NCBI GenBank assembly: GCA_030649735.1
Contig: JAUSFL010000023.1
Span: 15,698 to 79,697, forward strand
Source of the DNA: Candidatus Iainarchaeum sp.
Lineage (GTDB): Archaea > Iainarchaeota > Iainarchaeia > Iainarchaeales > UBA10191
DNA length: 64,000 nucleotides
Reading direction: 5' to 3'
Shown: positions 1 to 64,000 of the stretch, piece after piece
Layout: the number at the start of each line of letters is the position of its first letter
How positions within the stretch are numbered: position 1 is the stretch's first letter
Program-made: the position numbers and the translations under genes
Notes under the pieces: generated by a model
What the model saw: the letters and a program-made list of their open reading frames with translations, nothing else
Told to the model about the DNA's origin: nothing
Database searches by the model: none

Positions 1-1163
1 TTGTTTTGTCGCATGCGCATTTGGACCATATTGGCTTTGTTCCTGCTTTAATCAAGCATGGCTTTAAGGGAAAAATTTACTGCACTAAGCCGACAAGGGA
101 TTTGATGCACGTTTTATTGGCTGACGCTTTTGCTATTTCCAAAGAGCGCGGCCAAGAGCTTTATTCAGCGAAAGACATTGAGAAGACAATGCGGCTTGTT
201 GAGGTTGTCCCTTTTGAAAAATCAGTGAAAATTTCAAGGAATTTTTCCTTCAAGCTTTTTTCTTCTGGCCATATTATTGGCTCTGCAATGATTTTGATGA
301 ATTGCGCTGGCAAGCATTTGCTTTACACTGGGGATTTTAACACTCGGGAATCAAATCTTTTGGAAGGCTGTAAGATTCCTAAGGAGAAAGTTGATTTTTT
401 AATTATGGAAGCGACTTATGGCTCCAAGAAAGACATGCTGCCTTCATTGAAGTCTGTGAGCAAGGAATTTGCTGACGCTGTGAACGGGACTTTTCTTTTG
501 GGCGGCAAGGTTTTAGTGCCTGTTTTTGCTGTTGGAAGAGGGCAGGAGTTGATGTTTGTTTTGGAGAATTACATTCGCTCTGGTTATCTTCCTTGCGACA
601 CTGTTGTTTTTGTTGATGGAATGATTAATTCTGTGAACAAGATTTGCAGGCATAATGTCGTTTTTTTGAGGCCTGAAATTCCTGCAAGGATTTTGAATTC
701 TGATGATGATCCTTTCAAGAGCCCTTTTTTCAAGATTCCGGAATCTAAAAGCAAGTCTGAAGTTTACGCTGCGGAGAACGCGGTTATTTTGGCCACTAGT
801 GGAATGCTTACTGGCGGGCCTTCTGTTTCATACTTCAAAAGGCTTGCGAGGAACGAGCGCAATTTGATTGCTTTGGTTGGCTTTCAAGGAAAGGACAGTT
901 TGGGCAGGGAATTATTGAATGGGGCCAAAGAAGTCAAAATAAAGGAAAGCAGGGTTCCTGTCAAGGCAATGGTTAGAAAATTCGGCTTTTCAGGCCATGC
1001 GGATTTTTTGGGGCTGTTTGAGTTTGTCCGAAAGATTGCGCCTTCAAAGATTTTCATTGTTCACGGCGAGCATTCAAAGCAGTTGGAGTTTGTTGCCGTG
1101 GTTAAGAATAAATTGAAGAAAGAGGCTATTGTTCCAAAGGCTTTGGAAGTGTTTGACTTATGA
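1..1163 (+). CDS. beta-CASP / metallo-beta-lactamase family ribonuclease (aCPSF/RNase J-like), C-terminal part; 5' end lies outside the window
   Basis: Reading frame is open to the window edge. An HxHxDH metallo-beta-lactamase motif (HAHLDHIG) sits at the start. About 380 aa of beta-CASP-like sequence follow, ending with an FSGHAD-type motif. Confidence 0.6.
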   Translation, partial: VLSHAHLDHIGFVPALIKHGFKGKIYCTKPTRDLMHVLLADAFAISKERGQELYSAKDIEKTMRLVEVVPFEKSVKISRNFSFKLFSSGHIIGSAMILMNCAGKHLLYTGDFNTRESNLLEGCKIPKEKVDFLIMEATYGSKKDMLPSLKSVSKEFADAVNGTFLLGGKVLVPVFAVGRGQELMFVLENYIRSGYLPCDTVVFVDGMINSVNKICRHNVVFLRPEIPARILNSDDDPFKSPFFKIPESKSKSEVYAAENAVILATSGMLTGGPSVSYFKRLARNERNLIALVGFQGKDSLGRELLNGAKEVKIKESRVPVKAMVRKFGFSGHADFLGLFEFVRKIAPSKIFIVHGEHSKQLEFVAVVKNKLKKEAIVPKALEVFDL

Positions 1164-1570
1164 GTGAGAAGAAAGCCCAGGTTGCCGCGGAGTACCTTAT
1201 AATAAGCGGTTTTTTGCTGTTGGCAGTGATTGTTTTTTTCATTTACTCGATTTCAAGCTATAATGATTCTGTTTCTTTCACCAAGGCAAAGAATGTCGTT
1301 GATTCATTGTCTAATACTGCATCGCAGCTTTCCGGCCTTGGGAATGGCAGTTCTTTGGTTGTTGACTTGGAGTTTCCTGAAAACATCCAGTCTTTTCAGG
1401 TTTCTGGAAAGACATTCAGGCTTTTTTTGACTACTGGCTCAGGAACGCAAGAGTATTATGCGGAGTCAAGGCTTGACTTGAATTCTGCTGTTCTTCCATT
1501 GACTTCTGGATTTCATTCAATCAAGGTTTCGCGCTTGAACAACAAGGTTGACTTTGTAGAGGTAAAATGA
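1160..1570 (+). CDS. class III signal peptide (archaeal type IV pilin-like) protein; minor pilin or pseudopilin candidate
   Basis: N-terminus is MSEKKAQVAAEYLIISGFLLLAVIVFF: a basic stretch, an AQxxAAEY Flp/archaeal prepilin-like motif, then a TM helix. Start overlaps the upstream stop (ATGA). Confidence 0.55.
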   Translation: MSEKKAQVAAEYLIISGFLLLAVIVFFIYSISSYNDSVSFTKAKNVVDSLSNTASQLSGLGNGSSLVVDLEFPENIQSFQVSGKTFRLFLTTGSGTQEYYAESRLDLNSAVLPLTSGFHSIKVSRLNNKVDFVEVK

Positions 1571-1945
1571 ATGATTTCTGGCTTTAGGGCGCAGATTTCC
1601 ACAGAGGCTTTGTTCGCTGTTGTCATTATCTTGATCATTGGGCTTGTAATAAGCGTTTTTGCTTCTTTGAAAAGCTCTGAGTCTTCAGGCTTGTTCACTG
1701 CTTTTTCTGAAAAGGCGGAGTGCGAAAAGGTTTCTTCAATAATTTATTCCCTTTCCAATTCCAGCGCAAAGCCAAGCGTTGTTTTTGACTTGGACTTGAA
1801 TGCTTCGGTTCTGAACGGCTTTGTTTATGTCGGGGAGTATTATTGCGATTTTTTGGGTTCTGCTTCTGACGCGAATATTTCTTCAGGCACTTGGATTGCT
1901 TCAAAGAATTCTCAAGGGGTTGTTGTTTTTGCCAAAGTCGCTTGA
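1571..1945 (+). CDS. class III signal peptide (type IV pilin-like) protein
   Basis: N-terminus is MISGFRAQISTEALFAVVIILIIGLVI: the G-F-R-A-Q-x-S-x-E motif typical of prepilins, followed by a TM helix. Tightly packed after the previous gene. Confidence 0.55.
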   Translation: MISGFRAQISTEALFAVVIILIIGLVISVFASLKSSESSGLFTAFSEKAECEKVSSIIYSLSNSSAKPSVVFDLDLNASVLNGFVYVGEYYCDFLGSASDANISSGTWIASKNSQGVVVFAKVA

Positions 1946-2432
1946 CTCTAAAGGCCAGTCGATTTTTCTTGACCTGGCTTTTGGGGTTTTTTTGTTCTTG
2001 CTGTTGTTTGCCTTCATTTACTCGCAGTGGCAAACTAATATTTCTGTGGCAAGCCAGGAGTCTGATTTTGAAGAGCTTTCTTCAAGGGCCTTGATGTCTT
2101 GCGATTCTTTGGTTTCTTCGGCCGGAACTCCTGCAAACTGGTTCTTGCTTTCAAGCGCGGATGACATTAACACAATTGGAATCGCAAGGAAAAAGCGTTC
2201 TCTTGACGACAGGAAGCTCTCAAGGTTTTTGTCATTGGATTATAATGTTTCCCAGCAAAAGCTGAAGCTTTCCGGCTTTGACTTTTACTTTCACTTGTTC
2301 AATTCCAATGGAATCGATTTCAATTATGGCGTTTCTCCAGACTCAAACAAGGTTGTTGTTTCCTTGAGGAGAATTGTCGACTATCAAGGGGTGGAAAGCA
2401 TTGTCGATTGCTCAGTCTACAGGCAAGAATAG
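1920..2432 (+). CDS. pilin-like protein with class III signal peptide; start codon uncertain (TTG)
   Basis: The ORF-track frame 1821..2432 overlaps the previous gene by ~120 nt. In-frame TTG codons at 1920, 1923 and 1929 give LPKSLDSKGQSIFLDLAFGVFLFLLLFAFIY, i.e. a KGQS prepilin-like motif plus a TM helix. Confidence 0.4.
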   Translation: MLFLPKSLDSKGQSIFLDLAFGVFLFLLLFAFIYSQWQTNISVASQESDFEELSSRALMSCDSLVSSAGTPANWFLLSSADDINTIGIARKKRSLDDRKLSRFLSLDYNVSQQKLKLSGFDFYFHLFNSNGIDFNYGVSPDSNKVVVSLRRIVDYQGVESIVDCSVYRQE

Positions 2433-4812
2433 CCTGAAAGGGTTTGTTTTCAGCATTGACGCTGTTTTGGCCGTGATTCTAGTAAGCTCTGCAATTCTTG
2501 CAACGCAAACAAGCTTTTTCCAGTATTCCCATTCGTCAATCAATGTTCTTGCAAAGTCTGCTGATGACGTTTTTTCGACTTTGCAGGACACTGGGTTTTT
2601 GTTTCAGGAAACAGACAGGAATTCACTGGACAATGCCGCGCTTTCCTTTTACTTCAAGGCGAAGGGGCTTTTGCCTTCAAACTCTGGCCTTCAAGTCAGG
2701 CTTTCACAATATAATTTGAATAAGGAATCCTGCAGGCAATTCAAGGATTTTAACAACTGTTTTGCTTTGGCTGGAGAAGTCATTGTCGGTGATGCAATTG
2801 ACAGCAATGAAATTGCTTTTGGAAAGCGGTTGATTGTTAAAAAGCAAAGCCCCGGAGACTGCAATATTTCCGCGCAGTTTTCAGACTTGCCGCTAAATCA
2901 GTTTCCAAAAGAGTTTGGCAGTGCTTTTTTTGACACTGCTTTTTTTGCTTCTGGCGGCGATTTGAACATCGGAGTTGCCGCAAGCTATAACAGCCTTCCT
3001 TTAATGTCTGGAAGTTCAATACAGTGTGATGAGAACATTCATGTTGACTTGAATGCTTATTTTCCAACCACTGGAAGGCCTCCAATAAACATGATTTTTG
3101 GATCTGACAAGAGCTTGAGCATGGGGGAATGCACCATTGCCAAAGGAATTGTTTTGGACTCAAATAAAGGAACAACCTCTTCAACTTTCGTCAAAATTCA
3201 CGAGTTTTCTTTAAGCGACAATAATGCTTTTGATGTCTTGCTTGAATGGTCTGCCACTTGTTCTTCAAACTGTCCTGAAATGTACGTTGTCGCGCCTAAT
3301 GGCACTACAAAGTATGGCCTTGGTTTTCCTTCAACTACTGACTTGAATGTCAAAACTTGCAATTCTGGAGACTCTTTGAATTCCAAGGCTTATTATTTGG
3401 GCAAGTCCACTTTTGACTATTTGGCAGTTAACTCTAATGTCGGAAATTCTAAGTCCGGAACTTGGCAGGTTTGGGCAAGAAAGTCCGGAAGCGCGATTGA
3501 TTACAACTTGACTGTCAAAAGAATAAGGAATGATTATTTTTCCTCAAGCACTCTGACTGTTTTGCCTTGGAATAATCCAATTTCAAAGATTGAACTGGCC
3601 CAGGTTTTTATTGCAAGGTTTAATGAAAATGCTTTGTGGGATCCTGTTGCTGACGAGTATGCTTATGCTGAAATTGGCACTGACAAGAAAAGTGGCGGTA
3701 ATGGTTCTTCAATACAACCTAGCAGTGGCTTAAGGCCTATTGGAGACCAGGCCTTCAAAAGCCAGTTGAAGAATCTTTCCCCAGTAAGCGTTGATTCTTC
3801 GGCTTATGGGTTTGCAATGTCTGGCGACGACATGATGAATGATATTCTTGCAGACCAGCCGTCTGCCGAAGTCCGGGCAGAAATTATTTTTGGAGATGCA
3901 AATAGTTATGGAACTCCAAATGCGGTCGCTGCCGCGCAGGATGCAAAGGATAGGAACATTGTTGTTTTCACTGTTGGCTTTGGAAGAGACCATAATTTCA
4001 CTGACTTGAAAATGATTTCCGCAATTACTGGTGGGACTTTTTACAATGCTTCTGACGAGAATGCTTTGCTTTCAATTTTTGATACTATTGCGCAGAGGAT
4101 TTTTGCGCTTTCGGGCTACGCCTACGGAATTGGAATTCCTGACTTGAATATTACAATTCCAGTCCTTGCTGGCAGTGAAATTAACACTCCAGCAAGCAAT
4201 TTTCAGGGAACTTTTGAGCTTTCTTCAAGTTCTTTGCGATTTTTCATCACAGACATTAATATTTTGAGTCCTTGGTATGGATCTTATAATATTTCGTTCC
4301 CCTGCACAATGTCTTGCGCTTCGGAAAAAAAATACCTTCCGGAATTTGGAACAAATTACTCTTACACAGACACTAATGGAAATTATTACGCGAATAATTT
4401 TGACATAAACAAGTACATTGACGTTAATTTTTTGTATAGGGACTTAAGGCTTTCTTTTATGAATGCCGAATTGTTTGATATTAACCATTTGACTGTCACT
4501 GCACAGCTTTCTAATGTCGGCGACTTGAACACTTTAAGTTATCCTTCAGGAATGACTGACTTGAACTTTTCAGTAAATGGCTCTTTTGCCGGAACCAAGA
4601 CAATTCAAGGGCTTTGTGGGCATTTGAATCCTTTATGCGGCCTTTGGTTTGACTTAAACAGCGTGGAATTGTTTCGGGAGGGTGAAATTGAGGTTTCTAT
4701 TGACGCAAATAAGGCGCGTGATTGTCCTTTGGGGAATTCTGTAAAAATAATCTGCAATTCTCAATTAATCACCCAATTTTATGTTGTTGAGTTTGGAGTG
4801 TGGGAAAAATGA
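2374..4812 (+). CDS. large pilin-like protein with class III signal peptide and a vWA (von Willebrand factor A) domain; TadG-like pseudopilin / tip adhesin candidate
   Basis: N-terminus KGFVFSIDAVLAVILVSSAILA is prepilin-like. A MIDAS DxSxS motif (MIFGSDKSLSM) lies near nt 3115. The vWA C-terminal signature NIVVFTVGFG...ITGGTFYNASDENALLSIFDTIAQRI lies near nt 3960-4090. An alternative TTG start is at 2401. Confidence 0.6.
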   Translation: MSTIKGWKALSIAQSTGKNSLKGFVFSIDAVLAVILVSSAILATQTSFFQYSHSSINVLAKSADDVFSTLQDTGFLFQETDRNSLDNAALSFYFKAKGLLPSNSGLQVRLSQYNLNKESCRQFKDFNNCFALAGEVIVGDAIDSNEIAFGKRLIVKKQSPGDCNISAQFSDLPLNQFPKEFGSAFFDTAFFASGGDLNIGVAASYNSLPLMSGSSIQCDENIHVDLNAYFPTTGRPPINMIFGSDKSLSMGECTIAKGIVLDSNKGTTSSTFVKIHEFSLSDNNAFDVLLEWSATCSSNCPEMYVVAPNGTTKYGLGFPSTTDLNVKTCNSGDSLNSKAYYLGKSTFDYLAVNSNVGNSKSGTWQVWARKSGSAIDYNLTVKRIRNDYFSSSTLTVLPWNNPISKIELAQVFIARFNENALWDPVADEYAYAEIGTDKKSGGNGSSIQPSSGLRPIGDQAFKSQLKNLSPVSVDSSAYGFAMSGDDMMNDILADQPSAEVRAEIIFGDANSYGTPNAVAAAQDAKDRNIVVFTVGFGRDHNFTDLKMISAITGGTFYNASDENALLSIFDTIAQRIFALSGYAYGIGIPDLNITIPVLAGSEINTPASNFQGTFELSSSSLRFFITDINILSPWYGSYNISFPCTMSCASEKKYLPEFGTNYSYTDTNGNYYANNFDINKYIDVNFLYRDLRLSFMNAELFDINHLTVTAQLSNVGDLNTLSYPSGMTDLNFSVNGSFAGTKTIQGLCGHLNPLCGLWFDLNSVELFREGEIEVSIDANKARDCPLGNSVKIICNSQLITQFYVVEFGVWEK

Positions 4813-5765
4813 GCCTGCGAATTTCCCGGAAGGGAATTTTGTTCACTTTCATGTCCTTGCTTTTGATTCTTTCACTGCTTTCATTGGTTGATTCTTTGAA
4901 TTCGCAAAGGTCAAGCCTTAAGGCAAACGCGGCTTTAGTTTATTCCCTGAATTCCACTAGTTCTCGCTTTGACAACGTATATTCCGACTTTGTTTTTTTG
5001 GACAAGGACGCCAATGCAAGGCTTGTTGACCAAAGGAACCTGCCTTTTTCATACTCTATGGATTATAATTCTTTGAGCATTGTTCAAGAGCTTCCTTTGA
5101 GGATTAGTGTTTGGAACAATTACTTTGACCTTGTAAACGCTTATGTTATTTTTTTGAAGGACTCTAACACCGGGTTTTCAAGCGAATTTGCAGTTGATGC
5201 AAACACTGTGAAAAACGCGATTTGGGGCGGCAGCGTTCAAGACTTGAATTTCGTGCTTTTGCCCCAGTGCCTTTTTTATGACGTGAATTCTTCGCTTTAC
5301 TCGGCCGGGTTTTATTCAGCATCTTTTTCTGGCTGTTCTTTTGACTCTTCAAAAATCGGCAAGTATTCGGTAATTGTTTCCTTGAAAAGCCCTGCTGTTG
5401 AAGACTATAATTCAATAACTTACAATATTCCCGGCTTTTCAAATCCGGCAAATCCGGCTTTTGAATTCCTGCTTTTGGACAATAACTGCGCCAAATGCTC
5501 TCTTTCCCAGGCAAGCAAGAGCATTATTGGCTATTTTGACCCGACGCAAAGCGGCTGGATTACTGTAAAGTGCGTTGGGGCTTTGTGCCATTCCAAAGAC
5601 ATTAATATTTTCGTCAGTTCCGGCTTGCAGGCATTTCATTCTGGAGAGCGCGTGGACGTGAATTTCACTGTAAAATTCAAGAATTTCATTGATTCCTTTT
5701 ATTTCAAGGACTTTAATGCGTCAGTGACAAACAATGATTTTAACATTGTCTATTCGAATGCCTAA
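4809..5765 (+). CDS. pilin-like secreted/membrane protein (class III signal peptide-like N-terminus)
   Basis: MSLRISRKGILFTFMSLLLILSLLSLV: an RKG motif followed by a hydrophobic helix. ATGA overlap with the upstream gene. Seen only within the pilus locus. Confidence 0.45.
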   Translation: MSLRISRKGILFTFMSLLLILSLLSLVDSLNSQRSSLKANAALVYSLNSTSSRFDNVYSDFVFLDKDANARLVDQRNLPFSYSMDYNSLSIVQELPLRISVWNNYFDLVNAYVIFLKDSNTGFSSEFAVDANTVKNAIWGGSVQDLNFVLLPQCLFYDVNSSLYSAGFYSASFSGCSFDSSKIGKYSVIVSLKSPAVEDYNSITYNIPGFSNPANPAFEFLLLDNNCAKCSLSQASKSIIGYFDPTQSGWITVKCVGALCHSKDINIFVSSGLQAFHSGERVDVNFTVKFKNFIDSFYFKDFNASVTNNDFNIVYSNA

Positions 5766-5811
5766 CCGTCAGTAATTAAAAGCCAAAATGCATTATATTT
5801 AACGTGGTTTA

Positions 5812-7668
5812 ATGGGTTTTTTCCAAAGCATAATGGAGCTTTTTGGCCTGAGAAAGAAGAAAATTCTAGATTCTTCCAGCAAGGCTGCAATCCCTGTCCA
5901 GCCTGTCCCAAGGCTTGCTGAAAAAGCCCTGCCAAAAAATTCCTTGCTTGAGGAAAAGTTTGATTCGCCTTCTTCAAGTTCTTCAAGGAAAAAGTTCGCT
6001 TTCGGGAAAAACAAGCCTGTTTTGAAGCGGGCAAAGCAAAAGTCGGTTAATCCCTTGCAGTTTGAGGTAGAGCAGATTTTGACTGCCGCGCTTTCATTGA
6101 AAAAAAAGATTGAAGCCAGGAAAAGGAAAAAGCATTCTAAATCAAAGAAAAAAAAGCCAAAAAAGCTTTCAAAAAAGCAGCAAAGGCGGCTTTTAATCAA
6201 GGAATTGAAGGAAACTTTGACTCCATTGTCTCCCGAAGTGCTTAATAAAATGAAAAACAAGGTTTCCCGGGCAAATCCTTTGACTGCCGTTGAAATCCAG
6301 CGCTTGAGGTTTAATTTGAACAGCGGCCTTGCTGCCAAAAACCCCGAAGAGGCCGAAATCCGCACTGAAGAGCTTGACCGCATTAGAAAAACCCTTTTGG
6401 AAAAGCCCGCGGCAAGCATTACTGAAAAAGAATTGCGCACTGAAGAATTGGAAAGAATCCGCAAGTCTCTTGCAGAGCCTGGAGGAAATGGCCGCGACCG
6501 GCCTTTTCAATCAGCAGAAACACAGTCTCAAGCCTCGCAAAATAACTTTCAAGCCATTCCTAAATCTCAAAGTCTTCAACAGCAGGATTCAATGCCTTCT
6601 GTTCGGCAGCAGAATTCACAGCCGCAATTTTCCGGAATTCAAGGAACTGTTGTCCAAGTGCCTGAAGGCGCGAGCGTTTTCATAGGAAGCCAGCCGCCGC
6701 AAGTCCAGCAGGCTGTTCAGCAAAAAAAGTCTGAAGAGTCCCAATTAAGCATTGATGATGACATTTCAGCGACTGAAAGGCTGCTTAAGGCCTTGGAGCA
6801 GGATTATTTGAAGCGCAGGATTTCAGAGCAAGAGTACAGGCAAAGGGTTTTGGACCTGAACCAAAGATTGCGCGAATTGAAAATCAAGAAGAAAATTCAG
6901 GGAGAAAAGCCTGTTGAAATAAAGCTTCCTGATTCTGAAAAACCCCTGGAAGATCCGGAACAAAAAATTCCAGCGCCCGCGCCAGCCTCAAAGCCTTTAA
7001 GATCAAAATTTCAGTTTTCCAGGCCTTCAGTGCATTATGCTGTTCCGCAAGGCAATGATTCCTTGACTCCGGAAATGCAGAAGTTTTTGCAGGAACGGCT
7101 TGGCAAAAGCGATGACGCAAAGCTTTCAGAGCTTGAAGCGAACGTGCAAAAGCTAATGAAAAAATACAATCTTTCAGAATCAGAGGCAGAGGAAAAAATA
7201 GCGAAAATTGACAGCCCGAAGGTCTTGCAAAGCTTTGACAAGCTTGTTGACTTGATTGAGCTTGAGCAGCGCACCCAGAAATTAATGCAGGAGCAATTGC
7301 AGATTGCAAAAGACCGTTCTCCAAAGCAGGAGGAAAAGTCCGAGTTTGGAAGCGGGTTTGAGGCAGGGGTTCCAAAAAAGAAAATTGAAGAAGTGAAGGC
7401 AATTGTTGTTGAATTGCAAAAGCACCGCATTGTGACAGACTTTGACAAGCTTTTGGAGCTGGTTCAAAGTAAGGGAAAAGTGAGTGAAAGCGACGCATTT
7501 AAGGAATTGAAGATTTCCAAGGACAAATTAAAGGATTGCATTAATGTTTTGGAGCAGAACAATCTTGTGAGGGTTGAGTTTCCGCCGATTGGAACGTCAG
7601 TCATTTTTGACGTTAATTACATCCCTCCAGTGAAGCTATCCAAGCAGGAAAAGAATGAAAAAAAGTGA
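5812..7668 (+). CDS. Lys/Glu-rich coiled-coil, low-complexity protein of unknown function within the pilus locus
   Basis: Long K-rich tracts (KRKKHSKSKKKKPKKLSKKQQRR). An internal ~25-aa duplication (EIRTEELDRIRKTL / ELRTEELERIRKSL). A possible winged-helix-like C-terminal ~90 aa. Immediately upstream of the ATPase. Confidence 0.5.
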   Translation: MGFFQSIMELFGLRKKKILDSSSKAAIPVQPVPRLAEKALPKNSLLEEKFDSPSSSSSRKKFAFGKNKPVLKRAKQKSVNPLQFEVEQILTAALSLKKKIEARKRKKHSKSKKKKPKKLSKKQQRRLLIKELKETLTPLSPEVLNKMKNKVSRANPLTAVEIQRLRFNLNSGLAAKNPEEAEIRTEELDRIRKTLLEKPAASITEKELRTEELERIRKSLAEPGGNGRDRPFQSAETQSQASQNNFQAIPKSQSLQQQDSMPSVRQQNSQPQFSGIQGTVVQVPEGASVFIGSQPPQVQQAVQQKKSEESQLSIDDDISATERLLKALEQDYLKRRISEQEYRQRVLDLNQRLRELKIKKKIQGEKPVEIKLPDSEKPLEDPEQKIPAPAPASKPLRSKFQFSRPSVHYAVPQGNDSLTPEMQKFLQERLGKSDDAKLSELEANVQKLMKKYNLSESEAEEKIAKIDSPKVLQSFDKLVDLIELEQRTQKLMQEQLQIAKDRSPKQEEKSEFGSGFEAGVPKKKIEEVKAIVVELQKHRIVTDFDKLLELVQSKGKVSESDAFKELKISKDKLKDCINVLEQNNLVRVEFPPIGTSVIFDVNYIPPVKLSKQEKNEKK

Positions 7669-7675
7669 TTTGTGA

Positions 7676-9208
7676 ATGTCGGCAAAGATTTTGGAAAATT
7701 ATGACGTGAAGGCAGACAATGTCGCCGTTGAAGTGCAGGTTGTCGAGGCAGAGAACGAGTTTGTAAGGCAGTACTTGCTCAGCATTCCAGAATACGGCCT
7801 TGGGACAAAGGCGCTTTTGGAAAACTTGAAAGCGTCAATAATAACCGATGCGGGCATCAATGCGGAGAAAATGCTCAACCCAAAATTCATGAAAGAATTA
7901 AAGGACAGGTTTGCAGAAAAAGCCGGCAAATTATTGCAGAGGGAATTGCCTGACTCAAAGCCTGAAATAAGGAACACTTTGATTGGGCTTTTGATCCATG
8001 AAATGCTTGGCTTGGGAAAAATAGAGTTTTTGCTTGCTGACGGGAATTTGGAAGAAATTGTCATTAATTCTGCAGCAGAGCCAATTTGGGTTTATCACAA
8101 GAAGTTCGGCTGGCTGAAATCCAATGTTTTTGTCGAGCCAGAGGCTGAAATCCAGAATTTTGCAAACATCATTGCAAGAAGGGTTGGAAAGCAAATAACC
8201 ACTTTGAATCCATTGCTTGACGCGCACTTGATTACTGGAGACCGCGCAAACGCGACTTTATTCCCGATTTCCACGCGCGGAAACACAATCACAATAAGGC
8301 GCTTTAGGAGAGACCCTTGGACTGTTACAGACATTATTGACAACAAGACGGCGTCTGCGGAATTAATGTCTTTGGTGTGGCTTGCAATACAGTATGAAAT
8401 GAACATTTTGATTTCCGGCGGAACTGGCTCTGGAAAAACCTCAATGCTGAACGTATGCATGCCTTTCATTGAAGCAAACAATCGAATAATATCTATTGAG
8501 GACACCAGGGAAATCCAATTGCCCGAGTTTTTGCACTGGGTTCCTTTGACAACGCGCGAGCCGAATTCTGAAGGCAAGGGAGAAATCTCAATGCTTGACT
8601 TGCTTGTCAATAGCTTGAGAATGCGGCCTGACAGGATAATTGTCGGAGAAGTCAGGAGGCAAAGGGAAGCCGAAGTGATGTTTGAGGCAATGCACACAGG
8701 CCATTCAGTGTACACTACAGTGCACGCCAACACTGCCGATGAAACAATCCGCCGCTTGGTCAGCCCCCCAATAAGCATTCCGATAACAATGCTTGATTCA
8801 GTGCATTTGAACCTTGTAATGTTCAGGAACAGGCGCGTTGGCGCAAGAAGGGTTTTGCAGCTTGCCGAATACATCAGTGAAAAGCGCTCTGAAAATGAAG
8901 AGCGCGTGCGCGCGAACATTTTGTACCGCTGGAAGCCAGCCTCTGACGAAATTTCAAAGCATTCTGAAAGCATTCGATTTTATGATGAGCTTGCAATGCA
9001 CACTGGCTTCACGCCTGATGAAATGCAGGCTGACTTGAAGCAAAAGAAGGAAATCCTCGAATGGCTTGTGAAAAACAAGATTCGCGACATTTCAAGCGTT
9101 GGAAGAGTGATTGCCGAATATTATCTGGACACTTCAAGCATTACTTCGCTTGTTGAAAAAAACAAGGTTCCTTCATGGTTTGTTGAGAAGAGGGCGGTTG
9201 TAGAGTGA
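7676..9208 (+). CDS. type IV filament assembly ATPase, FlaI/TadA/VirB11 (GspE) family
   Basis: Walker A GGTGSGKTS, Asp/Walker B box RPDRIIVGEVR, His box HTGH. About 510 aa, matching archaeal secretion-superfamily ATPases. Confidence 0.9.
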   Translation: MSAKILENYDVKADNVAVEVQVVEAENEFVRQYLLSIPEYGLGTKALLENLKASIITDAGINAEKMLNPKFMKELKDRFAEKAGKLLQRELPDSKPEIRNTLIGLLIHEMLGLGKIEFLLADGNLEEIVINSAAEPIWVYHKKFGWLKSNVFVEPEAEIQNFANIIARRVGKQITTLNPLLDAHLITGDRANATLFPISTRGNTITIRRFRRDPWTVTDIIDNKTASAELMSLVWLAIQYEMNILISGGTGSGKTSMLNVCMPFIEANNRIISIEDTREIQLPEFLHWVPLTTREPNSEGKGEISMLDLLVNSLRMRPDRIIVGEVRRQREAEVMFEAMHTGHSVYTTVHANTADETIRRLVSPPISIPITMLDSVHLNLVMFRNRRVGARRVLQLAEYISEKRSENEERVRANILYRWKPASDEISKHSESIRFYDELAMHTGFTPDEMQADLKQKKEILEWLVKNKIRDISSVGRVIAEYYLDTSSITSLVEKNKVPSWFVEKRAVVE

Positions 9209-10113
9209 AAGCCAAGCCAAAGGCAAAAAAGAAGATTTCAATTCCTTTCGCGCCTTTTCCACTGCCTGTCTTGAAGAACATTGCGCAAAATTTTTTAGGA
9301 ATCGGGGAAATGATAGCGCATGCCTTTCCATACCTTGAGCTTCAGCTAAAGCAGGCTGAAATTGAATTGAAGAAGGAAGAGTACGGCGCGATAATGTTCT
9401 TGATGTTTGTTTTTTACTTTTTGCTTTTTGGGCTGCTTGTTTACTTTGTGGCATTAAGGCTTGCGCCAAAGCAGGCGTTGCCAATGGCTTTCACTATTGG
9501 CGGAGTTTTAGGGCTTTTGATTCTTGTTCAATTAAGCGCTTATCCAGCAATCCTTGTCAAAAAGAAAGTTCGCGACATTGAAAGGAACTTGGTTTTTGCC
9601 TTGCGCACAATGCTCATTGAAATAAAGTCCGGGGTTTCCTTGTTTGATACATTGAATGTCATTGCGCAAGGCGATTATGGGATTTTGAGCGATGAATTCA
9701 AGCAGGCAATTGATGAGATAGAGACTGGCACTGCGGAAGAGGACGCTTTGCAGAAGATTGCAATGCAAAATCCTTCATTGTTTTTCAGGAAGGCATTGTG
9801 GCAATTGGTTAATGGAATGAAGGCCGGCGCTGATGTCGCGACTGTAATGACAGAGCTTGTCAATTCAATTGGAAAAGAGCAGGTCATTGAAATAAACCGT
9901 TACGGCGGCTCGCTACGACTGCTTTCATTGATTTACATGATGATGGGGGTCATTATTCCTTCAATGGGCTTGACTTTGCTCATTGTGCTGTCTTCTTTTC
10001 CGCAAATCAAGATTGTGGATGAAATGTTTTGGGGACTGCTTGCATTGGTTGTTTTAATGCAGTTCATGTTTTTGGGGTTTATGAAAAGCAAGAGGCCGAA
10101 TCTTATCGGGTGA
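9205..10113 (+). CDS. TadB/FlaJ-like polytopic membrane platform protein (T2SS-F domain)
   Basis: T2SS-F-like segment LIEIKSGVSLFDTLNVIAQ...ALWQLVNGMKAGADVATVMTELVNSIGKEQ flanked by TM helices. ATGA-type overlap with the ATPase gene. Confidence 0.8.
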   Translation: MKAKPKAKKKISIPFAPFPLPVLKNIAQNFLGIGEMIAHAFPYLELQLKQAEIELKKEEYGAIMFLMFVFYFLLFGLLVYFVALRLAPKQALPMAFTIGGVLGLLILVQLSAYPAILVKKKVRDIERNLVFALRTMLIEIKSGVSLFDTLNVIAQGDYGILSDEFKQAIDEIETGTAEEDALQKIAMQNPSLFFRKALWQLVNGMKAGADVATVMTELVNSIGKEQVIEINRYGGSLRLLSLIYMMMGVIIPSMGLTLLIVLSSFPQIKIVDEMFWGLLALVVLMQFMFLGFMKSKRPNLIG

Positions 10114-10120
10114 ATAAAGA

Positions 10121-11104
10121 ATGGTTTACAGCAGGATTTCAGCGTTTATTCCTTCAGGCATCAGGGAAGCCTTTGCGAAAGAAATAGATTATTTAGGAAT
10201 TAATATCGAGTCCGGAAAGTTTGTCGGATTCATTTTTTCATTCGGGCTTGCCTTAAGCCTTGGCATTGCATTAAATCTTCAATTGTTTTACCAAATTCCT
10301 TTCCTGCTTTCATTCGCGCTTTTTGCGAGCCTTTTCATTGGCGGAATTTATGTCTGGCTTAGCATTACTGCGGAAAGCAAGGGAAAGTTTGTCGAAAAAA
10401 TCTTGCCCGATGCCTTGCAGTTGATTGCAAGCAACATTCGCTCTGGCTTGACGACTGAAAGGGCATTATTGGTTTCTGCAAGGCCTGAATTCGGGCCTTT
10501 GGAGGAAGAGTTGAGAAAAGCATCCAAGCGCATTCTTACAGGAACTCCAATACAGGAGGCATTGTCAGACATTCCAAAGCGCATTAATTCCAAGACTGTC
10601 GAGAAAACAATTTGGCTTGTGAATAAGGGAGTTTCTTCAGGCGGCCAGATTGCGGATGTCTTGACACAGCTTTCTGACGACTTGCGGGAGCAGAATTCAT
10701 TGCAGGATGAAATTCGCGCGAACATCAGCATTTATGTGATGCTCATTTTCTTTTCCGCAGCAATTGGGTCTCCAATAATGCTTGGAATTTCCTCTTTTAT
10801 AGTGCAGATTCTGCACAAGCAGATTTCAGGCATTCAGACTGTTGACACTTCAAGGATTTCTGCGCATTCCAAAAGCCCGTTTTCTGGAATTCCAAAATCA
10901 AGCATTGACCCTGACTTTGTGCTGGTTTTTGCAGAATTGTCCTTGCTTGTCACGACGATTTTTGCCTCAATGACAATGGGAATAATCAATACTGGCAATG
11001 AAAAGAACGGCTTGAAGTACTTTCCTGCCTTGCTGATTGTTTCTTTCGGGATTTTCCTGGCAATACGGTTTGTGCTTTTCACAATGTTCAAGGCAATGGT
11101 CTAG
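10121..11104 (+). CDS. TadC/FlaJ-like polytopic membrane platform protein (second T2SS-F domain protein)
   Basis: T2SS-F-like segment LQLIASNIRSGLTTERALLVSA...WLVNKGVSSGGQIADVLTQLSDDLREQ with multiple TM helices. Together with the previous gene it resembles a split FlaJ or a TadB+TadC pair. Confidence 0.8.
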   Translation: MVYSRISAFIPSGIREAFAKEIDYLGINIESGKFVGFIFSFGLALSLGIALNLQLFYQIPFLLSFALFASLFIGGIYVWLSITAESKGKFVEKILPDALQLIASNIRSGLTTERALLVSARPEFGPLEEELRKASKRILTGTPIQEALSDIPKRINSKTVEKTIWLVNKGVSSGGQIADVLTQLSDDLREQNSLQDEIRANISIYVMLIFFSAAIGSPIMLGISSFIVQILHKQISGIQTVDTSRISAHSKSPFSGIPKSSIDPDFVLVFAELSLLVTTIFASMTMGIINTGNEKNGLKYFPALLIVSFGIFLAIRFVLFTMFKAMV

Positions 11105-11199
11105 TTCTATCCAAGTTTGGATTTCAGAGTCAAAGTTTGCTTTGAGCCTTTCGGCTTTTAAAAAAAAGAAAAAAGAAAGGAAGAATTATTTCCTTTCAA
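11105..11199. terminator. convergent intergenic region with a short hairpin and long oligo-T/oligo-A tracts (candidate bidirectional archaeal terminator)
   Basis: AGCCtttcGGCT hairpin followed by TTTT and then an A-run on the plus strand. The minus strand reads CTTTTTTCTTTTTTTT directly after the pilin stop. Confidence 0.45.
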
Positions 11200-11613
11200 T
11201 TAAACAGTTCCTGCAACGCAAGTTGTTGATTCAGTGTGTGAAATTCCGTTGGCAGTGTATGAGATGCTCATTACATACGTTGACCCTGCCGCTATTGGAC
11301 TTGTGAAGACAGCGTTAGTGTCTGCGCTTCTTGATAAGCTAGTGCTTCCCATTAATCCCGCGCCTAAGTCTCCGCTTGCGTTAAGGTCGCTCATTGTGCC
11401 TGAAGAGCCGTTTTGGATTGCTAGGCTGATTCCTGTTGCTTGAATTGCGTAATCCTTCAACAGCAGTCTTCCGCCGAACTGCGTGCAGTTTGCTGGAGTG
11501 TTGAAAACACCGAAAGCGAACAAGGCTGCGACAACAATTACTATTACTACCAAGGCCCACCCGTAAGTCATGAGGTATTCCAAGGCTGATTGTCCCTTAC
11601 TGTTCAATTGCAT
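11200..11613 (-). CDS. Flp-like / archaeal type IV major pilin precursor (class III signal peptide)
   Basis: From the internal ATG at 11613: MQLNSKGQSALEYLMTYGWALVVIVIVVAALFA, a classic KGQ-SALEY prepilin motif plus TM helix. C-terminal half is Ser/Thr/Gly/Asn-rich. GGAGGA sits immediately upstream. The upstream part of the long ORF (to 11715) is treated as non-coding. Confidence 0.8.
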   Translation of the reverse strand: MQLNSKGQSALEYLMTYGWALVVIVIVVAALFAFGVFNTPANCTQFGGRLLLKDYAIQATGISLAIQNGSSGTMSDLNASGDLGAGLMGSTSLSRSADTNAVFTSPIAAGSTYVMSISYTANGISHTESTTCVAGTV

Positions 11614-11724
11614 TCCTCCTTTTAATTTTATGAATGTAATAGTTTCTATTATGCTTTGGCAGTATTTAAACCTAATGCTGGCTTTTGTTTTTCGGAAAAC
11701 TTTAAATTGTCGCATTGAGTCATT
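11614..11724. promoter_or_regulatory. divergent promoter region between the major pilin gene (-) and the first KaiC/FlaH-like gene (+)
   Basis: TATA-like TATTTAAA at 11663-11670 (~50 nt upstream of the pilin ATG) and CTTTAAAT at 11701-11708 (~20 nt upstream of the + gene ATG). Confidence 0.4.
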
Positions 11725-12477
11725 ATGTTTGTAATTATGGCTGCAGCTTCAAAAAAGCAGGAATTGGCCGGCGCCTCTTTAGATTCCGTAAAGCGAATTC
11801 AAACAGGAATTCAAGGCTTTGATGAATTGGTTGAGGGTGGAATTCCCGCAAACTCATTGGTTGTCTTGACTGGCTCTTGCGGCACTGGAAAAAGCACTTT
11901 TGCAATGAATTTTCTGGTGCAGGGCGCGTTGAATGGCGAGCCAGGATTGTACATTAGCCTGGAAGAGAATGTTGACGACAACATTCAAGAAATGACTTTG
12001 TTTGGCTGGCCAATCAAGAAATTGATTGAAGAAAAAAAGCTTGCCATAACACAGCCTGAACTGTATGATTTTGACAAGCTTGTAACCCACATTGAGGATT
12101 TTGTCTCAAAATTGAAGGCAAAGCGGATCGTAATTGACTCTTCCTCATTGATTGGCTTGTATTTTAAGGACGCTTTCAAGGTAAGAAAGGCAATGGTTGA
12201 CCTTGAGACAATGCTCAAGCGATTGAATTGCACTGCGATGGTGATTAATGAAGTCAAGGAAGGCGATGCCGGGCTTTCAACTTACGGCGTTGAAGAATTC
12301 ATTGCCGACGGCGTCATTGTATTGTACTGCCAGAAGAAGGAAAACCTGTACACTAGGGCAATAAACATCAGGAAAATGCGTTCCACAAACCATTCAATGA
12401 AAATCCACCCAATCCACATTAAAAGGCCCGGGGGCATTACGGTTTTTGCTTCTGAGGAAGTTTTCACTGAATTTTAG
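11725..12477 (+). CDS. FlaH/KaiC-like RecA-superfamily ATPase (single RecA domain)
   Basis: IQGFDELVEGGIPANSLVVLTGSCGTGKSTF (Walker A), ...GVEEFIADGVIVL..., ...IRKMRSTNHS... match the FlaH/KaiC/aRadC pattern. About 250 aa. Confidence 0.8.
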   Translation: MFVIMAAASKKQELAGASLDSVKRIQTGIQGFDELVEGGIPANSLVVLTGSCGTGKSTFAMNFLVQGALNGEPGLYISLEENVDDNIQEMTLFGWPIKKLIEEKKLAITQPELYDFDKLVTHIEDFVSKLKAKRIVIDSSSLIGLYFKDAFKVRKAMVDLETMLKRLNCTAMVINEVKEGDAGLSTYGVEEFIADGVIVLYCQKKENLYTRAINIRKMRSTNHSMKIHPIHIKRPGGITVFASEEVFTEF

Positions 12478-12523
12478 AATTGGTTTTTATACTTGTTTTT
12501 TTCTAAGTCTTAGTTGATAATGA

Positions 12524-13228
12524 ATGGTTACAATGGAATTTGAGAGGACAAAGTCCGGAATTCCCGGCTTTGATGAATTATTGTATGGGGGCATTCCGAA
12601 AGGAAACCTTGTAGTGCTTTCAGGAGACCCCGGCTCTGGAAAGACTGTTTTTTGCTTCATGTTTTTGTATGAGGGCGTTTTGCGCTTTGACGAGCCCGGA
12701 ATTTACGTCAGCCTGGAAGAAAGCGCTGACGATCTTTTGAGCAATTCATTGGAGTTTGGAATGGACCTGGCCCCGTTGATCAAGGCAAACAAGCTGAAAA
12801 TAATAACAATCGAGCTTTATGACTTTGACAAGCTGAAAAGCTCGATTGAGGATGCCGTGCAAAGCATTGGCGCAAAGCGCGTTGTCGTTGATCCAGGCGT
12901 TGTTTTCAGGCTTTTCTTTGAGAAAGAGCTTGACGCCAGAAAGCGCATTCTTTCGCTTGGAAAAATGCTCAAGCATTTGGGCTGCACCAGCGTCGTGACA
13001 AACGAGCTTTCGCTGGATGATAGCAAGAGCCTTTTTGGATTGGAAGAGTATGTTGCTGACGGCGTGGTTTTAATGTATCACACCAAGTCCCAAAATCGCT
13101 TCATTCGAAGCATTGCCGTAGTGAAAATGCGCGGCACAAAGATTTCGGAAAACCTGCATCCTTTGCAGATTGCAAAGAATGGATTGAAGGTTTTGTCAAC
13201 GCAGGAATTGTTTGAGGATGTTGAGTAA
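12524..13228 (+). CDS. FlaH/KaiC-like RecA-superfamily ATPase (second paralog)
   Basis: IPGFDELLYGGIPKGNLVVLSGDPGSGKTVF (Walker A), GLEEYVADGVVLMY, VVKMRGTKIS. About 234 aa. Confidence 0.8.
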   Translation: MVTMEFERTKSGIPGFDELLYGGIPKGNLVVLSGDPGSGKTVFCFMFLYEGVLRFDEPGIYVSLEESADDLLSNSLEFGMDLAPLIKANKLKIITIELYDFDKLKSSIEDAVQSIGAKRVVVDPGVVFRLFFEKELDARKRILSLGKMLKHLGCTSVVTNELSLDDSKSLFGLEEYVADGVVLMYHTKSQNRFIRSIAVVKMRGTKISENLHPLQIAKNGLKVLSTQELFEDVE

Positions 13229-13841
13229 GATGCCTTTAAAGCCTTCTGGTTTTTCTGATTTTGACTTTGAGCAATTGCTTAGCCCGAACCGCGCGATAAA
13301 CTCAAAGATTTCCTTGGCTTTGGATGGCATTCCCAATGATTTTGTGGTTTTGTTCATTGTTGACTTGAAGAATTATGCGGGAACTGTTGTTGAATTATTG
13401 CGTGTGCTTCAATTGGAAAATAATACTGGGGTTTACTTGACAATAAACAAGCCGGTTGAGGATTTAATCCGCACTTTCAAAGCCCAAAGGCTTGACACTG
13501 AAAAGATTTTTTTCATTGACGCAATAAGCGCTCTTTCTGAAAGGAAGACTTTGGAGTCCCAAAACATTATTTTGCTTGACAGTCCCACGGACTTGATTGA
13601 AATAAACAATATTGTTTCGAAAAAAATCGCGTTGGAAGAGAGCAAGTTTGTTGTTTTTGACTCATTGAGCACTTTGCTTTTGTACAATAAGCCAATGGCT
13701 GTTGAGAAATTCCTGCATGTTTTGGTCGGCAAAATGCGCGGCTCCAGGGTCAAGGGCTTTTTGATTACTGTAAAAAGCTCTGAGCATGCCGGATTGATTG
13801 AAACAATCAGCCAGTTTGTCGACAAGATTGTTGAAATTTAA
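13212..13841 (+). CDS. KaiC/FlaH-like paralog with a degenerate (lost) P-loop
   Basis: Same overall pattern (GFSDFDFEQLL...DGIPNDFVVLFIV..., VGKMRGSRV) but no GxxGxGK[ST] motif. Its start overlaps the preceding paralog. Confidence 0.55.
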   Translation: MRMLSKMPLKPSGFSDFDFEQLLSPNRAINSKISLALDGIPNDFVVLFIVDLKNYAGTVVELLRVLQLENNTGVYLTINKPVEDLIRTFKAQRLDTEKIFFIDAISALSERKTLESQNIILLDSPTDLIEINNIVSKKIALEESKFVVFDSLSTLLLYNKPMAVEKFLHVLVGKMRGSRVKGFLITVKSSEHAGLIETISQFVDKIVEI

Positions 13842-15196
13842 GGCTGGCTTTTCACTTCAATTTCCTGCCCCAGGATTTCTTTGGCTTTTTCCTGCAGTTT
13901 GATGATTTCTTCCCTTATTTTCATTTTTTGAGTTTCCTTGATTGTCTTTACTGCCGAAAGTTCGTTGGTTTTTTGGACGGCTTCCCTTTCAATGCTTTCT
14001 TCCCTTGCTTTAAGGCCGTTTATTTGCCTGAACAGCGTGCTTTTTTCCAATGCTTCGTGGACTTTGGGCAATTCCTTGTCTATTTCATTAAGCCGCCAGA
14101 AAAAAGTGCTGAAGAAATCGAAATTTTTCAATTCTTCAATTGCCTGGATTTTCCTGTTTTTTTCTTTCTCGTCCTTGAATGAGATTTTCCCTTTATTTAT
14201 CGCGTTTTCCATTTCTTGCAGGCATTGCTTTAGGATTTCTCCCTTTGGGTCCTGCCTTAATGCGTTAAAGCTGTCTTCCAAGTATGATGAAAGCATTCTT
14301 TCCTGCTCTTTTTCCAGAATCCATTCCTTGTTTGACGACAGGGTTTGCATTTTTCTCAGTTGCTTTTCCAAAGGCATAAGTAAATTTGCGGCTTTTTCCC
14401 GAAGGTCTTTTTTTTCGCCCAGCAGTTTTTCTTTTGATTTCTCGTTTTTTTCAAATTCCTGGAATGCTTCGCCATTTTTCAGCCCGTCCGCGTCTTTCAA
14501 AACCCCGCTTTTTTCAGCGTCAAGCTCCTGGATTTCTTTTTCCCTGTCCTTGATTTCATTCTCTTTTTCCGCAACTTGCCTTTCTTTTCCTCGAATGCCG
14601 CCAATTATTTCCAGGACTCTTTGCATTTGCGCTGTTTTGGAGCTTTTTGAAAGCTCGAATAATTCAATCAATTGCTTTTCCAATTCTTCAATTGTTTTTC
14701 CAAGCTCGTTCATTTCTTTTTTCGCCAAAAGCCCGGTGTACGCGATGTTTTTCCTGAAGGACATTATGTCTTGCTGGAATTCCCTCGCGGAATTTTGGCA
14801 GTACGCAAAGTTTTGCTCAAACGATTTTCTTTCAGGCGGCCTTGTTTTTTCCAGAAGAGTCTGCATTTTTCCTGAAAAGCTTTCCTTGCTTGACTGGACG
14901 ATTTTCCTGAAGTATTTGTTTTCGCCTTCCTGCTCAAAATCCAGGCCTTCAATGTTTTTTGTGCTGTCTTCAGCCGAGTGGATTGTTTCCTTTATTTTTG
15001 CGAATTTTGAAAGGCATTCCTTGCCGAATTCTTTCTTTTCCTGCTCGAAGATTTTTTCAACTTCGGCCTTTAGCTCTTCAACGCCAATGGCTCTCTTGCC
15101 TTCTGGCATTTGCTCTTTCTTTCCGAAAATCTTGTCCAAAAAACCCATAACGACTGGAATTATGGCTTGAAACTTCTTTAAAACCAATTCTTTCAA
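13838..15196 (-). CDS. Lys/Glu-rich coiled-coil protein, unknown function
   Basis: 452-aa ORF with long heptad-like K/E-rich segments. The antisense frame is low-complexity. Tail-to-tail with the degenerate KaiC-like gene. Confidence 0.6.
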   Translation of the reverse strand: MKELVLKKFQAIIPVVMGFLDKIFGKKEQMPEGKRAIGVEELKAEVEKIFEQEKKEFGKECLSKFAKIKETIHSAEDSTKNIEGLDFEQEGENKYFRKIVQSSKESFSGKMQTLLEKTRPPERKSFEQNFAYCQNSAREFQQDIMSFRKNIAYTGLLAKKEMNELGKTIEELEKQLIELFELSKSSKTAQMQRVLEIIGGIRGKERQVAEKENEIKDREKEIQELDAEKSGVLKDADGLKNGEAFQEFEKNEKSKEKLLGEKKDLREKAANLLMPLEKQLRKMQTLSSNKEWILEKEQERMLSSYLEDSFNALRQDPKGEILKQCLQEMENAINKGKISFKDEKEKNRKIQAIEELKNFDFFSTFFWRLNEIDKELPKVHEALEKSTLFRQINGLKAREESIEREAVQKTNELSAVKTIKETQKMKIREEIIKLQEKAKEILGQEIEVKSQP

Positions 15197-15207
15197 AACA
15201 TTGTATT

Positions 15208-16092
15208 ATGGCTCCAAGCGTTAGATTGTCACCTTCTGGAATTTCCGCATTCACGCAATGCCCGCGAAAATTCTATTTTCGCCATATTGAAAGGCTTCCT
15301 GAACCGGCGTCTGTCTTTCAGGTCCGCGGCAAAATAATCCACAAGGTTTTTGAGCTTTTTTTCCAGACAATTGACATTTCAAAAATCGACCAGAAAAAGC
15401 ACTGGCATGGCATTTGGGATGATTTTCGGGCAGTTTGCTTTGCATTGCTGGATGAGGAATGGTCAAAGATTGGAAAGCCTGGCGCGGGCTATGATGATAT
15501 TTTTGAAAGCGCCGAACAGAAAAAAGGGCTTTTTGAAGAAACGCGGGAGTTTTTGGATTTTTTTTCCGCAAAAATGGCCTATTCGTTCTATAATAAATTG
15601 CACGAGCTTGAAAAGGACGAGTGGTTTGACGCGAATTTGAAAAAGCACTTTTACCCTAAAGGCCGCGAGTTCAAAATAGAGCTTGTTGAAGAAAACATCA
15701 TTGGCTTCATTGACAAGACATTGAATCTTTATGGTGATGGGGTCGCGATTGTCGATTACAAGACTTCAAAATCTTCATTGCCGCATTTCATTTCAGAAGC
15801 CGACTTGAAGCAGTGCAAGGTTTATGCCTGGCTTTGGAACAAAAAATTCAATGAAATTCCCCGCTTTGTCTCGATTTTTTACGTGAGGGACGGCGAGAGC
15901 GTTTATTACCCGATTTCTGAAAAAGACCTTAAGGAAGTCGATGATTCTATTGAGGAAATTCGCTCTAAAGGCCGTGAGATTTCAAACTTTCGCAAAAAGC
16001 CTTCAAGGCTTTGCGAGTACTGCGCTTTTTTTCCAAAATGCTTTGAAAACAAGGAAGAGTTTGAAGCAGTTCTGCAAAAACTCAAAAATTGA
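15208..16092 (+). CDS. Cas4/RecB-family PD-(D/E)XK nuclease with a 4-Cys Fe-S cluster motif (stand-alone; no CRISPR nearby)
   Basis: N-terminal Cys (FTQCPRKFYF); D...IVDYKTSK (D/EYK catalytic motif); QCKVYAWL (QhxxY); C-terminal CEYCAFFPKC (CX2CX5C). Confidence 0.8.
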   Translation: MAPSVRLSPSGISAFTQCPRKFYFRHIERLPEPASVFQVRGKIIHKVFELFFQTIDISKIDQKKHWHGIWDDFRAVCFALLDEEWSKIGKPGAGYDDIFESAEQKKGLFEETREFLDFFSAKMAYSFYNKLHELEKDEWFDANLKKHFYPKGREFKIELVEENIIGFIDKTLNLYGDGVAIVDYKTSKSSLPHFISEADLKQCKVYAWLWNKKFNEIPRFVSIFYVRDGESVYYPISEKDLKEVDDSIEEIRSKGREISNFRKKPSRLCEYCAFFPKCFENKEEFEAVLQKLKN

Positions 16093-16197
16093 ATTGTTGA
16101 TTGCCTTAAACCAAAAACAACCTTTACGCTAATTGTCTTAAATGAGTTGGCTTTTTGACGTAATGTTTTTATTCTGCCTGTTTCATAAGGACTTTAG

Positions 16198-17595
16198 GTG
16201 AGTCTTTCTTTGTCCAATGGAACCAATGGAAACAGCCATAACAGCAACGGCAATAACGAACGCGTCCAAATCCCGCAATTAGATGCAAGAAAGCGCGTGC
16301 ACAATTTCAAGGAAGTAGAGCTTGGATTCTCTAAAGAGCAGGCATTAAAGGAAGCCTCGCGCTGCCTGCAATGCGCAGAGCCTTCCTGCATTCAAGGCTG
16401 TCCTGCAAAAATCCAAATCAGGGACTTCATCAAGGCATTGCTTGAAGGCAGCAATGGCGAAGCAATTGAAATCATTGAGCAATCCAATTATTTTCCTAAA
16501 ATCTGCGGCAGAATTTGCCAGCAAGAATTCCAATGCGAAGGAAATTGCATTCTTGCAAAATCAGGCAAGGCAATAAACATTGGCGGCCTGGAAAGATTTG
16601 TCGGAGACACTCATTCAACAAGCCTGAAGCCAATCAAGGCCAATGGCCAAAAAGTCGCGGTTGTCGGAAGCGGGCCTTCAGGCCTTACAGTCGCAATCCA
16701 ATTGAGCCAGCTCGGCTATGACACCACAGTTTTTGACTCAAGCAAGACAATTGGCGGAGTGATAAAGTATGGAGTGCCCGAATTCAGGCTTCCGAAAAAA
16801 ATCGTTGAAAGCGAATTGCGCAAAATAAAAAAGCTTGGAGTGAAATTTTCAAGAAAGCAGTTCATTGGCTCAGAACAGTCAGTCATTGACTTACTGCACG
16901 ATGGGTTTGACGCTGTCTTTGTCGGAACTGGAGTCGGAGAGGCAAAAATGCTTGAAATGCCAGGCAAGCAATTGACTGGAATAATTCCCGCAGTCAATTT
17001 TTTGATTGCAAAAAACTTGCATGAAAAAAACATGATTGAAAAAGGCGACAAGGTATTGGTAATTGGAGCAGGCTTTGTTGGAATGGACGCGGCAAGGACT
17101 GCAATGCGCTTAGGCGCAAAAGAAGTCACTGTTGCCGCGTTTGAAAGCCCGAAAAAAATGACTTTAGGAATCAAGGAAATCAAGGAAGCGCAGGATGAAG
17201 GAATTTCATTCAAGTACTTGCTTCGCGCTGAAGAATTCTTGGGCGAAGGAATCATTGAGGCAGTAAAGCTAAGAAAGCTCCGCGAGCTTGAAGACGGAAC
17301 AGTGATTGACACTGACGATTTCGAAACAATTAAATCAAGCAAAGTGCTCATAGCAATTGGCTTAAGGCCAAGCATTGACGACAAGGTAAAGCAGCCTTTA
17401 AGGACTGAAGGCGGTAAAATCAATGTTGACGAAAACAACATGACCTCAATTGAAGGGATTTTTGCGGCAGGCGACGCAGTCACTGGCCCAAAAACAGTAA
17501 TTGCCGCAATTGCAGCAGCAAAAAAAGCCGCTCTTTCAATGCACACTTTTTTGCAAAAGAAAGATTTGGAAAAAAAAGGTGGAAAAAATGCCTAA
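16198..17595 (+). CDS. GltD-family FAD/NAD(P)H-dependent oxidoreductase with N-terminal 4Fe-4S binding region (glutamate synthase small subunit / SudA-like)
   Basis: Cys cluster CLQCAEPSCIQGCP...CGRICQQEFQCEGNC; two Rossmann GxGxxG motifs (VAVVGSGPSG, VLVIGAGFVG); C-terminal AAGDAVTG. Confidence 0.75.
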   Translation: MSLSLSNGTNGNSHNSNGNNERVQIPQLDARKRVHNFKEVELGFSKEQALKEASRCLQCAEPSCIQGCPAKIQIRDFIKALLEGSNGEAIEIIEQSNYFPKICGRICQQEFQCEGNCILAKSGKAINIGGLERFVGDTHSTSLKPIKANGQKVAVVGSGPSGLTVAIQLSQLGYDTTVFDSSKTIGGVIKYGVPEFRLPKKIVESELRKIKKLGVKFSRKQFIGSEQSVIDLLHDGFDAVFVGTGVGEAKMLEMPGKQLTGIIPAVNFLIAKNLHEKNMIEKGDKVLVIGAGFVGMDAARTAMRLGAKEVTVAAFESPKKMTLGIKEIKEAQDEGISFKYLLRAEEFLGEGIIEAVKLRKLRELEDGTVIDTDDFETIKSSKVLIAIGLRPSIDDKVKQPLRTEGGKINVDENNMTSIEGIFAAGDAVTGPKTVIAAIAAAKKAALSMHTFLQKKDLEKKGGKNA

Positions 17596-18871
17596 GACTT
17601 CCGCACTTCAAGAATTTTACAAGAAAACATTGGATGAGCGTTTGCAAATCCTCAAGGAAACAACTGGGCTTTCAGACGAAGACCTTGCACAGCTCAAAAA
17701 GTATTCTGCGCTTGATTTCGAAACAGCAAATCGCATGATAGAAAATGTAATTGGAACTTTCGCGCTTCCTTTTGGCATTGCAACAAACTTCATAATCAAT
17801 GGCCGCGAGCTTTTGATTCCAATGGCAATTGAAGAGCCAAGCGTTATTGCCGCAGCCTCCAATGCCGCAAAGCTCTCGCGCTCTACCGGCGGCTTCAAAG
17901 CAAAAGCTTCAGATCCAATAATGATTGGTCAAATTCTCTTGGTCAATGCAAAAAACCCTGAAAAGGCAATCAAGGAATTAATGATCAACAAGCAAAAGCT
18001 CATTGAGTTTGCAAACTCTAAAGACCCAGTGCTTTGCAAAATCACTGGCGGAGCAAAAGACTTACAAGTCCGCAAACTGCACAAAATGCTAGTGGTTCAC
18101 TTGCTTGTGAATTGCGGCGACGCAATGGGAGCAAACGCAGTCAACACAATGCTTGAAGGAATTGCGCCAAAAATTGAGGAATTGACTGGCGCAATAGCGC
18201 GCGCTAAAATACTCTCCAACCTTGCAGTCCACAGGACAGTGCATGCAGAATGCATTTGGAGCAAAAAAGAGCTTGAAGAAAGCACCAAAGGGCAAGTGAA
18301 AGGAGAAGACGTTGTTGAAGCAATCCTTCAAATGTTTGACTTTGCAGAGCAAGACCCTTTCCGCGCAACAACTCACAATAAGGGAATAATGAACGGCATT
18401 GACGCAGTAGTCCTTGCAACTGGAAATGACTGGCGCGCAATAGAAGCCGGAGCGCATTCTTTCGCTTCTTTCGGAAAGCACCAATATTCTTCCCTTACAA
18501 AATACTCCAAAACAAAAGAAGGAGACTTGCAGGGAGAAATAAACATTCCAATGGCAGTAGGCCTTGTCGGCGGCGCAACAAAAACCCACCCGATCGCAAA
18601 AATTTCTTTGAAAATCCTTGACGTGCAAACAGCAAGCGAGCTTGCAGAAATCATTGCCTCTGTTGGCCTGGCGCAAAACTTTGCAGCAATCCGCGCCCTG
18701 GCAACCGAAGGAATACAGGCAGGCCACATGAAACTTCATGCAAAAAACGTTGCAGTAAACGCCGGGGCTTCCAAGGAAATGGTTGACAAGATTGCAGAGC
18801 AAATGATTGCTGAAAAAAGCGTTAACGCGCAGCGCGCGCAAGAATTGCTGAAACAATACCAAAACAAATAA
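17588..18871 (+). CDS. hmgA: 3-hydroxy-3-methylglutaryl-CoA reductase (class II-like)
   Basis: ENVIGTFALPFGIA and the rest of the conserved HMGR catalytic core. ATG at 17588 preceded by GGTGG. The upstream extension of the ORF-track frame is discounted. Confidence 0.85.
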   Translation: MPKTSALQEFYKKTLDERLQILKETTGLSDEDLAQLKKYSALDFETANRMIENVIGTFALPFGIATNFIINGRELLIPMAIEEPSVIAAASNAAKLSRSTGGFKAKASDPIMIGQILLVNAKNPEKAIKELMINKQKLIEFANSKDPVLCKITGGAKDLQVRKLHKMLVVHLLVNCGDAMGANAVNTMLEGIAPKIEELTGAIARAKILSNLAVHRTVHAECIWSKKELEESTKGQVKGEDVVEAILQMFDFAEQDPFRATTHNKGIMNGIDAVVLATGNDWRAIEAGAHSFASFGKHQYSSLTKYSKTKEGDLQGEINIPMAVGLVGGATKTHPIAKISLKILDVQTASELAEIIASVGLAQNFAAIRALATEGIQAGHMKLHAKNVAVNAGASKEMVDKIAEQMIAEKSVNAQRAQELLKQYQNK

Positions 18872-18912
18872 TAAGAATCTTTGAGTAAGTTTTAGGAAAA
18901 TTGGTGAAATAA

Positions 18913-19959
18913 TTGGAAAAAATAGGAATTGTCGGTTACGGAGCATACATTCCAAAATTCAGGATCAAGGCAGAAGCCATTGCTGAAGTTTGGGGCGAAA
19001 ACGCCGATAAAATCAAGGCAGGCCTTGGGCTTACGGAAAAGTCATTGCCTGCAAAAGACGAAGACACTACAACAATCAGCGTTCAAGCAGCACGCAATGC
19101 GCTGCTCCGTGCTGGAATTGTTGGAAAAAAAATTGGCGCATTATACATTGGCTCTGAATCACACCCTTACGCTGTAAAGCCGACTGCTGCAACAGTCGCT
19201 GACGCAATTCAGGCCGGCTTTGACACAATGGCTGCAGACACTGAATTTGCCTGCAAGGCTGGAAGCGCCGCAATTCAAATGGTTGCTGGCTTAGTAAAGA
19301 GTGAAATGATAGAGTATGGAATGGCAATTGGCTCTGACACTTCACAATCATCCCAAGGAAATGCATTGGAATATTCAGCAGCTTCTGGTGGCGCAGCATT
19401 TATTTTAGGCCGCGAAAAAAAAGAGATTATTGCAGAATTGGAAAAAACTCTTTCTTTCACTAGTGACACTCCGGACTTTTGGCGCAGAGGTTTGCAGGAA
19501 ACTCCAGAGCATGCTGGAAGATTTACTGGAGAACCTGCTTACATGAAGCATGTTTTGGGGGCAACTCAAATGATTCTTTCAGAAACAAACTCAAAGCCGT
19601 CAGACTTTGACTATGCAGTATTCCACATGCCTAATGGAAAGTTTCCATTACAGGCTGCAAAAAAGCTTGGATTTTCAACAGAGCAAGTAAAGCCTGGATT
19701 GGTTGTTTCAAAAATTGGCAATACTTATTCTGGCTCTTCGCTTTTAGGACTCTCTAGTGTTTTGGACATTGCAAAAGCAGGCCAGAAAATTCTTGTTACA
19801 AGTTATGGTTCTGGCTCTGGAAGCGATTCTTTCATTTTCAAGACAACAAAGCGTTTGGAAGAAGTGCAAGACAAGGCAAAAAAAACAGAAGATTACGTTG
19901 CCCGAAAAGAATATGTTGGATATTCAAAATACAGGCAGCACATGGCAATGGTAGTGTGA
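18913..19959 (+). CDS. archaeal HMG-CoA synthase
   Basis: MEKIGIVGYGAYIPKFRI... is the typical archaeal HMGCS N-terminus (condensing-enzyme fold). TTG start. Confidence 0.8.
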   Translation: MEKIGIVGYGAYIPKFRIKAEAIAEVWGENADKIKAGLGLTEKSLPAKDEDTTTISVQAARNALLRAGIVGKKIGALYIGSESHPYAVKPTAATVADAIQAGFDTMAADTEFACKAGSAAIQMVAGLVKSEMIEYGMAIGSDTSQSSQGNALEYSAASGGAAFILGREKKEIIAELEKTLSFTSDTPDFWRRGLQETPEHAGRFTGEPAYMKHVLGATQMILSETNSKPSDFDYAVFHMPNGKFPLQAAKKLGFSTEQVKPGLVVSKIGNTYSGSSLLGLSSVLDIAKAGQKILVTSYGSGSGSDSFIFKTTKRLEEVQDKAKKTEDYVARKEYVGYSKYRQHMAMVV

Positions 19960-20234
19960 AATTTATGGATAAGAAGAAAATTATTGTTTTTTTGGCTTTG
20001 ACAATTTTGATTCTTATACTCTTTGAAATTATATTTTCGGTTTCAAATTATAGCTTAGTTTCAGGATTTAGTTCACAAAGGGGTTTTCCATTTCCTTACT
20101 ACGCAGAATTACCTTGCTCTTCGAGGGAAGATTCCTTAATGTGCAGAGAATATGCATTTCTAGTTGTGGATATTGCAATTGCCGCGATTATTTCTGCTGG
20201 CGTGACTTTTTTAATTATGAGGCATTCTAAATGA
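19956..20234 (+). CDS. small membrane protein (1-2 TM), unknown; inserted between HMGCS and thiolase
   Basis: 92-aa ORF with a TM helix (IIVFLALTILILILFEIIF) and a second hydrophobic C-terminal segment. Overlaps neighbouring gene ends by 4 nt on each side. Confidence 0.45.
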   Translation: MKFMDKKKIIVFLALTILILILFEIIFSVSNYSLVSGFSSQRGFPFPYYAELPCSSREDSLMCREYAFLVVDIAIAAIISAGVTFLIMRHSK

Positions 20235-21382
20235 AAATTGGAGTCATTGGAACTGGTTTGACAAAGTTTGGCGAAATTTGGGACAAGTCGCTCCGTGACC
20301 TTTTGGCAGAAGCGCAGCTAAAGTCTTTGGAAGAGGCAGGAATTTCTCCAAAAGACATTGAAATGATTTTTACAGGCAACATGTGCGCTGGCGCTTTAAG
20401 CGGTCAATTGCACATTGGCGCAATGGCTGCAGAAAACCTGCGATTAAATGTTCCGTCAACTCGAGTTGAAGGCGCTTGCGCTTCTGGAGCATTGGCAATA
20501 AGGGCAGGAATTGCTGCAATCGAATCTGGAGCCGCAAAAATAGTTCAAGTGAATGGCGTTGAAAAAATGACTGATGTTTCAACAGAGCAAGTGACCACTG
20601 CCTTGATGGGCGCTGGAGACGAGGAAGTTGAAGGATTTCAAGGAGCGACTTTTCCTGCACTTTACGCTTTAATGGCGCGCGCTTACATGCAAGAGTTTGG
20701 CTTGACTCGCGAAGAGCTTGCTGCAGTTCCTGTGAAAAGCCACAAGCACGGTTCAATGAATCCAATAGCCCAGTACCAGAAAGAGCTTTCAATTGATGAC
20801 GTGATTAATGCCTCAATGGTTTCAGACCCGCTCACGCTAATGGATTGCTCCCCAATAACTGACGGTGCTTCTTCAATAATCCTTGCCACTGAAAGCATTG
20901 CAAAAAAATTGAACAATGATGCTGTCTGGGTTGTGGGAAGCGGACAGGCTTCTGACACTCTTGCTCTTTCAAACCGCGACTCGCTCAGCGAGATTAAGGC
21001 AACGCGTTTTGCTGCAGAGCATGCTTTCAAGCAGGCTGGAATTACTGCAAGGGATGTTCACTTGGCTGAAGTGCATGATTGCTTTTCAATTGCAGAGCTT
21101 TTGGCAATTGAAGGATTGGGATTGGCAAAGAAGGGAGAGGCTGGAAAGCACGCTGCAGCAGGCCATCATTACTTTGATTCTAAAATGCCAATCAACACTT
21201 GCGGCGGCTTAAAGTCTTGCGGCCATCCAATTGGAGCGACTGGAGTAAAGCAGGCTGTTGAAATAGTGCATCAATTGCAGAATCGCGCTGGAAAACGCCA
21301 AGTGAAAAAGGCAGAAGTTGGAGTTGCACAAAACGTTGGAGGCACAGGCGCTACTGTAGTAGTGAATGTGTTCAAAAGGTGA
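20231..21382 (+). CDS. acetoacetyl-CoA thiolase (archaeal thiolase-fold protein)
   Basis: MKIGVIGTGLTKFGE...EGACASGALAI... (active-site Cys region), C-terminal GHPIGATG. Archaeal ACAT pattern. Confidence 0.85.
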   Translation: MKIGVIGTGLTKFGEIWDKSLRDLLAEAQLKSLEEAGISPKDIEMIFTGNMCAGALSGQLHIGAMAAENLRLNVPSTRVEGACASGALAIRAGIAAIESGAAKIVQVNGVEKMTDVSTEQVTTALMGAGDEEVEGFQGATFPALYALMARAYMQEFGLTREELAAVPVKSHKHGSMNPIAQYQKELSIDDVINASMVSDPLTLMDCSPITDGASSIILATESIAKKLNNDAVWVVGSGQASDTLALSNRDSLSEIKATRFAAEHAFKQAGITARDVHLAEVHDCFSIAELLAIEGLGLAKKGEAGKHAAAGHHYFDSKMPINTCGGLKSCGHPIGATGVKQAVEIVHQLQNRAGKRQVKKAEVGVAQNVGGTGATVVVNVFKR

Positions 21383-21768
21383 AATTAATGCCATTATTCA
21401 AGAAAGCAAGATTGACAAGAGGCCGGCTCTTTGAAAAAGTTGGCGCTTTTTCACAGGCTGGGTCAAGGAATTTTGCAAAAGTTTACACTAAGCAATTGTC
21501 TGTAGCCACTGGCAGGCCTGCAATCGCAAAGTCTTTGGCAAATGAACAAGATAGGTTTTCTCCAGATTATGCCCAAATTTTAAGAAATTTGGGAAAAACT
21601 AGGATTCGTGGGACTAAAAGAGAAAAAGTTGTCCAAAGAAAAAAGATCGTGAGAGCAATTAGTAAAAAGACTGGTTCTCCTCCAAGGCATTTTGGCCTGG
21701 CGTTAAGGGAATCGAGAATAATTGCCGAAGTCCCGCATCCTACATCAGTCAAAAGGAGGGCTAAATAA
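21379..21768 (+). CDS. small highly basic protein, unknown; inserted between thiolase and the DUF35 scaffold
   Basis: 129 aa, Arg/Lys-rich. GTG/ATG start overlaps the thiolase stop and its stop overlaps the DUF35 start. No recognisable motif. Confidence 0.4.
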   Translation: MKLMPLFKKARLTRGRLFEKVGAFSQAGSRNFAKVYTKQLSVATGRPAIAKSLANEQDRFSPDYAQILRNLGKTRIRGTKREKVVQRKKIVRAISKKTGSPPRHFGLALRESRIIAEVPHPTSVKRRAK

Positions 21769-22166
21769 TGTTTCGAAGCACGCCAATAATTCGCTGGAGA
21801 AAATACCAAGAGCGCTATAATTTGATGGGCGCAAAGTGCGAGAAGTGCGGCAAACTACATTACCCGCAGCCTGCATTATGCACTTGCGGTTCTTCAAAAT
21901 TCATTGCGCACAAGTTCAAGGGAGAAGGCACTTTGCTTTCTTTCACTGACATTGGCTCTGGCCCAGAGGCCTATGCAGAGCATGCGCCTTACTGCCTTGG
22001 AATAATCCAATTGTCTGAAGGCCCTAAGATTACAAGCCAGCTTTCAGACTGCAAGTTGGAAGACTTGAAGATTGGAATGCAAATGATTGCGACTTTCAGG
22101 AAGTTTTACTCTTCCGGAGAAAAAGGCGCAATTTATTACGGAACAAAATTCACGCCGAAATGGTGA
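21768..22166 (+). CDS. DUF35-family OB-fold / zinc-ribbon protein (thiolase-HMGCS complex scaffold)
   Basis: Zinc ribbon CEKCGKLHYPQPALCTCG followed by an OB-fold-like C-terminus. Conserved adjacency with archaeal thiolase and HMGCS. Confidence 0.75.
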   Translation: MFRSTPIIRWRKYQERYNLMGAKCEKCGKLHYPQPALCTCGSSKFIAHKFKGEGTLLSFTDIGSGPEAYAEHAPYCLGIIQLSEGPKITSQLSDCKLEDLKIGMQMIATFRKFYSSGEKGAIYYGTKFTPKW

Positions 22167-22227
22167 TTTTTCGTTCATTGTCTTTCAAAAAATAGTTTTT
22201 AATCATTCATTGCAGTAATTGATTATT

Positions 22228-23226
22228 ATGAAACAAGTCAAGGCTTCAGCTCCGGGAAATCTGTTCTTTGCAGGAGAGCACGCAGTGGTTTACAATTATC
22301 CAGCAATTGTCACTTCCATTGGAAAGCGGACTTTTGTCACAGCTTCTTCAAGAGAAGATATTATAGTTGAAATTGAGAGTAGTGCTTTTGGAATTGCGAC
22401 AGCAAAAAACCGCAATGGCCAGTTGATTGAGCGCTCCATGGAAAAGAAAGAATTGAATTCTGTAATGGATTTGTGCGAGAAAGTAATTCAAGACTTCAAG
22501 ATTTCTGACGGCTTTTCCTTAAAGATTGAGTCCGAAATTCCAGTAGAGTCTGGAATGTCTTCAAGCACTGCTGTTTTGTGCGCTAGTTTTTGCGCAATCA
22601 CTGAATTGTTCGGTCAGCACGTAAAGCCTGAAAAGTATTTTGATTCTTTGTATCCTTTGCAGGTGAAAATTCACGGTGGAAAGGCTTCAGGCGCGGAAAT
22701 TTACTCTTCTTCAGTTGGTGGATTCAACAGGATTCAAAAAGTTGAAGAGAACGGAAAAGTCGTGCAGAAAGTAAAGTCTTTGGGAAAGCAAGAGTTTTCA
22801 GTGGTTATTGGGAACACTAAAGTGCGCGGCCCAACAGCACTTGTTGTTGGAGTTCATCACCCAAGTATAATTAAGAGATTTCCAGAATTAGTTCGGGATT
22901 CTTGGAAAAAAATTGAAAAAATCGTGAAGTCAATGCAGTCAGCAATAAAAAAAGGGGATGTGGTAAAAGTTGGAAAGTTAATGACTGCAAACCAGAAAGT
23001 TCTTTCCAAAATTATGCTTTCTCACCCAAAATTGGACGATTGCATTACTGAAGCCTTGAAGGCCGGTGCTTTAGGAGCAAAGCTTTCTGGCGGAGGCTGG
23101 GGCGGAGTAATGTTTGCCTTAGTGCGCAAGGAAGACGAGGATAAAGTTGCAAAGGCAATTGAAAGCACTGGAAGCGAGGCAATAATTACCGAAATTGGCG
23201 GAGAAGGAGTCAGAGTTGAGGAATAA
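22228..23226 (+). CDS. mvk: mevalonate kinase (GHMP kinase family)
   Basis: SAPGNLFFAGEHAVVY (motif 1) and PVESGMSSSTAV (GHMP ATP-binding motif). Confidence 0.8.
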   Translation: MKQVKASAPGNLFFAGEHAVVYNYPAIVTSIGKRTFVTASSREDIIVEIESSAFGIATAKNRNGQLIERSMEKKELNSVMDLCEKVIQDFKISDGFSLKIESEIPVESGMSSSTAVLCASFCAITELFGQHVKPEKYFDSLYPLQVKIHGGKASGAEIYSSSVGGFNRIQKVEENGKVVQKVKSLGKQEFSVVIGNTKVRGPTALVVGVHHPSIIKRFPELVRDSWKKIEKIVKSMQSAIKKGDVVKVGKLMTANQKVLSKIMLSHPKLDDCITEALKAGALGAKLSGGGWGGVMFALVRKEDEDKVAKAIESTGSEAIITEIGGEGVRVEE

Positions 23227-23235
23227 TTTGATATT

Positions 23236-23793
23236 ATGAAAAAGAAAATTATCGTTGGAATTACTGGCGCTTCTGGAATAGAATACGCTATCGAGTTCTT
23301 GAAGGGACTGAAAGAGCGCAAGGAAATAGAGACTCACTTGATAATTAGCGAGGCCGCAAAGAAAGTTCTCGAAATAGAGACCGAATTCAAAAGCAAGGAT
23401 CTGGAAAAGCTTGTTGACTTTGTTTACGACAACAAAAACATGGCTGCTTCAGTAAGTTCTTCGAGCTTTAAGATTGATTCAATGATTGTAATTCCAGCTT
23501 CTGTGAAAACCTGCTCTGCAATAGCGAATGCTTACACTGACGAATTGATTGTGCGCTGCGCTGATAACATGTTAAAGTTTAAGAAAAAATTAGTTGTTTG
23601 TATTAGAGAAACGCCATTAAGTTCCGCTTGCCTGAAAAATTTGCACGAGCTTTCACTGATGGGTGCAGTTGTGATGCCTTTAAGTCCTGGCTTTTATTTG
23701 AATCCAAAGTCTAAAAAAGACTTAATCTTTTTTATGATTGGTAAGTGCCTTGATTCTTTGGAAATTGACAATGACTTCAAAAGGTGGAAATAA
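23236..23793 (+). CDS. ubiX: UbiX-family flavin prenyltransferase (prenyl-FMN synthase)
   Basis: MKKKIIVGITGASGIEYAIEFLK... is the typical UbiX/Pad1 flavoprotein N-terminus. About 185 aa. Confidence 0.8.
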   Translation: MKKKIIVGITGASGIEYAIEFLKGLKERKEIETHLIISEAAKKVLEIETEFKSKDLEKLVDFVYDNKNMAASVSSSSFKIDSMIVIPASVKTCSAIANAYTDELIVRCADNMLKFKKKLVVCIRETPLSSACLKNLHELSLMGAVVMPLSPGFYLNPKSKKDLIFFMIGKCLDSLEIDNDFKRWK

Positions 23794-25097
23794 TGGGTTT
23801 TAGGGATTATTTGCAAAAGCTTGAAAAGTCTCACAAGTTGCAAAAAATTAGCGCGTCTGTTTCAAAGCATTTGGAAGCTTCAGGGATTCTAAAAGCCATT
23901 GAGCCTAAGGCAGTTCTTTTTGAAAAAATCAAAGAAAGCAATTTTAAAGTGGCTGGAAATGTTTTTCCGACAAAAGATTCAATAGCCGATTATGTGGGTT
24001 GCGAGACAAGTGAATTGATTTCAACAATCAATAAAGCAATCTCTAACATGAAAGCCCCTGAGGAAACAAAGAATGCAAAATGCCAGGAAGTCGTTGAAGA
24101 AATCGTTGACCTTGATAAATTGCCTATTTTATTCCATTGTGCGCATGATGGTGGAAATTACATAAGCTCTGGGATTGTTGTTTCAAAAGACAAAGAATTC
24201 GGGCAAAACCTTGACTTTCACAGGATGATGCAGATTGGAAAGAATAAGTTTTCAGTAAGGATTGTTAAAGAGCGAAATTTTGACACTTTCTTGAAGAAAA
24301 ACGGCGAAATGGACATTGCTGTTTGCATAGGAAACGGAGCAAATGTTCTGGTTGCTGCTGCAACTTCAATAGAAATTGGAAAAAACGAGCTTGGAATTGC
24401 AAATGCGCTAGAGCCTTTGACAGTCACTCGCGCTAAAACTTCGGACTTGCTTATCCCTTCAGACTGCGAGTTTGTGATTGAAGGAAGGATTGTGCTTGAA
24501 GAAAAGGCAAATGAAGGTCCGTTTGTTGACTTGACTGAAACTCTTGATGTTGTAAGGCAAGAGCCAGTTCTTACAGTAAAAAAAATAACCCACAGGAAAG
24601 ACGCAATCTGGCAGGCACTGCTTCCAGGTGCATTAGAGCACAAGGTTTTGATGGGAATGCCGCGCGAACCCACAATTTTCAAGAAAGTCAACGAGGCAGG
24701 AGTGAAATGCATTGATGTTAATGTAAATCCTGGAGGCTGCAGCTGGTTGCATGCTATTGTGAAGATCGACAAGCAAAATGAAGACGATGGAAAAAAGGCA
24801 ATTGACGCTGCATTTGAAGGCCATAAGAGCTGCAAGCATATTTTTATTGTCGACAAGGACATTGACATTTACAATCCATTGGATGTGGAGTGGGCAATGG
24901 CAACGCGCTTTCAGGCAGATGTGGACTTTAAAATGAAAGCCAGGGAAAAAGGCTCAAGCCTTGATCCAAGCGCTGATCCTGAAACCCACTTTACCACAAA
25001 ATGTGGTTTGGACTGCACTGCATCCTTGCAGGTCAAAGGAAAGAATTTTTCCAAAGAGCCTTTCCCGCAGGTTGACTTGAAAAAGTATTTGAAGTGA
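23784..25097 (+). CDS. UbiD-family decarboxylase; candidate anhydromevalonate-phosphate decarboxylase of the alternative archaeal MVA pathway
   Basis: About 437 aa with UbiD-like organisation, directly downstream of ubiX and upstream of the aconitase-X pair. Functional assignment rests on gene context. Confidence 0.65.
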   Translation: MEIMGFRDYLQKLEKSHKLQKISASVSKHLEASGILKAIEPKAVLFEKIKESNFKVAGNVFPTKDSIADYVGCETSELISTINKAISNMKAPEETKNAKCQEVVEEIVDLDKLPILFHCAHDGGNYISSGIVVSKDKEFGQNLDFHRMMQIGKNKFSVRIVKERNFDTFLKKNGEMDIAVCIGNGANVLVAAATSIEIGKNELGIANALEPLTVTRAKTSDLLIPSDCEFVIEGRIVLEEKANEGPFVDLTETLDVVRQEPVLTVKKITHRKDAIWQALLPGALEHKVLMGMPREPTIFKKVNEAGVKCIDVNVNPGGCSWLHAIVKIDKQNEDDGKKAIDAAFEGHKSCKHIFIVDKDIDIYNPLDVEWAMATRFQADVDFKMKAREKGSSLDPSADPETHFTTKCGLDCTASLQVKGKNFSKEPFPQVDLKKYLK

Positions 25098-25103
25098 TTT
25101 GAA

Positions 25104-26282
25104 ATGAAACTGACTGCTGACGAAAAGAAAATGCTTGCAGGCAAGCACGGGAATGCAGTAAAGAAGTCAATGGAAATTCTAGTGGCGCTTGGAGAGATTT
25201 TTGGAGCTAAAAGGCTGATTGATGTTGCAAGCGTTCAGGTTGCTGGAGTAAGCTATCATAATTTGGGCGATGCTGGATTGGAATTCTTGGAAGAGCTTGC
25301 AAAGGATGGCAAAGTCAAAGTATTGACTACTTTGAATCCTGCAGGAATGGACTTGGAAAACTGGAAGAACTTGGGAATTTCCCCAGAGTTTGCCGAAAAG
25401 CAAAAGAAAGTTATTGATGCCTTTGAAAAATTAGGCGTTGTAACAACTTGCACTTGCACTCCTTATTTTGTGGGAAACTTGCCGCGATTTGGAGAGCACA
25501 TTGCATGGAGCGAAAGCAGTGCTGTCGCATTTTCAAATTCTATTATTGGGGCGTTCACAAACAAGGAGGGTGGACCAAGTGCTTTGGCTGCTGCATTGAC
25601 TGGAAAAACTCCTGAATATGGTCTGCATTTGAAAGAAAACAGACAAGCTCAAGTCTTAGTAAATGTAAAAGCAAGGCTTGAAGGAACGCGGGATTTTGGG
25701 GCATTAGGTTATGCGATTGGAAAAAAGATTGGCACAAAAATTCCATTGATTAAAGGAATTAAGAAAGCAAGCATTGAAGAACTGAAAAATTTCAGCGCGA
25801 GCATTGCAACTTACGGCGGAACCGGGCTTTATCATATTGCGGGCATTACTCCTGCAAAAACACAAGCCCCTAAGGAAATAGTTTCAATAGGCGAATCAGA
25901 CATTGAAGCCGCAAAAACAGCATTAAATGACGCGGTTGAAGGTGAAATTGACCTTGTTGCAATAGGCTGCCCGCATTGCTCAATTAAAGAATTGCAAAAT
26001 ATTGCAAAGCTTTTGAAAGGGAAGAAAGTTAAAAAGGAAATTTGGATTTGCGTTGCAAGACCAGTGAAAAGCATTGCTGACAAAATGGGATATTCAAAAA
26101 CAATTGAAGAGTCAGGGGCAAAATTTGCATGCGACACTTGCATGGCAGTCGCTCCGTTGAAAGGCAGGTTTAAGGGGCTGGCTACAGACTCTGCCAAGGG
26201 CTGTTTTTATGGCAGGGGCAGCAATTCTTTCAAGACAAAATTTTGCACAATGGAAGAATGCATTCAAGAGGCGATTGAATGA
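25104..26282 (+). CDS. aconitase X catalytic subunit (AcnX large subunit); candidate phosphomevalonate dehydratase large subunit
   Basis: About 392 aa with an AcnX/DUF521-like Cys/Ser-rich pattern (CTCTPYF..., GCPHCS, CDTCM). Confidence 0.7.
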   Translation: MKLTADEKKMLAGKHGNAVKKSMEILVALGEIFGAKRLIDVASVQVAGVSYHNLGDAGLEFLEELAKDGKVKVLTTLNPAGMDLENWKNLGISPEFAEKQKKVIDAFEKLGVVTTCTCTPYFVGNLPRFGEHIAWSESSAVAFSNSIIGAFTNKEGGPSALAAALTGKTPEYGLHLKENRQAQVLVNVKARLEGTRDFGALGYAIGKKIGTKIPLIKGIKKASIEELKNFSASIATYGGTGLYHIAGITPAKTQAPKEIVSIGESDIEAAKTALNDAVEGEIDLVAIGCPHCSIKELQNIAKLLKGKKVKKEIWICVARPVKSIADKMGYSKTIEESGAKFACDTCMAVAPLKGRFKGLATDSAKGCFYGRGSNSFKTKFCTMEECIQEAIE

Positions 26283-26668
26283 ATCTTAAAGGAAGGAAAA
26301 TCTGCGCTGGAAAAGCCAAAGGCGAGGCAATTGTTTCAAATCAAGGAATTTCATTTTATGGCGGCGTAGACCCTAACACTGGAATTGTTGTTGAAAAAGG
26401 CCACGAGCTTGAAGGCAAAAGCATTGCAGGAAAAATTCTTGTTTTTCCGCAAGGAAAAGGCAGCACTGTAGGGAGCTACACAATGTACCGCCTGAAAAAG
26501 AATGGAAAAGCGCCTTTAGCAATTATAAACAAGGAATGCGAAACAATAGTTGCTGTTGGGGCAATAATTTCAGAAATTCCCTGCATTGACAAGATTGACA
26601 TTTCCCAAATAAAAACCGGCCAAAATTTAGCGGTTGATGCAGAGAACGGAATTGTGGAAGTGCAATAA
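26279..26668 (+). CDS. aconitase X swivel-domain subunit (AcnX small subunit); candidate phosphomevalonate dehydratase small subunit
   Basis: About 129 aa, GKAKGEAIV...GKILVFPQGKGSTVGSY pattern of the DUF126/AcnX swivel domain. Overlaps the large-subunit stop. Confidence 0.7.
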   Translation: MNLKGRKICAGKAKGEAIVSNQGISFYGGVDPNTGIVVEKGHELEGKSIAGKILVFPQGKGSTVGSYTMYRLKKNGKAPLAIINKECETIVAVGAIISEIPCIDKIDISQIKTGQNLAVDAENGIVEVQ

Positions 26669-27474
26669 TGCCTGTTCCATTGTATATTATGAAGGTTGGC
26701 GGTTCTGTTTGCACTAAAAAGGCAGAGAACAAATTTGAGGCAAATCGCGAATTAATAGCAAAAGTCGCTTCTGAAATAAAGCGCGCGCAAGCAAATAAAG
26801 AATTCCAATTAATTTTAGTCCATGGCGCAGGGCCCTTTGGGCACACTAATGTGAAAAATTACGGCATTAATGATGGAATAAAGACAGAACAGCATGTTGA
26901 AGGATTTATCAAAACTCACTTGGCAATGCAGGAATTAAATTCTGTGTTTTTGCAAGAGTTTGAAAACGCAGGCTTGAAGGCGATTGCAATTGACCCGACA
27001 GCTTGCATTGTTCAAAACAACAAGAAAATCTCAAAGTTTGAAACTTTACCTCTAGAACTTCTTTTGAAAATGAACTCTAAAATAATTTCCATAATGTACG
27101 GCGACATGGTTGTTGACTTGAAAATTGGCGGCAGTGTAGTGAGCGGCGATGCGATAATTTCTTACCTTGCACACCGATTGAAGGCAAGCAAGATTCTGCT
27201 TGGGACTGATGTTGCCGGAGTTTTTGAGGCAGACCCTAAAAAATTTCCCAACGCCAAACGAATTGAAATAATTGACAAGAAAAATTTCAATCAAATAATA
27301 AAAAACGTGACTGGATCTAATGCAATTGACGTTACGGGGGGAATGAAAGAGAAACTCTTGAAATTACGGCAGCAGCTTTCTGGCTGCAATGCACTGATTT
27401 TTGACATGCGCATTGCCGAAAACACTATCAAAGCGCTTGTCGGAAGCGTTGAAGGAACTAAAATTCTACTTTGA
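26668..27474 (+). CDS. ipk: isopentenyl phosphate kinase (amino-acid-kinase fold)
   Basis: IMKVGGSV...ILVHGAGPFGH motif characteristic of IPK. About 268 aa. Confidence 0.8.
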   Translation: MPVPLYIMKVGGSVCTKKAENKFEANRELIAKVASEIKRAQANKEFQLILVHGAGPFGHTNVKNYGINDGIKTEQHVEGFIKTHLAMQELNSVFLQEFENAGLKAIAIDPTACIVQNNKKISKFETLPLELLLKMNSKIISIMYGDMVVDLKIGGSVVSGDAIISYLAHRLKASKILLGTDVAGVFEADPKKFPNAKRIEIIDKKNFNQIIKNVTGSNAIDVTGGMKEKLLKLRQQLSGCNALIFDMRIAENTIKALVGSVEGTKILL

Positions 27475-28278
27475 TTTCTTGAATGCTTTTTCAATTTCGG
27501 CAATTAACTTAGTTATTGGCTGGGAATTCTCGAATATTTGGTCATAAATTTCTGAAAAATCCTTTAATCCTTTAATGCAAATCCAACAGCTTGAATGCAT
27601 ATTGGATGGAAGAGTAAATCCAAGCATTAATTCTTTTTCTGTTATTGCCATTGAATTAATGCTTCTTAAGGGGGCATATCTCAATTCCATGTTTTCTAAT
27701 TTGGAGAGTTTTTTCAGGTTTTCAAATGCTTGCTTGTCCTTTTTTTCTATTATTGTGGATTTTGTCAAATCCCCAGCAATCAAGTATTTGACAAAAATTT
27801 CGTTTTTTTCTATTTTAGCTATCAAAGCATCCAAATATTTGCCCATATCCGGTTCAAAATAACGTTCACTCTCAAAAATAAGCCCCGGAGTTTTCGAGCT
27901 AAGCTTTATGTTTTTTGCTTTGCTTATAATTTTACAAAGATGATTCCAACTTTCCTTTCGATTAAAGAATATTTTTGCATTGACCCAGTCTTTGCATTCT
28001 TTTCCTGACTCGTAATTTTCTAAAACTCTTCTAGTAAAGGCATTTATTTCTTTGAGCCAAATTGGGTTTAAACTATATTCTCTTTCCTTTTTTGTGATTA
28101 TGCCGTCATCCAAAAGCACAGTTAAACACTTGTGAATGGCTTGATATGACAGATTTCTTCCAAGATTCCTTTGAACTTTATGGTAAACTTCTTTTGCATT
28201 CAAAGGCCATTCTTCAGAAAGAACCGCAATTATGTTTTTACTAACTGATTCTTTTTGCATCAAGAAACTTAAAACCAT
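27466..28278 (-). CDS. winged-helix transcriptional regulator candidate, divergent from idi and tail-to-tail with ipk
   Basis: N-terminal wHTH-like region (NAKEVYHKVQRNLGRNLSYQAIHKCLTVLLDDGIITKKEREYSLNP) plus a ~180-aa C-terminal domain of unknown function. Confidence 0.5.
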   Translation of the reverse strand: MVLSFLMQKESVSKNIIAVLSEEWPLNAKEVYHKVQRNLGRNLSYQAIHKCLTVLLDDGIITKKEREYSLNPIWLKEINAFTRRVLENYESGKECKDWVNAKIFFNRKESWNHLCKIISKAKNIKLSSKTPGLIFESERYFEPDMGKYLDALIAKIEKNEIFVKYLIAGDLTKSTIIEKKDKQAFENLKKLSKLENMELRYAPLRSINSMAITEKELMLGFTLPSNMHSSCWICIKGLKDFSEIYDQIFENSQPITKLIAEIEKAFKKSK

Positions 28279-28359
28279 AAAATACTCAAGGGTAATAAGC
28301 TTAAAATTAGAGAACTCTGATTTAAATACTATAAATTTAGTGGAATATTCAAATTAGGG

Positions 28360-28456
28360 TTAAAATGCCTTTAAACTAATTAACCTTTAAAACCTCTAAA
28401 AAGGTTTTAAAGTTTCAAAAACAAGCCAAATTTTTGAAACCTTTAAAAACTCCTTT
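28360..28456. promoter_or_regulatory. intergenic region with repeated CCTTTAAA(A)C elements including a 10-bp inverted repeat
   Basis: Inverted repeat CTTTAAAACC (28385-28394) / GGTTTTAAAG (28403-28412) with an 8-nt spacer. Further copies at 28368-28376 and 28440-28450. Candidate operator and/or TATA elements of the divergent promoters. Confidence 0.5.
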
Positions 28457-28471
28457 TTGGATAGTTTTATC

Positions 28472-29527
28472 ATGGCTTTAAAAAAGAAGGAAATCCAGAC
28501 TGTTTCTCGAAAGAGAGAGCACATTGACATTTCGTTAAAGCATGACGTGCAGTTCAAGAAAAAGACCACTGGCTTTGAGGATGTAGAGCTGGAGTACTTG
28601 GCTTTGCCTGAATTGGATTTTAAGGAAATTGACACTTCAACAAAGTTTTTGGGCTTTAATTTTTCATTCCCACTGTTTGCCAGTTCTATCACTGGCGGCC
28701 ATGCTGATGTTAAGAAAATCAACGAGGAAATAGCAAAGGCCTGCAGCAATGCAGGAATTGGAATGGCTTTGGGAAGCATTCGAGCAATGCTAGAGGACAA
28801 GAAAGTTGCAGATTCTTACAAAGTCCGAAAGTTTTTGCCTAAAGGATTCTTGGCGGGAAATTTAGGAGTTTCCCAATTGAAGGATTATTCTGCACAGCAG
28901 ATTGGAAAAGCGCTTGATGAATTGCAGGCTGACGCGTTGTTCATTCATTTGAACGCTGCCCAAGAGGCATTGCAAAAGGATGGAACTCCAAACTTCAAGA
29001 ACTGCATCAAGCAATTATATGATTTTTGCGAGGCTTTTGAAAAGCCGGTTATTTTGAAGGAAGTGGGTAATGGAATTTCCGGAACCACTGCCGAAATGCT
29101 AAAGGACGTTGAGTTTGAGGCTTTGGATGTTGCGGGCGCTGGCGGGACTTCCTGGACTGCAATTGATTCTTTAAGGGGCAATAAGGAAATTGCGGAAACT
29201 TTTTGGGATTTTGGAACCCCGACTGCAGTGAGCTTGATTCAGGCAAGAATGGTTTTTGATTCCACTCCAATAATCGCTTCTGGAGGAATCCGCTCCGGGC
29301 TTGACGTTGCAAAAGCAATCACTTTAGGCGCTGACTTGGCTGGAACTGCAATGCCTGTACTGCATGCGCAGCACAAGGGTGGAGTGAAGGGAATTGAAGA
29401 ATTGTTCTCAAAAATGCAGAAAGAATTCAGGATTGGAATGTTTTTGACTGGCGCAAAAAAGCCCGAGGAATTAAAGGGCAGAAAGTATTACTTGTTTGGA
29501 AAAACCGCGGAATGGGTCGAGCAATAA
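28472..29527 (+). CDS. fni: type 2 isopentenyl-diphosphate isomerase (FMN-dependent IDI-2)
   Basis: TIM-barrel FMN-oxidoreductase pattern: SSITGGHA, ILKEVGNGIS, ASGGIRSGLDVAKAITLGADL. ATG at 28472. Confidence 0.8.
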   Translation: MALKKKEIQTVSRKREHIDISLKHDVQFKKKTTGFEDVELEYLALPELDFKEIDTSTKFLGFNFSFPLFASSITGGHADVKKINEEIAKACSNAGIGMALGSIRAMLEDKKVADSYKVRKFLPKGFLAGNLGVSQLKDYSAQQIGKALDELQADALFIHLNAAQEALQKDGTPNFKNCIKQLYDFCEAFEKPVILKEVGNGISGTTAEMLKDVEFEALDVAGAGGTSWTAIDSLRGNKEIAETFWDFGTPTAVSLIQARMVFDSTPIIASGGIRSGLDVAKAITLGADLAGTAMPVLHAQHKGGVKGIEELFSKMQKEFRIGMFLTGAKKPEELKGRKYYLFGKTAEWVEQ

Positions 29528-29992
29528 ATGCCTGCCAGAAAGCCGGCAAAGCCTGGAAGAAAAGAATTGATAAAGCAGATTAGAATGTTTGGCAGCGACG
29601 GCTACACTCCTGCTGGTTTAAGGGCTGAAAGCGCAAGTTTTAGGCAATCTGAGAGTCTTTTCAAGAGAACAGATTATCGCCCAGAGTATGCGGAGAATTC
29701 CAGAAGAGCTGCGATTGCCTCAAGGTTTGCTGCAATGCAAAAGTCAGGGGCTTTGGAACGAATTAAATTAAGGGCTGCTGCCGGAAGAAAAAGCAAGGCT
29801 TCAAGAAAAATGGTAGTTGCAAATATTAAAAGTTTGAGGAAGAAAAGTTATTCTCCGGAAGAATTAAGGGCTGCAAGCAGGCAGCTTAGCGCAAGAGGCC
29901 ATAAGGAACTGGCTTTGGCCACTCGTTTTTCAGCAATGGAAAAGTCCGGCTCTTTGAAGAGATTGAAAAAAAACTCTAAAGCAAGGCGCTAA
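29528..29992 (+). CDS. small basic protein with an internal repeat (RFAAMQKSGALERIKL / RFSAMEKSGSLKRLKK); unknown function
   Basis: Begins MPARKPAKPGRK. Shares the N-terminal motif and the R[FY]A[AS]M motif with two nearby ORFs. Confidence 0.5.
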   Translation: MPARKPAKPGRKELIKQIRMFGSDGYTPAGLRAESASFRQSESLFKRTDYRPEYAENSRRAAIASRFAAMQKSGALERIKLRAAAGRKSKASRKMVVANIKSLRKKSYSPEELRAASRQLSARGHKELALATRFSAMEKSGSLKRLKKNSKARR

Positions 29993-30098
29993 TTTCTTCA
30001 TTTTTCGCTTTTTTCCAAGGGCTTAAATACCAAAAGGCTTTTATTAACTGTAATCAGTAAATAATACAGTTTTGCGTGTTTTTCTAGAGTGATTTTTA

Positions 30099-30860
30099 AT
30101 GGCTGCTGAATCGATTGAATTGCTGGAGCAATTAGGGCTTACAGAATACGAGGCCAAGACTCTTTCCACATTGTTCAGGCTTAAGGAAACAGAGGCTCCG
30201 GAAATCAGCCGCTTGGCCCAGGTTCCAAAAACAAGGGTTTATGATGTATTGGAGCGCTTGACAAAGCGCGGCCTGGTGATTGAAATTTACGGCAGGCCGA
30301 AAAAATACCGCGTTATGGAGCCGGAAACTGTCTTTGAAGAATTGATTAATGGAAAAAAGGCGGAGATTAAAGGCCTTGAGGAAAAGGCAAGGATTGTCAA
30401 AAACTTGTTTGGCAATGTGAAGCTTTCTGAAGAAGAGTCCGGGGAAAAAGTCATGAAAGTCAAGGACAAGAATGACTTTTTGCGGATTCTCGCGCAAGAA
30501 ATTGATTCCGCAAAAAGCGAGGTTGTGGCTTTCTCAAAGCTTGACGAAAACCAGGCAATCTTGAAGGAAGCATTGCATAATGCCTTGGAAAGGAATGTTA
30601 ACGTGAAAATGCTTTCAAAAGTCCCAAAGTCTTTAAGCGCTGAGGCAAAGCTTTTTTCAAAGAATGGAATGTCCTTGAGAGACCATGATCATGGAATGAA
30701 CGCTTACATCATTGATGGAAAAAAAGTCATTTTGGCATTGAGCGATTTTTCAAAGGAAAAGCCAGAATACCATTTTACTATCTGGAACAACCACAAGCCA
30801 ATGGTCAACACAATCCAGAAATACTTTGACCACTGCTGGGCCCAAGGCAAAGATGTTTGA
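30099..30860 (+). CDS. TrmB-family transcriptional regulator
   Basis: N-terminal TrmB HTH (LGLTEYEAKTLSTLFRLKETEAPEISRLAQVPKTRVYDVLERLTKRGLV) plus a C-terminal effector domain. Confidence 0.75.
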   Translation: MAAESIELLEQLGLTEYEAKTLSTLFRLKETEAPEISRLAQVPKTRVYDVLERLTKRGLVIEIYGRPKKYRVMEPETVFEELINGKKAEIKGLEEKARIVKNLFGNVKLSEEESGEKVMKVKDKNDFLRILAQEIDSAKSEVVAFSKLDENQAILKEALHNALERNVNVKMLSKVPKSLSAEAKLFSKNGMSLRDHDHGMNAYIIDGKKVILALSDFSKEKPEYHFTIWNNHKPMVNTIQKYFDHCWAQGKDV

Positions 30861-31084
30861 AAATGCCCGCCAGAAAAACTCCTTTTTTGAAAAGAAAGAA
30901 CAACAAGCGCGTTGTTCTAAGGCATGCTGAATTCTTCCAAACAAGGCTGCGCGAGGACAACTTGTTTTTTGGAAAAATGGTTCTGGACGCGTCAAAGGCT
31001 GCAACGGGTAAAAAAAAGTCTTCTTTGCGCAGGATTGCGATTGCAAGGCGTTATGCCTCAATGCTGCAAGGGAAAAAGCAGTGA
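30857..31084 (+). CDS. small basic protein, paralogous to the N- and C-terminal motifs of 29528..29992
   Basis: MKMPARKTPFLKRK...IAIARRYASMLQGKK repeats the MPARK and RxA[AS]M motifs. Confidence 0.4.
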   Translation: MKMPARKTPFLKRKNNKRVVLRHAEFFQTRLREDNLFFGKMVLDASKAATGKKKSSLRRIAIARRYASMLQGKKQ

Positions 31085-31140
31085 TTAAGTCCGGCAAAGC
31101 CGCAATCTAATTTATTAATTCTCAAGCGCTATTTTTTTGC

Positions 31141-31842
31141 ATGCCTGCAAAAAAGCCAAGGCTTTCCAATACTAGGAATTTTTTGAAGAAAATGCCGCAG
31201 CTTGCATTTCGCGGAACAACGCTAGACCATATTCCTCAAGAAATACATTATGGAAAAAAGCGCGTTGAGGGAATTCCTCACTTTTTCATTACTACTGAAG
31301 ACTTGTTTCATGGAAAGACAAGAAACATTGTGCACAGGCTTTACTCCACTGTTGCAGAGTCAATGAACAGCGCGTTCCATTATTCTGGAGCGAAAATTGG
31401 GTTTGAAAACCATTCTTTGACTGTTTCAAAGCCGTCAAAAACTCCAGTCGTTCTTTTGGTAGTCAATCCAAGGAAAGGCAAGGGAGCTCATGTTGAAAGC
31501 TGGAATTTTCCTGAAGAAAGAAGGGCTTTTTCCACAACTAATATTGCCACTGTGAAAAAAGCTAAAGACAACAGAATCCTTAATGTTACTGAAATTCCGC
31601 AGTTTGGAAAGAACGCGAAAGTCTTGCCCATTGAAATTTCAGAAAAAGACTTTGCCGACGCGAATAAAGCTTGGGAAGCTTACAGGCAGAAAAACATTGA
31701 ATTGTTCAGCAAAGGCTATGCTGAAGGCCACAGTGCCATCAATTTTGCCTACAATTTTTTGATAAGGCGTGTGACGCAAAAGGCATTGCCTTTAATCAGG
31801 CAGAATGCAATGTTTGGGCGGGCAGTTAGGAAAAAGCCTTAA
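31141..31842 (+). CDS. hypothetical protein beginning MPAKKP (possible third member of the MPA[RK]K family)
   Basis: 233-aa ORF. Its N-terminus MPAKKPRLSNTRNFLKK resembles the other two. No other motif recognised. Confidence 0.45.
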   Translation: MPAKKPRLSNTRNFLKKMPQLAFRGTTLDHIPQEIHYGKKRVEGIPHFFITTEDLFHGKTRNIVHRLYSTVAESMNSAFHYSGAKIGFENHSLTVSKPSKTPVVLLVVNPRKGKGAHVESWNFPEERRAFSTTNIATVKKAKDNRILNVTEIPQFGKNAKVLPIEISEKDFADANKAWEAYRQKNIELFSKGYAEGHSAINFAYNFLIRRVTQKALPLIRQNAMFGRAVRKKP

Positions 31843-31887
31843 ATGCCTTTCACCTTTAATTTAATTGATTGAGTTTTAGTGGTAATT

Positions 31888-33597
31888 ATGGGATTTGAGG
31901 ATGTTGCTTACAGGTATGCCATAAAGAATGCCTTTTTGCATGCTGGAAAGGCAGACCTTGCGGCAGTTGTTGGAAAAGTCATTGCGTTAAAAAAAGACCT
32001 GGATTTTGTCTCTGCAATGCCGCGAATTAAGGAAATTGTCGCGCAAGTGAATGCAATGTCTTTTGAGCAAATCAAGGAAGAGTATGAAAAGTTTTCTGAA
32101 ACAGGCTACGAGCTAAAGCCAAAAGACAAGGAAGAAGGCCTTCCACCTTTAGACTGGGCAGAGAAAGGCGAGGAATTGGTTGCAAGAATTGCGCCAAACC
32201 CTTCAAGTGTAATGCACTTGGGGCATGCGAGGCAAGTTATTCCAAACTATTACTATGTTGAAAAATATGGCGGAAAATTCATTTTGCGTTTTGACGACAC
32301 TGACCCTAAAGTGAAAAGGCCAATGCCAATGCAAGAGGCAAAAAAATGCTATCTTGAAGATTTGGAATGGCTTGGAGTGAAGAAAATTTCAACAATATTC
32401 TTTGCATCAGATAGGATTGAAAGATATCACGAGATTATTGGAAAGCTTTTTGAAATGGGAAAAGCATATGTTTGTGACTGCGAGCCTGAAAAATGGCGTG
32501 AACTAACTAAAAACTCCAAGGCTTGTCCTTGCCGCGAGCTTTCAGTGGAAGACCAGATTGCAAAATGGAAGAAAATGCTTTCCCACGAGTTTAAGGAAGG
32601 CCAAGTTGTTGCAAGAGTTAAGACTGACTTGAATGACAAGGACCCGAGCATTAGGGACTGGTGGCTTGCAAAAATTGTTGACAATCCAGACCACCCAAAT
32701 CCCGTAACCAAGGGAGTTCATGTTTGGCCGTCTTATAATTTAGCTTCAGTGGTTGATGACCATGATTTTGGAGTCACTTTAATCATTCGCGGACAAGAGC
32801 ACGCGCAAAACGCAACAAAGCAAAAATGGGTTGCTGATTATTTTGGCTGGGTTTACCCGCACACTATCACGACTGGTAGAATAAGGCTTGAAGGCTCTTT
32901 AATGAGCAAGAGCAAAATCAAGGCGGCAATTGAAGCCGGAGAGCTTTCCGGAGTTGATGATCCAAGGGTTGGAACAATCCAGACTTTGCGCAGGCGTGGG
33001 ATTACTCCAGAGTCTTTGCAGAAAGTAATTTTGAATTTGGGAATTAATCCTAATGATTCAGTAATTAGTGTTGACGCTTTGTATGACGCGAATCGCAAAA
33101 TCATTGATCCAATTTCTGACAGAGTAAGCTTTGTTGAAGATCCAATTCAATTGGACGTGCAGTTTTCTCCAAGGTTTGAGGTTAAAGTTCCAATCCATCC
33201 TGACTTTCCAGAACGCGGGGAAAAAGTTTTTGCGCTTTCTGAAGGCAGCCAAATTTTCACTGTCTCTAAAAAAGAGCTTGAAAAGCTCAAGGTTGGAGAG
33301 ACTTTCCGCTTGAGGAATGCGTACAATGCAAAGCTTGTTGACTTGAAAGACAAGGTGGCTTTTGCGCATTTCACTGGCTTTGAAAAGATCAACAAGATAG
33401 TTCTTGTCTGGCTTTTGCCTGAAGAATTGGTTGATGCTGAAGTGACAATGGATGATGCTGAAAAAGTTGAAGGCGTTGCTGAATCTTTCATTCTGGAAAA
33501 GAAAGCCGGCGACCGCGTGCTTTTGGAAAAGTTTGGCTATTGCATTGTTGACGAATGCTCGAAAAAGCTTGTGAAGCTTTGGTATTCGCACAAATAG
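31888..33597 (+). CDS. gltX: glutamyl-tRNA synthetase (archaeal/eukaryal type)
   Basis: HIGH-class motif (SVMHLGHAR) and KMSKS-like motif (LMSKSK). About 570 aa. Confidence 0.85.
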   Translation: MGFEDVAYRYAIKNAFLHAGKADLAAVVGKVIALKKDLDFVSAMPRIKEIVAQVNAMSFEQIKEEYEKFSETGYELKPKDKEEGLPPLDWAEKGEELVARIAPNPSSVMHLGHARQVIPNYYYVEKYGGKFILRFDDTDPKVKRPMPMQEAKKCYLEDLEWLGVKKISTIFFASDRIERYHEIIGKLFEMGKAYVCDCEPEKWRELTKNSKACPCRELSVEDQIAKWKKMLSHEFKEGQVVARVKTDLNDKDPSIRDWWLAKIVDNPDHPNPVTKGVHVWPSYNLASVVDDHDFGVTLIIRGQEHAQNATKQKWVADYFGWVYPHTITTGRIRLEGSLMSKSKIKAAIEAGELSGVDDPRVGTIQTLRRRGITPESLQKVILNLGINPNDSVISVDALYDANRKIIDPISDRVSFVEDPIQLDVQFSPRFEVKVPIHPDFPERGEKVFALSEGSQIFTVSKKELEKLKVGETFRLRNAYNAKLVDLKDKVAFAHFTGFEKINKIVLVWLLPEELVDAEVTMDDAEKVEGVAESFILEKKAGDRVLLEKFGYCIVDECSKKLVKLWYSHK

Positions 33598-33734
33598 AGT
33601 TAGGCACTACATGTTTTGAACTCTTGAAAGGAAAACGCTTTCTTTTTTAAAGATTCCCTCGCAAGAGTATTGTATTAATTTAGTTTTAAGCCAATGAAAA
33701 AAGCCCTATTTGCGGCTTTAAGAGGTGATTTAAA

Positions 33735-34097
33735 ATGGCTAATTTTGGTTTTGAAGTCCCGAAAGAATTGCAGGAAAAGCAACTGCAGTTTTTGGAAAAA
33801 ATCCACAAGGGCGGGAAAATAAAAGTCGGAGTCAATGAAACAACCAAAATGGTTGAGCGCGGAACAGCAAAATTAGTCATTGTCGCAAAAGACGTTTCGC
33901 CTGCAGAATTGGTAATGCACTTGCCTTTAATCTGCAAGGAAAAGAACATTCCGTGCACTTTTGTCGACACTAAGAAAGAGCTTGGCGAAAGAGCAGGCAT
34001 TGGAGTGGGCACTTCAGCAATTGCTGTTGTTGACGAAGGCGAAGCAAAAAAAGACCTTGAAGACATTGTCAAGAAAGTCAAGGAATTGGCAAAGTAG
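33735..34097 (+). CDS. rpl7ae: ribosomal protein L7Ae
   Basis: KGGKIKVGVNETTKMVERGTAKLVIVAKDVSP...IPCTFVDTKKELGERAG matches L7Ae/L30e. Confidence 0.9.
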   Translation: MANFGFEVPKELQEKQLQFLEKIHKGGKIKVGVNETTKMVERGTAKLVIVAKDVSPAELVMHLPLICKEKNIPCTFVDTKKELGERAGIGVGTSAIAVVDEGEAKKDLEDIVKKVKELAK

Positions 34098-34101
34098 GTG
34101 A

Positions 34102-34317
34102 ATGTTTATGGCAGAGCAGGGAACTCCGGCAGAAATTGTTGAAATTGTAAAAAGAACTGGCGCTAATGGAGAAATCATCCAAGTCCTTTGCAGGATTCTT
34201 GAAGGCGAGGAAAAAGGCCGAATCAAAAGGCGAAACGTTAAGGGAAACTGCAAGGTCGGCGACGTTCTTATTTTGCTAAGCGCTGAAAGAGAAGCCAAGG
34301 AAATCAGGGCAAGGTAA
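34102..34317 (+). CDS. rps28e: ribosomal protein S28e
   Basis: AEIVEIVKRTGANGEIIQVLCRILEGEEKGRIKRRNVKG...GDVLIL is the S28e signature. Confidence 0.9.
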   Translation: MFMAEQGTPAEIVEIVKRTGANGEIIQVLCRILEGEEKGRIKRRNVKGNCKVGDVLILLSAEREAKEIRAR

Positions 34318-34331
34318 AAGGGTGTGCTTTA

Positions 34332-34541
34332 ATGAACTGTACTTTTTGCGGTAAAGAAATCCTTAAAGGGACTGGAAAAATTTTCGTGACCAAAGAAGGC
34401 AATGTCAGCTATTTTTGCGCCCAAAAGTGCGAAAAGAATTCCTTAAAGCTGGGAAGGAAAAAGGAAAAAGTCAAGTGGACTGCGGCCTACCAGAAGGAAA
34501 AGAAAGTAAGGCTTATTGCACTGCACAAGAAAGAAAAGTGA
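34332..34541 (+). CDS. rpl24e: ribosomal protein L24e
   Basis: CTFCGKEILKGTGKIFVTKEGNVSYFCAQKC zinc-binding L24e motif. Confidence 0.9.
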   Translation: MNCTFCGKEILKGTGKIFVTKEGNVSYFCAQKCEKNSLKLGRKKEKVKWTAAYQKEKKVRLIALHKKEK

Positions 34542-34549
34542 AATTCTGA

Positions 34550-35041
34550 ATGATTGAAAAAACTCTCGTGCTTTTGAAGCCTGATGCTGTCCAAAGAAGC
34601 CTTGCTGGGGAAATCATTTCACGGTTTGAGAGAGCCGGCTTGAAAATCATTGGAATGAAGCTGGTTCACATTGACAAGGAATTTGCAAGAAAGCATTACA
34701 CTGAAGATGTTGCGAAAAGGCGCGGCGAGCAAGTGAGGAACTGGCTTATAGAATATATTACTGAAGGCCCTGTTGTTGCATTGGTTTTGGAAGGCGTTGA
34801 CGCAATAGACCATGTGAGGAAATTGACTGGGGTTACAGAGCCTAAAAGCGCTGCTCCTGGAACAATCCGCGGAGATTACGCGCACATGAGCTATGGGCAT
34901 GCTGACGAAAAGAAAATTCCCATAAAAAATCTCGTTCATGCCTCGGGAAACAAGGAAGACGCTGAATTTGAAGTTCCATTATGGTTTTCTGAAAGCGAAT
35001 TGTTTGATTACAAGACAGTGCATCAGCACTTGACGCAATAA
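34550..35041 (+). CDS. ndk: nucleoside diphosphate kinase
   Basis: EKTLVLLKPDAVQR...NLVHASG (active-site His region). Classic L7Ae-S28e-L24e-ndk arrangement. Confidence 0.85.
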   Translation: MIEKTLVLLKPDAVQRSLAGEIISRFERAGLKIIGMKLVHIDKEFARKHYTEDVAKRRGEQVRNWLIEYITEGPVVALVLEGVDAIDHVRKLTGVTEPKSAAPGTIRGDYAHMSYGHADEKKIPIKNLVHASGNKEDAEFEVPLWFSESELFDYKTVHQHLTQ

Positions 35042-35062
35042 TTTTTCCCGCGTTTTCTAATT

Positions 35063-35515
35063 TTACTGTTTTTCCCAAGGGTAAACTATCCAAGCGCTGG
35101 TTTCTTCCATGAAGTAGTCTGGCTTGTGCATTGAGCCTGGCTTTTTGTGCAGTACTGCGGTCTTGATTGATTTTGGCTTTTGCCTTTTGAGGATTTTTTT
35201 TATCAATTCCAGGCTTTCTCCGGAGTCTGCGACTTCATCAATGACTAAAACCCTTTTTCCCGTGCAGAGTTTTTTTGGAATGTCCTGCTGGAAAACAAGT
35301 TCTGCCTTTTGGTGCTTTAAGTCCTTGTAGTGGATGCATTTTACAGCGTACAATTCCTTGTTGTCGAGCTCGTGGGAAATTATCAATGCGGGAAAAAGCC
35401 CTCCGCGAATCACTGCAACCAAAATTTGAGGCCTGAATTTTGAATTAATCACTTTCCAGGCCAATTGCCTTGAGAGCGAGTCAGTCGCTTTCCAGTTGTA
35501 AAATTGCTTTTCCAT
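35063..35515 (-). CDS. type I phosphoribosyltransferase (purine PRTase-like)
   Basis: PRPP-binding motif VLVIDEVADSGESL. About 150 aa. Confidence 0.7.
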   Translation of the reverse strand: MEKQFYNWKATDSLSRQLAWKVINSKFRPQILVAVIRGGLFPALIISHELDNKELYAVKCIHYKDLKHQKAELVFQQDIPKKLCTGKRVLVIDEVADSGESLELIKKILKRQKPKSIKTAVLHKKPGSMHKPDYFMEETSAWIVYPWEKQ

Positions 35516-35612
35516 AATTACTTAACTTTTCAGGCTTTTTAAATGATTTCCTTTAAGGCGCCTGGAAAAGGCATTGTTTTATTATGGGTTTTTCCCAAAT
35601 TCAATTTAACTT

Positions 35613-36134
35613 ATGACTATTGAAGAAAAACCAAGGCCCGCGGTTCCTGACTGCAAGAGAATTTCCTGGGATGAATACTTTATGGAAATTGCCCGTGCTT
35701 CTGCAAAGCGCGCTTCCTGCTTCAAAAAGCAGGCCGGCGCAGTGATTGTGAAAAACAAGCAGATTCTTTCAACTGGATTTAATGGCGCTCCGCGCGGAGT
35801 CAAGGACTGCTTTGAAAAAGGCGAGTGCATGCGCCAGAAGGACAATGTTCCTTCAGGAACCCGCTTGGAGTATTGCATGGCAACCCATGCAGAGCAGAAT
35901 GCAATTGTTCAGGCAGCGCGTTCTGGAGTTTCAATAGATAATTCAGCGCTTTACACTACTGTCCAGCCTTGCGTTTTGTGCGCAAAGGTAATCATTAATG
36001 CTGGAATTAAGGAAGTTGTTTTTGAAATTCCCCAAAAAGACTTCAACAAAAAGCAGCCATTGCCTGAGTCAGACTTGCTTGCCGCTTCTCTTTTGGAAGA
36101 GGCCGGCGTCAAGGTAAGGCAGTGGAAAAAGTAA
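35613..36134 (+). CDS. dCMP deaminase (cytidine/deoxycytidylate deaminase family)
   Basis: Zinc motifs HAEQNA and PCVLCAK (H-A-E ... P-C-x-x-C). Confidence 0.8.
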   Translation: MTIEEKPRPAVPDCKRISWDEYFMEIARASAKRASCFKKQAGAVIVKNKQILSTGFNGAPRGVKDCFEKGECMRQKDNVPSGTRLEYCMATHAEQNAIVQAARSGVSIDNSALYTTVQPCVLCAKVIINAGIKEVVFEIPQKDFNKKQPLPESDLLAASLLEEAGVKVRQWKK

Positions 36135-36148
36135 TCCTGGTTTTTTTT

Positions 36149-36673
36149 ATGCGTGAGCTAGAGCTTGAACGGACTTTTCTCGCAAAATTCCTGCCTGAAG
36201 GCCTTAAGGAATGCAAGCGCAAGGAAATAATTGACGTTTACATTCCAAGATCAAGGGAGCATCCTACTTTGAGGATTCGCAAGAATGGCGAAAGCTTTGA
36301 AATCACAAAGAAAGAGCCAGTGCAAGGCGATGATGCTTCAAAGCAATTGGAGCAGACAATTCATCTTTCCAAGGAAGAATTCGAGTCTCTTGCAAGGCTT
36401 GATGGAAAAAAAGTCGCAAAACTCAGGCATTATTACAAGTTTGGCGGAAAAACTTTTGAAATTGACGTTTTTTGCGGCGCGCTTGAAGGACTGGTTTTGG
36501 TTGACATTGAATTTGATGACGAGAATGAAAAAGACTCTTTTGAAATGCCTGAATTCTGCCTTGCTGACGTGACTTTGGAAAAGTTTGCCGCGGGCGGAAT
36601 GCTTTGCGGAAAATCATACAAGGACATAGAGCCAGCATTGAAAAAATACGATTATAAAAAATTGTTTTTGTGA
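36149..36673 (+). CDS. CYTH-domain protein (triphosphate tunnel metalloenzyme, CyaB/ThTPase-like)
   Basis: N-terminal ELERTFL (EIERKF-like CYTH signature). About 175 aa. ATG at 36149 is preferred over the GTG at 36122. Confidence 0.6.
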   Translation: MRELELERTFLAKFLPEGLKECKRKEIIDVYIPRSREHPTLRIRKNGESFEITKKEPVQGDDASKQLEQTIHLSKEEFESLARLDGKKVAKLRHYYKFGGKTFEIDVFCGALEGLVLVDIEFDDENEKDSFEMPEFCLADVTLEKFAAGGMLCGKSYKDIEPALKKYDYKKLFL

Positions 36674-37152
36674 TTTCGATGTATGAGCCGAAAAAAGAAT
36701 TCATGCTTGCTGCAATCGAGGCTGCTTTGGGGGCAAAAAATATTGGCGATTATGCGATTGGCGCAGCGGTTGTGAAAGATGGAACGATTATTGCAAAGGC
36801 GGGCACAAGCGTCAAGACTGACCAAAACCCTGTAAACCATGGAGAAATGGTCGCCATTCAAAAGGCGGCGAAATTTTTGGGAAACAGGGTTTTGGAAGGT
36901 TGCGTTCTGTACACTACTCACGAGCCTTGCCCAATGTGTGCTTCAGCCGCTGTTTGGGCCAGAATGGATGGGATTGTTTTTGGGGCAACAATGCAGGACA
37001 TGTTTGAGTTTGCTTCAAAAAACAGGGGCAAGGAATTCTCTTGGAGGACTATTTCAATTTCTGCAGGAAAAGTTTTGGAAAAAGGAAACCCAAAGCTTTT
37101 TTTAGTCAAGGAATTCATGCGCAAGGAATGTGTTGAATTGTTCCATTGCTAG
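36670..37152 (+). CDS. CDA-fold nucleoside/nucleotide deaminase (TadA/guanine-cytosine deaminase-like)
   Basis: HGEMVAI and HEPCPMCASA zinc-binding motifs. Confidence 0.75.
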   Translation: MISMYEPKKEFMLAAIEAALGAKNIGDYAIGAAVVKDGTIIAKAGTSVKTDQNPVNHGEMVAIQKAAKFLGNRVLEGCVLYTTHEPCPMCASAAVWARMDGIVFGATMQDMFEFASKNRGKEFSWRTISISAGKVLEKGNPKLFLVKEFMRKECVELFHC

Positions 37153-37196
37153 ATTTTCCCGAGGTTTTATTAACAAAAAAAGCATGATTGTTCCTT

Positions 37197-38012
37197 ATGG
37201 GCCAGAAAGTTGTTGCAGTTATTGCAGCGCATAATGAGGAAGTTTCAATTCAGGACACTTTGGAAATCCTTAATTCTTTCAGGCAAAAAAGGCTGCTTGA
37301 TGAAATTGTGGTTGTGAATGACGGCAGCACTGATAGGACTGCTGAGATTGCAAGGCGTTTTGGCGCTGTTGTTGCAAGCCATTCAAGAAACCAGGGAAAG
37401 CGGGCTTGCTTTATTACTGGCGCTTTCAAAGCAAGGGAGCTTGGCGCTTCCACAATGTTTATGCTTGATGCGGACATCATGGAATTCCCGGAACAAACTT
37501 TCAGGAAAATGGTTTCTTCAGTGACTAGTGAGGGAAAGCTGATGGCAATTGCGCAGCAGTTTGAGGAATCGCCCAGCCCTAAGGAAGTCCTTGACGGCGT
37601 TTCGCATTACAAAGTCAATAACTATCATTCTAATGCCCAAAGGGCTTTTAGCATTAGTGCATTGGAGCCATTGTTTAGGAACAACAAGAAGTGGGTTTCT
37701 TTGCTCACTTCAAAGGCTCATAAGTTCTTGACTCGTACTGAAAAGGCTGCTGGCAGCAAGTGGGGCCTTGAGTTTGCGTTGGACTATTTGATTCCCGCAG
37801 GAAAAGCTGTCTTTCTTCAGGAATTTCCTGTTTGCACTAGGCCTGCTTTCAGGAAGAATTCCAACCATGGAATGGTGCAAGAGCAGGGCAGGGGAATTGT
37901 GAAAATGAAAATGGCTGAAAGGAAGAATGCCGCGAAAAAGCTTTGGAGATTAAGGGCGAGAAAAAAATTTGCCAAAAGCCCAAGGCATGTTGTTTTGAAA
38001 AGGCCGCTTTAG
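37197..38012 (+). CDS. family 2 glycosyltransferase (GT-A fold) with a basic C-terminal tail
   Basis: VAVIAAHNEE...VVVNDGSTD...LDADI (DxD) pattern. Arg/Lys-rich C-terminal ~35 aa. Confidence 0.75.
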   Translation: MGQKVVAVIAAHNEEVSIQDTLEILNSFRQKRLLDEIVVVNDGSTDRTAEIARRFGAVVASHSRNQGKRACFITGAFKARELGASTMFMLDADIMEFPEQTFRKMVSSVTSEGKLMAIAQQFEESPSPKEVLDGVSHYKVNNYHSNAQRAFSISALEPLFRNNKKWVSLLTSKAHKFLTRTEKAAGSKWGLEFALDYLIPAGKAVFLQEFPVCTRPAFRKNSNHGMVQEQGRGIVKMKMAERKNAAKKLWRLRARKKFAKSPRHVVLKRPL

Positions 38013-39676
38013 ATTTTCAATTCCTTGTCTTGCTCGAAAGAAATGCCTTTCTTTAACGCGATTTCTGCCTTTTGCAGTTCTGTTCCAAGGTACATTGCGT
38101 GGCTTCCTTGCATGCTGATGTCGTTTGAGATTCTGGAGTACAGTTCTTTTGCAGTCTTTCCGCCCCACATTCTTAATGCCTGCGAGCTTTCAGGATGCAT
38201 TAAAGTGCATGAAATTTCTTCGCCTTTTAATTCCACGAGAAAGTTTCCTTTCGCATCTCTAAAGTCCTTGCGTGGTTTTCTGTAAAGCTTTAGGGCTGTT
38301 TCAACCTGCTGGTAGTAGTTGTTGTAGATTTGCGCGCTGCTTGAAATTATTATCAATAATCCGCAAGGCACTTTGATTGCTTCCGCAATTTCTTTCTGGA
38401 TTGCGGCCATTCCGTAGGCGTTTTCAGGCCAGCCTTGAACCATGTCATGGCTTCTGAAATAAACTGTTAAATTCAATTTTTCGTCCTGGACCATTGCCTG
38501 AATCATCACTAAGCAAGGAGAGCTCTTGTGCTTTCTTAAAAGCTCGTCTGCGGGATGCCATGTCACTGCAACAATCGCTTTTGAGTAAGGGTCGCGCTTT
38601 AAGGTTTCAATCATGTCTTTCACTTGATTTATTTCCGCTTTTTCCCCGTTGAATTTCACGTTTTCGAGAATGAATTCTCCCTTTCCGAACTCGAAGTTTT
38701 GGATTGCGTCATTTTCCAAAAGTTCTTTCAGTTCCTTGCTTGAAGGGCTGTAGTAAGCGCGGAGCTTGTTTCCGTAAGTGTATGCCTTTCCTGCTGGCAG
38801 TTCTGGCGAAAGAATTTCTGACTGGTATGCGCGGATTTTTTCAACAGTCAATGGAATCAGGAATGGATTCAATGACAAGTCCATGTTTTGCGCGTCTTCA
38901 ATAACGCACGCCATGTTGTTTATTTCCTTCACCCAGCGGTCAGTATTCGCGTTCATCAGGTTTTTTCTTCCGTAAGTGTAAATTGCGTGAATCATTTCCA
39001 GCCAGGTTTCAGGAATTGTTTTCCCCTGAACCAGTAAAGGCCCGCCTTCGAAAGGCAGGCTTTCACCCATTTCTTCAAACGCAAAAACCACTGGATTTTC
39101 CAAGAATACCTTTTTCTTTTCCAATGTTTTCAAAAGCTCATTTGCTCTTTCAATTTTTTCATCCAATGATGCATTGGGCATTTCAGAGTTCAAATCTATC
39201 AATTGCACGTTTTCCGAGACTTTTTGAATCATTCCTGTGGGGATGTTCTTGTCAAAGTAAACCGCGCTTTCAAATCCTGGAATTTTTCTTTCGCCAGTAA
39301 TTCCTTGCTTGAAAAACGCGCGGATTGCGTTAGCGCTTGTCACTTGCTGCAGGCCTTGGTTGTTTGGGGAAGCGCAGGCATACTCGTTGCCGAGCATTAT
39401 CATATAGCGTATTTGCGGGTTTGCAAGTAAATTCCTGACCATTCCCGCAAGCCCTGCTGGAGTGTAAAAGTTTGTCGCGATTGCAAGGTTTTCTTTGGAA
39501 AGCTTTGGCATTATTACATCACGCATTGTCCAGAGGAAAGTGACTGAGACTTGCGCGTCATTAAGTTCTGCGTCTTTTCCGACAGCGAACGAGACCCTGT
39601 CTTTCACAACCACTGGCCAGCCTTTGCCTCCAGTGCTGTCTTTCTGGTTTTTTATTTCATCAATCAATCCAGCCAT
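38009..39676 (-). CDS. thymidylate synthase (ThyA-fold) homolog with a ~220-aa N-terminal extension
   Basis: C-terminal half has SSPCLVMIQAMV (catalytic Cys region), LTVYFRSHDMVQGWPENAYGMAAIQ (RSxD...G.P.N) and SSAQIYNNY. N-terminal ~220 aa unrecognised. Confidence 0.6.
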   Translation of the reverse strand: MAGLIDEIKNQKDSTGGKGWPVVVKDRVSFAVGKDAELNDAQVSVTFLWTMRDVIMPKLSKENLAIATNFYTPAGLAGMVRNLLANPQIRYMIMLGNEYACASPNNQGLQQVTSANAIRAFFKQGITGERKIPGFESAVYFDKNIPTGMIQKVSENVQLIDLNSEMPNASLDEKIERANELLKTLEKKKVFLENPVVFAFEEMGESLPFEGGPLLVQGKTIPETWLEMIHAIYTYGRKNLMNANTDRWVKEINNMACVIEDAQNMDLSLNPFLIPLTVEKIRAYQSEILSPELPAGKAYTYGNKLRAYYSPSSKELKELLENDAIQNFEFGKGEFILENVKFNGEKAEINQVKDMIETLKRDPYSKAIVAVTWHPADELLRKHKSSPCLVMIQAMVQDEKLNLTVYFRSHDMVQGWPENAYGMAAIQKEIAEAIKVPCGLLIIISSSAQIYNNYYQQVETALKLYRKPRKDFRDAKGNFLVELKGEEISCTLMHPESSQALRMWGGKTAKELYSRISNDISMQGSHAMYLGTELQKAEIALKKGISFEQDKELKI

Positions 39677-39736
39677 TGCTATTCCCTTTTTTTTAAATAG
39701 TCTGCAAAATGATTAAAACCAGAACGTTGGTTTTGT

Positions 39737-40378
39737 TCAGTTTTTAAAAAGCAAGTCCAGCTCTTTTTGCACTTGAATCCAGACTTCTTCAATGCTTTTG
39801 CTTCCGTCAATGACTTTGATATTGTGGTCTGGAAGCAGTTTTGGAAGTTCCAAGTAATTCTGCCTTGCCTTTTCCAAAAAGCCTGTTTTTTCAAACTTTT
39901 CATTCTTGAAATTTCCCGTAATTTTTTTCCTTTCATTGTCTATTGCAGAGCGCTGCATTGCAAGTTCTGCAGGGCAGTCAATTAACAGCACTAAATCCGG
40001 CTTTTGCACTTTTGCATGAAGCTTGATGATTTTTTGCAAGTCATTGCCTTGGGCTTTTTGGTAAGCGAAAGTAGAGTACATGAACCTGTCGCAAAGCACT
40101 ATTGTTCCCTGCTTCAAGTTTGGCAAAATCAGATTCTGCAAGTGGTCTTGCCTGTCCTTTAAATAAAGCTCGAGGTATTTTTCTGCATTGGCTTCTGGCT
40201 CTGTGTCTTTGGATAGCAATTCTCTAATCATTGTCCCATATTTCCTGTATGTAGGCTCGCGCGTCAAGAGAATGTAATTCTTTTTTGATTTTTTGAAAAT
40301 GTAATTTGCTGCCTTCAAGAACTGCGTGCTTTTTCCGCACCCGTCAATGCCTTCCCAAATTATGAATTTTCCTTGCAT
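39737..40378 (-). CDS. tmk: thymidylate kinase
   Basis: IIWEGIDGCGKSTQ P-loop and LTREPT motif. Confidence 0.85.
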   Translation of the reverse strand: MQGKFIIWEGIDGCGKSTQFLKAANYIFKKSKKNYILLTREPTYRKYGTMIRELLSKDTEPEANAEKYLELYLKDRQDHLQNLILPNLKQGTIVLCDRFMYSTFAYQKAQGNDLQKIIKLHAKVQKPDLVLLIDCPAELAMQRSAIDNERKKITGNFKNEKFEKTGFLEKARQNYLELPKLLPDHNIKVIDGSKSIEEVWIQVQKELDLLFKN

Positions 40379-40473
40379 TTCAGATTGAATGAATTTACTG
40401 TTTTAAAAGCCTTTAGTGACATTACTTGTTTTACAAAGATGAATTCAAGCAAAATTTCAGAAAGTGTTTTTTT

Positions 40474-42228
40474 ATGCCTACCATCAGGAAGCCAATCATC
40501 ACAGTCCTTGGGCATGTTGACCATGGAAAGACCTCTTTTTTGGACGCCATTCGCGGAACCACTGTTGTTGAGAAGGAAGCCGGCAGGATTACGCAGCACA
40601 TTGGCGCTACTGAAGTCCCAATAGAAGCAGTTACAAAGATTGCCGGCCCGCTTCTTGAAAAATACAAGTTTAATTTGACAATTCCCGGGCTTTTGTTCAT
40701 TGACACTCCGGGCCATGAGGCTTTTTCAAACTTGCGCAGGAGAGGCGGAAGCATTGCGGACTTGGCTGTTTTGGTCATTGACATAATGCAGGCCTGCCAG
40801 CCCCAGACTTCTGAAAGCATTGAAATCTTGAAGGCTTTCAAGGTTCCTTTTGTGATTGTTGCAAACAAGGTTGACTTGATTCAAGGCTGGGAAAAGCATC
40901 CTGGAATGAGCTTTACTGAAAGCATCAAGCTTCAGGAAGACTATGTTCAAACTGATTTGGATGAGAAAATTTACTGTCTGGTTGGGGAAATGTTCCACAA
41001 GGGCTTTGTGTGCGAGCGCTTTGACAGGATTTCTGATTTTACAAAGCAGGTTGCGATAATTCCTTTAAGCGCGAAAGACGCTGAAGGATTGCCTGAAGTT
41101 TTGCTTTTTCTTGCTGGCTTGAGCCAAAAGTTTTTGGAAAGCCAGTTGAGGATTGAAGTTTCAGGCCAGGGAAAGGGAACAGTGCTTGAAGTGAAGGAAG
41201 AGAAAGGGTTGGGAAAAACAATTGATGTCATTTTGTATGATGGCTCTTTGAAAGTCGGCGATGAGATTATTGTCGGCGCAGTTAATGGGTTTGTGAAAAC
41301 CAAGATTCGCGCCTTGCTCCAGCCAAAGCCCTTGGATGAAATTCGCTCTCCAGAGCAAAAGTTTGATTCAGTCAGGGAAGTAAGCGCTGCAGTTGGAATA
41401 AAGATTGCAGCCCCGAATTTGGAAGGCGTTCTTGCAGGCAGTCCTTTGATTGTTTACCAAAAGCCAGAGGATGAAGAGGAAGTGCTCAAGGAAGTTGTTG
41501 GATTGAACATTGAGTCAGAGGCTTTGGGGCCTGTTGTGAGGACTGATGCATTGGGCAGTTTGGAGGCCTTGACAATGCTTTTGGACAAGGCCGGAATCAA
41601 GCCGCGCTTTGCGTCAGTTGGCGAGGTTTCAAGAAGGGACATTATTGAGGCTGTCGGCGTTGCCAAAGAAGACAAGTTCAAGGGAGTTGTTTTTGCATTC
41701 AACACAAAATTGAATGACGGCGCTGTTGAAGAATTGAAAAAAAATCCAGTGAAAGTTTTTTCAGCAAATGTCATTTACAGGCTCATTGAAGATTATGAAA
41801 AGTGGGTTAGTGATGAAAACGCGGCAGAGAAAAAGTCTGTTTTGGAAAAAATCGTGTTTCCTGCAAGAATCATTGTGGTCCGAAATTGCATTTTTCGCAA
41901 CGCAAATCCCGCGATTGTTGGAGTGAAGGTTTTGGGCGGCAAATTAAGGCCTGGCGCCAAATTGTTCAATGGCGAGAAATTGCTTGGCGAAGTCATTGCA
42001 ATACAGGACAAGGGAAGCAATTTGCAGGAATTAAAGCAAGGCCAAGAGGCCGCGATTTCCATAACTGACGCGGTTTGCGGCCGCAATCTTTTCGAAGAGG
42101 ACGAGCTTTTGACAGTGCTTTCAGTCAATGATTATGCGGAAATTTTGAAAATAAAGGACGCCTTTACGCAGGCTGAATTGGACTTGGCTGAAGAAATCAG
42201 GAACAAGTTAAGGAAGCAAAGCAAGTAG
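40474..42228 (+). CDS. infB: translation initiation factor aIF5B (IF2 homolog)
   Basis: PIITVLGHVDHGKTSFLDAIRGT GTPase G1, DTPGHEAF G3, NKVD G4. About 585 aa from the ATG at 40474. Confidence 0.9.
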   Translation: MPTIRKPIITVLGHVDHGKTSFLDAIRGTTVVEKEAGRITQHIGATEVPIEAVTKIAGPLLEKYKFNLTIPGLLFIDTPGHEAFSNLRRRGGSIADLAVLVIDIMQACQPQTSESIEILKAFKVPFVIVANKVDLIQGWEKHPGMSFTESIKLQEDYVQTDLDEKIYCLVGEMFHKGFVCERFDRISDFTKQVAIIPLSAKDAEGLPEVLLFLAGLSQKFLESQLRIEVSGQGKGTVLEVKEEKGLGKTIDVILYDGSLKVGDEIIVGAVNGFVKTKIRALLQPKPLDEIRSPEQKFDSVREVSAAVGIKIAAPNLEGVLAGSPLIVYQKPEDEEEVLKEVVGLNIESEALGPVVRTDALGSLEALTMLLDKAGIKPRFASVGEVSRRDIIEAVGVAKEDKFKGVVFAFNTKLNDGAVEELKKNPVKVFSANVIYRLIEDYEKWVSDENAAEKKSVLEKIVFPARIIVVRNCIFRNANPAIVGVKVLGGKLRPGAKLFNGEKLLGEVIAIQDKGSNLQELKQGQEAAISITDAVCGRNLFEEDELLTVLSVNDYAEILKIKDAFTQAELDLAEEIRNKLRKQSK

Positions 42229-42240
42229 TTTTTCCGCACA

Positions 42241-42250
42241 TTTTTTAAAT
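42241..42250 (+). promoter_or_regulatory. TATA-like element upstream of the ilvBN leader ORF (leaderless start predicted)
   Basis: TTTTTTAAAT lies ~25 nt upstream of the ATG at 42273. No SD sequence in between. Confidence 0.35.
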
Positions 42251-42272
42251 TCCTCGCAAGTTATTTATTGTC

Positions 42273-42350
42273 ATGTTTAGTGCAATGCCATCAAAAGTTC
42301 TGCTGCCAGTCGCTGTTTTGGTAGTCTTGGTTGTTGCACTGGTTGCTTAA
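42273..42350 (+). CDS. candidate Val/Leu-rich leader peptide ORF upstream of ilvBN (25 codons)
   Basis: MFSAMPSKVLLPVAVLVVLVVALVA: 9 Val and 5 Leu among the last 17 codons. Sits in the 208-nt gap before ilvB. Confidence 0.3.
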   Translation: MFSAMPSKVLLPVAVLVVLVVALVA

Positions 42351-42436
42351 GCATTCCTGAAAAAAATCGAATTCTGGGAGTGCGGGATTAAAAAGTTCAG
42401 AAGTCTTTAGAAAAAAAGGAAAGAAAGTGGAAAAAA

Positions 42437-44140
42437 ATGAATGGTGCTGAGGCAGTGTTGAAGGCATTGCAGGAAGAGAAAGTCAGGCATTCTTTCGGGG
42501 TTACTGGCGGTTCTGTAATTCCATTGTTTGACGAGTACTTCAAGGACAATCATGAAATCAGGCACATTCCAGTAAGGCATGAGCAGGGCGCTGCGCACGC
42601 GGCTGACGGCTATGCAAGGGCTTCTGGAAAGCCAGGAGTTTGCATTGCGACTTCAGGCCCTGGAGCAACTAATTTGGTCACTGGAATAATGACTGCTTTC
42701 ATGGATTCTAGTCCAATGGTTGCTTTGGGCGGGCAGGTTGCTACTTCGCTGATTGGGAATGACGCCTTTCAAGAGTCTGACATGATGGGAATAACTCTTC
42801 CAATAACAAAGCATAATTTTCAAATCCGCTCTCCGGAAAAAATCAATTCCACAATAAAGAACGCGTTCAAGATTGCGACCACTGGAAGGCCCGGGCCTGT
42901 TTACATTGACTTGCCTAAAGACACTTTAATGAAGGAAGTTTCTGCTGTGGAGAAAGTTCCATTGCATGGCTATAAGCCGAACTTGAAAGGCCATCCATTG
43001 CAGGTGAAAAAGGCTGCAGAGCTTTTGCTGAATGCCGAAAGGCCTGTCTTGCTTTTGGGCGGCGGAGTCATTCTTGCAAACGCCGCAAAGGAAGCTGCAG
43101 AATTGGCTTTGGAATTCAACATTCCAGTAATAACCACTTTAATGGGAAAGTCGGCATTTCCTGAAACAAATGCTCTCTCGCTTGGAATGCTTGGCATGCA
43201 TGGGAGAAAATGCGCGAATTACGCTATTTCCAATGCTGATGTGGTTTTGGCTGTCGGCTGCAGGTTTAATGACAGGATTACTGGAAAGCTTTCAACATTC
43301 TTGAAGGACGCAAAATTAATCCACATTGACGTTGATAATTCAGAGATTGGAAAAATCGTTCCTTCAGCAATTCCGATTGTTGGGGACGCAAAGCTTGTTT
43401 TGCAAGACTTGCTTTTGGCCGCAAAAAAGTTTTCTTTAGCGAAGAAAACAACTTGGTCTGAAAAATTAAAGGTTTTGGCGAAAGAATGCGACTGTGACTT
43501 GAATATTTCTTCAAATCCGGCAGACCCTAAAAGAGTGATTTTTGAAATTTCCAAAGTCCTCAAGGAAAATGACATTGTAACCACTGGGGTAGGCCAGCAT
43601 CAAATGTTTGCAGCGCACTTCCTAAAGCGCGATAGGCCAAGGACTTTCATTTCCAGCGGCGGCGCCGGAACAATGGGATTTGGATTTCCTGCCGCGATTG
43701 GCGCAAGGCTTGCAAGGCCGGATTCTGAAGTTTTCAACATTGATGGCGATGGAAGCTTTGGAATGAATGTCCAGGAGCTTGCAACCTGCAGGTTTGAAAA
43801 CATTAAGGTCATTCCGGTAATTTTCAATAATTCTTACTTAGGAATGGTCAGGCAGTGGCTTGAACTGTTTTATGAAAAGCGGTATTCCACTGTTGACTTG
43901 GGGCAAAGCACTGACTTTTCTAAAATTTCTGAAGGCTTTGGAGTGAAGGGATTGAGGGTTGAAAGGCCTTCAGAGCTTGCTGAAGCGTTCCAGGCCGCGT
44001 TGAAGAATGATGAAACAACTGTAATTGATGTTGCAATCGCGCCAGAAGCAAACATCACTCCAATGTTTTCTGCGGGCTCTTCAGTCTTTGAAATGTTCGG
44101 ACCTTGCATTACTGAAAATTATTTTAAGAGGGCATTGTAA
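42437..44140 (+). CDS. ilvB: acetolactate synthase large subunit (ThDP-dependent)
   Basis: ThDP-binding GDGSFGMN...NN motif. Three-domain ~567-aa ALS pattern (GVTGGSVIPLFD, FISSGGAGTMGFGFPAAIGA). Confidence 0.85.
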   Translation: MNGAEAVLKALQEEKVRHSFGVTGGSVIPLFDEYFKDNHEIRHIPVRHEQGAAHAADGYARASGKPGVCIATSGPGATNLVTGIMTAFMDSSPMVALGGQVATSLIGNDAFQESDMMGITLPITKHNFQIRSPEKINSTIKNAFKIATTGRPGPVYIDLPKDTLMKEVSAVEKVPLHGYKPNLKGHPLQVKKAAELLLNAERPVLLLGGGVILANAAKEAAELALEFNIPVITTLMGKSAFPETNALSLGMLGMHGRKCANYAISNADVVLAVGCRFNDRITGKLSTFLKDAKLIHIDVDNSEIGKIVPSAIPIVGDAKLVLQDLLLAAKKFSLAKKTTWSEKLKVLAKECDCDLNISSNPADPKRVIFEISKVLKENDIVTTGVGQHQMFAAHFLKRDRPRTFISSGGAGTMGFGFPAAIGARLARPDSEVFNIDGDGSFGMNVQELATCRFENIKVIPVIFNNSYLGMVRQWLELFYEKRYSTVDLGQSTDFSKISEGFGVKGLRVERPSELAEAFQAALKNDETTVIDVAIAPEANITPMFSAGSSVFEMFGPCITENYFKRAL

Positions 44141-44643
44141 TGAGTTTTGAGAAAAAATCCAATGGGTTGAGAAAGCACATTGTTGGAATGCTTGTGAATG
44201 ACGAGCCCGGGGTTTTGGCAAAGATTTCCGGAATGTTCACTCGCCGCGGCTTTAACATTGACACTATCATTGTCGGAAAGACAAACATTCCTGATGTTTC
44301 CCACATTGTAATAAGCCTTTTGGGGAATGACAGGACTATAGAGCAGTTGGACAAGCAATTGTACAAAATGATTGACATTGTAAAGCTTGCTGACTTTAGC
44401 GAGTCAAATGCAGTGGTTCGAGAGCATTGCCTCTTGAAGGTTTCTTCCACTGAAAAAAGCGTTGAGCACTTGAATAATGTATGCAAACTTTTCGAGGCCC
44501 GCGTGCTTCACGTGAACACTGAAAGCGTCATTGTGGAACTCGCAAGCTCTCCTTCAAAAATTGATTCATTGATTGAAACCCTTGCCCCTTTTGGAATCAA
44601 GGAATTAAGCAGGACCGGAGTCAACGCGCTGCAGAAAGACTGA
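44140..44643 (+). CDS. ilvN: acetolactate synthase small (regulatory) subunit
   Basis: ACT domain HIVGMLVNDEPGVLAKISGMFTRRGFNIDTI. ATGA overlap with ilvB. Confidence 0.85.
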   Translation: MSFEKKSNGLRKHIVGMLVNDEPGVLAKISGMFTRRGFNIDTIIVGKTNIPDVSHIVISLLGNDRTIEQLDKQLYKMIDIVKLADFSESNAVVREHCLLKVSSTEKSVEHLNNVCKLFEARVLHVNTESVIVELASSPSKIDSLIETLAPFGIKELSRTGVNALQKD

Positions 44644-44708
44644 CTTTTTTTTGGTTTTTGGTTTTAAAAACTGGCATATTTTAAATTCTTGGAATTCTTT
44701 ATTGTTTA

Positions 44709-45428
44709 ATGCCTCAAATCATCCGTCAAGGCGTTGCTGCCAAGTGGCGTTCTGAAAGACTGCAGCAAGCGCGGAAAAGCCTTCATGACAAATTAAGGGT
44801 TTTCAAAGGGGCCAGCGCGCATCAGAGGAGAATGTACGCTGACTTGAGGAAAACAATTGTTTTTGGAAAGAAATTCCTTTCAACTTTTCCTGAAATTGAA
44901 GTGCGCGGGAAGAAAAGGAAAAAATTTGCATTATTTCTTTCTAGGACTGATTGGGAGTCTCCGGTTTCAATTGCATTGAATGTCCAGGACGTGCCAAAGG
45001 GAAGCAACTTGCCTGGCGCTTGGCATCCCAGGCTAATGCAAAGCAAGCTTGCTGAAGCCGGCTTGGAATTTGACAAAAATAGTGTAATAATGACTCTTCA
45101 AGGAAGGCAATTAACTGAAAGAGAGCAGAAAGCCAAGCCATTGCTTGACTTGTTCAAAAACTGTTCTGGAAAATCTTGGGCTGACTTTCTTGTTGAAAGA
45201 GTTGAAGAGCACGCAAGGCAATTGGGCTTTAAGCAATGCAAAATCAGGGAGCCAAGCACGCTCGTATTTTACCAAACTCCAGTGGTTTCAAAGCCTGGCA
45301 GTTCCAGAAGGCCTGCAACTGATGGGGAAAAATTGAAAATCAGGCAGCAAATGCACAAGCTGTATGACGGCACTGCATTAAGCCACCATTACAGGAAAGA
45401 AGGAGAATTTTGGGTCAAGGATTTGTAA
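44709..45428 (+). CDS. hypothetical basic protein
   Basis: 239-aa ORF, Arg/Lys-rich, no recognised motif. Confidence 0.45.
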   Translation: MPQIIRQGVAAKWRSERLQQARKSLHDKLRVFKGASAHQRRMYADLRKTIVFGKKFLSTFPEIEVRGKKRKKFALFLSRTDWESPVSIALNVQDVPKGSNLPGAWHPRLMQSKLAEAGLEFDKNSVIMTLQGRQLTEREQKAKPLLDLFKNCSGKSWADFLVERVEEHARQLGFKQCKIREPSTLVFYQTPVVSKPGSSRRPATDGEKLKIRQQMHKLYDGTALSHHYRKEGEFWVKDL

Positions 45429-45532
45429 GTTTAAAAAGCAGGGGCTTTTTAAAGATTTTCCACCAATTTTACTGTATTAATTCCTAATTTTTTGGAATTT
45501 CTGCATTTTCGTCTGGGAAACTGGCGAGGGGG

Positions 45533-46033
45533 TTGTTTTCAATGCAGTTAATAATCAGCGATCCTAAAAACGCAAAGGCTTTTGCAAAAAAAATCGAGGA
45601 TTCAAAGCCTTTTATTGGAAAAAAAGTCGGTGACACTGTCCAGCTTTCAAGCGTTGGCTTGGAAGGCTATGAGGCAAAAATTACTGGCGGCAGTGACAAG
45701 ACTGGCACTCCAATGCGCTTTGACATTCCAGGCATTGGCAGAAAGAAAGTTTACATTACAACAGGCCCTGGATTTGTTCCTTTAAGGAAAGGCCAGAGGA
45801 GAAGGGTTTTCGTGCGCGGAAACGCTGTTGCTGAAGACATTCATCAATTGAACCTGAAAGTCACAAAATTCGGCTCAAAATCTTTGGAAGAGTATTTCCC
45901 AAAGGCTGAAAAGAAGGAAGAAGAGCAAAAATTGAGCGTTAAGGAAGAAATGGTAAAGAAGTCCTTGGATTCAGTCGACAAAGTGACTGCTGAAGAAGCG
46001 GCTGCAATGGTCAAGGAAATCAAAAAGCATTAA
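45533..46033 (+). CDS. rps6e: ribosomal protein S6e
   Basis: ITGGSDKTGTPMRFDIPGIGRKKVYITTGPGF...RKGQRRRVFVRGNAV matches S6e. Confidence 0.85.
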   Translation: MFSMQLIISDPKNAKAFAKKIEDSKPFIGKKVGDTVQLSSVGLEGYEAKITGGSDKTGTPMRFDIPGIGRKKVYITTGPGFVPLRKGQRRRVFVRGNAVAEDIHQLNLKVTKFGSKSLEEYFPKAEKKEEEQKLSVKEEMVKKSLDSVDKVTAEEAAAMVKEIKKH

Positions 46034-46049
46034 AGAGTGGTTTTGAATA

Positions 46050-47444
46050 GTGGCTGAAAAAAAAACTAAAGTTCCAAAAAAAGCAAAAGTTCCGGAAACT
46101 CCAATCGCGGAGATTTCTGAAGCTTCGGCTTTGGCTGAAAAGCCAGTCAAAACAAAATCTTCTGCAAAAAAAGCGAGGGAAAAAGAAATTCCCGCAATTG
46201 CTGAAGCAAAAAAACCTGAAAAAAAGCAGGAGAAAATTTTTGCAGGCGAGCCAGAGCCTTTGCAGGCGGCCTTGAACATTGGAATGGTAGGCCATGTAGA
46301 TCATGGAAAAACTTCTTTGACAAAAGCGTTGACTGGCCGCTGGACTGACACGCACAGTGAAGAGCTCAAGAGGGGAATTTCAATTCGCCTAGGCTATGCT
46401 GACGCGACTTTCAGGAAATGCCCGAACTGTAAGGGAAGCGAGGCATTCACTTCGCAAAAAACCTGCCCTTCCTGCGGCACAGCAGCAAAAGTCTTGCGGA
46501 AAATCAGCATTGTTGACGCTCCAGGCCATGAGACTTTAATGGCAACAATGCTTTCAGGCGCGGCTTTAATGCATGGCGCGATTTTGGTCATTGCTGCAAA
46601 CGAGCCTTGCCCTCAGCCTCGCACTGCAGAGCATTTGATGGCCTTGATGCTTTCAGGGATCGAGCACATTGTCGTTGCCCAAAACAAGGTTGACCTAGTG
46701 CCTAGGGAGCAGGCAATGCAAAATTATCAGGCAATAAAGAAATTCCTGCAAGAGAACGGATTTGAAAAAGCGCCGATAATCCCGACTGCAGCAAATATTG
46801 GGGCAAACATTGACTTGCTTATTGAGGCAATCCAGGAAGCAATTCCGACTCCAGAGTTTGACACTTCAAAGCCTGCAAAAATGTATGTTGCAAGGAGCTT
46901 TGACATCAACAAGCCTGGAATTATTCCAGAACAGCTTGTTGGCGGAGTTGTTGGGGGAAGCATTATTGAAGGCAAAATTAAAGTCGGTGATGAAATTGAA
47001 ATTTCTCCAGGCATTGAGGGAAAAAAAGTGCTGACCAAGGTTTCAAGCCTTAGCACTTCAAACAACAAGCTTCAAGAGGCAATGCCTGGCGGATTGATTG
47101 CAATCGGAACTTTGATTGATCCTTCAATTACTCGCAATGACCAATTGCGCGGCCAAGTTGTCGGAATGCCTGGAAAGCTTCCAGAGCCTGTTTCCCGCCT
47201 TAAGCTGGAATTGCATTTAATCAAAAGGCTGATAACGCAGGAATTGCAGGAAATTAAAATGAACGAGCCTGTTGTCTTGACTGTAGGCACAATGACCACT
47301 GTCGGAACAGTTGTTTCAAGCACTAAAGAGAGAATTGATGTTTTATTGAAAGCGAAAGTGATTGCGGAAAAAGGCCAAAAAATCGCAATCAGCAAGAAAG
47401 ATGCCGGAAGATGGAGGTTGGCTGCTTTTGGAATCTGCAATTAA
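46050..47444 (+). CDS. eif2g: translation initiation factor aIF2 gamma subunit, with a possible Lys/Ala-rich N-terminal extension
   Basis: NIGMVGHVDHGKTSL (G1), zinc ribbon CPNCKGSEAFTSQKTCPSCG, DAPGHE (G3), QNKVD (G4). About 75 aa precede the conserved core. An alternative in-frame TTG lies near 46258. Confidence 0.85.
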   Translation: MAEKKTKVPKKAKVPETPIAEISEASALAEKPVKTKSSAKKAREKEIPAIAEAKKPEKKQEKIFAGEPEPLQAALNIGMVGHVDHGKTSLTKALTGRWTDTHSEELKRGISIRLGYADATFRKCPNCKGSEAFTSQKTCPSCGTAAKVLRKISIVDAPGHETLMATMLSGAALMHGAILVIAANEPCPQPRTAEHLMALMLSGIEHIVVAQNKVDLVPREQAMQNYQAIKKFLQENGFEKAPIIPTAANIGANIDLLIEAIQEAIPTPEFDTSKPAKMYVARSFDINKPGIIPEQLVGGVVGGSIIEGKIKVGDEIEISPGIEGKKVLTKVSSLSTSNNKLQEAMPGGLIAIGTLIDPSITRNDQLRGQVVGMPGKLPEPVSRLKLELHLIKRLITQELQEIKMNEPVVLTVGTMTTVGTVVSSTKERIDVLLKAKVIAEKGQKIAISKKDAGRWRLAAFGICN

Positions 47445-47811
47445 AATCGCGTTTGACACCAACATGCTTTTGGGCATTGAGCAATTCAAGCTTCACTTGA
47501 AGGAAGAAATCGACAGGGTTTTGCCCAAGGCAGAATTGGCTGTCCCGGACCAGGTTATTGAAGAATTGGGAAAGCTCGCTTTCAAAAGCAAGGCATTGGA
47601 AAAGCAGGTTAAAATCGCGCTTGCGTTTTTGAAGGCTGAGAAAGTCAAAACATTGAAATGGCGTGAAATTAACGCCGACAAAGCCCTTTTAGGGCTTTCG
47701 AAGAATGGTTTTATAATAGCGACTAACGACAAGGAACTGAGGAAAAGCATAAAAAAGAATTCTGGCAAATGCTTAATACTCAGGAAAAAAAAGTACTTAA
47801 TTTTGGAATAA
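47401..47811 (+). CDS. PIN-domain protein (conserved neighbour of aIF2-gamma in archaea)
   Basis: IAFDTNMLL (PIN motif 1) ...ATND... About 137 aa from the ATG at 47401. Overlaps the eif2g 3' end. Confidence 0.6.
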   Translation: MPEDGGWLLLESAIKIAFDTNMLLGIEQFKLHLKEEIDRVLPKAELAVPDQVIEELGKLAFKSKALEKQVKIALAFLKAEKVKTLKWREINADKALLGLSKNGFIIATNDKELRKSIKKNSGKCLILRKKKYLILE

Positions 47812-47848
47812 TGGTTTTGAAAAATTTTGAAAAAAAGAGGTTGAAAGA

Positions 47849-48481
47849 ATGTATCAAGTATGCACTGTTCACGACACTGTCAGGGTTCCGCCAAACAAGT
47901 TTGCGGGAGAAATCAACAAGTCAATCTTAAAGATTGTTCAAGAGCAGTATGAAGGGCTCGTGGACGAGGATTTGGGCGTTGTTGTTTCAGTAGTTAGCGC
48001 TTCAAAAACCAGCGAGGGAAAAGTCGTTCCAGGGGACGGCGCGGCATATTATGATGCAGACCTCGAGCTTTTGATGTACAAGCCAATAGTGCAGGAAGTA
48101 GTTGAAGGAAGCATTTCTGAAGTGACTGAATTTGGGGCTTTCATAAAAACAGGGCCTTTGGAAGGCTTGATTCACGTTTCGCAAATAATGGATGATTACA
48201 TAAATCATGACGCAAAGCTTCCTGGCTTTGTCGGAAAAGAGTCCGGGAAAAAATTAACAAAGAACGAGAATGTGCTTGCAAGGATTGTGACTGTTTCATT
48301 GAGGGGAACTATTCCGGAATCAAAAATCGGCCTGACAATGAGGCAATTCGGGCTTGGAAAGGAAGACTGGCTTAAGGTTGACGAGAAAAAGAAGGAAAAG
48401 AAAGAGACAGACAAGGTAAAAAAGGAAGACAAGTTTGCCAAGTCAAAAGGCGGAGACCGCGAGCAAAGGCCCAAAAAATAA
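47849..48481 (+). CDS. rpoE: DNA-directed RNA polymerase subunit E-prime (Rpb7 homolog) with S1 domain
   Basis: Rpb7-like N-domain plus S1 domain (GSISEVTEFGAFIKTGPLEGLIHVSQI). Lys-rich C-terminus. Confidence 0.8.
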   Translation: MYQVCTVHDTVRVPPNKFAGEINKSILKIVQEQYEGLVDEDLGVVVSVVSASKTSEGKVVPGDGAAYYDADLELLMYKPIVQEVVEGSISEVTEFGAFIKTGPLEGLIHVSQIMDDYINHDAKLPGFVGKESGKKLTKNENVLARIVTVSLRGTIPESKIGLTMRQFGLGKEDWLKVDEKKKEKKETDKVKKEDKFAKSKGGDREQRPKK

Positions 48482-48503
48482 TTTTTTAAGGAAGTGAAAG
48501 CAG

Positions 48504-48701
48504 ATGGTAATGCAGGGAAAGGCTTGCAGGAATTGCAGGAAAGTCATTGAGGAAGGCAGCAAGTGCCCCAATTGCAAGGGCGAAAGCTTCACCACTTTCT
48601 GGCGCGGCTTTGTCGTATTGCTAAAGCCAGAGCACAGTGAAATCGCAAAGAAAATGGCAATTGAACTGCCTGGAAAGTACGCTTTAAGGTTAAGCAGGTG
48701 A
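48504..48701 (+). CDS. spt4: transcription elongation factor Spt4 / RNAP subunit E-double-prime
   Basis: Zinc ribbon CRNCRKV...CPNC. About 65 aa. Confidence 0.8.
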   Translation: MVMQGKACRNCRKVIEEGSKCPNCKGESFTTFWRGFVVLLKPEHSEIAKKMAIELPGKYALRLSR

Positions 48702-48705
48702 TTTA

Positions 48706-49014
48706 GTGAAGGTAGAAATTGAAAAAAAAGTCAAGAATCCATTGTTGCACAGGACTGACATTAGCTTCAAGGTCGAGAATGCGGAAAAAACCCCGAACAG
48801 GAAAGACCTGCGTGAAAAGCTTGCCGCGCTTACGGCAGCAAAGCCAGAGCTTTTGATTCTGGGAAAAATCTCGCAAGATTACGGCTCAATGCAAATTTCA
48901 GGAAACGCAATGCTTTACGACAATGAGGAAAGCCTTGAAAAGATAGAGCTTTTGAAGTTCAAGAGGAAAAACTTTCCTGAAAAGTACGCTAAAAAAGAAG
49001 AGGAAAAAAAGTAA
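48706..49014 (+). CDS. rps24e: ribosomal protein S24e
   Basis: NPLLHRTDISFKVEN...TPNRKDLREKLAA pattern. GTG start. Confidence 0.8.
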   Translation: MKVEIEKKVKNPLLHRTDISFKVENAEKTPNRKDLREKLAALTAAKPELLILGKISQDYGSMQISGNAMLYDNEESLEKIELLKFKRKNFPEKYAKKEEEKK

Positions 49015-49027
49015 TTTGGTGAATTGA

Positions 49028-49345
49028 ATGATTGAAACCACGACAGATTTTGTTCCAGGAATGAAGATTGCAAGAATTCTTGGAGTAGTCCGCGGGAACA
49101 CGATAAGGTCAAGGGGTGTTGGCGGCCACTTTATTGCAGGCCTTCAAGGGGCTTTCGGCGGCGAAATAACGGCTTATGTTGTTGCCTTGAATGAGGCAAG
49201 GACTGAAGCATACAATAGAATGCTTGAAGATGCAGGCAAGCTTGGCGCCGATGCAGTAATTAACATTCGTTTTGTAACCAGTGAAGTAATGCCCGGGGCA
49301 GCGGAGCTTTTGGCTTATGGAACTGCGGTAAAACTAAGCAAGTAA
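49028..49345 (+). CDS. YbjQ/DUF74 (UPF0145) family protein
   Basis: ILGVVRGNTIRSRGVGGHFIAGLQGAFGGEI...AVINIRF is the typical YbjQ pattern. Confidence 0.7.
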   Translation: MIETTTDFVPGMKIARILGVVRGNTIRSRGVGGHFIAGLQGAFGGEITAYVVALNEARTEAYNRMLEDAGKLGADAVINIRFVTSEVMPGAAELLAYGTAVKLSK

Positions 49346-49362
49346 AAAGGTGAAAATGAATT

Positions 49363-49578
49363 ATGGTTGAAAAAAAGACTGACGCAAAGGCCGCGGCCAA
49401 AGGCCCTGTGAAAGGCAAGAAAAAAAAGCTCAAGAATGCATTGTACGAGATTAAGGGCGACAGTGTTTCGCGAAAAAACAAGTTCTGCCCGAAATGCGGC
49501 GCCGGAGTTTTCTTGGCAAACCACAAGGACAGGGTTTCTTGCGGAAAATGCGGCTATGCTGAATGGAAGCAAAAGTAA
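49363..49578 (+). CDS. rps27ae: ribosomal protein S27ae
   Basis: Zinc ribbon CPKCGAGVFLANHKDRVSCGKCG. Lys-rich N-terminus. Confidence 0.85.
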   Translation: MVEKKTDAKAAAKGPVKGKKKKLKNALYEIKGDSVSRKNKFCPKCGAGVFLANHKDRVSCGKCGYAEWKQK

Positions 49579-49614
49579 AAAGCCCGCGCTAGCAAAAGCC
49601 GTGCTTTCGCTTTT

Positions 49615-50253
49615 TTGCACAATGAGATTTTAAACATTTCAAGACCAAAAATCATTATGATATTCAATTTTTTGCTTGAGGCAGTCCTGCTTTTGGTTCC
49701 TTTGGTTTACTTCAAAAGGAATGGATTGAATGCTGTCAAAGAGCTTGGGTTGGAGGGAAAGAAAGCCTCAAGCGCTTGGAAATACTCTTTGATAATCCTT
49801 GGCGCAATGGCTTTGGTTTCTTTTGCGCTTGCGCTGGTTTTCAATTTTTTTGGCGCGAACGACATTTCCAAAGTCGCTGATGTTTTGCAGGCCGCAAAAT
49901 CAGCATCGCTGTTTTTCGTTTTCACAATCACCGTGGGCGTTGTTTTGGAGGAGTTTTTCTTCCGCGGCTTTTTGATAAAATTCATTGACAGGCAATTGTG
50001 GGGCGAAAAAAAATCGCAAAGCAGGCGCGCAAAAGCCAGGGGATTTTTGCAGGAGTATTCTGGAGTGATTCTTTCTTCGCTGTTTTTTGGAGTTTTGCAT
50101 TTTGGCTATGGGAGCGTTTCAGAAATAATTGGGGCAGTGAGCTTGGGGCTTGTTTTGGCCTTGTTTTTCAAGAAATACCAGAACCTTTACGCAAACACTT
50201 ACGCCCACTTGCTGTGGAATGCAATAGTCATTTTTGGGGCCGGAATCGCGTGA
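49615..50253 (+). CDS. CPBP-family (CAAX protease / Abi) intramembrane metalloprotease
   Basis: EEFFFRG (EExxxR), FGVLH (FxxxH) and HLLWN motifs in TM helices. An alternative ATG start lies at 49657. Confidence 0.7.
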   Translation: MHNEILNISRPKIIMIFNFLLEAVLLLVPLVYFKRNGLNAVKELGLEGKKASSAWKYSLIILGAMALVSFALALVFNFFGANDISKVADVLQAAKSASLFFVFTITVGVVLEEFFFRGFLIKFIDRQLWGEKKSQSRRAKARGFLQEYSGVILSSLFFGVLHFGYGSVSEIIGAVSLGLVLALFFKKYQNLYANTYAHLLWNAIVIFGAGIA

Positions 50254-50257
50254 TTTT

Positions 50258-51286
50258 ATGATTTGTTTGGCTTTGGAATGCACAGCGCACACTTTAGGGT
50301 TTGCAGTTGTTGAAAGAACTGCTGCCGGAGAGTGCAAGATTCTTTCCAATGAAAAAGACACTTTCAAGACTGAAAGCGGCGGAATGGTTCCGTTAGAGCT
50401 TCGCGCTCATCACGAGCGAGTTTGGGAAAGCGTTTTACAAAAGGCGCTTGAAAATTCAGGCAAAGCATGGGATGGCATTGACTTGATTGCGTTTTCTTCA
50501 GGGCCTGGCATGGCGCCCGCGTTGATTGCCGGCATGCAGGTTGCAAAAAAGCTTGCGTTGGAAAACAAGAAGCCATTGTTAGGAGTCAATCATTGCGTCG
50601 CGCACATTGAGATTGGAAAGGCATTGGCTGGAAGCAAAGACCCTGTTGTAGTTTACGCTTCCGGGGCCAACACTCAAATCATTGGCTTTGAAACAGGATA
50701 TTACAGGGTTTTTGGCGAAACTTTGGACATTGGAATCGGGAATCTTTTGGACTCTTTCGGGCGCTCTTTAGGATTGGGATTTCCGGCAGGCCCGGCGTTA
50801 GACAAGTGGTATTTTGAAGGCAGGCAATTCATTGAATTGCCTTACACTGTGAAGGGAATGGACTTGGTTTTTTCCGGCCTTGAAACTTTTGCCGAAAAAT
50901 ACTGGGAAAAGAATTCTTTCGGGAAGACTTTGGAAGAGCAAGGGCAGTTGAAAAAAGACCTTGCTTTTTCCTTGCTGCATAACGCGTTTGCTGAATTGAC
51001 TGAGGTTACAGAACGAGCTTTGGCGCATACTGAAAAAAGCGAGGTTTTGGTTGTTGGGGGAGTTGGGGCTTCGCGCGCTTTAAAGGAAATGCTTGAGAAA
51101 ATGTGCAAGGCGCGCGGCGCGCAATTGTTCATCACTCCGCTTTCAGTTGTCGTGGACAATGCCGCAATGATTGCGTGGCTTGCTCTTTTGGAGCAGAATG
51201 CCGGAAGAGCGCAAAAGCTTTCAGAAATTGACATTAACCCAAAATGGCGGACAGACCAGGCAGAGGCAATCTGGATTAAAAACTAA
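50258..51286 (+). CDS. kae1: Kae1 (tRNA N6-adenosine threonylcarbamoyltransferase, KEOPS subunit)
   Basis: MICLALECTAHTLGFAVV..., ...SSGPGMAPALIAG...GVNHCVAHIEIG metal-binding His pair. No Bud32 fusion or adjacent Bud32 gene. Confidence 0.85.
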   Translation: MICLALECTAHTLGFAVVERTAAGECKILSNEKDTFKTESGGMVPLELRAHHERVWESVLQKALENSGKAWDGIDLIAFSSGPGMAPALIAGMQVAKKLALENKKPLLGVNHCVAHIEIGKALAGSKDPVVVYASGANTQIIGFETGYYRVFGETLDIGIGNLLDSFGRSLGLGFPAGPALDKWYFEGRQFIELPYTVKGMDLVFSGLETFAEKYWEKNSFGKTLEEQGQLKKDLAFSLLHNAFAELTEVTERALAHTEKSEVLVVGGVGASRALKEMLEKMCKARGAQLFITPLSVVVDNAAMIAWLALLEQNAGRAQKLSEIDINPKWRTDQAEAIWIKN

Positions 51287-51303
51287 AAGCCCATTAATAA
51301 AAT

Positions 51304-51951
51304 ATGCAAGAACGCTTTTTTGATTTTTTGTTCTATTCAACAACGGTAATTTTTCTTGTAATCGCTTATCTTACGGGAAATTTTGCAATAATGCGGGGAA
51401 TTATTGCTTTTGAATCCCTTGCCCTTCTAATAAATATAGTGCTTTTCTATGCCGCTTCCCAACTCATTGTTTCAAAAAAGCATTCTGCAAAGCTAATACT
51501 TGCATTGTATGTTGCTTTCGTGGCTTTTTTTCCATTCGCTATTGGAAAATTAAATTCAGGCATTCTGACAATTTACTCTCTTTCATATTTTTATATTTCA
51601 ATATTTTCGCGCTTTTTTCTATTCTTTCACTTTGCAAAAGAAAAAGCAAAAATGGATGGGATTTTAGAGAATGACCAAAAGCAAATTTCAGCGGAGTTTT
51701 CAGAAAATGTGGGACATACAATTCAAAAGTTCTGTCTTTTTTTTGCATCTGGAATGATTTCCGGGCTCGTCATACTACCATTAGGCTTTGGATTAACTGC
51801 TGGCGGTTTATACACCCAGCTGACTATTGCTTTTACTGCCTTGATTTATTTTATAATAATTGCATTATTTTCGCTTTATTCATCCCTAAACTTGAAAATG
51901 CATCGAAATCTTTTAAGGCTTTTAACAAAACGCCACACAAAAAGAAAGTAA
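51304..51951 (+). CDS. polytopic membrane protein, unknown
   Basis: 215 aa with about 6 hydrophobic helices. No motif recognised. Confidence 0.5.
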   Translation: MQERFFDFLFYSTTVIFLVIAYLTGNFAIMRGIIAFESLALLINIVLFYAASQLIVSKKHSAKLILALYVAFVAFFPFAIGKLNSGILTIYSLSYFYISIFSRFFLFFHFAKEKAKMDGILENDQKQISAEFSENVGHTIQKFCLFFASGMISGLVILPLGFGLTAGGLYTQLTIAFTALIYFIIIALFSLYSSLNLKMHRNLLRLLTKRHTKRK

Positions 51952-52012
51952 ATAGATAAATGTCGCATGGTACTAATTCCAGAAAGGAAAAGAGACGGAG
52001 TTGGCCTAAAGT

Positions 52013-52732
52013 TTAGAATTTCAAAAGCATTGTTGCAATTGCAATTGCCACAAATCCCGCAAGGGTTGCCAAGAGTGCCGGAAAGTCCTTTTGCTGCTTG
52101 TGCGCTTCAGGCAATAGGTCGCTTGCGCCCAAGTAAAGGAACCATCCTGCAACGAATGCTATCAGGAAACCAAGCTGGCTTTCGTCAATTGGAAGCGCCA
52201 ATGCGGTTCCAGCGCCTGCAAACACTGCAATCGCCAATGCAATGAACCATTTCCAAAACTGGTTTTTCTTTCTCAAAAGCATTACTGTAACTGAATTGAC
52301 CCCGTCTGGAATGCTGTGCACTACGATTGCCAATGCAACGATTATTCCGACCTGGGGGCTTGTCTTGAATGAAAGAATTATGACTGCGCCATCCAAGAAC
52401 CTGTGCAATACAAGCCCAAGAATTGCCGAAGCGCTTGAAGGCTTTGCGTGCCTTTCAGAATCGCAGTGCTTTTCAGTGCACGGGTGGACCAGAATGAATC
52501 GTTCAAGCAAAAAATAGAGCAAGAATCCGAACGCGAGAAAAAAGCTTGTCAGGCGCGCTTCTGAAAGGCCGAATGCTTCAGGCAGCAAGTCAAAGAATGC
52601 AATTCCAATCAGCAGTCCAGAGCTTAATGCAACAAGCAATTTAAGGTTTTTCTCGAATTTTGTTGCAAGAAAGCCCCCGAAAAATGTTGCCGCGATTGCG
52701 GCAATCAAGAATGCAATTGCCTGAATGTCCAA
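52013..52732 (-). CDS. ZIP-family metal (zinc) transporter
   Basis: HRFLDG and HSIPDG ZIP signature motifs in TM helices. Central His/Cys-rich loop (HPCTEKHCDSERH). Confidence 0.8.
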   Translation of the reverse strand: MDIQAIAFLIAAIAATFFGGFLATKFEKNLKLLVALSSGLLIGIAFFDLLPEAFGLSEARLTSFFLAFGFLLYFLLERFILVHPCTEKHCDSERHAKPSSASAILGLVLHRFLDGAVIILSFKTSPQVGIIVALAIVVHSIPDGVNSVTVMLLRKKNQFWKWFIALAIAVFAGAGTALALPIDESQLGFLIAFVAGWFLYLGASDLLPEAHKQQKDFPALLATLAGFVAIAIATMLLKF

Positions 52733-52741
52733 AATACCACT

Positions 52742-53077
52742 TTATTTTTTTGCGACTGCTTTCAATACTTCTTGCTTCAGGCTTTTGCAGCTTTCCTGCA
52801 GTGCTGAAATGAAATTCCATTCAGTTGCTGTTGAGACAATTTTTTTCTTTGGCGCGATTATCCTGCAGTGGACTTCGTACTGCTTGCGCGCGCCTTTCTT
52901 GTTTTTTTGCCCGAATTCCTTGGCTTGAATTGTCATTTCGAATTCTGGAAGCACGTTGGAGATTTTTTCAAAATTTTCCTTTACCGTGCTTAATGCAGTC
53001 AGTTCGTCAATTTCATCCAATTCCGGAAAACCCAGCAGTTTTATGCCGTTTTCTTGAGAGAATTTTTTCAAAGCCAT
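52742..53077 (-). CDS. hypothetical protein with possible HPF/RaiA (ribosome hibernation factor)-like fold
   Basis: About 111 aa. Its hydrophobic/basic periodicity resembles the beta-alpha-beta-beta-beta-alpha fold of HPF. Similarity is weak and judged by eye only. Confidence 0.35.
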   Translation of the reverse strand: MALKKFSQENGIKLLGFPELDEIDELTALSTVKENFEKISNVLPEFEMTIQAKEFGQKNKKGARKQYEVHCRIIAPKKKIVSTATEWNFISALQESCKSLKQEVLKAVAKK

Positions 53078-53143
53078 CCTAAACCTACCTCTTGTTTCAT
53101 TTTCATTATAGAGTCTTAACGCAGAGAATTATTATAAATTGTG

Positions 53144-53413
53144 TTATTTTGCCTTGAACGCAAAATGAATGTATGCAAAGAGCACAATCAGCACTGCCAG
53201 GAAGAAATAGCTTAATGGCGCCGGAATGAAGTTTATTGCAGGGTCCACCCAAACGTAAATTCCTGCTGCTATCAGGAACACTATCAATATTTGGCTAAAG
53301 TACTTGAAGACCGCGCGCGGGTTTTTTATTTTCAGCGCTTTTTCAATTGCCTTGTTTCTTATGCGAAGGCCTATTTCCAGATTTTTTGCCCTGATTTTTT
53401 TCATGGCGCCCAT
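53144..53413 (-). CDS. small membrane protein (2 TM), unknown
   Basis: 89-aa ORF with two hydrophobic helices. Overlaps the downstream gene start by a few nt. Confidence 0.45.
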   Translation of the reverse strand: MGAMKKIRAKNLEIGLRIRNKAIEKALKIKNPRAVFKYFSQILIVFLIAAGIYVWVDPAINFIPAPLSYFFLAVLIVLFAYIHFAFKAK

Positions 53414-53417
53414 TAAT

Positions 53418-55601
53418 TCACCCGTTTAGCGTCCAGCCAGTGGCTGAATTGCAAGTGTAGCTTTCGACAATTTGCGCGTTTGCAGCAAGCACGCACGTTG
53501 GGGCAGTGCATGCGGTGCTTCCGCAGGAATAAATGCTTTTTGCAGAGCACAGTATTTTTGCCTTGTCCGGGCTGTTGTCTGCTGAAAGCGGATAATTGTT
53601 TGTGACCATGTTTCCCAAGTAGCAGCAGTCAGTGCCTTGGTAATTGTTTTTTATCTGGCTTGGATTGCATGCCTCGTTTAAAGTTATTTCCTGGCTGATT
53701 GGGATGCCAAGCATTAGTTTTAGCTGCATTTCTTGAGGGGCAAATTGTCCTGAATTGTCTGAGATAAGCAAAGTGTAGTTTCCTTCAATTACTGGGTCAA
53801 ATACCGCGATTCCTGTTTCGCTAGTAAAGAATGAACTGTAATAATCCGCGGGGTTTTTGAAAAGCACTGCGCTGATGTTTGGCAGCAGGTTTCCGTCAAA
53901 TGATTTTATGGTGATTGTTACTGTCGAGTTTCCAGTGGCCGAGCAGCTTGCGCTGTTGAAAAGGCAGTCGCATTTGTTTTTGAAGCTGCTGCCGTTGATT
54001 TTGGAGCAGGCCTCTTGCTTGCTTGTTTTTTTTGCGAAAGTGTAATAGCAGTCGTCAGGCTTGTCGAATGCACCAAGCTGGTAGACTGCGCCCACTGGAA
54101 GAGTTGCGCAGAGTGAATCGTTTGACCTTGCAGCCGCGACATTTCCAAAGCATTTTGGCTTGTTTGACGCAAAATAAAGGATGTCGCAGATTTTTTCGTC
54201 AGTTTTCAGGCCCGCAATTTCTGAAACGCAGCTGTCGTTTCCCGGACCGTATGTTTCAAGCTTTTCAGTGCTGTTTTTTGCCTCGAGCAGGATTTCACTG
54301 CAGTATTTTTCGTCAATTTGGGCTATTGCTGTTTGCGAATGGCAGTTTATTTTCTTTATCTTGTCATTAATGAACTTGCAGTAATCCGTGGTTTTTGTGT
54401 TTTTTGAAGCGTTCAGGATGCAGTCGTCCTTCAATTCTTGCGTGATTATTTTCGTGCACGTGTTTGCGTCATTGATGGCAGTGTCATTGTAGCACTTGTC
54501 TGAAAGGTTTTGGTCGCTTGAAATGCTGTCGCAGATTGAAGCCGTGGTTTTTATCACTGCAAGGTTGTAATAGCAGTTGTTTTTTTCAGCGGGCTGGCTT
54601 ATTTTTGGGCATTCGCTTTCATTTTCAAGCAAGTTTGCAATTTGGTTGATGCATGCGTCCCTTGGCTGCTGGCTTGAGATTGAATAGCAAAGGTCGGTGT
54701 TTTTTTCTTTCACCGCGAAAGAATTGAAGCATTCGTCTCTTTTCACGCTGCTGGCTATTTTGCCGCAGTTTTCGGAAGTTTCCTGCGCTAATGCGATTTC
54801 ATTGATGCAGTCGTTCTTTGACTGCGCGTTTTCTATCTGCTGGCAGCTGTCAATTTTTTTCAATGCCCTTGCGATTTGGTAGTGGCAGGAGTCTTTTTTT
54901 TCGCTGTTTGTTATTGAACGGCAGTATTCTTCGTTTTGGCTGCTTGATGCCGCGTTCAATATGCAGTCGTCTTTTTCTGCAGTGCCTTTCAGCACATTGC
55001 AGGTTTCGGGGCTTTTTGCCTGCTTGGTTGTTTCTGCAATGCAGCTTTGCCTTGCTGTTTCATTGGTTATTTCTTCGCAGGCCTGCAAATTTCCTGTCTG
55101 TTGCGCTACTATTGAAATGCAGTTTTCTTTAATGTCAATGCTTGAAACAAGCTTGCATGTTTCAATGTCTTTTGCCGCTGTTGCCGCCTGGTTTAGGCAA
55201 TTGTCCCTGTTTTCGGCATTTTCCATTTTCAGGCAGGCTTCCTTGCTTTGCGGGTTTGCAGTGAAAATGATGTTGCAGCTGTCTTTCACTGTTTGGGAGC
55301 TTATTTTGCCGCAATAGTTTTGGTCATTTTTTGCAGTTGCCAGTGCTTGAAAGCATGAGTCTTTTTTGCCTGCTGTTGCTATTTCACTGCAGCTTTCAAT
55401 TCCAGTGCTTGCAAGGCTTAAAAGGCAATTTTCCTTGGTTAGCTGTGCTGGGAGGGATTTGCATTCTAAAATCAGTTCTGCAGGCGTTTTTACGGGCGGT
55501 TTTTTCTTGGTGCATCCTGAAATCGCTATTCCGACAATTAGCAAGGCAAAAATTGCCAGCGTCAGCTTTTTGTTCAACTGCATTAGTTTATTACATTCCA
55601 T
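53418..55601 (-). CDS. secreted lipoprotein composed of ~14 tandem 26-aa two-cysteine repeats plus a C-terminal beta-sandwich-like and Cys-rich region
   Basis: Signal peptide with lipobox (LLIVGIAISGC). Regular C-x11-C-x13 periodicity, e.g. GKKDSCFQALATAKNDQNYC / TVKDSCNIIFTANPQSKEAC. C-terminal TVTITIKSFDGNL...GNYTLLISDN domain. Confidence 0.75.
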   Translation of the reverse strand: MECNKLMQLNKKLTLAIFALLIVGIAISGCTKKKPPVKTPAELILECKSLPAQLTKENCLLSLASTGIESCSEIATAGKKDSCFQALATAKNDQNYCGKISSQTVKDSCNIIFTANPQSKEACLKMENAENRDNCLNQAATAAKDIETCKLVSSIDIKENCISIVAQQTGNLQACEEITNETARQSCIAETTKQAKSPETCNVLKGTAEKDDCILNAASSSQNEEYCRSITNSEKKDSCHYQIARALKKIDSCQQIENAQSKNDCINEIALAQETSENCGKIASSVKRDECFNSFAVKEKNTDLCYSISSQQPRDACINQIANLLENESECPKISQPAEKNNCYYNLAVIKTTASICDSISSDQNLSDKCYNDTAINDANTCTKIITQELKDDCILNASKNTKTTDYCKFINDKIKKINCHSQTAIAQIDEKYCSEILLEAKNSTEKLETYGPGNDSCVSEIAGLKTDEKICDILYFASNKPKCFGNVAAARSNDSLCATLPVGAVYQLGAFDKPDDCYYTFAKKTSKQEACSKINGSSFKNKCDCLFNSASCSATGNSTVTITIKSFDGNLLPNISAVLFKNPADYYSSFFTSETGIAVFDPVIEGNYTLLISDNSGQFAPQEMQLKLMLGIPISQEITLNEACNPSQIKNNYQGTDCCYLGNMVTNNYPLSADNSPDKAKILCSAKSIYSCGSTACTAPTCVLAANAQIVESYTCNSATGWTLNG
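54250..55420 (-). repeat. in-frame tandem coding repeats of ~78 nt period (the 26-aa Cys-repeat array)
   Basis: Periodicity is visible at the protein level across residues ~60-450 of the lipoprotein. Several spurious antisense ORFs stack over it. Confidence 0.6.
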
Positions 55602-55717
55602 GCCTTTAAAAAATTTGCCTCAAAAAGCCGGCTTTGGTTAGGTTTTTACCTTACCAAAAAGAAAACAATATTTAAATAGCAAGAGAATATTGTTAGTTGT
55701 GTGGGGGTTTTTCTAAA

Positions 55718-58579
55718 ATGGACAGTAAAAAATTTATCATATTATTCGCTGCCTTGATTTTTTCAGCGGGCTTTGCCTTGGCTGTTGATTCAAACGGTTC
55801 CGATTCAAACTCAGACAAGCCTGTTGCTTGCATTTGCACAATGGAGTACGCGCCAGTGTGCGGTTCTGATGGGAAAACCTATTCTAACGGTTGTGTTGCA
55901 AAATGCGCCGGAATAATTGATTTTAAGCCAGGCGCCTGCAATGACTCAATTCCTGAAGTGATTTATCCTTCATTTGGGGTTGACTTCAAGCTTTTCCAAA
56001 CCCAAACTGCTGTTTTGGAGAATTATAAGATTGCCCTCGCAAAAATTCTTGTTCCTATAGAAGTGCAATGCGTTGATGGCGTTTGCCCAGAAATAGCTTC
56101 ACAAGTCCAAATTATTTTGGAAGTCAGCAAAAAGTCTGACAATGGCTATGTTTCTGAAAAGGCTTACTTGGGAGAATATTCAGAGGCCGGCCTTTTAGGA
56201 ATCAAAATCCAGTCACGCGGTATAAATTCAGTTTCGGGATATGCTGTCTTGACTGTTTTCAAGGAAAACATCATGCCAGAGCCAATCAAAGCAGCTCTTG
56301 GCGAAGAATTCAAGCTTTTGCAATTGCAGCAAGCCAACATCCAGGATAACGGAAGCACTGCGATGAAGCTTGTTCTGGAAAGAATTGACAACTTGCACAT
56401 TGTGTGCATTAAGGCGCCTTGCCCGAATTATTCTGCAGTAATGACTGCAAGCATTGCAAATGACGGAATGTATTCTTTCAAAGTCCTTAATGGCTCCAGC
56501 TATTTCCTTGGAAATTACGTTGTTAACTTTACTTCCACTGACGGGACTTCAGGAAAGTTTGTTGTAAAGAAAATTTCAGACACTAACACAACTCCAGCAG
56601 ACATTTATGTCAATGTTGATGAATACTTCAAGCTTGTCGAAAGCCAGACAGCAATCTTTAAGACTGGGGAATTTTCAGTGACTCTTGCAGGCGTTGAAAA
56701 TACTGCAACATGCAGTGCAATAGGCTGTCCGCCTTCACAGTCAGTAGTAAAGATAGGCATAAATTCACTTAATGGGCTGCTTGGAAGCTCTTTAGTTACT
56801 TTAAAACAAGGCGAGAGCGCTGAAAGAAATGGCTTTTCAATAACTGTCGTGGGAATTGATTTTTCGGGAAAGACCGCAAAGTTTGTGATTTCAAAAATCC
56901 AGGAAAACCCTGTAGAAAAGACAGTTTATTTGAATGAAAAATTCAAGCTTGCTGAGAAGGAAAGCGCCCGCGTGTTAAGCGGTAATCAAAGATGCCCTCA
57001 AGGCGCAACCTGCATTGCGAGCGCAATGCCGGCGCGCGAAATAATGAAAATTAAGCTCTTGTCAATTAGCCAGTACAAATGCGCTGAAACCAGCACTAGC
57101 GGAGTTTCAGTGAAATGCATTGGAAGCAAGCCTTTTGCAAGAGTTGTGCTAGGCTATGAAGATGGCAATATTGGAACGGCAACTGAAACAACAATTAGTG
57201 AAGGCGGAAGCATCTGGTTCAATGGATTTGAAGTGAACTTGCTTGATGTTTCATTGCAAGCCCCAAATTCTGGAGTTTTCATTGTAAGGCAGCCGAGCAT
57301 TCCTGAATACATTAAAGCAAGCTTGGATGAAAAGTTTGAATTGAATCTATTAAGTTCTGGAGCAAATACTGCATTGATTGCTGGAGAGGGAATTTTTGTA
57401 AAGCTTGAAGGCCTTTCAAACGAATGCGTTCAGGCGCGTGCTGATGCCGGCAACCCACGTTATGCAAAAGTTTCAGTGTGGAAAGAATCTGACAATGCAT
57501 CGCAAGGATTTGGAATCAATGTTGGCGAGTCATTGAGCATTTACGGCCTGAAATTAAGCCTTTTGGGGACTACTTGCGGAAGCGCAATTTTCATTGCGGC
57601 CAAGGATTCAAACCCTGAAGTCATTAACGTGCATGTCGGAGAGCCTTTCAAATTGCAGAAAGACAAGGCTGCAAGGGTTTTAGAGGCAAACTTGAGGATT
57701 GATGTATTGAATTTGATTAATGTCTGCGCAAGCTGCGCTTCAACTTCTGACTCAAATGCGGTTGCATCTTGCGTTGGCGGGCTTTGCTATTCAAGCGTGC
57801 AATTCAGCGTGAGCAATTATGCATTCGAGCAGTCAAAGATTGGAACTACAGTCAGCACTACAGTAATAAACAGCACTACGGTTTCAACAACCGAGTCAAA
57901 CAGCACTTCAAGTGCTAGTAGTAGTGGCGGCGGTTCAGGAAGCGCTTTTATTGAAATTCCTCCAATGCCTTGGAAGACTTTCACTCTTTCAGCCGGAGAA
58001 AGCACTGAAGTTGGAGACTTTGAAATCAGGGTTTTGAATGTTAGTTCTGAAAGCGCTGAGTTTGAAGTCTTGAAAAAATCCACCGGGCAGTCCTTCAATT
58101 ATGTAATTAAGGCTGGCTGGAACTTGTTTTCAGTCCCTGGGAAGATTGATTCCGGAAGCAATAATTGCGAGAGCGGCAATTTCAAGCTTTTCGAGTATGA
58201 TTCAGCAGCAAAGAAATTCAATAGTGTTTCAGAGCCTTCTCCAGGAAAGGCATACTGGCTTTTTAATTCTGGAAAGTCTTGCGAAGCAAAGGCGACAATC
58301 AGGGATGCCGTTGCATTAAGCGGCCTGCCTTCCTTGAATGCCGGCTGGAATTTTGTCGCAATAGTTCCTGAAATGCTCGGAAGCAAAATCAGCGGGCTTG
58401 GGAACTGCAAGTTCAAGAGTGCTTTCTCTTGGAATGCTTCTTCAAAAATCTGGCAGAATGCATTGAACAAGAAGTTGGCAAGTGAAGACTTAGGGAGCGC
58501 AATTGTTGTATTCTCTGAAGGCGCTTGCTCTTTGGCGGGCGCTGTGGAGACTCAGCCCCCAATGCCTCCGAGCCCTTGA
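55718..58579 (+). CDS. large secreted protein with an N-terminal Kazal-type domain and six ~105-aa internal repeats, a Ser/Thr-rich linker and a C-terminal domain
   Basis: Signal peptide MDSKKFIILFAALIFSAGFALA. Kazal motif CICTMEYAPVCGSDGKTYSNGCVAKCAG. Repeat units begin I..xxxxExFKL (DFKLFQTQ, EEFKLLQLQ, EYFKLVESQ, EKFKLAEKE, EKFELNLLS, EPFKLQKDK). Ends QPPMPPSP. Confidence 0.75.
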   Translation: MDSKKFIILFAALIFSAGFALAVDSNGSDSNSDKPVACICTMEYAPVCGSDGKTYSNGCVAKCAGIIDFKPGACNDSIPEVIYPSFGVDFKLFQTQTAVLENYKIALAKILVPIEVQCVDGVCPEIASQVQIILEVSKKSDNGYVSEKAYLGEYSEAGLLGIKIQSRGINSVSGYAVLTVFKENIMPEPIKAALGEEFKLLQLQQANIQDNGSTAMKLVLERIDNLHIVCIKAPCPNYSAVMTASIANDGMYSFKVLNGSSYFLGNYVVNFTSTDGTSGKFVVKKISDTNTTPADIYVNVDEYFKLVESQTAIFKTGEFSVTLAGVENTATCSAIGCPPSQSVVKIGINSLNGLLGSSLVTLKQGESAERNGFSITVVGIDFSGKTAKFVISKIQENPVEKTVYLNEKFKLAEKESARVLSGNQRCPQGATCIASAMPAREIMKIKLLSISQYKCAETSTSGVSVKCIGSKPFARVVLGYEDGNIGTATETTISEGGSIWFNGFEVNLLDVSLQAPNSGVFIVRQPSIPEYIKASLDEKFELNLLSSGANTALIAGEGIFVKLEGLSNECVQARADAGNPRYAKVSVWKESDNASQGFGINVGESLSIYGLKLSLLGTTCGSAIFIAAKDSNPEVINVHVGEPFKLQKDKAARVLEANLRIDVLNLINVCASCASTSDSNAVASCVGGLCYSSVQFSVSNYAFEQSKIGTTVSTTVINSTTVSTTESNSTSSASSSGGGSGSAFIEIPPMPWKTFTLSAGESTEVGDFEIRVLNVSSESAEFEVLKKSTGQSFNYVIKAGWNLFSVPGKIDSGSNNCESGNFKLFEYDSAAKKFNSVSEPSPGKAYWLFNSGKSCEAKATIRDAVALSGLPSLNAGWNFVAIVPEMLGSKISGLGNCKFKSAFSWNASSKIWQNALNKKLASEDLGSAIVVFSEGACSLAGAVETQPPMPPSP

Positions 58580-58635
58580 GTTTTGGGAAAAAAACCAGTA
58601 AAACAGCAACTATTAAAAATTTGGAGACTGTAATT

Positions 58636-58860
58636 ATGCAAGGAAGTCGTGAAATGAGAAAGTTTTTTGTTTTAGGAATTGTTTTGCTAGTGTTTTCTTT
58701 GCTGTTTTTGAGCGGCTGCGCTGAGCAAAAAATAGGGCCTGGCGTTGACAATAATTCAGCGAGCAATCCAGGCAATGCGACCGGCGCTGCTTCAAGCATT
58801 CCAATGCCTCCGGCAAACCCTGAAGAAGGCAATGCTGAAGTTCCAATACTGCCGATTTGA
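58636..58860 (+). CDS. small secreted lipoprotein, unknown
   Basis: MQGSREMRKFFVLGIVLLVFSLLFLSGC has an LSGC lipobox. GGAG lies 8 nt upstream of the ATG. Tail contains IPMPPANP, cf. the PMPP at the end of the Kazal protein. Confidence 0.5.
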   Translation: MQGSREMRKFFVLGIVLLVFSLLFLSGCAEQKIGPGVDNNSASNPGNATGAASSIPMPPANPEEGNAEVPILPI

Positions 58861-58874
58861 AAGCTGATTGAAAA

Positions 58875-59180
58875 ATGGGAATTGATTTTTTAAAGCCAAA
58901 TTTTGGGAAAAAAATTCTTTTTGTAATTTTTGCAGTTATTTCTTTTTTTATTTTAAGTGCGGCTAATCCAATAATTTTTCCTTGCCTTGCACGGCCGGTC
59001 ATTCCCAATCCACCGGCATTTTCTGAAAGCATTTGCGGGTTTCCTTTTAACATTGTTTTTGGAGCAAGCATTCAGTACACTCCAGTTTCAATGCTTTTGC
59101 TTGCAGTCTTTCTTTTGGTGATTCCTTACTTGCTTTCTTGCGGAGTTGTGGAGTTTTTTAGAAAAAGTTCAAAGAATTAG
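58875..59180 (+). CDS. small membrane protein (2-3 TM), unknown
   Basis: 101-aa hydrophobic ORF. Confidence 0.4.
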   Translation: MGIDFLKPNFGKKILFVIFAVISFFILSAANPIIFPCLARPVIPNPPAFSESICGFPFNIVFGASIQYTPVSMLLLAVFLLVIPYLLSCGVVEFFRKSSKN

Positions 59181-59204
59181 TTTTTTTTTTGAAGCTGTGA
59201 AGTT

Positions 59205-59720
59205 TTATTGCATTATTCCGCTTTCGTCGTCTATTTGCTTTGCGATTTTTTTCGTTTTTTCGAAGACTTTGTTCACATCGGCTTCTAGCTCTTCGATTGT
59301 TCGGAGTATTGAGTTGCTTCTTACTCCGTAAAGCCTTCCGCGCTTTACTACAAGGCCGCTTCTTTGGAGGTTGTTCAATTGGTTTATTACTGCTCCGCGG
59401 GAAATCCCCATTTTTTTGGCCAGTTCAGAGCTTGAGAGCATTCCATGCTGTCCTGGCTCTTTGATTGAATTGTGGGAAGTGTTGAATAATTCCTTGAACA
59501 CTTGGCTTGTTGTTTTTTCCTTTCCTAAAGGCTCTAAAAGCCCAAAGCTTTTGCACAAGTAGTCTAATTCTTCCTCTACTTTGTTTGAGAATGGCGGTTC
59601 AATGCTTTTCACTGACAGTTCGAAAGAATGGACCCTTCTTGTTGGCTTTGGGAATGGCTTTGTTGTTATAAGGAAAGAGTTTTCAGGGGCATTCAATAGC
59701 CGTCTGTTTGTCGGATGCAT
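59205..59720 (-). CDS. winged-helix transcriptional regulator candidate, divergent from grpE
   Basis: C-terminal HTH LSSSELAKKMGISRGAVINQLNNLQRSGLVVKRGRLYGV. N-terminal ~80 aa unrecognised. Confidence 0.55.
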   Translation of the reverse strand: MHPTNRRLLNAPENSFLITTKPFPKPTRRVHSFELSVKSIEPPFSNKVEEELDYLCKSFGLLEPLGKEKTTSQVFKELFNTSHNSIKEPGQHGMLSSSELAKKMGISRGAVINQLNNLQRSGLVVKRGRLYGVRSNSILRTIEELEADVNKVFEKTKKIAKQIDDESGIMQ

Positions 59721-59811
59721 GCAAATTAGGGGTTCAGAAAGCCTTAAAAAGTTAATTGTTTAAATTAAAGTAGTATAGTCTGTAAAATCTAGACACTTTG
59801 GAGTTTTTTTT

Positions 59812-60585
59812 GTGTTTGAGAAAAAAAAAGAGCAAGCAAAGAAAGAAGATCCTAAAGAAAGCCCAGAGCCTAAAAGAATAACAATTGAAGAAGCTGTTGA
59901 AGACAACAAGGCCTTAATTGAGACTTTGCAAAGGCTTCAGGCAGACTTTGAAAACTTCAAGAAACGCGAGGAAAAAAACCGCGAAGAGTTCTCAAAATTC
60001 TGCACTGCAAGCATTTTCTTTGACCTGCTGGAAATAATGGATTCTTTTGAAAGCGCAATGCAAAAATGCACTCCAGACCAAAACGAGGCGTTAGAGCCGT
60101 TGTATTACCACTTGAAAAAATTCCTTGAAAAAAACAACGTAACCCAGTTTTCGGCATTGAATGAAATGTTCAATCCAGAACTGCATGAAGTGCTGCTTAC
60201 AGGATACAATTCCTACAAGGACGAAAACATTGTCCTGGAGGAAATAAAGAAAGGGTATTTTGTTTTTGACAAGGTCTTAAGGCACGCGCAAGTGAAAATA
60301 AACCAAAGGCCAGTGAAAAAAATCGAGGAAATAAAAAAAGAGCTAAAGGACCAATTGAACAAGCTTTCAGGGACTGAAGCAAGCGCGAAAAAAGAAAGGG
60401 AAGAGCAAAAAGGCAAGGACGCTGTTGCAGACAAGCTGTTCTCCAAAGAAAGCGCTTCTCCGCAAAATGAAGCAAAAGAAAACCAGCAAGCCAAAGAAAG
60501 CAATTCTCAAAATTCAGGCAATAATACTTCTCAAAAGGAAAGCAATTTGAATCCAGAAAACGGGGGTTCTCAAAATGCAAAATAA
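59812..60585 (+). CDS. grpE: GrpE nucleotide exchange factor with a low-complexity K/E/S/N-rich C-terminal extension
   Basis: LQADFENFKKREEKNREE (GrpE DNxRKR region) plus a conserved C-terminal beta-domain (GYFVFDKVLRHAQVKI). Tail QQAKESNSQNSGNNTSQ. Confidence 0.85.
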   Translation: MFEKKKEQAKKEDPKESPEPKRITIEEAVEDNKALIETLQRLQADFENFKKREEKNREEFSKFCTASIFFDLLEIMDSFESAMQKCTPDQNEALEPLYYHLKKFLEKNNVTQFSALNEMFNPELHEVLLTGYNSYKDENIVLEEIKKGYFVFDKVLRHAQVKINQRPVKKIEEIKKELKDQLNKLSGTEASAKKEREEQKGKDAVADKLFSKESASPQNEAKENQQAKESNSQNSGNNTSQKESNLNPENGGSQNAK

Positions 60586-61510
60586 TTTTAATACTCTGCA
60601 CGATGCTAATTTTGATTTAATCAATCAAATACAAAAAATCAGGGTGAATGGGAATTTGCAGACAATGCGAAAGCAAATAGGCTCTGAAAACTTAAAATCT
60701 CTATTAATTGCTTTCTACCCCAAATATAATATTACTGAGATTCAGGAAATTATTGGAGTTCCTGACTCTACTGTTGAAAGATGGCTCAAACAATTAGGGG
60801 TTGAATTAACGCGAAATCATATAACTAACTTAGTAGTTCCAGCAAATTTTGAAAGTTCTGTAGTTTTAACTGAAAGAAGCAAATCAACAAAAATTTCTGC
60901 AATAACTATTGATGAAGGTTTGTCTTATTTAGTTGGATTCTGCATTGGGGATGGTTCTGTGCAAAAATTCTGTATCGAAGTGTTCAATAAGGACTCTGGG
61001 ATGAAAGAGCATCTGGCTCAAGTAATGAAAAGGTACGGAAAAGTAGGCGAAAGCATAAGGCAAAATGGTTTGTGGAAGTTGAGATTATCAAGTGTGAAAA
61101 TAGCTGATTTGATAAAAAGAAATAAATCTATCAGACAAGATACTATTGATTATATTCTAACAAATGACAAATTAGCACGCCAGTTCTTGGCTGGGCTTTG
61201 GGATGCTGAAGGGAGTGTTCTCAAGCAGGGAAAATATTTCCACATTTACTTATATAATTCGGATAAAAACCTAATAGACAATATTTCAGAGTTTTTGAAT
61301 TCGGTCGGAATTGAAAATTCAATTATTCCCATGAAAAAAAGAAATAAAGAATATAATCTAAACGGAAGAATAATTGTGCCAAGAAAAACAGTTTATCGTC
61401 TTGGAATCCCTAAAAAGCATTTTAAACAATGGGGTGAACTGATTGGCTTGCACTTAAAACACAGTAAAAAAGCAATTATGGTTAAAGAAATTTTGAAGGG
61501 GGATTGTTAA
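60575..61510 (+). CDS. free-standing double-motif LAGLIDADG homing endonuclease (mobile element) between grpE and dnaK
   Basis: Two LAGLIDADG motifs: LSYLVGFCIGDGSV and FLAGLWDAEGSV. N-terminal HTH-like segment (ITEIQEIIGVPDSTVERWLKQLGV). Overlaps the grpE end by 11 nt and abuts the dnaK ATG. Confidence 0.75.
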   Translation: MQNNFNTLHDANFDLINQIQKIRVNGNLQTMRKQIGSENLKSLLIAFYPKYNITEIQEIIGVPDSTVERWLKQLGVELTRNHITNLVVPANFESSVVLTERSKSTKISAITIDEGLSYLVGFCIGDGSVQKFCIEVFNKDSGMKEHLAQVMKRYGKVGESIRQNGLWKLRLSSVKIADLIKRNKSIRQDTIDYILTNDKLARQFLAGLWDAEGSVLKQGKYFHIYLYNSDKNLIDNISEFLNSVGIENSIIPMKKRNKEYNLNGRIIVPRKTVYRLGIPKKHFKQWGELIGLHLKHSKKAIMVKEILKGDC

Positions 61511-63403
61511 ATGAGTAAGATCATCGGCATCGACCTCGGGACTTCCAATTCTGCTGCTTCAGTTCTTGAAGCCGGAAAGCCGCGAATCATTCCCTCAGCC
61601 GAAGGAATGAGCCTTTATGGCAAGGCATTTCCAAGCGTTGTCGCTTTCACTAAAGACGGGCAAATGCTTGTCGGAGAGCCTGCAAAAAGGCAGGCAGTGT
61701 CAAACCCTTCAGGAACCTTCACTGCTTTCAAGAGAAAAATGGGAACTGACTTCAAATATTCCGTGAATGGAAAAGAATACAATCCCCAGCAATTAAGCGC
61801 TTTCCTTCTGCAAAAAATCAAGAAAGACGCCGAGGCTTTTTTTGGGGAAAAAGTGGAAAAGGCAGTAATCACTGTTCCCGCATACTTTGACGACAACCAA
61901 CGGCAGGCCACTAAAGACGCCGGCTTGATTGCCGGGCTTGAAGTCATTAGGATAATCAACGAGCCAACGGCAGCGGCCTTGGCTTATGGCCTTGACAAGC
62001 AGTCCAAAGAGCAAAAAATCATAGTGTTTGACCTTGGCGGTGGAACTTTAGACGTTACTGTAATGGAATTTGGCGGCGGAGTCTTTGAAGTGAAATCGAC
62101 TTCTGGAGACACTCAGTTGGGCGGAACAGACATGGATGCTTCGCTGACTGACTTTTTGGTTGCAGAATTCAAGAAAATCGAAGGCATTGACTTGAAGAAT
62201 GACAATGTTGCAATGCAGCGATTGAAGGAAGCCGCAGAGCGGGCAAAAATTGAATTGTCAACAACAGTCACCACAGAAATCAACTTGCCTTACTTGACTG
62301 CGAACGCTAGTGGCCCAAAGCATTTCACCCTATCATTGAACCGCGCAAAACTGGAAGAGATTGTAATGCCGTTGATCAAGCGCTGTGAAAAGCCTTTAAG
62401 GCAGGCATTGGCTGACGCAAAGCTTGAAGCCTCTGAAGTGGACCGCATTGTGCTTGTAGGAGGCCCTACAAGAATGCCTTCAGTGCAAAAATTCATTGAA
62501 ACCCAATTGGGAAAAATTCCTGAGCGCGGCGTAGATCCAATGGAAGCAGTCGCAATTGGAGCTGCAATTCAGGCTGGAGTTTTGGCCGGGGAAGTAAAGG
62601 ACATTTTGCTTTTGGACGTGACTCCATTAAGCCTTGGAGTTGAAACAATGGGCAGTGTTTTGACAAAGCTCATTGAAAGAAACACGACAATTCCAACGCG
62701 CAAGAGCCAGATTTTTTCAACTGCAGCCGATAACCAAACCGCGGTTGACATTCACGTTCTGCAGGGAGAAAGGCCAATGGCGCAGGACAATAAAACTCTC
62801 GGGCGGTTCCAGCTTGTCGGGCTGCCGCCAGCGCCAAGGGGCATTCCGCAAATTGAAGTCTCTTTCGACATTGACGCCAATGGAATAGTGCATGTTGCAG
62901 CAAAAGACCTTGGCACTGGAAAGACCCAAAGCATTAAAATCGTGGCTTCGCAAAAGCTTTCTGAAGATGAAATAAAAAGAATGCAAAAAGAGGCCGAAGA
63001 GCACGCCTCAGAAGACGAGAAAAGAAAGCAGGGCGCTGAAATAATAAATTCTGCAGACTCAATGGTTTACAGCACTGAAAGATTATTGAAAGACTTTGAG
63101 GGAAAAGTCTCGGCAGAAGAAATTGACGCCATTAAAAAGAAAATCGAGGAATTGAAGTTTTTGCTAAAGCCTGAAAAGAAAGATTCTGCAATAATCAAGT
63201 CAAAGTTTGAAGAGCTTCAGTCCTTGGTCCAGCAGGCCTCGACAGAGCTTTACCAAAAGGCCTCGCAAAATTCGCAGGATGCCGAGCAGCCCCAAGATTC
63301 TCAAGGCCAAGGCCAAGCGCAAGATTCTGGAAAAGGCTCAAGCTCCAGCCACGACAATGCAGTTGACGCAGACTTCAAGGTAGAAGACGACAAGAAAAAG
63401 TGA
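61511..63403 (+). CDS. dnaK: molecular chaperone DnaK (Hsp70)
   Basis: [16 protein letters not shown] (Hsp70 signature 1), [13 protein letters not shown], full ATPase and substrate-binding domains. 630 aa. Confidence 0.95.
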
Positions 63404-63453
63404 TTAGCTAGAATATAATTGAGAGTTCAATCAAAATGGAGGGGTGATTTTGA

Positions 63454-63882
63454 ATGGCTAAAGATTTTTATGAATTGCTTGGAGTTCCAAAAAATGCAAC
63501 AATAGGGCAAATTAAGCAAGTATACAGAAGGCTTGCGAAAAGATATCACCCCGACACTAGTAGAACCAGTGAAACTGCAGCAATTTTTAGAGAAATAAAC
63601 ACAGCGTATTCGGTACTTTTAGATCCTCAAAAACGTGCTGTCTACGACCGAAATTTGAATTTTTCGCAGGAACCGCCTCATAGGGCTAAAGAAAAGCCGA
63701 GAGATGTGGACGCAGTTGTTAGAGAAGGACTTAAAGTTGCTAGAGAAGTTTTGGAAAGAAAGAGGAGAGAGAAAGAAGCTACTAGCGCGCGCGATGAAGC
63801 ACTTATTAAAGAAGCGCTTAGGCTCGCGAAGGAACATTCAAGAAAAAAAAATTTAGGTGCTTATAAATTTAGGCCCAAATGA
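63454..63882 (+). CDS. J-domain-only protein (DnaJ-like co-chaperone fragment/paralog)
   Basis: DFYELLGVPKNAT...YRRLAKRYHPDT (HPD motif). No Gly/Phe or Cys-rich zinc-finger region. Basic C-terminus. Confidence 0.7.
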   Translation: MAKDFYELLGVPKNATIGQIKQVYRRLAKRYHPDTSRTSETAAIFREINTAYSVLLDPQKRAVYDRNLNFSQEPPHRAKEKPRDVDAVVREGLKVAREVLERKRREKEATSARDEALIKEALRLAKEHSRKKNLGAYKFRPK

Positions 63883-63923
63883 AATATTGCAGATTAAAAT
63901 AGGCAAAACTTGGAGATTGAAAA

Positions 63924-64000
63924 ATGCCAGCGCAAAAGAGAGACTATTATGAAATATTGGGGCTTCCAAAAAACTCTACTCCAGAGCAGATAAAGCAGGC
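63924..64000 (+). CDS. dnaJ: DnaJ (N-terminal J-domain start; 3' end outside window)
   Basis: MPAQKRDYYEILGLPKNSTPEQIKQA runs to the window edge. GGAG lies ~8 nt upstream. Confidence 0.6.
   Translation, partial: MPAQKRDYYEILGLPKNSTPEQIKQ

Follow-up and report, generated by a model that had tools for sequence, protein, structure and literature searches.

What is the protein encoded on the minus strand of this 64,000-nt stretch of a Candidatus Iainarchaeum contig (the whole stretch is called the window below), in which pairs of cysteines recur at short and regular intervals, how is it folded, and what could it do for the cell? The longest open reading frame at this locus (53418..55601, minus strand; stop codon at 53418-53420) is the one that a sequence-only reading of the DNA had delimited as a gene of two-cysteine repeats, and it encodes 727 aa. 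The position of the translation start, however, had to be moved: the first six N-terminal codons are probably untranslated and translation probably begins at M7 (ATG at 55583), giving a product of 721 aa, because an identical NCBI protein (P0001, hypothetical protein Q7R70_03440 of a Candidatus Diapherotrites archaeon) begins there, because the alignment with the ortholog P0002 begins there, and because a conserved TTTTTAAA box sits 22-30 nt upstream of this ATG. The TATA-like box (TTTTTTAAA; 55605..55613, minus strand) is also found in the related locus L001, and it lies as far from the ATG as an archaeal TATA box should when the mRNA is leaderless.

Cysteine accounts for 50 of the 727 residues (6.9%). 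The gaps between successive cysteines alternate between 12 and 14 from C71 to C434, except for one 13/12 unit; the most regular C-x11-C-x13 run covers residues 71-433 (54303..55391, minus strand; 13 of the 14 perfect units, the one break being the 13/12 unit at C357). In total, exactly 14 perfect 26-aa units are present, the number that had been estimated from the sequence, against a maximum of 2 in 20,000 residue shuffles. Five irregular units have loops of other lengths (12/12 for the N-terminal one, then 13/12, 24/14, 20/14 and a last 12), and the complete array comprises 19 two-cysteine helical repeat units, C47 to C544 (53970..55463, minus strand; E 1.2e-54 and 16 domains with a local repeat HMM), directly followed by a small loop, C546-x6-C553. 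The repeat region therefore covers residues 47-553 and not about 60-450, the extent first assigned to it, while the proposed unit pattern, KDSC[IYF]xx.A, agrees with the consensus that we derived for the window lineage, C-x2-I-x5-[KR]-D-x-C-[YIL]-x2-[VIL]-A-x4-[ND]-x3.

Tandem Repeats Finder detected no tandem repeat at the DNA level in the repeat gene, and the DNA identity between units has a mean of 45% and a maximum of 56%; the array is therefore ancient and diverged. From one end of the array to the other, the window protein and P0002 have the same series of 39 cysteine gaps, with the 24- and 20-residue loops falling in the same units, implying that the number of units has been conserved at about 34% identity. 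On these three grounds (no repeat at the DNA level, unit identity not above 56% and the same number of units in P0002) we rejected a recent tandem duplication or a strain-variable repeat number, a point that the sequence-only reading had singled out for checking. The local repeat HMM found no further copies within the 64-kb window, which contains a single repeat gene.

The repeat had not been recognised as a member of any family, and our searches of Pfam-A, NCBIfam and the PDB sequences bear this out. The target repeat region had no match at E<=1 in Pfam-A or NCBIfam, and neither had the repeats of ten diverse relatives at E<=0.1. Among the PDB sequences, phmmer with the protein returned only spurious LRR matches (E 0.005) and a 104-column profile had 0 matches at E<=10; for TPR (34 aa), LRV (24 aa, PF01816) and HEAT-like repeats, a match in both HMM and repeat length was not found. 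A homologous-protein search with the repeat alignments A1 and A4 found nothing, its word index being unsuited to short diverged repeats, and scans of the genome collection with alignment A3 and with a degenerate two-unit DNA pattern detected no relatives, the two pattern matches being attributable to chance. The proposed metagenome search was carried out with profile A1, made of 52 columns (double units) from the window protein and the first three homologs, against 1.84 billion cluster representatives, and it matched 7,020 clusters at E<=1e-3, 2,500 at E<=1e-10 and 188 at E<=1e-30.

We examined 151 of these proteins, namely the top 150 matches and P0003, of which 147 are full-length. Their dominant cysteine gaps are 14 (1,852 occurrences) and 12 (1,571 occurrences), and a hydrophobic N-terminal segment is present in 141 of the 147. 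The family consensus, taken from 1,134 perfect units, is C-[ED]-K-I-x-D-x3-[KR]-D-x-C-Y-x2-[VIL]-A-x4-[DN]-x2-[LI]; nearly all of its conserved residues occupy core or capping positions, and the surface positions are free to vary. With tandem C-x11-C-x13 units behind an N-terminal export signal, the window protein conforms to the definition of this family. The named sources are all DPANN archaea: Diapherotrites (P0001, P0045), Iainarchaeum (P0004), Micrarchaeota (P0017) and Altiarchaeota (P0029, P0044). P0010 lies on an 853-kb contig together with the archaeal genes Hjc, NurA, HerA, EF-1beta and Rpr2, and P0005 adjoins an archaeal-type FKBP26. P0020, which carries DUF5667, is bacterial because it adjoins bacterial-type rpsL and rpsG, and P0115, which is GC-rich, adjoins a Ser/Thr kinase with TPR repeats. 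Given the named DPANN sources, the bacterial P0020 and the N-terminal export signals, the repeat is a large, cross-domain and almost exclusively extracytoplasmic family that is present in no curated library.

As for the fold, the sequence-only reading had proposed disulfide-stapled helical hairpins forming a rod or a solenoid, and the structure models support this proposal in its helical part. In the full-length AlphaFold2 model, computed from an alignment of only 4 sequences, residues 40-555 have pLDDT values of 80-95 and show one long and one short helix per 26-aa unit; a ten-unit model of residues 71-330 reached a mean pLDDT of 90.5 and a pTM of 0.72. Each regular unit is predicted to contain a 15-residue helix at unit positions 7-21, with Cys-13 in the middle of the helix, and a 4-6-residue helix at positions 24-3, which carries Cys-1. 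At the level of the models, the units thus form an alpha/alpha hairpin solenoid.

The positions of the secondary-structure elements alone fit a pairing within the unit (C1-C13) and a pairing between consecutive units (C13-C1') alike, and it is the statistics of the cysteines that point to the former. In the C1-C13 register all 40 cysteines from C47 to C553 are paired with a sequence neighbour and 0 are left over, whereas the C13-C1' register orphans C47 and C544, about 500 residues apart. In 119 of the 151 family proteins a gap of 9-13 residues comes just before the first 14-residue gap, and in 136 one comes just after the last; therefore the arrays are bounded by complete C1..C13 pairs. With the signal peptide set aside, 117 of the 151 have an even number of cysteines. 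Moreover, the 12-type gap is exactly 12 in 64% of cases and the 14-type gap exactly 14 in 80%, and a more variable 12-type gap is as expected of a disulfide-closed loop. Most likely, then, a disulfide between Cys-1 and Cys-13 of each unit fastens its short helix to its long one.

The same cysteines could be read in a different manner, as a ladder of 40 thiols that binds a metal (Fe, Zn, Ni or Cu) or that serves as a thiol buffer or a sulfide-handling surface in an anoxic habitat. DPANN archaea are often found in groundwater or sediment without oxygen, a setting less favourable to disulfides. Consistent with such a ladder, an analysis of cysteine co-loss found both cysteines kept in 1,606 of 1,606 scored units, and a scan of the 64-kb window, limited to the [WFY]CxxC motif, gave nothing convincing as a thiol-disulfide oxidoreductase. 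The consensus, however, offers no co-ligand motifs of the His, Asp or CxxC type, a unit with its two thiols in 26 residues cannot make a tetrahedral site without the neighbouring unit, and an even number of cysteines bounded by complete pairs is the classic signature of structural disulfides. In addition, a DsbD_TM gene lies about 6 kb from the repeat gene at the related archaeal locus of P0005, and the disulfide machinery MdbA/VKOR is enriched in CPR genomes (bioRxiv 10.1101/335083). We therefore regard a metal or redox role of the array as very improbable; the binding of haem or of an Fe-S cluster was discarded, as the repeat consensus contains neither a CxxCH nor a CxxC motif.

The N-terminus carries the export signal, a positively charged n-region (MQLNKK), a hydrophobic h-region (LTLAIFALLIVGIA) and a lipobox (I-S-G-C30), which together with the M7 start occupy 55512..55583 on the minus strand. 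The lipobox signal peptide that had been read in the sequence is thus present (..AISG|C30), and its motif fits exactly the published definition, [L/V/I]-3 [A/S/T/V/I]-2 [G/A/S]-1 C+1 (PMC12462473). According to the same report, predicted lipoproteins are prevalent in DPANN archaea and a candidate lipidation enzyme, AliA (arCOG02177), is present in them "with some gaps". The N-terminus could instead be an uncleaved anchor or an ordinary signal peptide, which would make the product a type-II membrane protein or a fully secreted one that is not lipidated and leave the remaining architecture unchanged. In favour of this alternative, a lipobox-like ..[GAS]C within the first 45 residues occurs in only 83 of the 147 full-length family proteins, the remainder having plain hydrophobic N-termini; the -3 residue of P0002 is an Ala, off-consensus; and experimental proof of archaeal lipidation comes only from Haloferax (PMC12462473). 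Against it, the window motif is an exact match, and the cysteine directly after [ILF]-S-G is kept in all three positional orthologs despite identities of 25-35% (LASGC in P0002, LFSGC in P0003), so that we consider a non-lipidated form highly unlikely. Judging from its sequence, the protein is probably exported and exposed at the cell surface with a lipid anchor on C30.

Beyond the array, the beta-sandwich-like domain and the Cys-rich tail that had been noticed are both present. Residues ~557-640 (53682..53933, minus strand) are predicted to form a transthyretin-like or CarboxypepD_reg-like beta-sandwich; in the full-length model residues 561-640 contain seven strands with pLDDT values of 60-80, and this modelled seven-strand sandwich can be superposed on CarboxypepD_reg and transthyretin-like members. 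Compared with the established members of the PF13620 clan, the domain is sub-threshold in sequence and of moderate model confidence: the match to PF13620 (CarboxypepD_reg) had an E of 0.23 and 12.2 bits, below the 32.3-bit gathering cut-off. Many CnaB and pilin domains were listed beside the model of this domain. The tail (residues 645-727; 53421..53669, minus strand) has 10 cysteines and pLDDT values below 50. Its cysteine spacing (14, 1, 25, 8, 5) is the same in P0002, and all 10 cysteines are retained in L024, which is 82.6% identical and gives an omega of 0.35 for the tail. We found no family match for this 10-Cys tail, and of 77 metagenome stretches matched by a pattern made from its cysteine motif only L024 was genuine. 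P0003 lacks the head formed by the beta-sandwich and the tail. The architecture in the order lipobox, solenoid, beta-sandwich and Cys-rich tail, like the repeat unit itself, is covered by no curated family or solved structure, and we hold this description of the protein with good confidence.

The genes around the repeat gene indicate that it belongs to the core part of the genome. One flank carries RpoE/Rpb7, aIF2-gamma, aIF5B, Rce1-like, Kae1 and ZIP genes, and the other a MarR-type HTH gene and grpE-dnaK-dnaJ. The gene order is common to three related loci, L001 (which carries P0002, about 34% identical to the target), L002 (P0003, 25% identical) and L024 (85% DNA identity to the window). 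The repeat gene is thus a conserved core-genome gene, and a mobile element or a defence island was rejected as its setting, since the surrounding genes are core archaeal housekeeping ones (Kae1, S27e, RpoE, aIF2-gamma, aIF5B and the DnaK operon). In the comparison with L024, the C-terminal 161 codons gave a dN of 0.109 and a dS of 0.43, an omega of 0.25 that is comparable with those of the flanking genes (0.05-0.20). The gene is therefore intact and under purifying selection, and the disruption in related genomes that could have spoken for a non-functional frame was not observed.

Two neighbours accompany the repeat gene. A protein of 88-101 aa with two TM segments and the motif DPxxNx[IL]PAPxxY is always encoded 3' of it, within 4 nt or overlapping; in the window this conserved protein has 89 aa (53144..53413, minus strand) and begins 4 nt past the stop codon of the target. 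Such a constant, tight arrangement suggests co-transcription, and the 89-aa membrane protein is probably co-expressed with the repeat protein. On the other side, as the sequence-only reading had pointed out, a Kazal-domain protein is transcribed divergently: a conserved secreted multi-domain protein of 960 aa with the Kazal domain at its N-terminus (55697..58579, plus strand). A divergent secreted protein of about 1,000 aa is found in both the window and L001, with 47% identity between the two; in each locus exactly 113 nt separate this gene from the repeat gene, and two AT-rich boxes in the gap are conserved. A metagenome scan with an alignment of this neighbour (A7) found nothing. L002 lacks the giant neighbour and its P0003 lacks the head, so that two loci have both and one has neither, which gives, from three loci, a weak hint that the head of the repeat protein and the giant neighbour belong together.

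Taking these results together, we favour, as a reading that is somewhat more probable than its opposite, that the locus encodes a DPANN (Diapherotrites) surface protein, a lipid-anchored stiff stalk stapled by disulfides that presents a C-terminal head. The product would be exported by the Sec pathway, cleaved at the lipobox and lipid-anchored on Cys30, which a short Lys/Pro-rich linker joins to the 19 units. Oxidative folding would then close 19 staples and the C546-C553 loop, and the units would stack as an alpha-solenoid rod to which the disulfides may give rigidity and resistance to proteases and heat outside the cell. Such a rod would keep the transthyretin-like beta-sandwich and the knot-like 10-Cys tail off the membrane, acting as a structural stalk or spacer that displays a binding head. 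A possible partner is the divergently transcribed giant secreted protein with its protease-inhibitor domain, and the 89-aa membrane protein might take part as a probably co-expressed component. This function of stalk plus head is tentative, less secure than the architecture it is built on.

An explanation that overlaps with the stalk is that the solenoid itself binds a ligand or a peptide, as TPR and Sel1-like proteins do, the concave groove of its superhelix accommodating a host-surface component, a polysaccharide or an unfolded peptide, in which case the protein would be an adhesin or a receptor and not a spacer. The nearest natural folds are indeed TPR, PPR and Sel1 proteins; the Hcp proteins of Helicobacter, secreted disulfide-tethered SLR proteins, are host-interaction factors with TPR-like peptide-binding grooves (PMC3851747); the surface positions of the units are highly variable across the family; and in CPR bacteria a role in attachment has been proposed for large, Cys-rich proteins outside the cell (PMC4736985). 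Nevertheless, orthologous units are barely closer to each other than paralogous ones (29% versus 21% identity), which leaves little sign of unit-specific binding sites. Variable surface positions, similar orthologous and paralogous units and a fixed number of units fit a spacer of defined length better than an array of binding sites. We thus judge a binding solenoid unlikely, and the head, rather than the rod, is the likelier interaction module.

Further removed, and decidedly unlikely in our estimation, is the idea that the protein serves as the membrane-anchored stalk in a DPANN envelope of two components, comparable to SlaB/SlaA but assembled from different parts, and holds a canopy protein of about 1,000 aa. 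The fixed 19-unit solenoid would then set the width of a pseudo-periplasm, and the head of beta-sandwich and Cys-knot would hold the divergently encoded canopy protein, which would bring its own interchangeable protease-inhibitor module (Kazal or chagasin). In the two-component S-layer of Sulfolobus, the stalk protein SlaB (8qox_B) has a C-terminal TM helix as its anchor and is built of a coiled coil and beta-sandwiches, whereas the window protein has an N-terminal lipobox anchor and an alpha-solenoid rod, and there is no sequence relationship between them. The gene pair in the window is divergent, unlike the operon of SlaB.

With respect to the repeat, the closest known systems are the Hcp proteins (HcpB, 1KLX; HcpC, 1OUV; Helicobacter SLR proteins), which like the window protein as modelled are exported alpha/alpha-repeat solenoids with a Cys pair in every repeat. 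In the Hcp proteins the superhelix is locked by disulfides that link adjacent helices (PMC3851747), a principle that the window protein would share. As a general design, a helical-repeat solenoid that is exported and tethered by disulfides is thus already known. The Sel1/Hcp repeat, however, has 36-44 aa as compared with a period of 26 aa here, and the Sel1 HMM (PF08238) matched neither the target (E<=1) nor any of 10 relatives (E<=0.1). In comparison with TPR, PPR and designed helical repeats, the unit of the window protein is shorter, its helices are unequal and its Cys pairs are obligatory, and there were no sequence matches; a Foldseek search with the repeat model gave nothing at E<=1e-3, with TM-scores not above 0.30. 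A 26-residue unit of one long and one very short helix is covered by no curated family or solved structure.

To attach and to exchange material, DPANN archaea and CPR-like bacteria depend on their cell surfaces, but most of the proteins found there lack an annotation. Once defined, this family, which has about 7,000 clusters at 50% identity, is absent from Pfam and NCBIfam and has a clear, secure member in the window protein, would give an annotation to thousands of envelope proteins now called "hypothetical", and a very short, 26-aa disulfide-stapled alpha-solenoid would be an addition to the catalogue of repeat folds with a possible use in protein design. If the two-component envelope were real, small-celled DPANN archaea and some bacteria would be using the two-Cys 26-residue repeat as a general module for building their envelopes. 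The window protein also offers a concrete case in which to test how archaeal lipoproteins are anchored and how the DPANN envelope is built. It overturns no known principle and is no conceptual surprise, but it is well suited to define a new repeat family and offers a way into the biology of the DPANN envelope.

Two small genes lie 3' of the repeat protein on the minus strand. The nearer (53144-53413) encodes an 89-aa protein with two TM segments and a conserved DPxxNx[IL]PAPxxY motif, for which a family search returned no match. It starts 4 nt past the stop codon of the repeat protein and keeps its position next to the repeat gene in L001, L002 and L024, three related loci with the same gene order; it is probably an operon partner of the repeat protein. 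The farther (52742-53077) encodes a 111-aa protein without a match in the Pfam search, which is syntenic in the window, L001 and L024 and is the most conserved of the block's genes, with 94.6% identity in L024 and an omega of 0.05.

Outside the window, four proteins from the repeat-profile search (P0018, P0064, P0084 and P0143; ~900-970 aa) form a subfamily of two-Cys repeat proteins. These have an N-terminal TM segment, and the two-Cys repeat occurs in them as two blocks, one on each side of a conserved non-repeat centre that carries the motif ..LAE[KQ]ALNxFL..GHR[VI]YIEDYL.. The neighbours of P0018 have a bacterial look (e.g. PDZ and RRM proteins).

Elsewhere in the window, a free-standing 311-aa LAGLIDADG homing-endonuclease ORF (60575-61510, plus strand; LAGLIDADG_3, E 3.5e-16) separates grpE from dnaK. 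In the related loci L001 and L002, grpE and dnaK are contiguous, so the ORF seems to have been inserted into this chaperone operon. Of separate note is a 555-aa ORF adjoining the thymidylate kinase (38009-39676, minus strand), an unusual fusion whose N-terminal region is MtrA-like and which also contains thymidylate-synthase and pterin-binding DUF4346 domains.

The intergenic region between the repeat protein and its divergent neighbour (55584-55696) measures exactly 113 nt, in the window and L001 alike. Two conserved boxes lie within it, the palindromic TATTTAAATATT (55667-55678) and TTTTTAAA (55605-55613); each probably serves as the TATA box of one gene of the divergent pair. The neighbour is a secreted protein of 960 aa (55697-58579, plus strand), and directly downstream of it lies an ORF of ~68 aa (58654-58860, plus strand) whose signal peptide has a clean lipobox (MRKFFVLGIVLLVFSLLFLSG immediately before C). 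An 82-aa gene with a comparable lipobox follows the ortholog of the neighbour in L001, the likeness between the two small proteins being confined to their signal peptides.

The 960-aa protein carries a Kazal serine-protease-inhibitor domain at its N-terminus (residues 42-70, 36.5 bits). Its L001 ortholog (L001 4735-7887, minus strand; 47% identity) has no Kazal domain; its C-terminus carries instead a cysteine-protease inhibitor of the chagasin type (Inhibitor_I42, E 3.9e-12). As judged from sequence, the window and L001 proteins thus share one secreted multi-beta-domain scaffold on which the protease-inhibitor modules have been swapped, the Kazal domain sitting at one end and the chagasin-type module at the other.

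Follow-up and report, generated by a model that had tools for sequence, protein, structure and literature searches.

Cellular chromosomes normally put up with homing endonuclease genes because these are removed by splicing as part of an intron or intein; most known free-standing examples come from phages and organelles. Among the free-standing genes, seg and mob of T4 ('intronless homing') are promoter-less cassettes in host orientation (PMC2988022); they encode GIY-YIG or HNH enzymes, are phage-borne, and have their cut sites at a distance from the gene of hundreds to thousands of bp. The mORFs of fungal mitochondria, found in atp6 of Allomyces macrogynus and in atp6, atp9, cox2 and nad3 of Glomus, consist of a LAGLIDADG or GIY-YIG ORF that lies in a protein gene without any intron or intein and brings with it a divergent replacement end for that gene, while the native end remains nearby as a relic and the two copies differ largely synonymously (PMC3630166). 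In CPR bacteria, LAGLIDADG endonucleases reside in intron-like insertions of rRNA genes that are removed from the transcript (PMC11270868). Finally, WhiA (DUF199), a domesticated regulator of Gram-positive bacteria, combines a double LAGLIDADG scaffold with a C-terminal HTH, has lost the catalytic residues (PMC3384342), and is universal in its clade.

The locus described here lies in a 64,000-nucleotide stretch of DNA, which we call the window. A free-standing LAGLIDADG homing endonuclease gene, belonging to a family linked to the 5′ end of dnaK, occupies positions 60575–61510 on the plus strand and encodes 311 aa from an ATG start. It is flanked on the same strand by grpE upstream (59812–60585; Pfam GrpE, E 1.3e-30) and by dnaK downstream (Hsp70; 61511–63403; Pfam HSP70, E 1.6e-227), the 5′ boundary of which sets the position of the element. 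The start of the gene overlaps the 3′ end of grpE by 11 nt, and its TAA stop (61508–61510) is followed with zero spacer by the dnaK ATG at 61511. An earlier note on this DNA had described a free-standing double-motif gene wedged into the grpE–dnaK operon in the same orientation, with the 11-nt overlap and the adjoining dnaK start, and that description is borne out by the sequence. The last stretch of the ORF (61496–61510, plus strand) contains GAAGGGGGA, which resembles a Shine-Dalgarno sequence for dnaK, together with the stop codon. Among relatives the final codons vary, and they run across a GGAGG motif immediately ahead of the dnaK ATG; the ORF here probably reads through a tail that stems from the host or from the cassette. 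Upstream of grpE, a divergent winged-HTH (MarR-like) gene (59205–59720, minus strand; Pfam MarR_2 and HTH_11) is a candidate regulator of the operon, and most loci have a homologue of it in this place, irrespective of whether the endonuclease gene is present.

A scan for sigma-70 promoters and terminators found no plus-strand terminator between grpE and dnaK, and its promoter matches, which do not extend to archaeal promoters, were at chance level. The gene resembles T4 seg and mob in lying between conserved genes in the orientation of its neighbours, with a presumed lack of its own promoter and use of host transcription. The earlier note had also proposed a search for a duplicated target site at the borders. 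No such duplication is present, since target-site duplications and terminal inverted repeats were represented there by just short, chance-level repeats; neither is expected for homing.

The encoded protein carries two LAGLIDADG motifs. The first, LVGFCIGDGSV (aa 119–129; 60929–60961, plus strand), contains the catalytic Asp126 (nt 60950–60952), and the second, LAGLWDAEGSV (aa 205–215; 61187–61219, plus strand), contains the catalytic Glu212 (nt 61208–61210). Pfam matches the 311-aa protein to LAGLIDADG_3 in two stretches (E 3.5e-16) and to Hom_end (1.6e-7). An AF2 model of the endonuclease has a pLDDT of 88, with the core above 94, and its top Foldseek matches are all I-DmoI (E 6e-10; TM-score on the target 0.64–0.73; ~196 columns covered), followed by PI-PfuI, I-Tsp061I and PI-SceI. 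The single-chain enzymes I-DmoI and I-Tsp061I and the endonuclease domains of PI-PfuI and PI-SceI share the two LAGLIDADG helices of the protein. D126 aligns with I-DmoI D21 and E212 with E117, and K139, which aligns with I-DmoI K43, is conserved in at least 90% of sequences. In contrast, the position aligned with I-DmoI K130 is Ser or Thr, so this lysine is not conserved; a basic residue is common at 216–217, as judged from the alignment only. The enzyme further differs from I-DmoI in its low identity (~23%) and in its ~110-aa N-terminal HTH extension. Unlike I-DmoI and its kin, it is not intron- or intein-encoded, and its target would be the start of a protein gene rather than an rDNA or intein site.

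The N-terminal region (aa 1–112; 60575–60910, plus strand) contains five helices, including an HTH at aa 50–73 (nt 60722–60793), followed by three strands, as read from the AF2 model. The HTH_23 match at aa 50–73 is sub-threshold and those to HTH_28 and MerR_1 are weak, and the HTH-like segment of the earlier note is recovered at that level; the two motifs that it quoted are both present. The family alignment shows a conserved block in this region, YPK..I.EIE.I.GIPDSTL..WFK, and we predict that aa 1–112 form an extra DNA-binding module.

Conservation of the active site is strict. Across 31 aligned sequences G125-D126-G127, D210, E212 and G213 are invariant, and the family has 28 invariant columns with the active site among them. 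GF..GDG and WD[AS]EG are each present in 33/33 dnaK-linked loci, none of the 33 has a disrupted copy, and the catalytic D/E pair is kept in 37–38 of 39 distant relatives. The acidic residues whose conservation the earlier note had wished to see checked are therefore in place in both motifs. The ORF has start and stop codons of its own and forms no in-frame insertion in grpE or dnaK, and Pfam finds endonuclease-domain families only, with no intein splicing domain. NCBIfam has no model specific to the family, and the only matches there, far below cut-off, hit intein-bearing proteins in their endonuclease portions. An intein-encoded enzyme, that is, an in-frame insertion with Hint splicing blocks, is ruled out by these results. 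An Rfam scan of the whole window found no intron or other RNA family, and thus no intron is present. We read the ORF as encoding an intact, probably active, single-chain two-motif LAGLIDADG homing endonuclease.

The family is compact, occurs in a few DPANN archaea, and always sits directly before dnaK. The endonuclease of the window has 68 homologues at 41–62% identity, and dnaK follows in all 31 family members with downstream sequence, at a stop-to-ATG distance of −8 to +20 nt. At three loci (L002, L097 and L101) a DUF3467 gene takes the place of grpE upstream, so grpE is not what defines the position of the element. The distribution is patchy. Of the 80 GTDB species representatives whose DnaK comes closest (65–75% identical), only 4 are carriers, each time with the gene at this one site, and ~95% lack it. 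The metagenome loci were chosen for carrying the endonuclease gene. The presence/absence polymorphism that the earlier note suggested looking for at the grpE–dnaK junction is thus real, and universal presence is not what we find. Carriers are scattered across the DnaK tree, with at least 14 state changes, and the nearest neighbour is a non-carrier for 13 of 19 carriers; both this tree and that of the endonuclease are neighbour-joining only. The long grpE–dnaK spacers of non-carriers hold ordinary genes (CxxCxxCC, DUF3467, CYTH, HAD) and no endonuclease genes. Viral contigs gave just 7 remote matches at 24–27% identity, and thus no evidence of a viral reservoir. A search for proteins identical to the DnaK of the window, which could have revealed a cassette-free allele in the same population, returned nothing on record.

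Two loci without an intact gene are deletion remnants: in L039 ~95 nt of the 5′ end of the endonuclease gene are left, and in L028 the upstream part is kept and ~900 nt are missing. The nearest relative of the window's endonuclease is just 62% identical, and endonuclease GC3 tracks host GC3 (r 0.76), from which we conclude that residence at this locus is old. The low GC does not mark a recent arrival, as the whole family shows it and it correlates with host GC3. The endonuclease tree is broadly congruent with that of DnaK (Mantel r 0.46 on distances), with nearest neighbours differing locally. These results speak against the 'recent insertion' of the earlier note. The closest endonuclease pair is 67% identical, and there are no near-identical copies in divergent hosts; together with the correlated distances, this means that much of the pattern is accounted for by vertical descent and numerous losses. 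Synonymous sites are saturated within the family (33–60% protein divergence).

Some family members retain a relic of the start of dnaK. The endonuclease ORFs of L086 and L088 open with MAKVIGIDL and MEKISGIDL, a relic of the first nine codons of DnaK, with DnaK-start PSSM scores of 12.4 and 5.0, respectively, against a reverse-strand maximum of −6.3. In L086 the relic junction falls after codon 9. The codons of the relic are of the non-carrier type, while the functional dnaK that follows is recoded and encodes other residues at aa 2 and 4. This relic is confined to one subclade (L086, L088 and L028), and none is detectable in the window itself by PSSM or nucleotide alignment. Nucleotide alignment found a metG relic (L127, see below) and missed that of dnaK because the two dnaK copies are recoded, so a protein PSSM was required.

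The 5′ end of dnaK differs between carriers and non-carriers. When each carrier dnaK is paired with its nearest non-carrier, excess divergence is seen in the first 36 nt only (0.131 vs 0.045, p 1.4e-4). Carrier dnaK is synonymously recoded around codons 5–11, with GAC CTN GGC in place of the non-carrier GAT TTA GGA, and the conserved carrier-specific codons at the dnaK start are GACCTCGGCAC. Cassette-free dnaK 5′ regions are found in related DPANN such as L040 and L022, and their consensus is ATAATTGGAATTGATTTAGGAACATCA, also given as ...ATGGCAAAAATAATTGGAATTGATTTAGGAACATCAAAC.... Translational coupling alone moves codon use the same way (+0.63, p 0.07); as the sole cause it is partly supported but insufficient, since the effect of carriage is +1.73 after control for GC3 and coupling (p 5e-5). 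Some carriers have non-carrier-like dnaK codons. In the window, dnaK nt 13–39 (61523–61549, plus strand) are of the recoded carrier type, and the carrier/non-carrier comparison and the L086 relic junction point to this stretch as the former target region.

More distant relatives sit before other genes. Of 39, 33 lie at the start of metG, yebC, iscU/nifU or ubiA, all with the catalytic D/E, and a near-perfect relic of the MetRS N terminus is found upstream in 5 of 20 metG-linked loci. The metG-linked sister family is also present in CPR bacteria. The same enzyme class has proliferated in ultra-small prokaryotes with reduced genomes, as have the LAGLIDADG enzymes of CPR rRNA insertions, but the gene in the window, unlike those, is a separate ORF at the start of a protein gene.

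We favor, at a probability of roughly 0.68, the reading that this gene belongs to a selfish promoter-less cassette for the dnaK 5′ end, in which a homing endonuclease with an N-terminal HTH homes together with a replacement 5′ end. As reconstructed from sequence comparison, the enzyme would recognize ~20 bp in the Hsp70 phosphate-1 codons (I-G-I-D-L-G-T, dnaK nt ~13–39) and cut cassette-less alleles, and repair from a cassette-bearing allele would copy in the endonuclease gene, the Shine-Dalgarno sequence, the start codon and the recoded ~9 codons of dnaK. What remains of the old dnaK start would be a relic located at the endonuclease start or ahead of it, so that the cut site would be destroyed and dnaK would still be functional. 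The cassette would be transcribed with grpE–dnaK and translated by coupling, through its overlap with the grpE stop and the adjoining of its own stop to the dnaK ATG. Copies would be lost by deletion and regained over time, which would explain the patchy distribution; homing may be ongoing, and the window's own copy may have arisen in this way.

Such a cassette would resemble the mORFs in uniting an endonuclease ORF, a replacement gene end and a relic, with largely synonymous differences between the copies. Unlike in mORFs, where the 3′ end is duplicated, it is the 5′ end (start codon and first 9–13 codons) that is duplicated here; the hosts are DPANN and CPR chromosomes rather than organelles, the endonuclease has an HTH extension, and the relic is clear in some family members only and not in the window. 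T4 seg and mob share with it a patchy presence among relatives and, as proposed here, a target in the adjacent conserved gene and co-conversion of flanking sequence, but the window's enzyme is a cellular LAGLIDADG protein and its cut site would lie less than ~30 bp from the insertion.

The family's long residence also fits a second explanation, which we regard as unlikely: the gene could be a former homing endonuclease that invaded long ago, descended vertically, became immobile, and is kept since its 3′ end supplies the dnaK ribosome binding site and coupling, so that only precise deletions are tolerated. The distance to the nearest homologue, the broadly congruent trees and the GC3 ameliorated towards the host are in line with this, as is the location of the dnaK Shine-Dalgarno sequence within the 3′ end of the ORF; the window's relic would then be an eroded one, and T4 segG, which carries gene 32 promoters, offers a precedent (PMC2988022). 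However, linkage to dnaK signals would not maintain a 311-codon ORF. That every copy is intact and that the invariant columns include the active site indicate selection on the endonuclease protein, and losses by clean deletion do occur, as in L028 and L039.

It is distinctly improbable that the gene is instead a domesticated HTH–LAGLIDADG regulator of transcription or translation of the hsp70 operon, binding near the dnaK start in the manner of WhiA or of I-TevI autorepression. Like WhiA, it fuses an HTH to a LAGLIDADG core (PMC3384342), and the fold search does match WhiA (3hyi, E 1.8e-6); the gene is tightly coupled inside the operon, has long co-diversified with DnaK with a composition adapted to the host, and has a possible binding site in the carrier-specific codons at the dnaK start. 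Yet its HTH is N-terminal, the catalytic D and E lost in WhiA (PMC3384342) are invariant, and the gene is sporadic (~5% of related species), being missing from 76 of 80 close species that keep the operon and the divergent wHTH gene. Its relatives precede metG, yebC, iscU and ubiA, housekeeping genes without common regulation, and remnants left by deletion, like relics of the host gene, are typical of an insertion. The same observations tell against the 'domesticated derivative' that the earlier note offered beside a recent insertion. That the gene is an artefact of assembly or binning, or belongs to an intron or intein and was mis-called as free-standing, is scarcely credible and, as far as sequence data allow, refuted: the source is a metagenome-assembled genome and GC is ~0.32 in the ORF against 0.39–0.47 in the flanks, but low GC is family-wide and tracks the host, an artefact is excluded by one independent assembly (Logan SRR13727527, L171) and more than 30 further assemblies from relatives, which show the same arrangement and junctions, and the gene's own start and stop and the empty Rfam and splicing-domain searches speak against a mis-call.

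On the homing-cassette reading, archaeal and CPR chromosomes would offer a third solution beside introns and inteins: the element lies right where an essential gene begins, relies on the host operon for transcription and on translational coupling, and probably makes the gene whole again with the recoded 5′ end that it carries. If true, it would explain why the targeted genes have their most conserved motif at the extreme N terminus, as with the Hsp70 phosphate-1 loop and the MetRS region just before the HIGH motif. It would also be evidence for homologous gene flow among DPANN archaea, in which recombination is difficult to detect; marker genes such as dnaK may have 5′ ends whose history differs from that of the rest of the gene, and the enzymes could serve as meganuclease scaffolds with predictable targets. 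Whether these families form an undescribed class of prokaryotic homing cassettes that is widespread in DPANN and CPR, entering the first 9–13 codons of essential genes (dnaK, metG, yebC, iscU, ubiA), capturing or displacing the start and bringing a recoded 5′ end, is a proposal that we hold to be evenly balanced. If the class is real, the 5′ ends of core genes would be shuffled between lineages, the families would constitute a natural HTH–LAGLIDADG library with targets readable from the adjacent relic, and the cassettes would be a 5′-end, chromosomal mirror image of the mitochondrial mORFs.

The LAGLIDADG endonuclease gene (60575..61510, + strand, by ORF call and Pfam; 311 aa) is wedged between grpE and dnaK just as the earlier note claimed: its first 11 nt are shared with the end of grpE (59812..60585, +), the dnaK ATG at 61511 comes directly after its TAA stop (61508-61510), and an independent Logan assembly reproduces the gene order. 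Pfam identifies the adjoining genes as GrpE, Hsp70 and a J-domain protein. In the ORF, which contains both of the motifs quoted in that note, it finds LAGLIDADG_3 in two stretches (E 3.5e-16) and Hom_end (1.6e-7), with only sub-threshold HTH matches at aa 50-73, and NCBI labels an identical protein from a Candidatus Diapherotrites MAG as a LAGLIDADG family homing endonuclease. The GC content of the ORF is ~0.32, versus 0.39 for grpE and 0.47 for dnaK.

The neighborhood has several features of its own. GrpE is 257 aa long in the window versus 178-200 aa in relatives; its domain ends near aa 165, and the remaining ~90 aa (in the 3′ part of grpE, 60300-60585) form a K/E/Q/S/N-rich, internally repetitive tail that reaches into the endonuclease start and may be former spacer or relic DNA that the frame now reads through. 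The gene 3′ of dnaK (63454-63882, +) encodes a J-domain protein of only 142 aa, where relatives have a 360-373-aa DnaJ with DnaJ_C and a CXXCXGXG zinc-finger domain. A 960-aa secreted-looking repetitive protein (55697-58579, +) carries an N-terminal Kazal-type protease-inhibitor motif, unusual for an archaeon (Kazal_1, Pfam, in the precomputed annotation of L171, Logan SRR13727527). An Rfam search of the 64 kb (1-64000) at the gathering threshold found no RNA families, including tRNA-like, rRNA and riboswitch families.

An AlphaFold2 model of the endonuclease, built from a 31-sequence alignment, has a mean pLDDT of 88, with the core above 94. When the model was compared with the PDB by Foldseek, I-DmoI accounted for the top 33 matches (best E 6e-10; TM ~0.7 normalised to I-DmoI over ~196 aligned columns), followed by PI-PfuI, I-Tsp061I and PI-SceI, with WhiA lower in the list. 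Outside the I-DmoI-like core, residues 1-112 are modelled as five helices, including an HTH, and then three strands. G125-D126-G127 and D210, E212 and G213 are invariant in the family alignment; in the HMMER alignment to I-DmoI, D126 and E212 fall on D21 and E117, which bind metal, N138-K139 fall on Q42-K43, and the position opposite K130 is non-basic. Both motifs are kept in 33/33 dnaK-linked copies from contigs, and no copy is interrupted; the catalytic acidic residues, on which the earlier note had asked for a check, are in place. These are exactly the residues lost in WhiA, the classic domesticated LAGLIDADG and HTH protein (PMC3384342).

A word-indexed protein search gave 68 homologues, 304-351 aa long and 41-62% identical, the named ones being from Diapherotrites and Woesearchaeota. 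When 1.84 billion cluster representatives were searched with a profile, 17 matched at E <= 1e-30; the number rose to 88 at 1e-10 and to 1079 at 1e-3, which marks the dnaK-linked endonucleases as a compact family within a large superfamily. In all 31 distinct loci with downstream DNA, window included, the endonuclease lies immediately 5′ of dnaK, and the interval from its stop codon to the dnaK ATG ranges from -8 to +20 nt. The upstream neighbor is usually grpE but is a DUF3467 gene in L002/L097 and L101, and since the upstream gene varies while dnaK is constant, the position is anchored to the dnaK start.

The grpE-dnaK junction in relatives is polymorphic for the gene. With the window's DnaK as query and one genome per GTDB species, the 80 closest DnaK loci (65-75% identity, almost all labelled DPANN archaea) include only four carriers (L014, L023, L060 and L061); the remaining loci have grpE directly against dnaK or ordinary small genes in between (CxxCxxCC, DUF3467, CYTH, HAD). 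On a neighbour-joining DnaK tree of 95 leaves, the 19 carriers are scattered, requiring at least 14 state changes, and the nearest neighbor of 13 of them is a non-carrier. Traces of the gene survive in two non-carriers. In L039 the DNA that separates the grpE stop from the ribosome-binding site of dnaK includes ~95 nt of the endonuclease 5′ end (KDLLNQIKEIKIDKGNFQTIK), with a 17-nt run (GGTAATTTTCAAACTAT) identical to carrier L023 of a neighbouring clade. L028 aligns to its sister L086 at 85-96% upstream of and into the gene, and the alignment then jumps ~900 nt and resumes 11 nt before dnaK.

In many Woesearchaeota hsp70 operons, grpE and dnaK are separated by two to four additional small genes (L009, L012, L015, L018, L019, L026, L032, L035, L037, L067, L069, L072), among them a CxxCxxCC (PF03692) protein, DUF3467, a ~110-aa protein without assignment and sometimes a CYTH protein, suggesting that the chaperone operon has expanded in a lineage-specific way. 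Upstream of grpE, a divergent MarR-like winged-HTH gene (59205-59720, -) occupies the same position in most of the DPANN hsp70 loci L004-L113, with or without the endonuclease, and is a candidate heat-shock operon regulator.

Judged from sequence comparison, the window's endonuclease is not a recent arrival, and the earlier suggestion of a recent insertion does not hold up. Endonuclease distances correlate with DnaK distances (Mantel r 0.46, 0/5000 permutations as high), the two trees have major clades in common, and the closest endonuclease pair is only 67% identical. Endonuclease GC3 is below that of dnaK in every case (mean 0.23 vs 0.34) yet tracks it (r 0.76), so the low GC of the window's gene is a family trait.

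The 5′ end of dnaK itself differs in carriers. We compared each carrier with its nearest non-carrier, using non-carrier pairs of equal distal divergence as a control. In the first 36 nt from the I-G-I-D-L-G-T codons, the excess divergence over the distal rate was 0.131 for carrier pairs versus 0.045 for control pairs (Mann-Whitney p 1.4e-4), and the carrier/non-carrier pairs had none at nucleotides 36-180. Carriers prefer GAC CTN GGC, versus GAT TTA GGA ACA in non-carriers, and do so despite a lower distal GC3 (0.34 vs 0.41). Tight translational coupling in non-carriers shifts codons in the same direction; a regression that takes distal GC3 and coupling as covariates, and leaves some phylogenetic non-independence in place, still attributes 1.73 additional G/C at eight synonymous sites to carrier status (p 5e-5), and 0.63 to coupling (p 0.07).

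Some loci also hold a relic, that is, a leftover copy of the host gene's own first codons. The endonuclease ORFs of L086 (MAKVIGIDL|DSTEKE...) and L088 (MEKISGIDL|TPEN...) begin with copies of DnaK's own first nine residues, and the L086 relic is also kept in L028. A DnaK N-terminal PSSM scores them 12.4 (L086), 5.0 (L088) and 12.4 (L028), against a reverse-strand maximum of -6.3 over 39,226 windows. The L086 relic (ATG GCG AAA GTA ATA GGA ATC GAT TTG) has non-carrier-type codons, whereas the functional L086 dnaK (ATG AGT AAA ACT ATA GGC ATA GAC CTC) is recoded and differs from it at residues 2 and 4. The relic breaks off after codon 9 (nt ~27), a junction that lies centrally within the recoded stretch (nt 13-33). 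Neither the PSSM nor nucleotide comparison detected a DnaK relic in the window's own locus.

A metagenome scan gave 50 remote relatives (23-32% identity) with matches reaching into the N-terminal region, and 33 of the 39 examined sit at a housekeeping-gene start, within -58 to +38 nt of it. The genes concerned are those for methionyl-tRNA synthetase (26 loci, 3 of them one continuous ORF with the endonuclease), YebC (4), NifU/IscU (2) and UbiA (1). All of these gene-start-linked relatives keep the catalytic D and E. The metG-linked family comprises >465 clusters, with named sources in CPR bacteria (Pacebacteria, Patescibacteria) and one Diapherotrites archaeon. A near-perfect MetRS N-terminal relic (KKFYITTAIDY) is present in 5/20 metG-linked loci, 19-250 nt upstream of the endonuclease start, with PSSM scores of 25-34, as good as genuine MetRS starts; that of L127 includes an ATG of its own and matches the functional start in DNA sequence as well (z 4.9). 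Just before the starts of metG-linked endonuclease ORFs there is also a recurring in-frame peptide, (F/I)Y(I/K)(V/D)AL(F/L)NY (L127:640-678; also L130, L154, L157, L128 and L145), that looks like an older, decayed MetRS relic, and because L127 has it besides the fresh one, repeated insertions are suggested there. The continuous ORFs, of 810, 823 and 677 aa (L118:229-2661, L121:4509-6980, L123:239-2272), are either N-terminal fusions that arose by loss of the endonuclease stop or the product of a sequencing or genetic-code problem. Two further remote relatives (L138:162-1187, L151:4770-5795) each overlap the 3′ end of a convergent thermosome/Cpn60 gene by 4 nt and may represent a different insertion mode, away from gene starts.

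On our reading, the window's gene belongs to a family of dnaK-specific homing cassettes and is old but intact. The anatomy of such a cassette would be a host 5′-end relic, the HTH-LAGLIDADG ORF, a ribosome-binding site with a divergent functional 5′ end, and the remainder of the gene. We favor this reading because the anatomy mirrors that of fungal mitochondrial mobile ORFs and the expression logic is like that in T4, where free-standing endonuclease genes are promoter-less cassettes that keep the host orientation (PMC2988022). In the mitochondrial cases (Allomyces atp6; Glomus atp6, atp9, cox2 and nad3), a LAGLIDADG or GIY-YIG ORF brings a foreign replacement C-terminus and the native one stays as a relic (PMC3630166); the fungal arrangement is thus a mirror image, affecting the C-terminus there and the 5′ end of the host gene here. 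Cleavage, the precise target, current mobility and co-transcription of the endonuclease are what we infer. One main rival is that the gene is a stranded copy, now immobile and retained by something other than homing. The other, that it is an endonuclease-derived regulator, is opposed by the invariant active site, the absence of the gene from 95% of relatives, the conserved divergent wHTH gene found at the operon irrespective of carrier status, and the unrelated target genes of the sister families. The earlier interpretation thus stands in that the gene is mobile in kind, and fails in calling it recent or domesticated.

The free-standing LAGLIDADG genes known so far are either organellar or the HO gene of yeast (PMC3384342 for HO), and the LAGLIDADG enzymes described from CPR bacteria sit in rRNA insertions (PMC11270868). 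A full-text search, with most subscription journals outside its scope, turned up no account of LAGLIDADG genes that sit at the start of dnaK or metG in DPANN or CPR organisms. As a single gene, this belongs to an enzyme class that is already annotated; what would be new is a locus-specific family with a 5′-end replacement architecture, common to CPR and DPANN.
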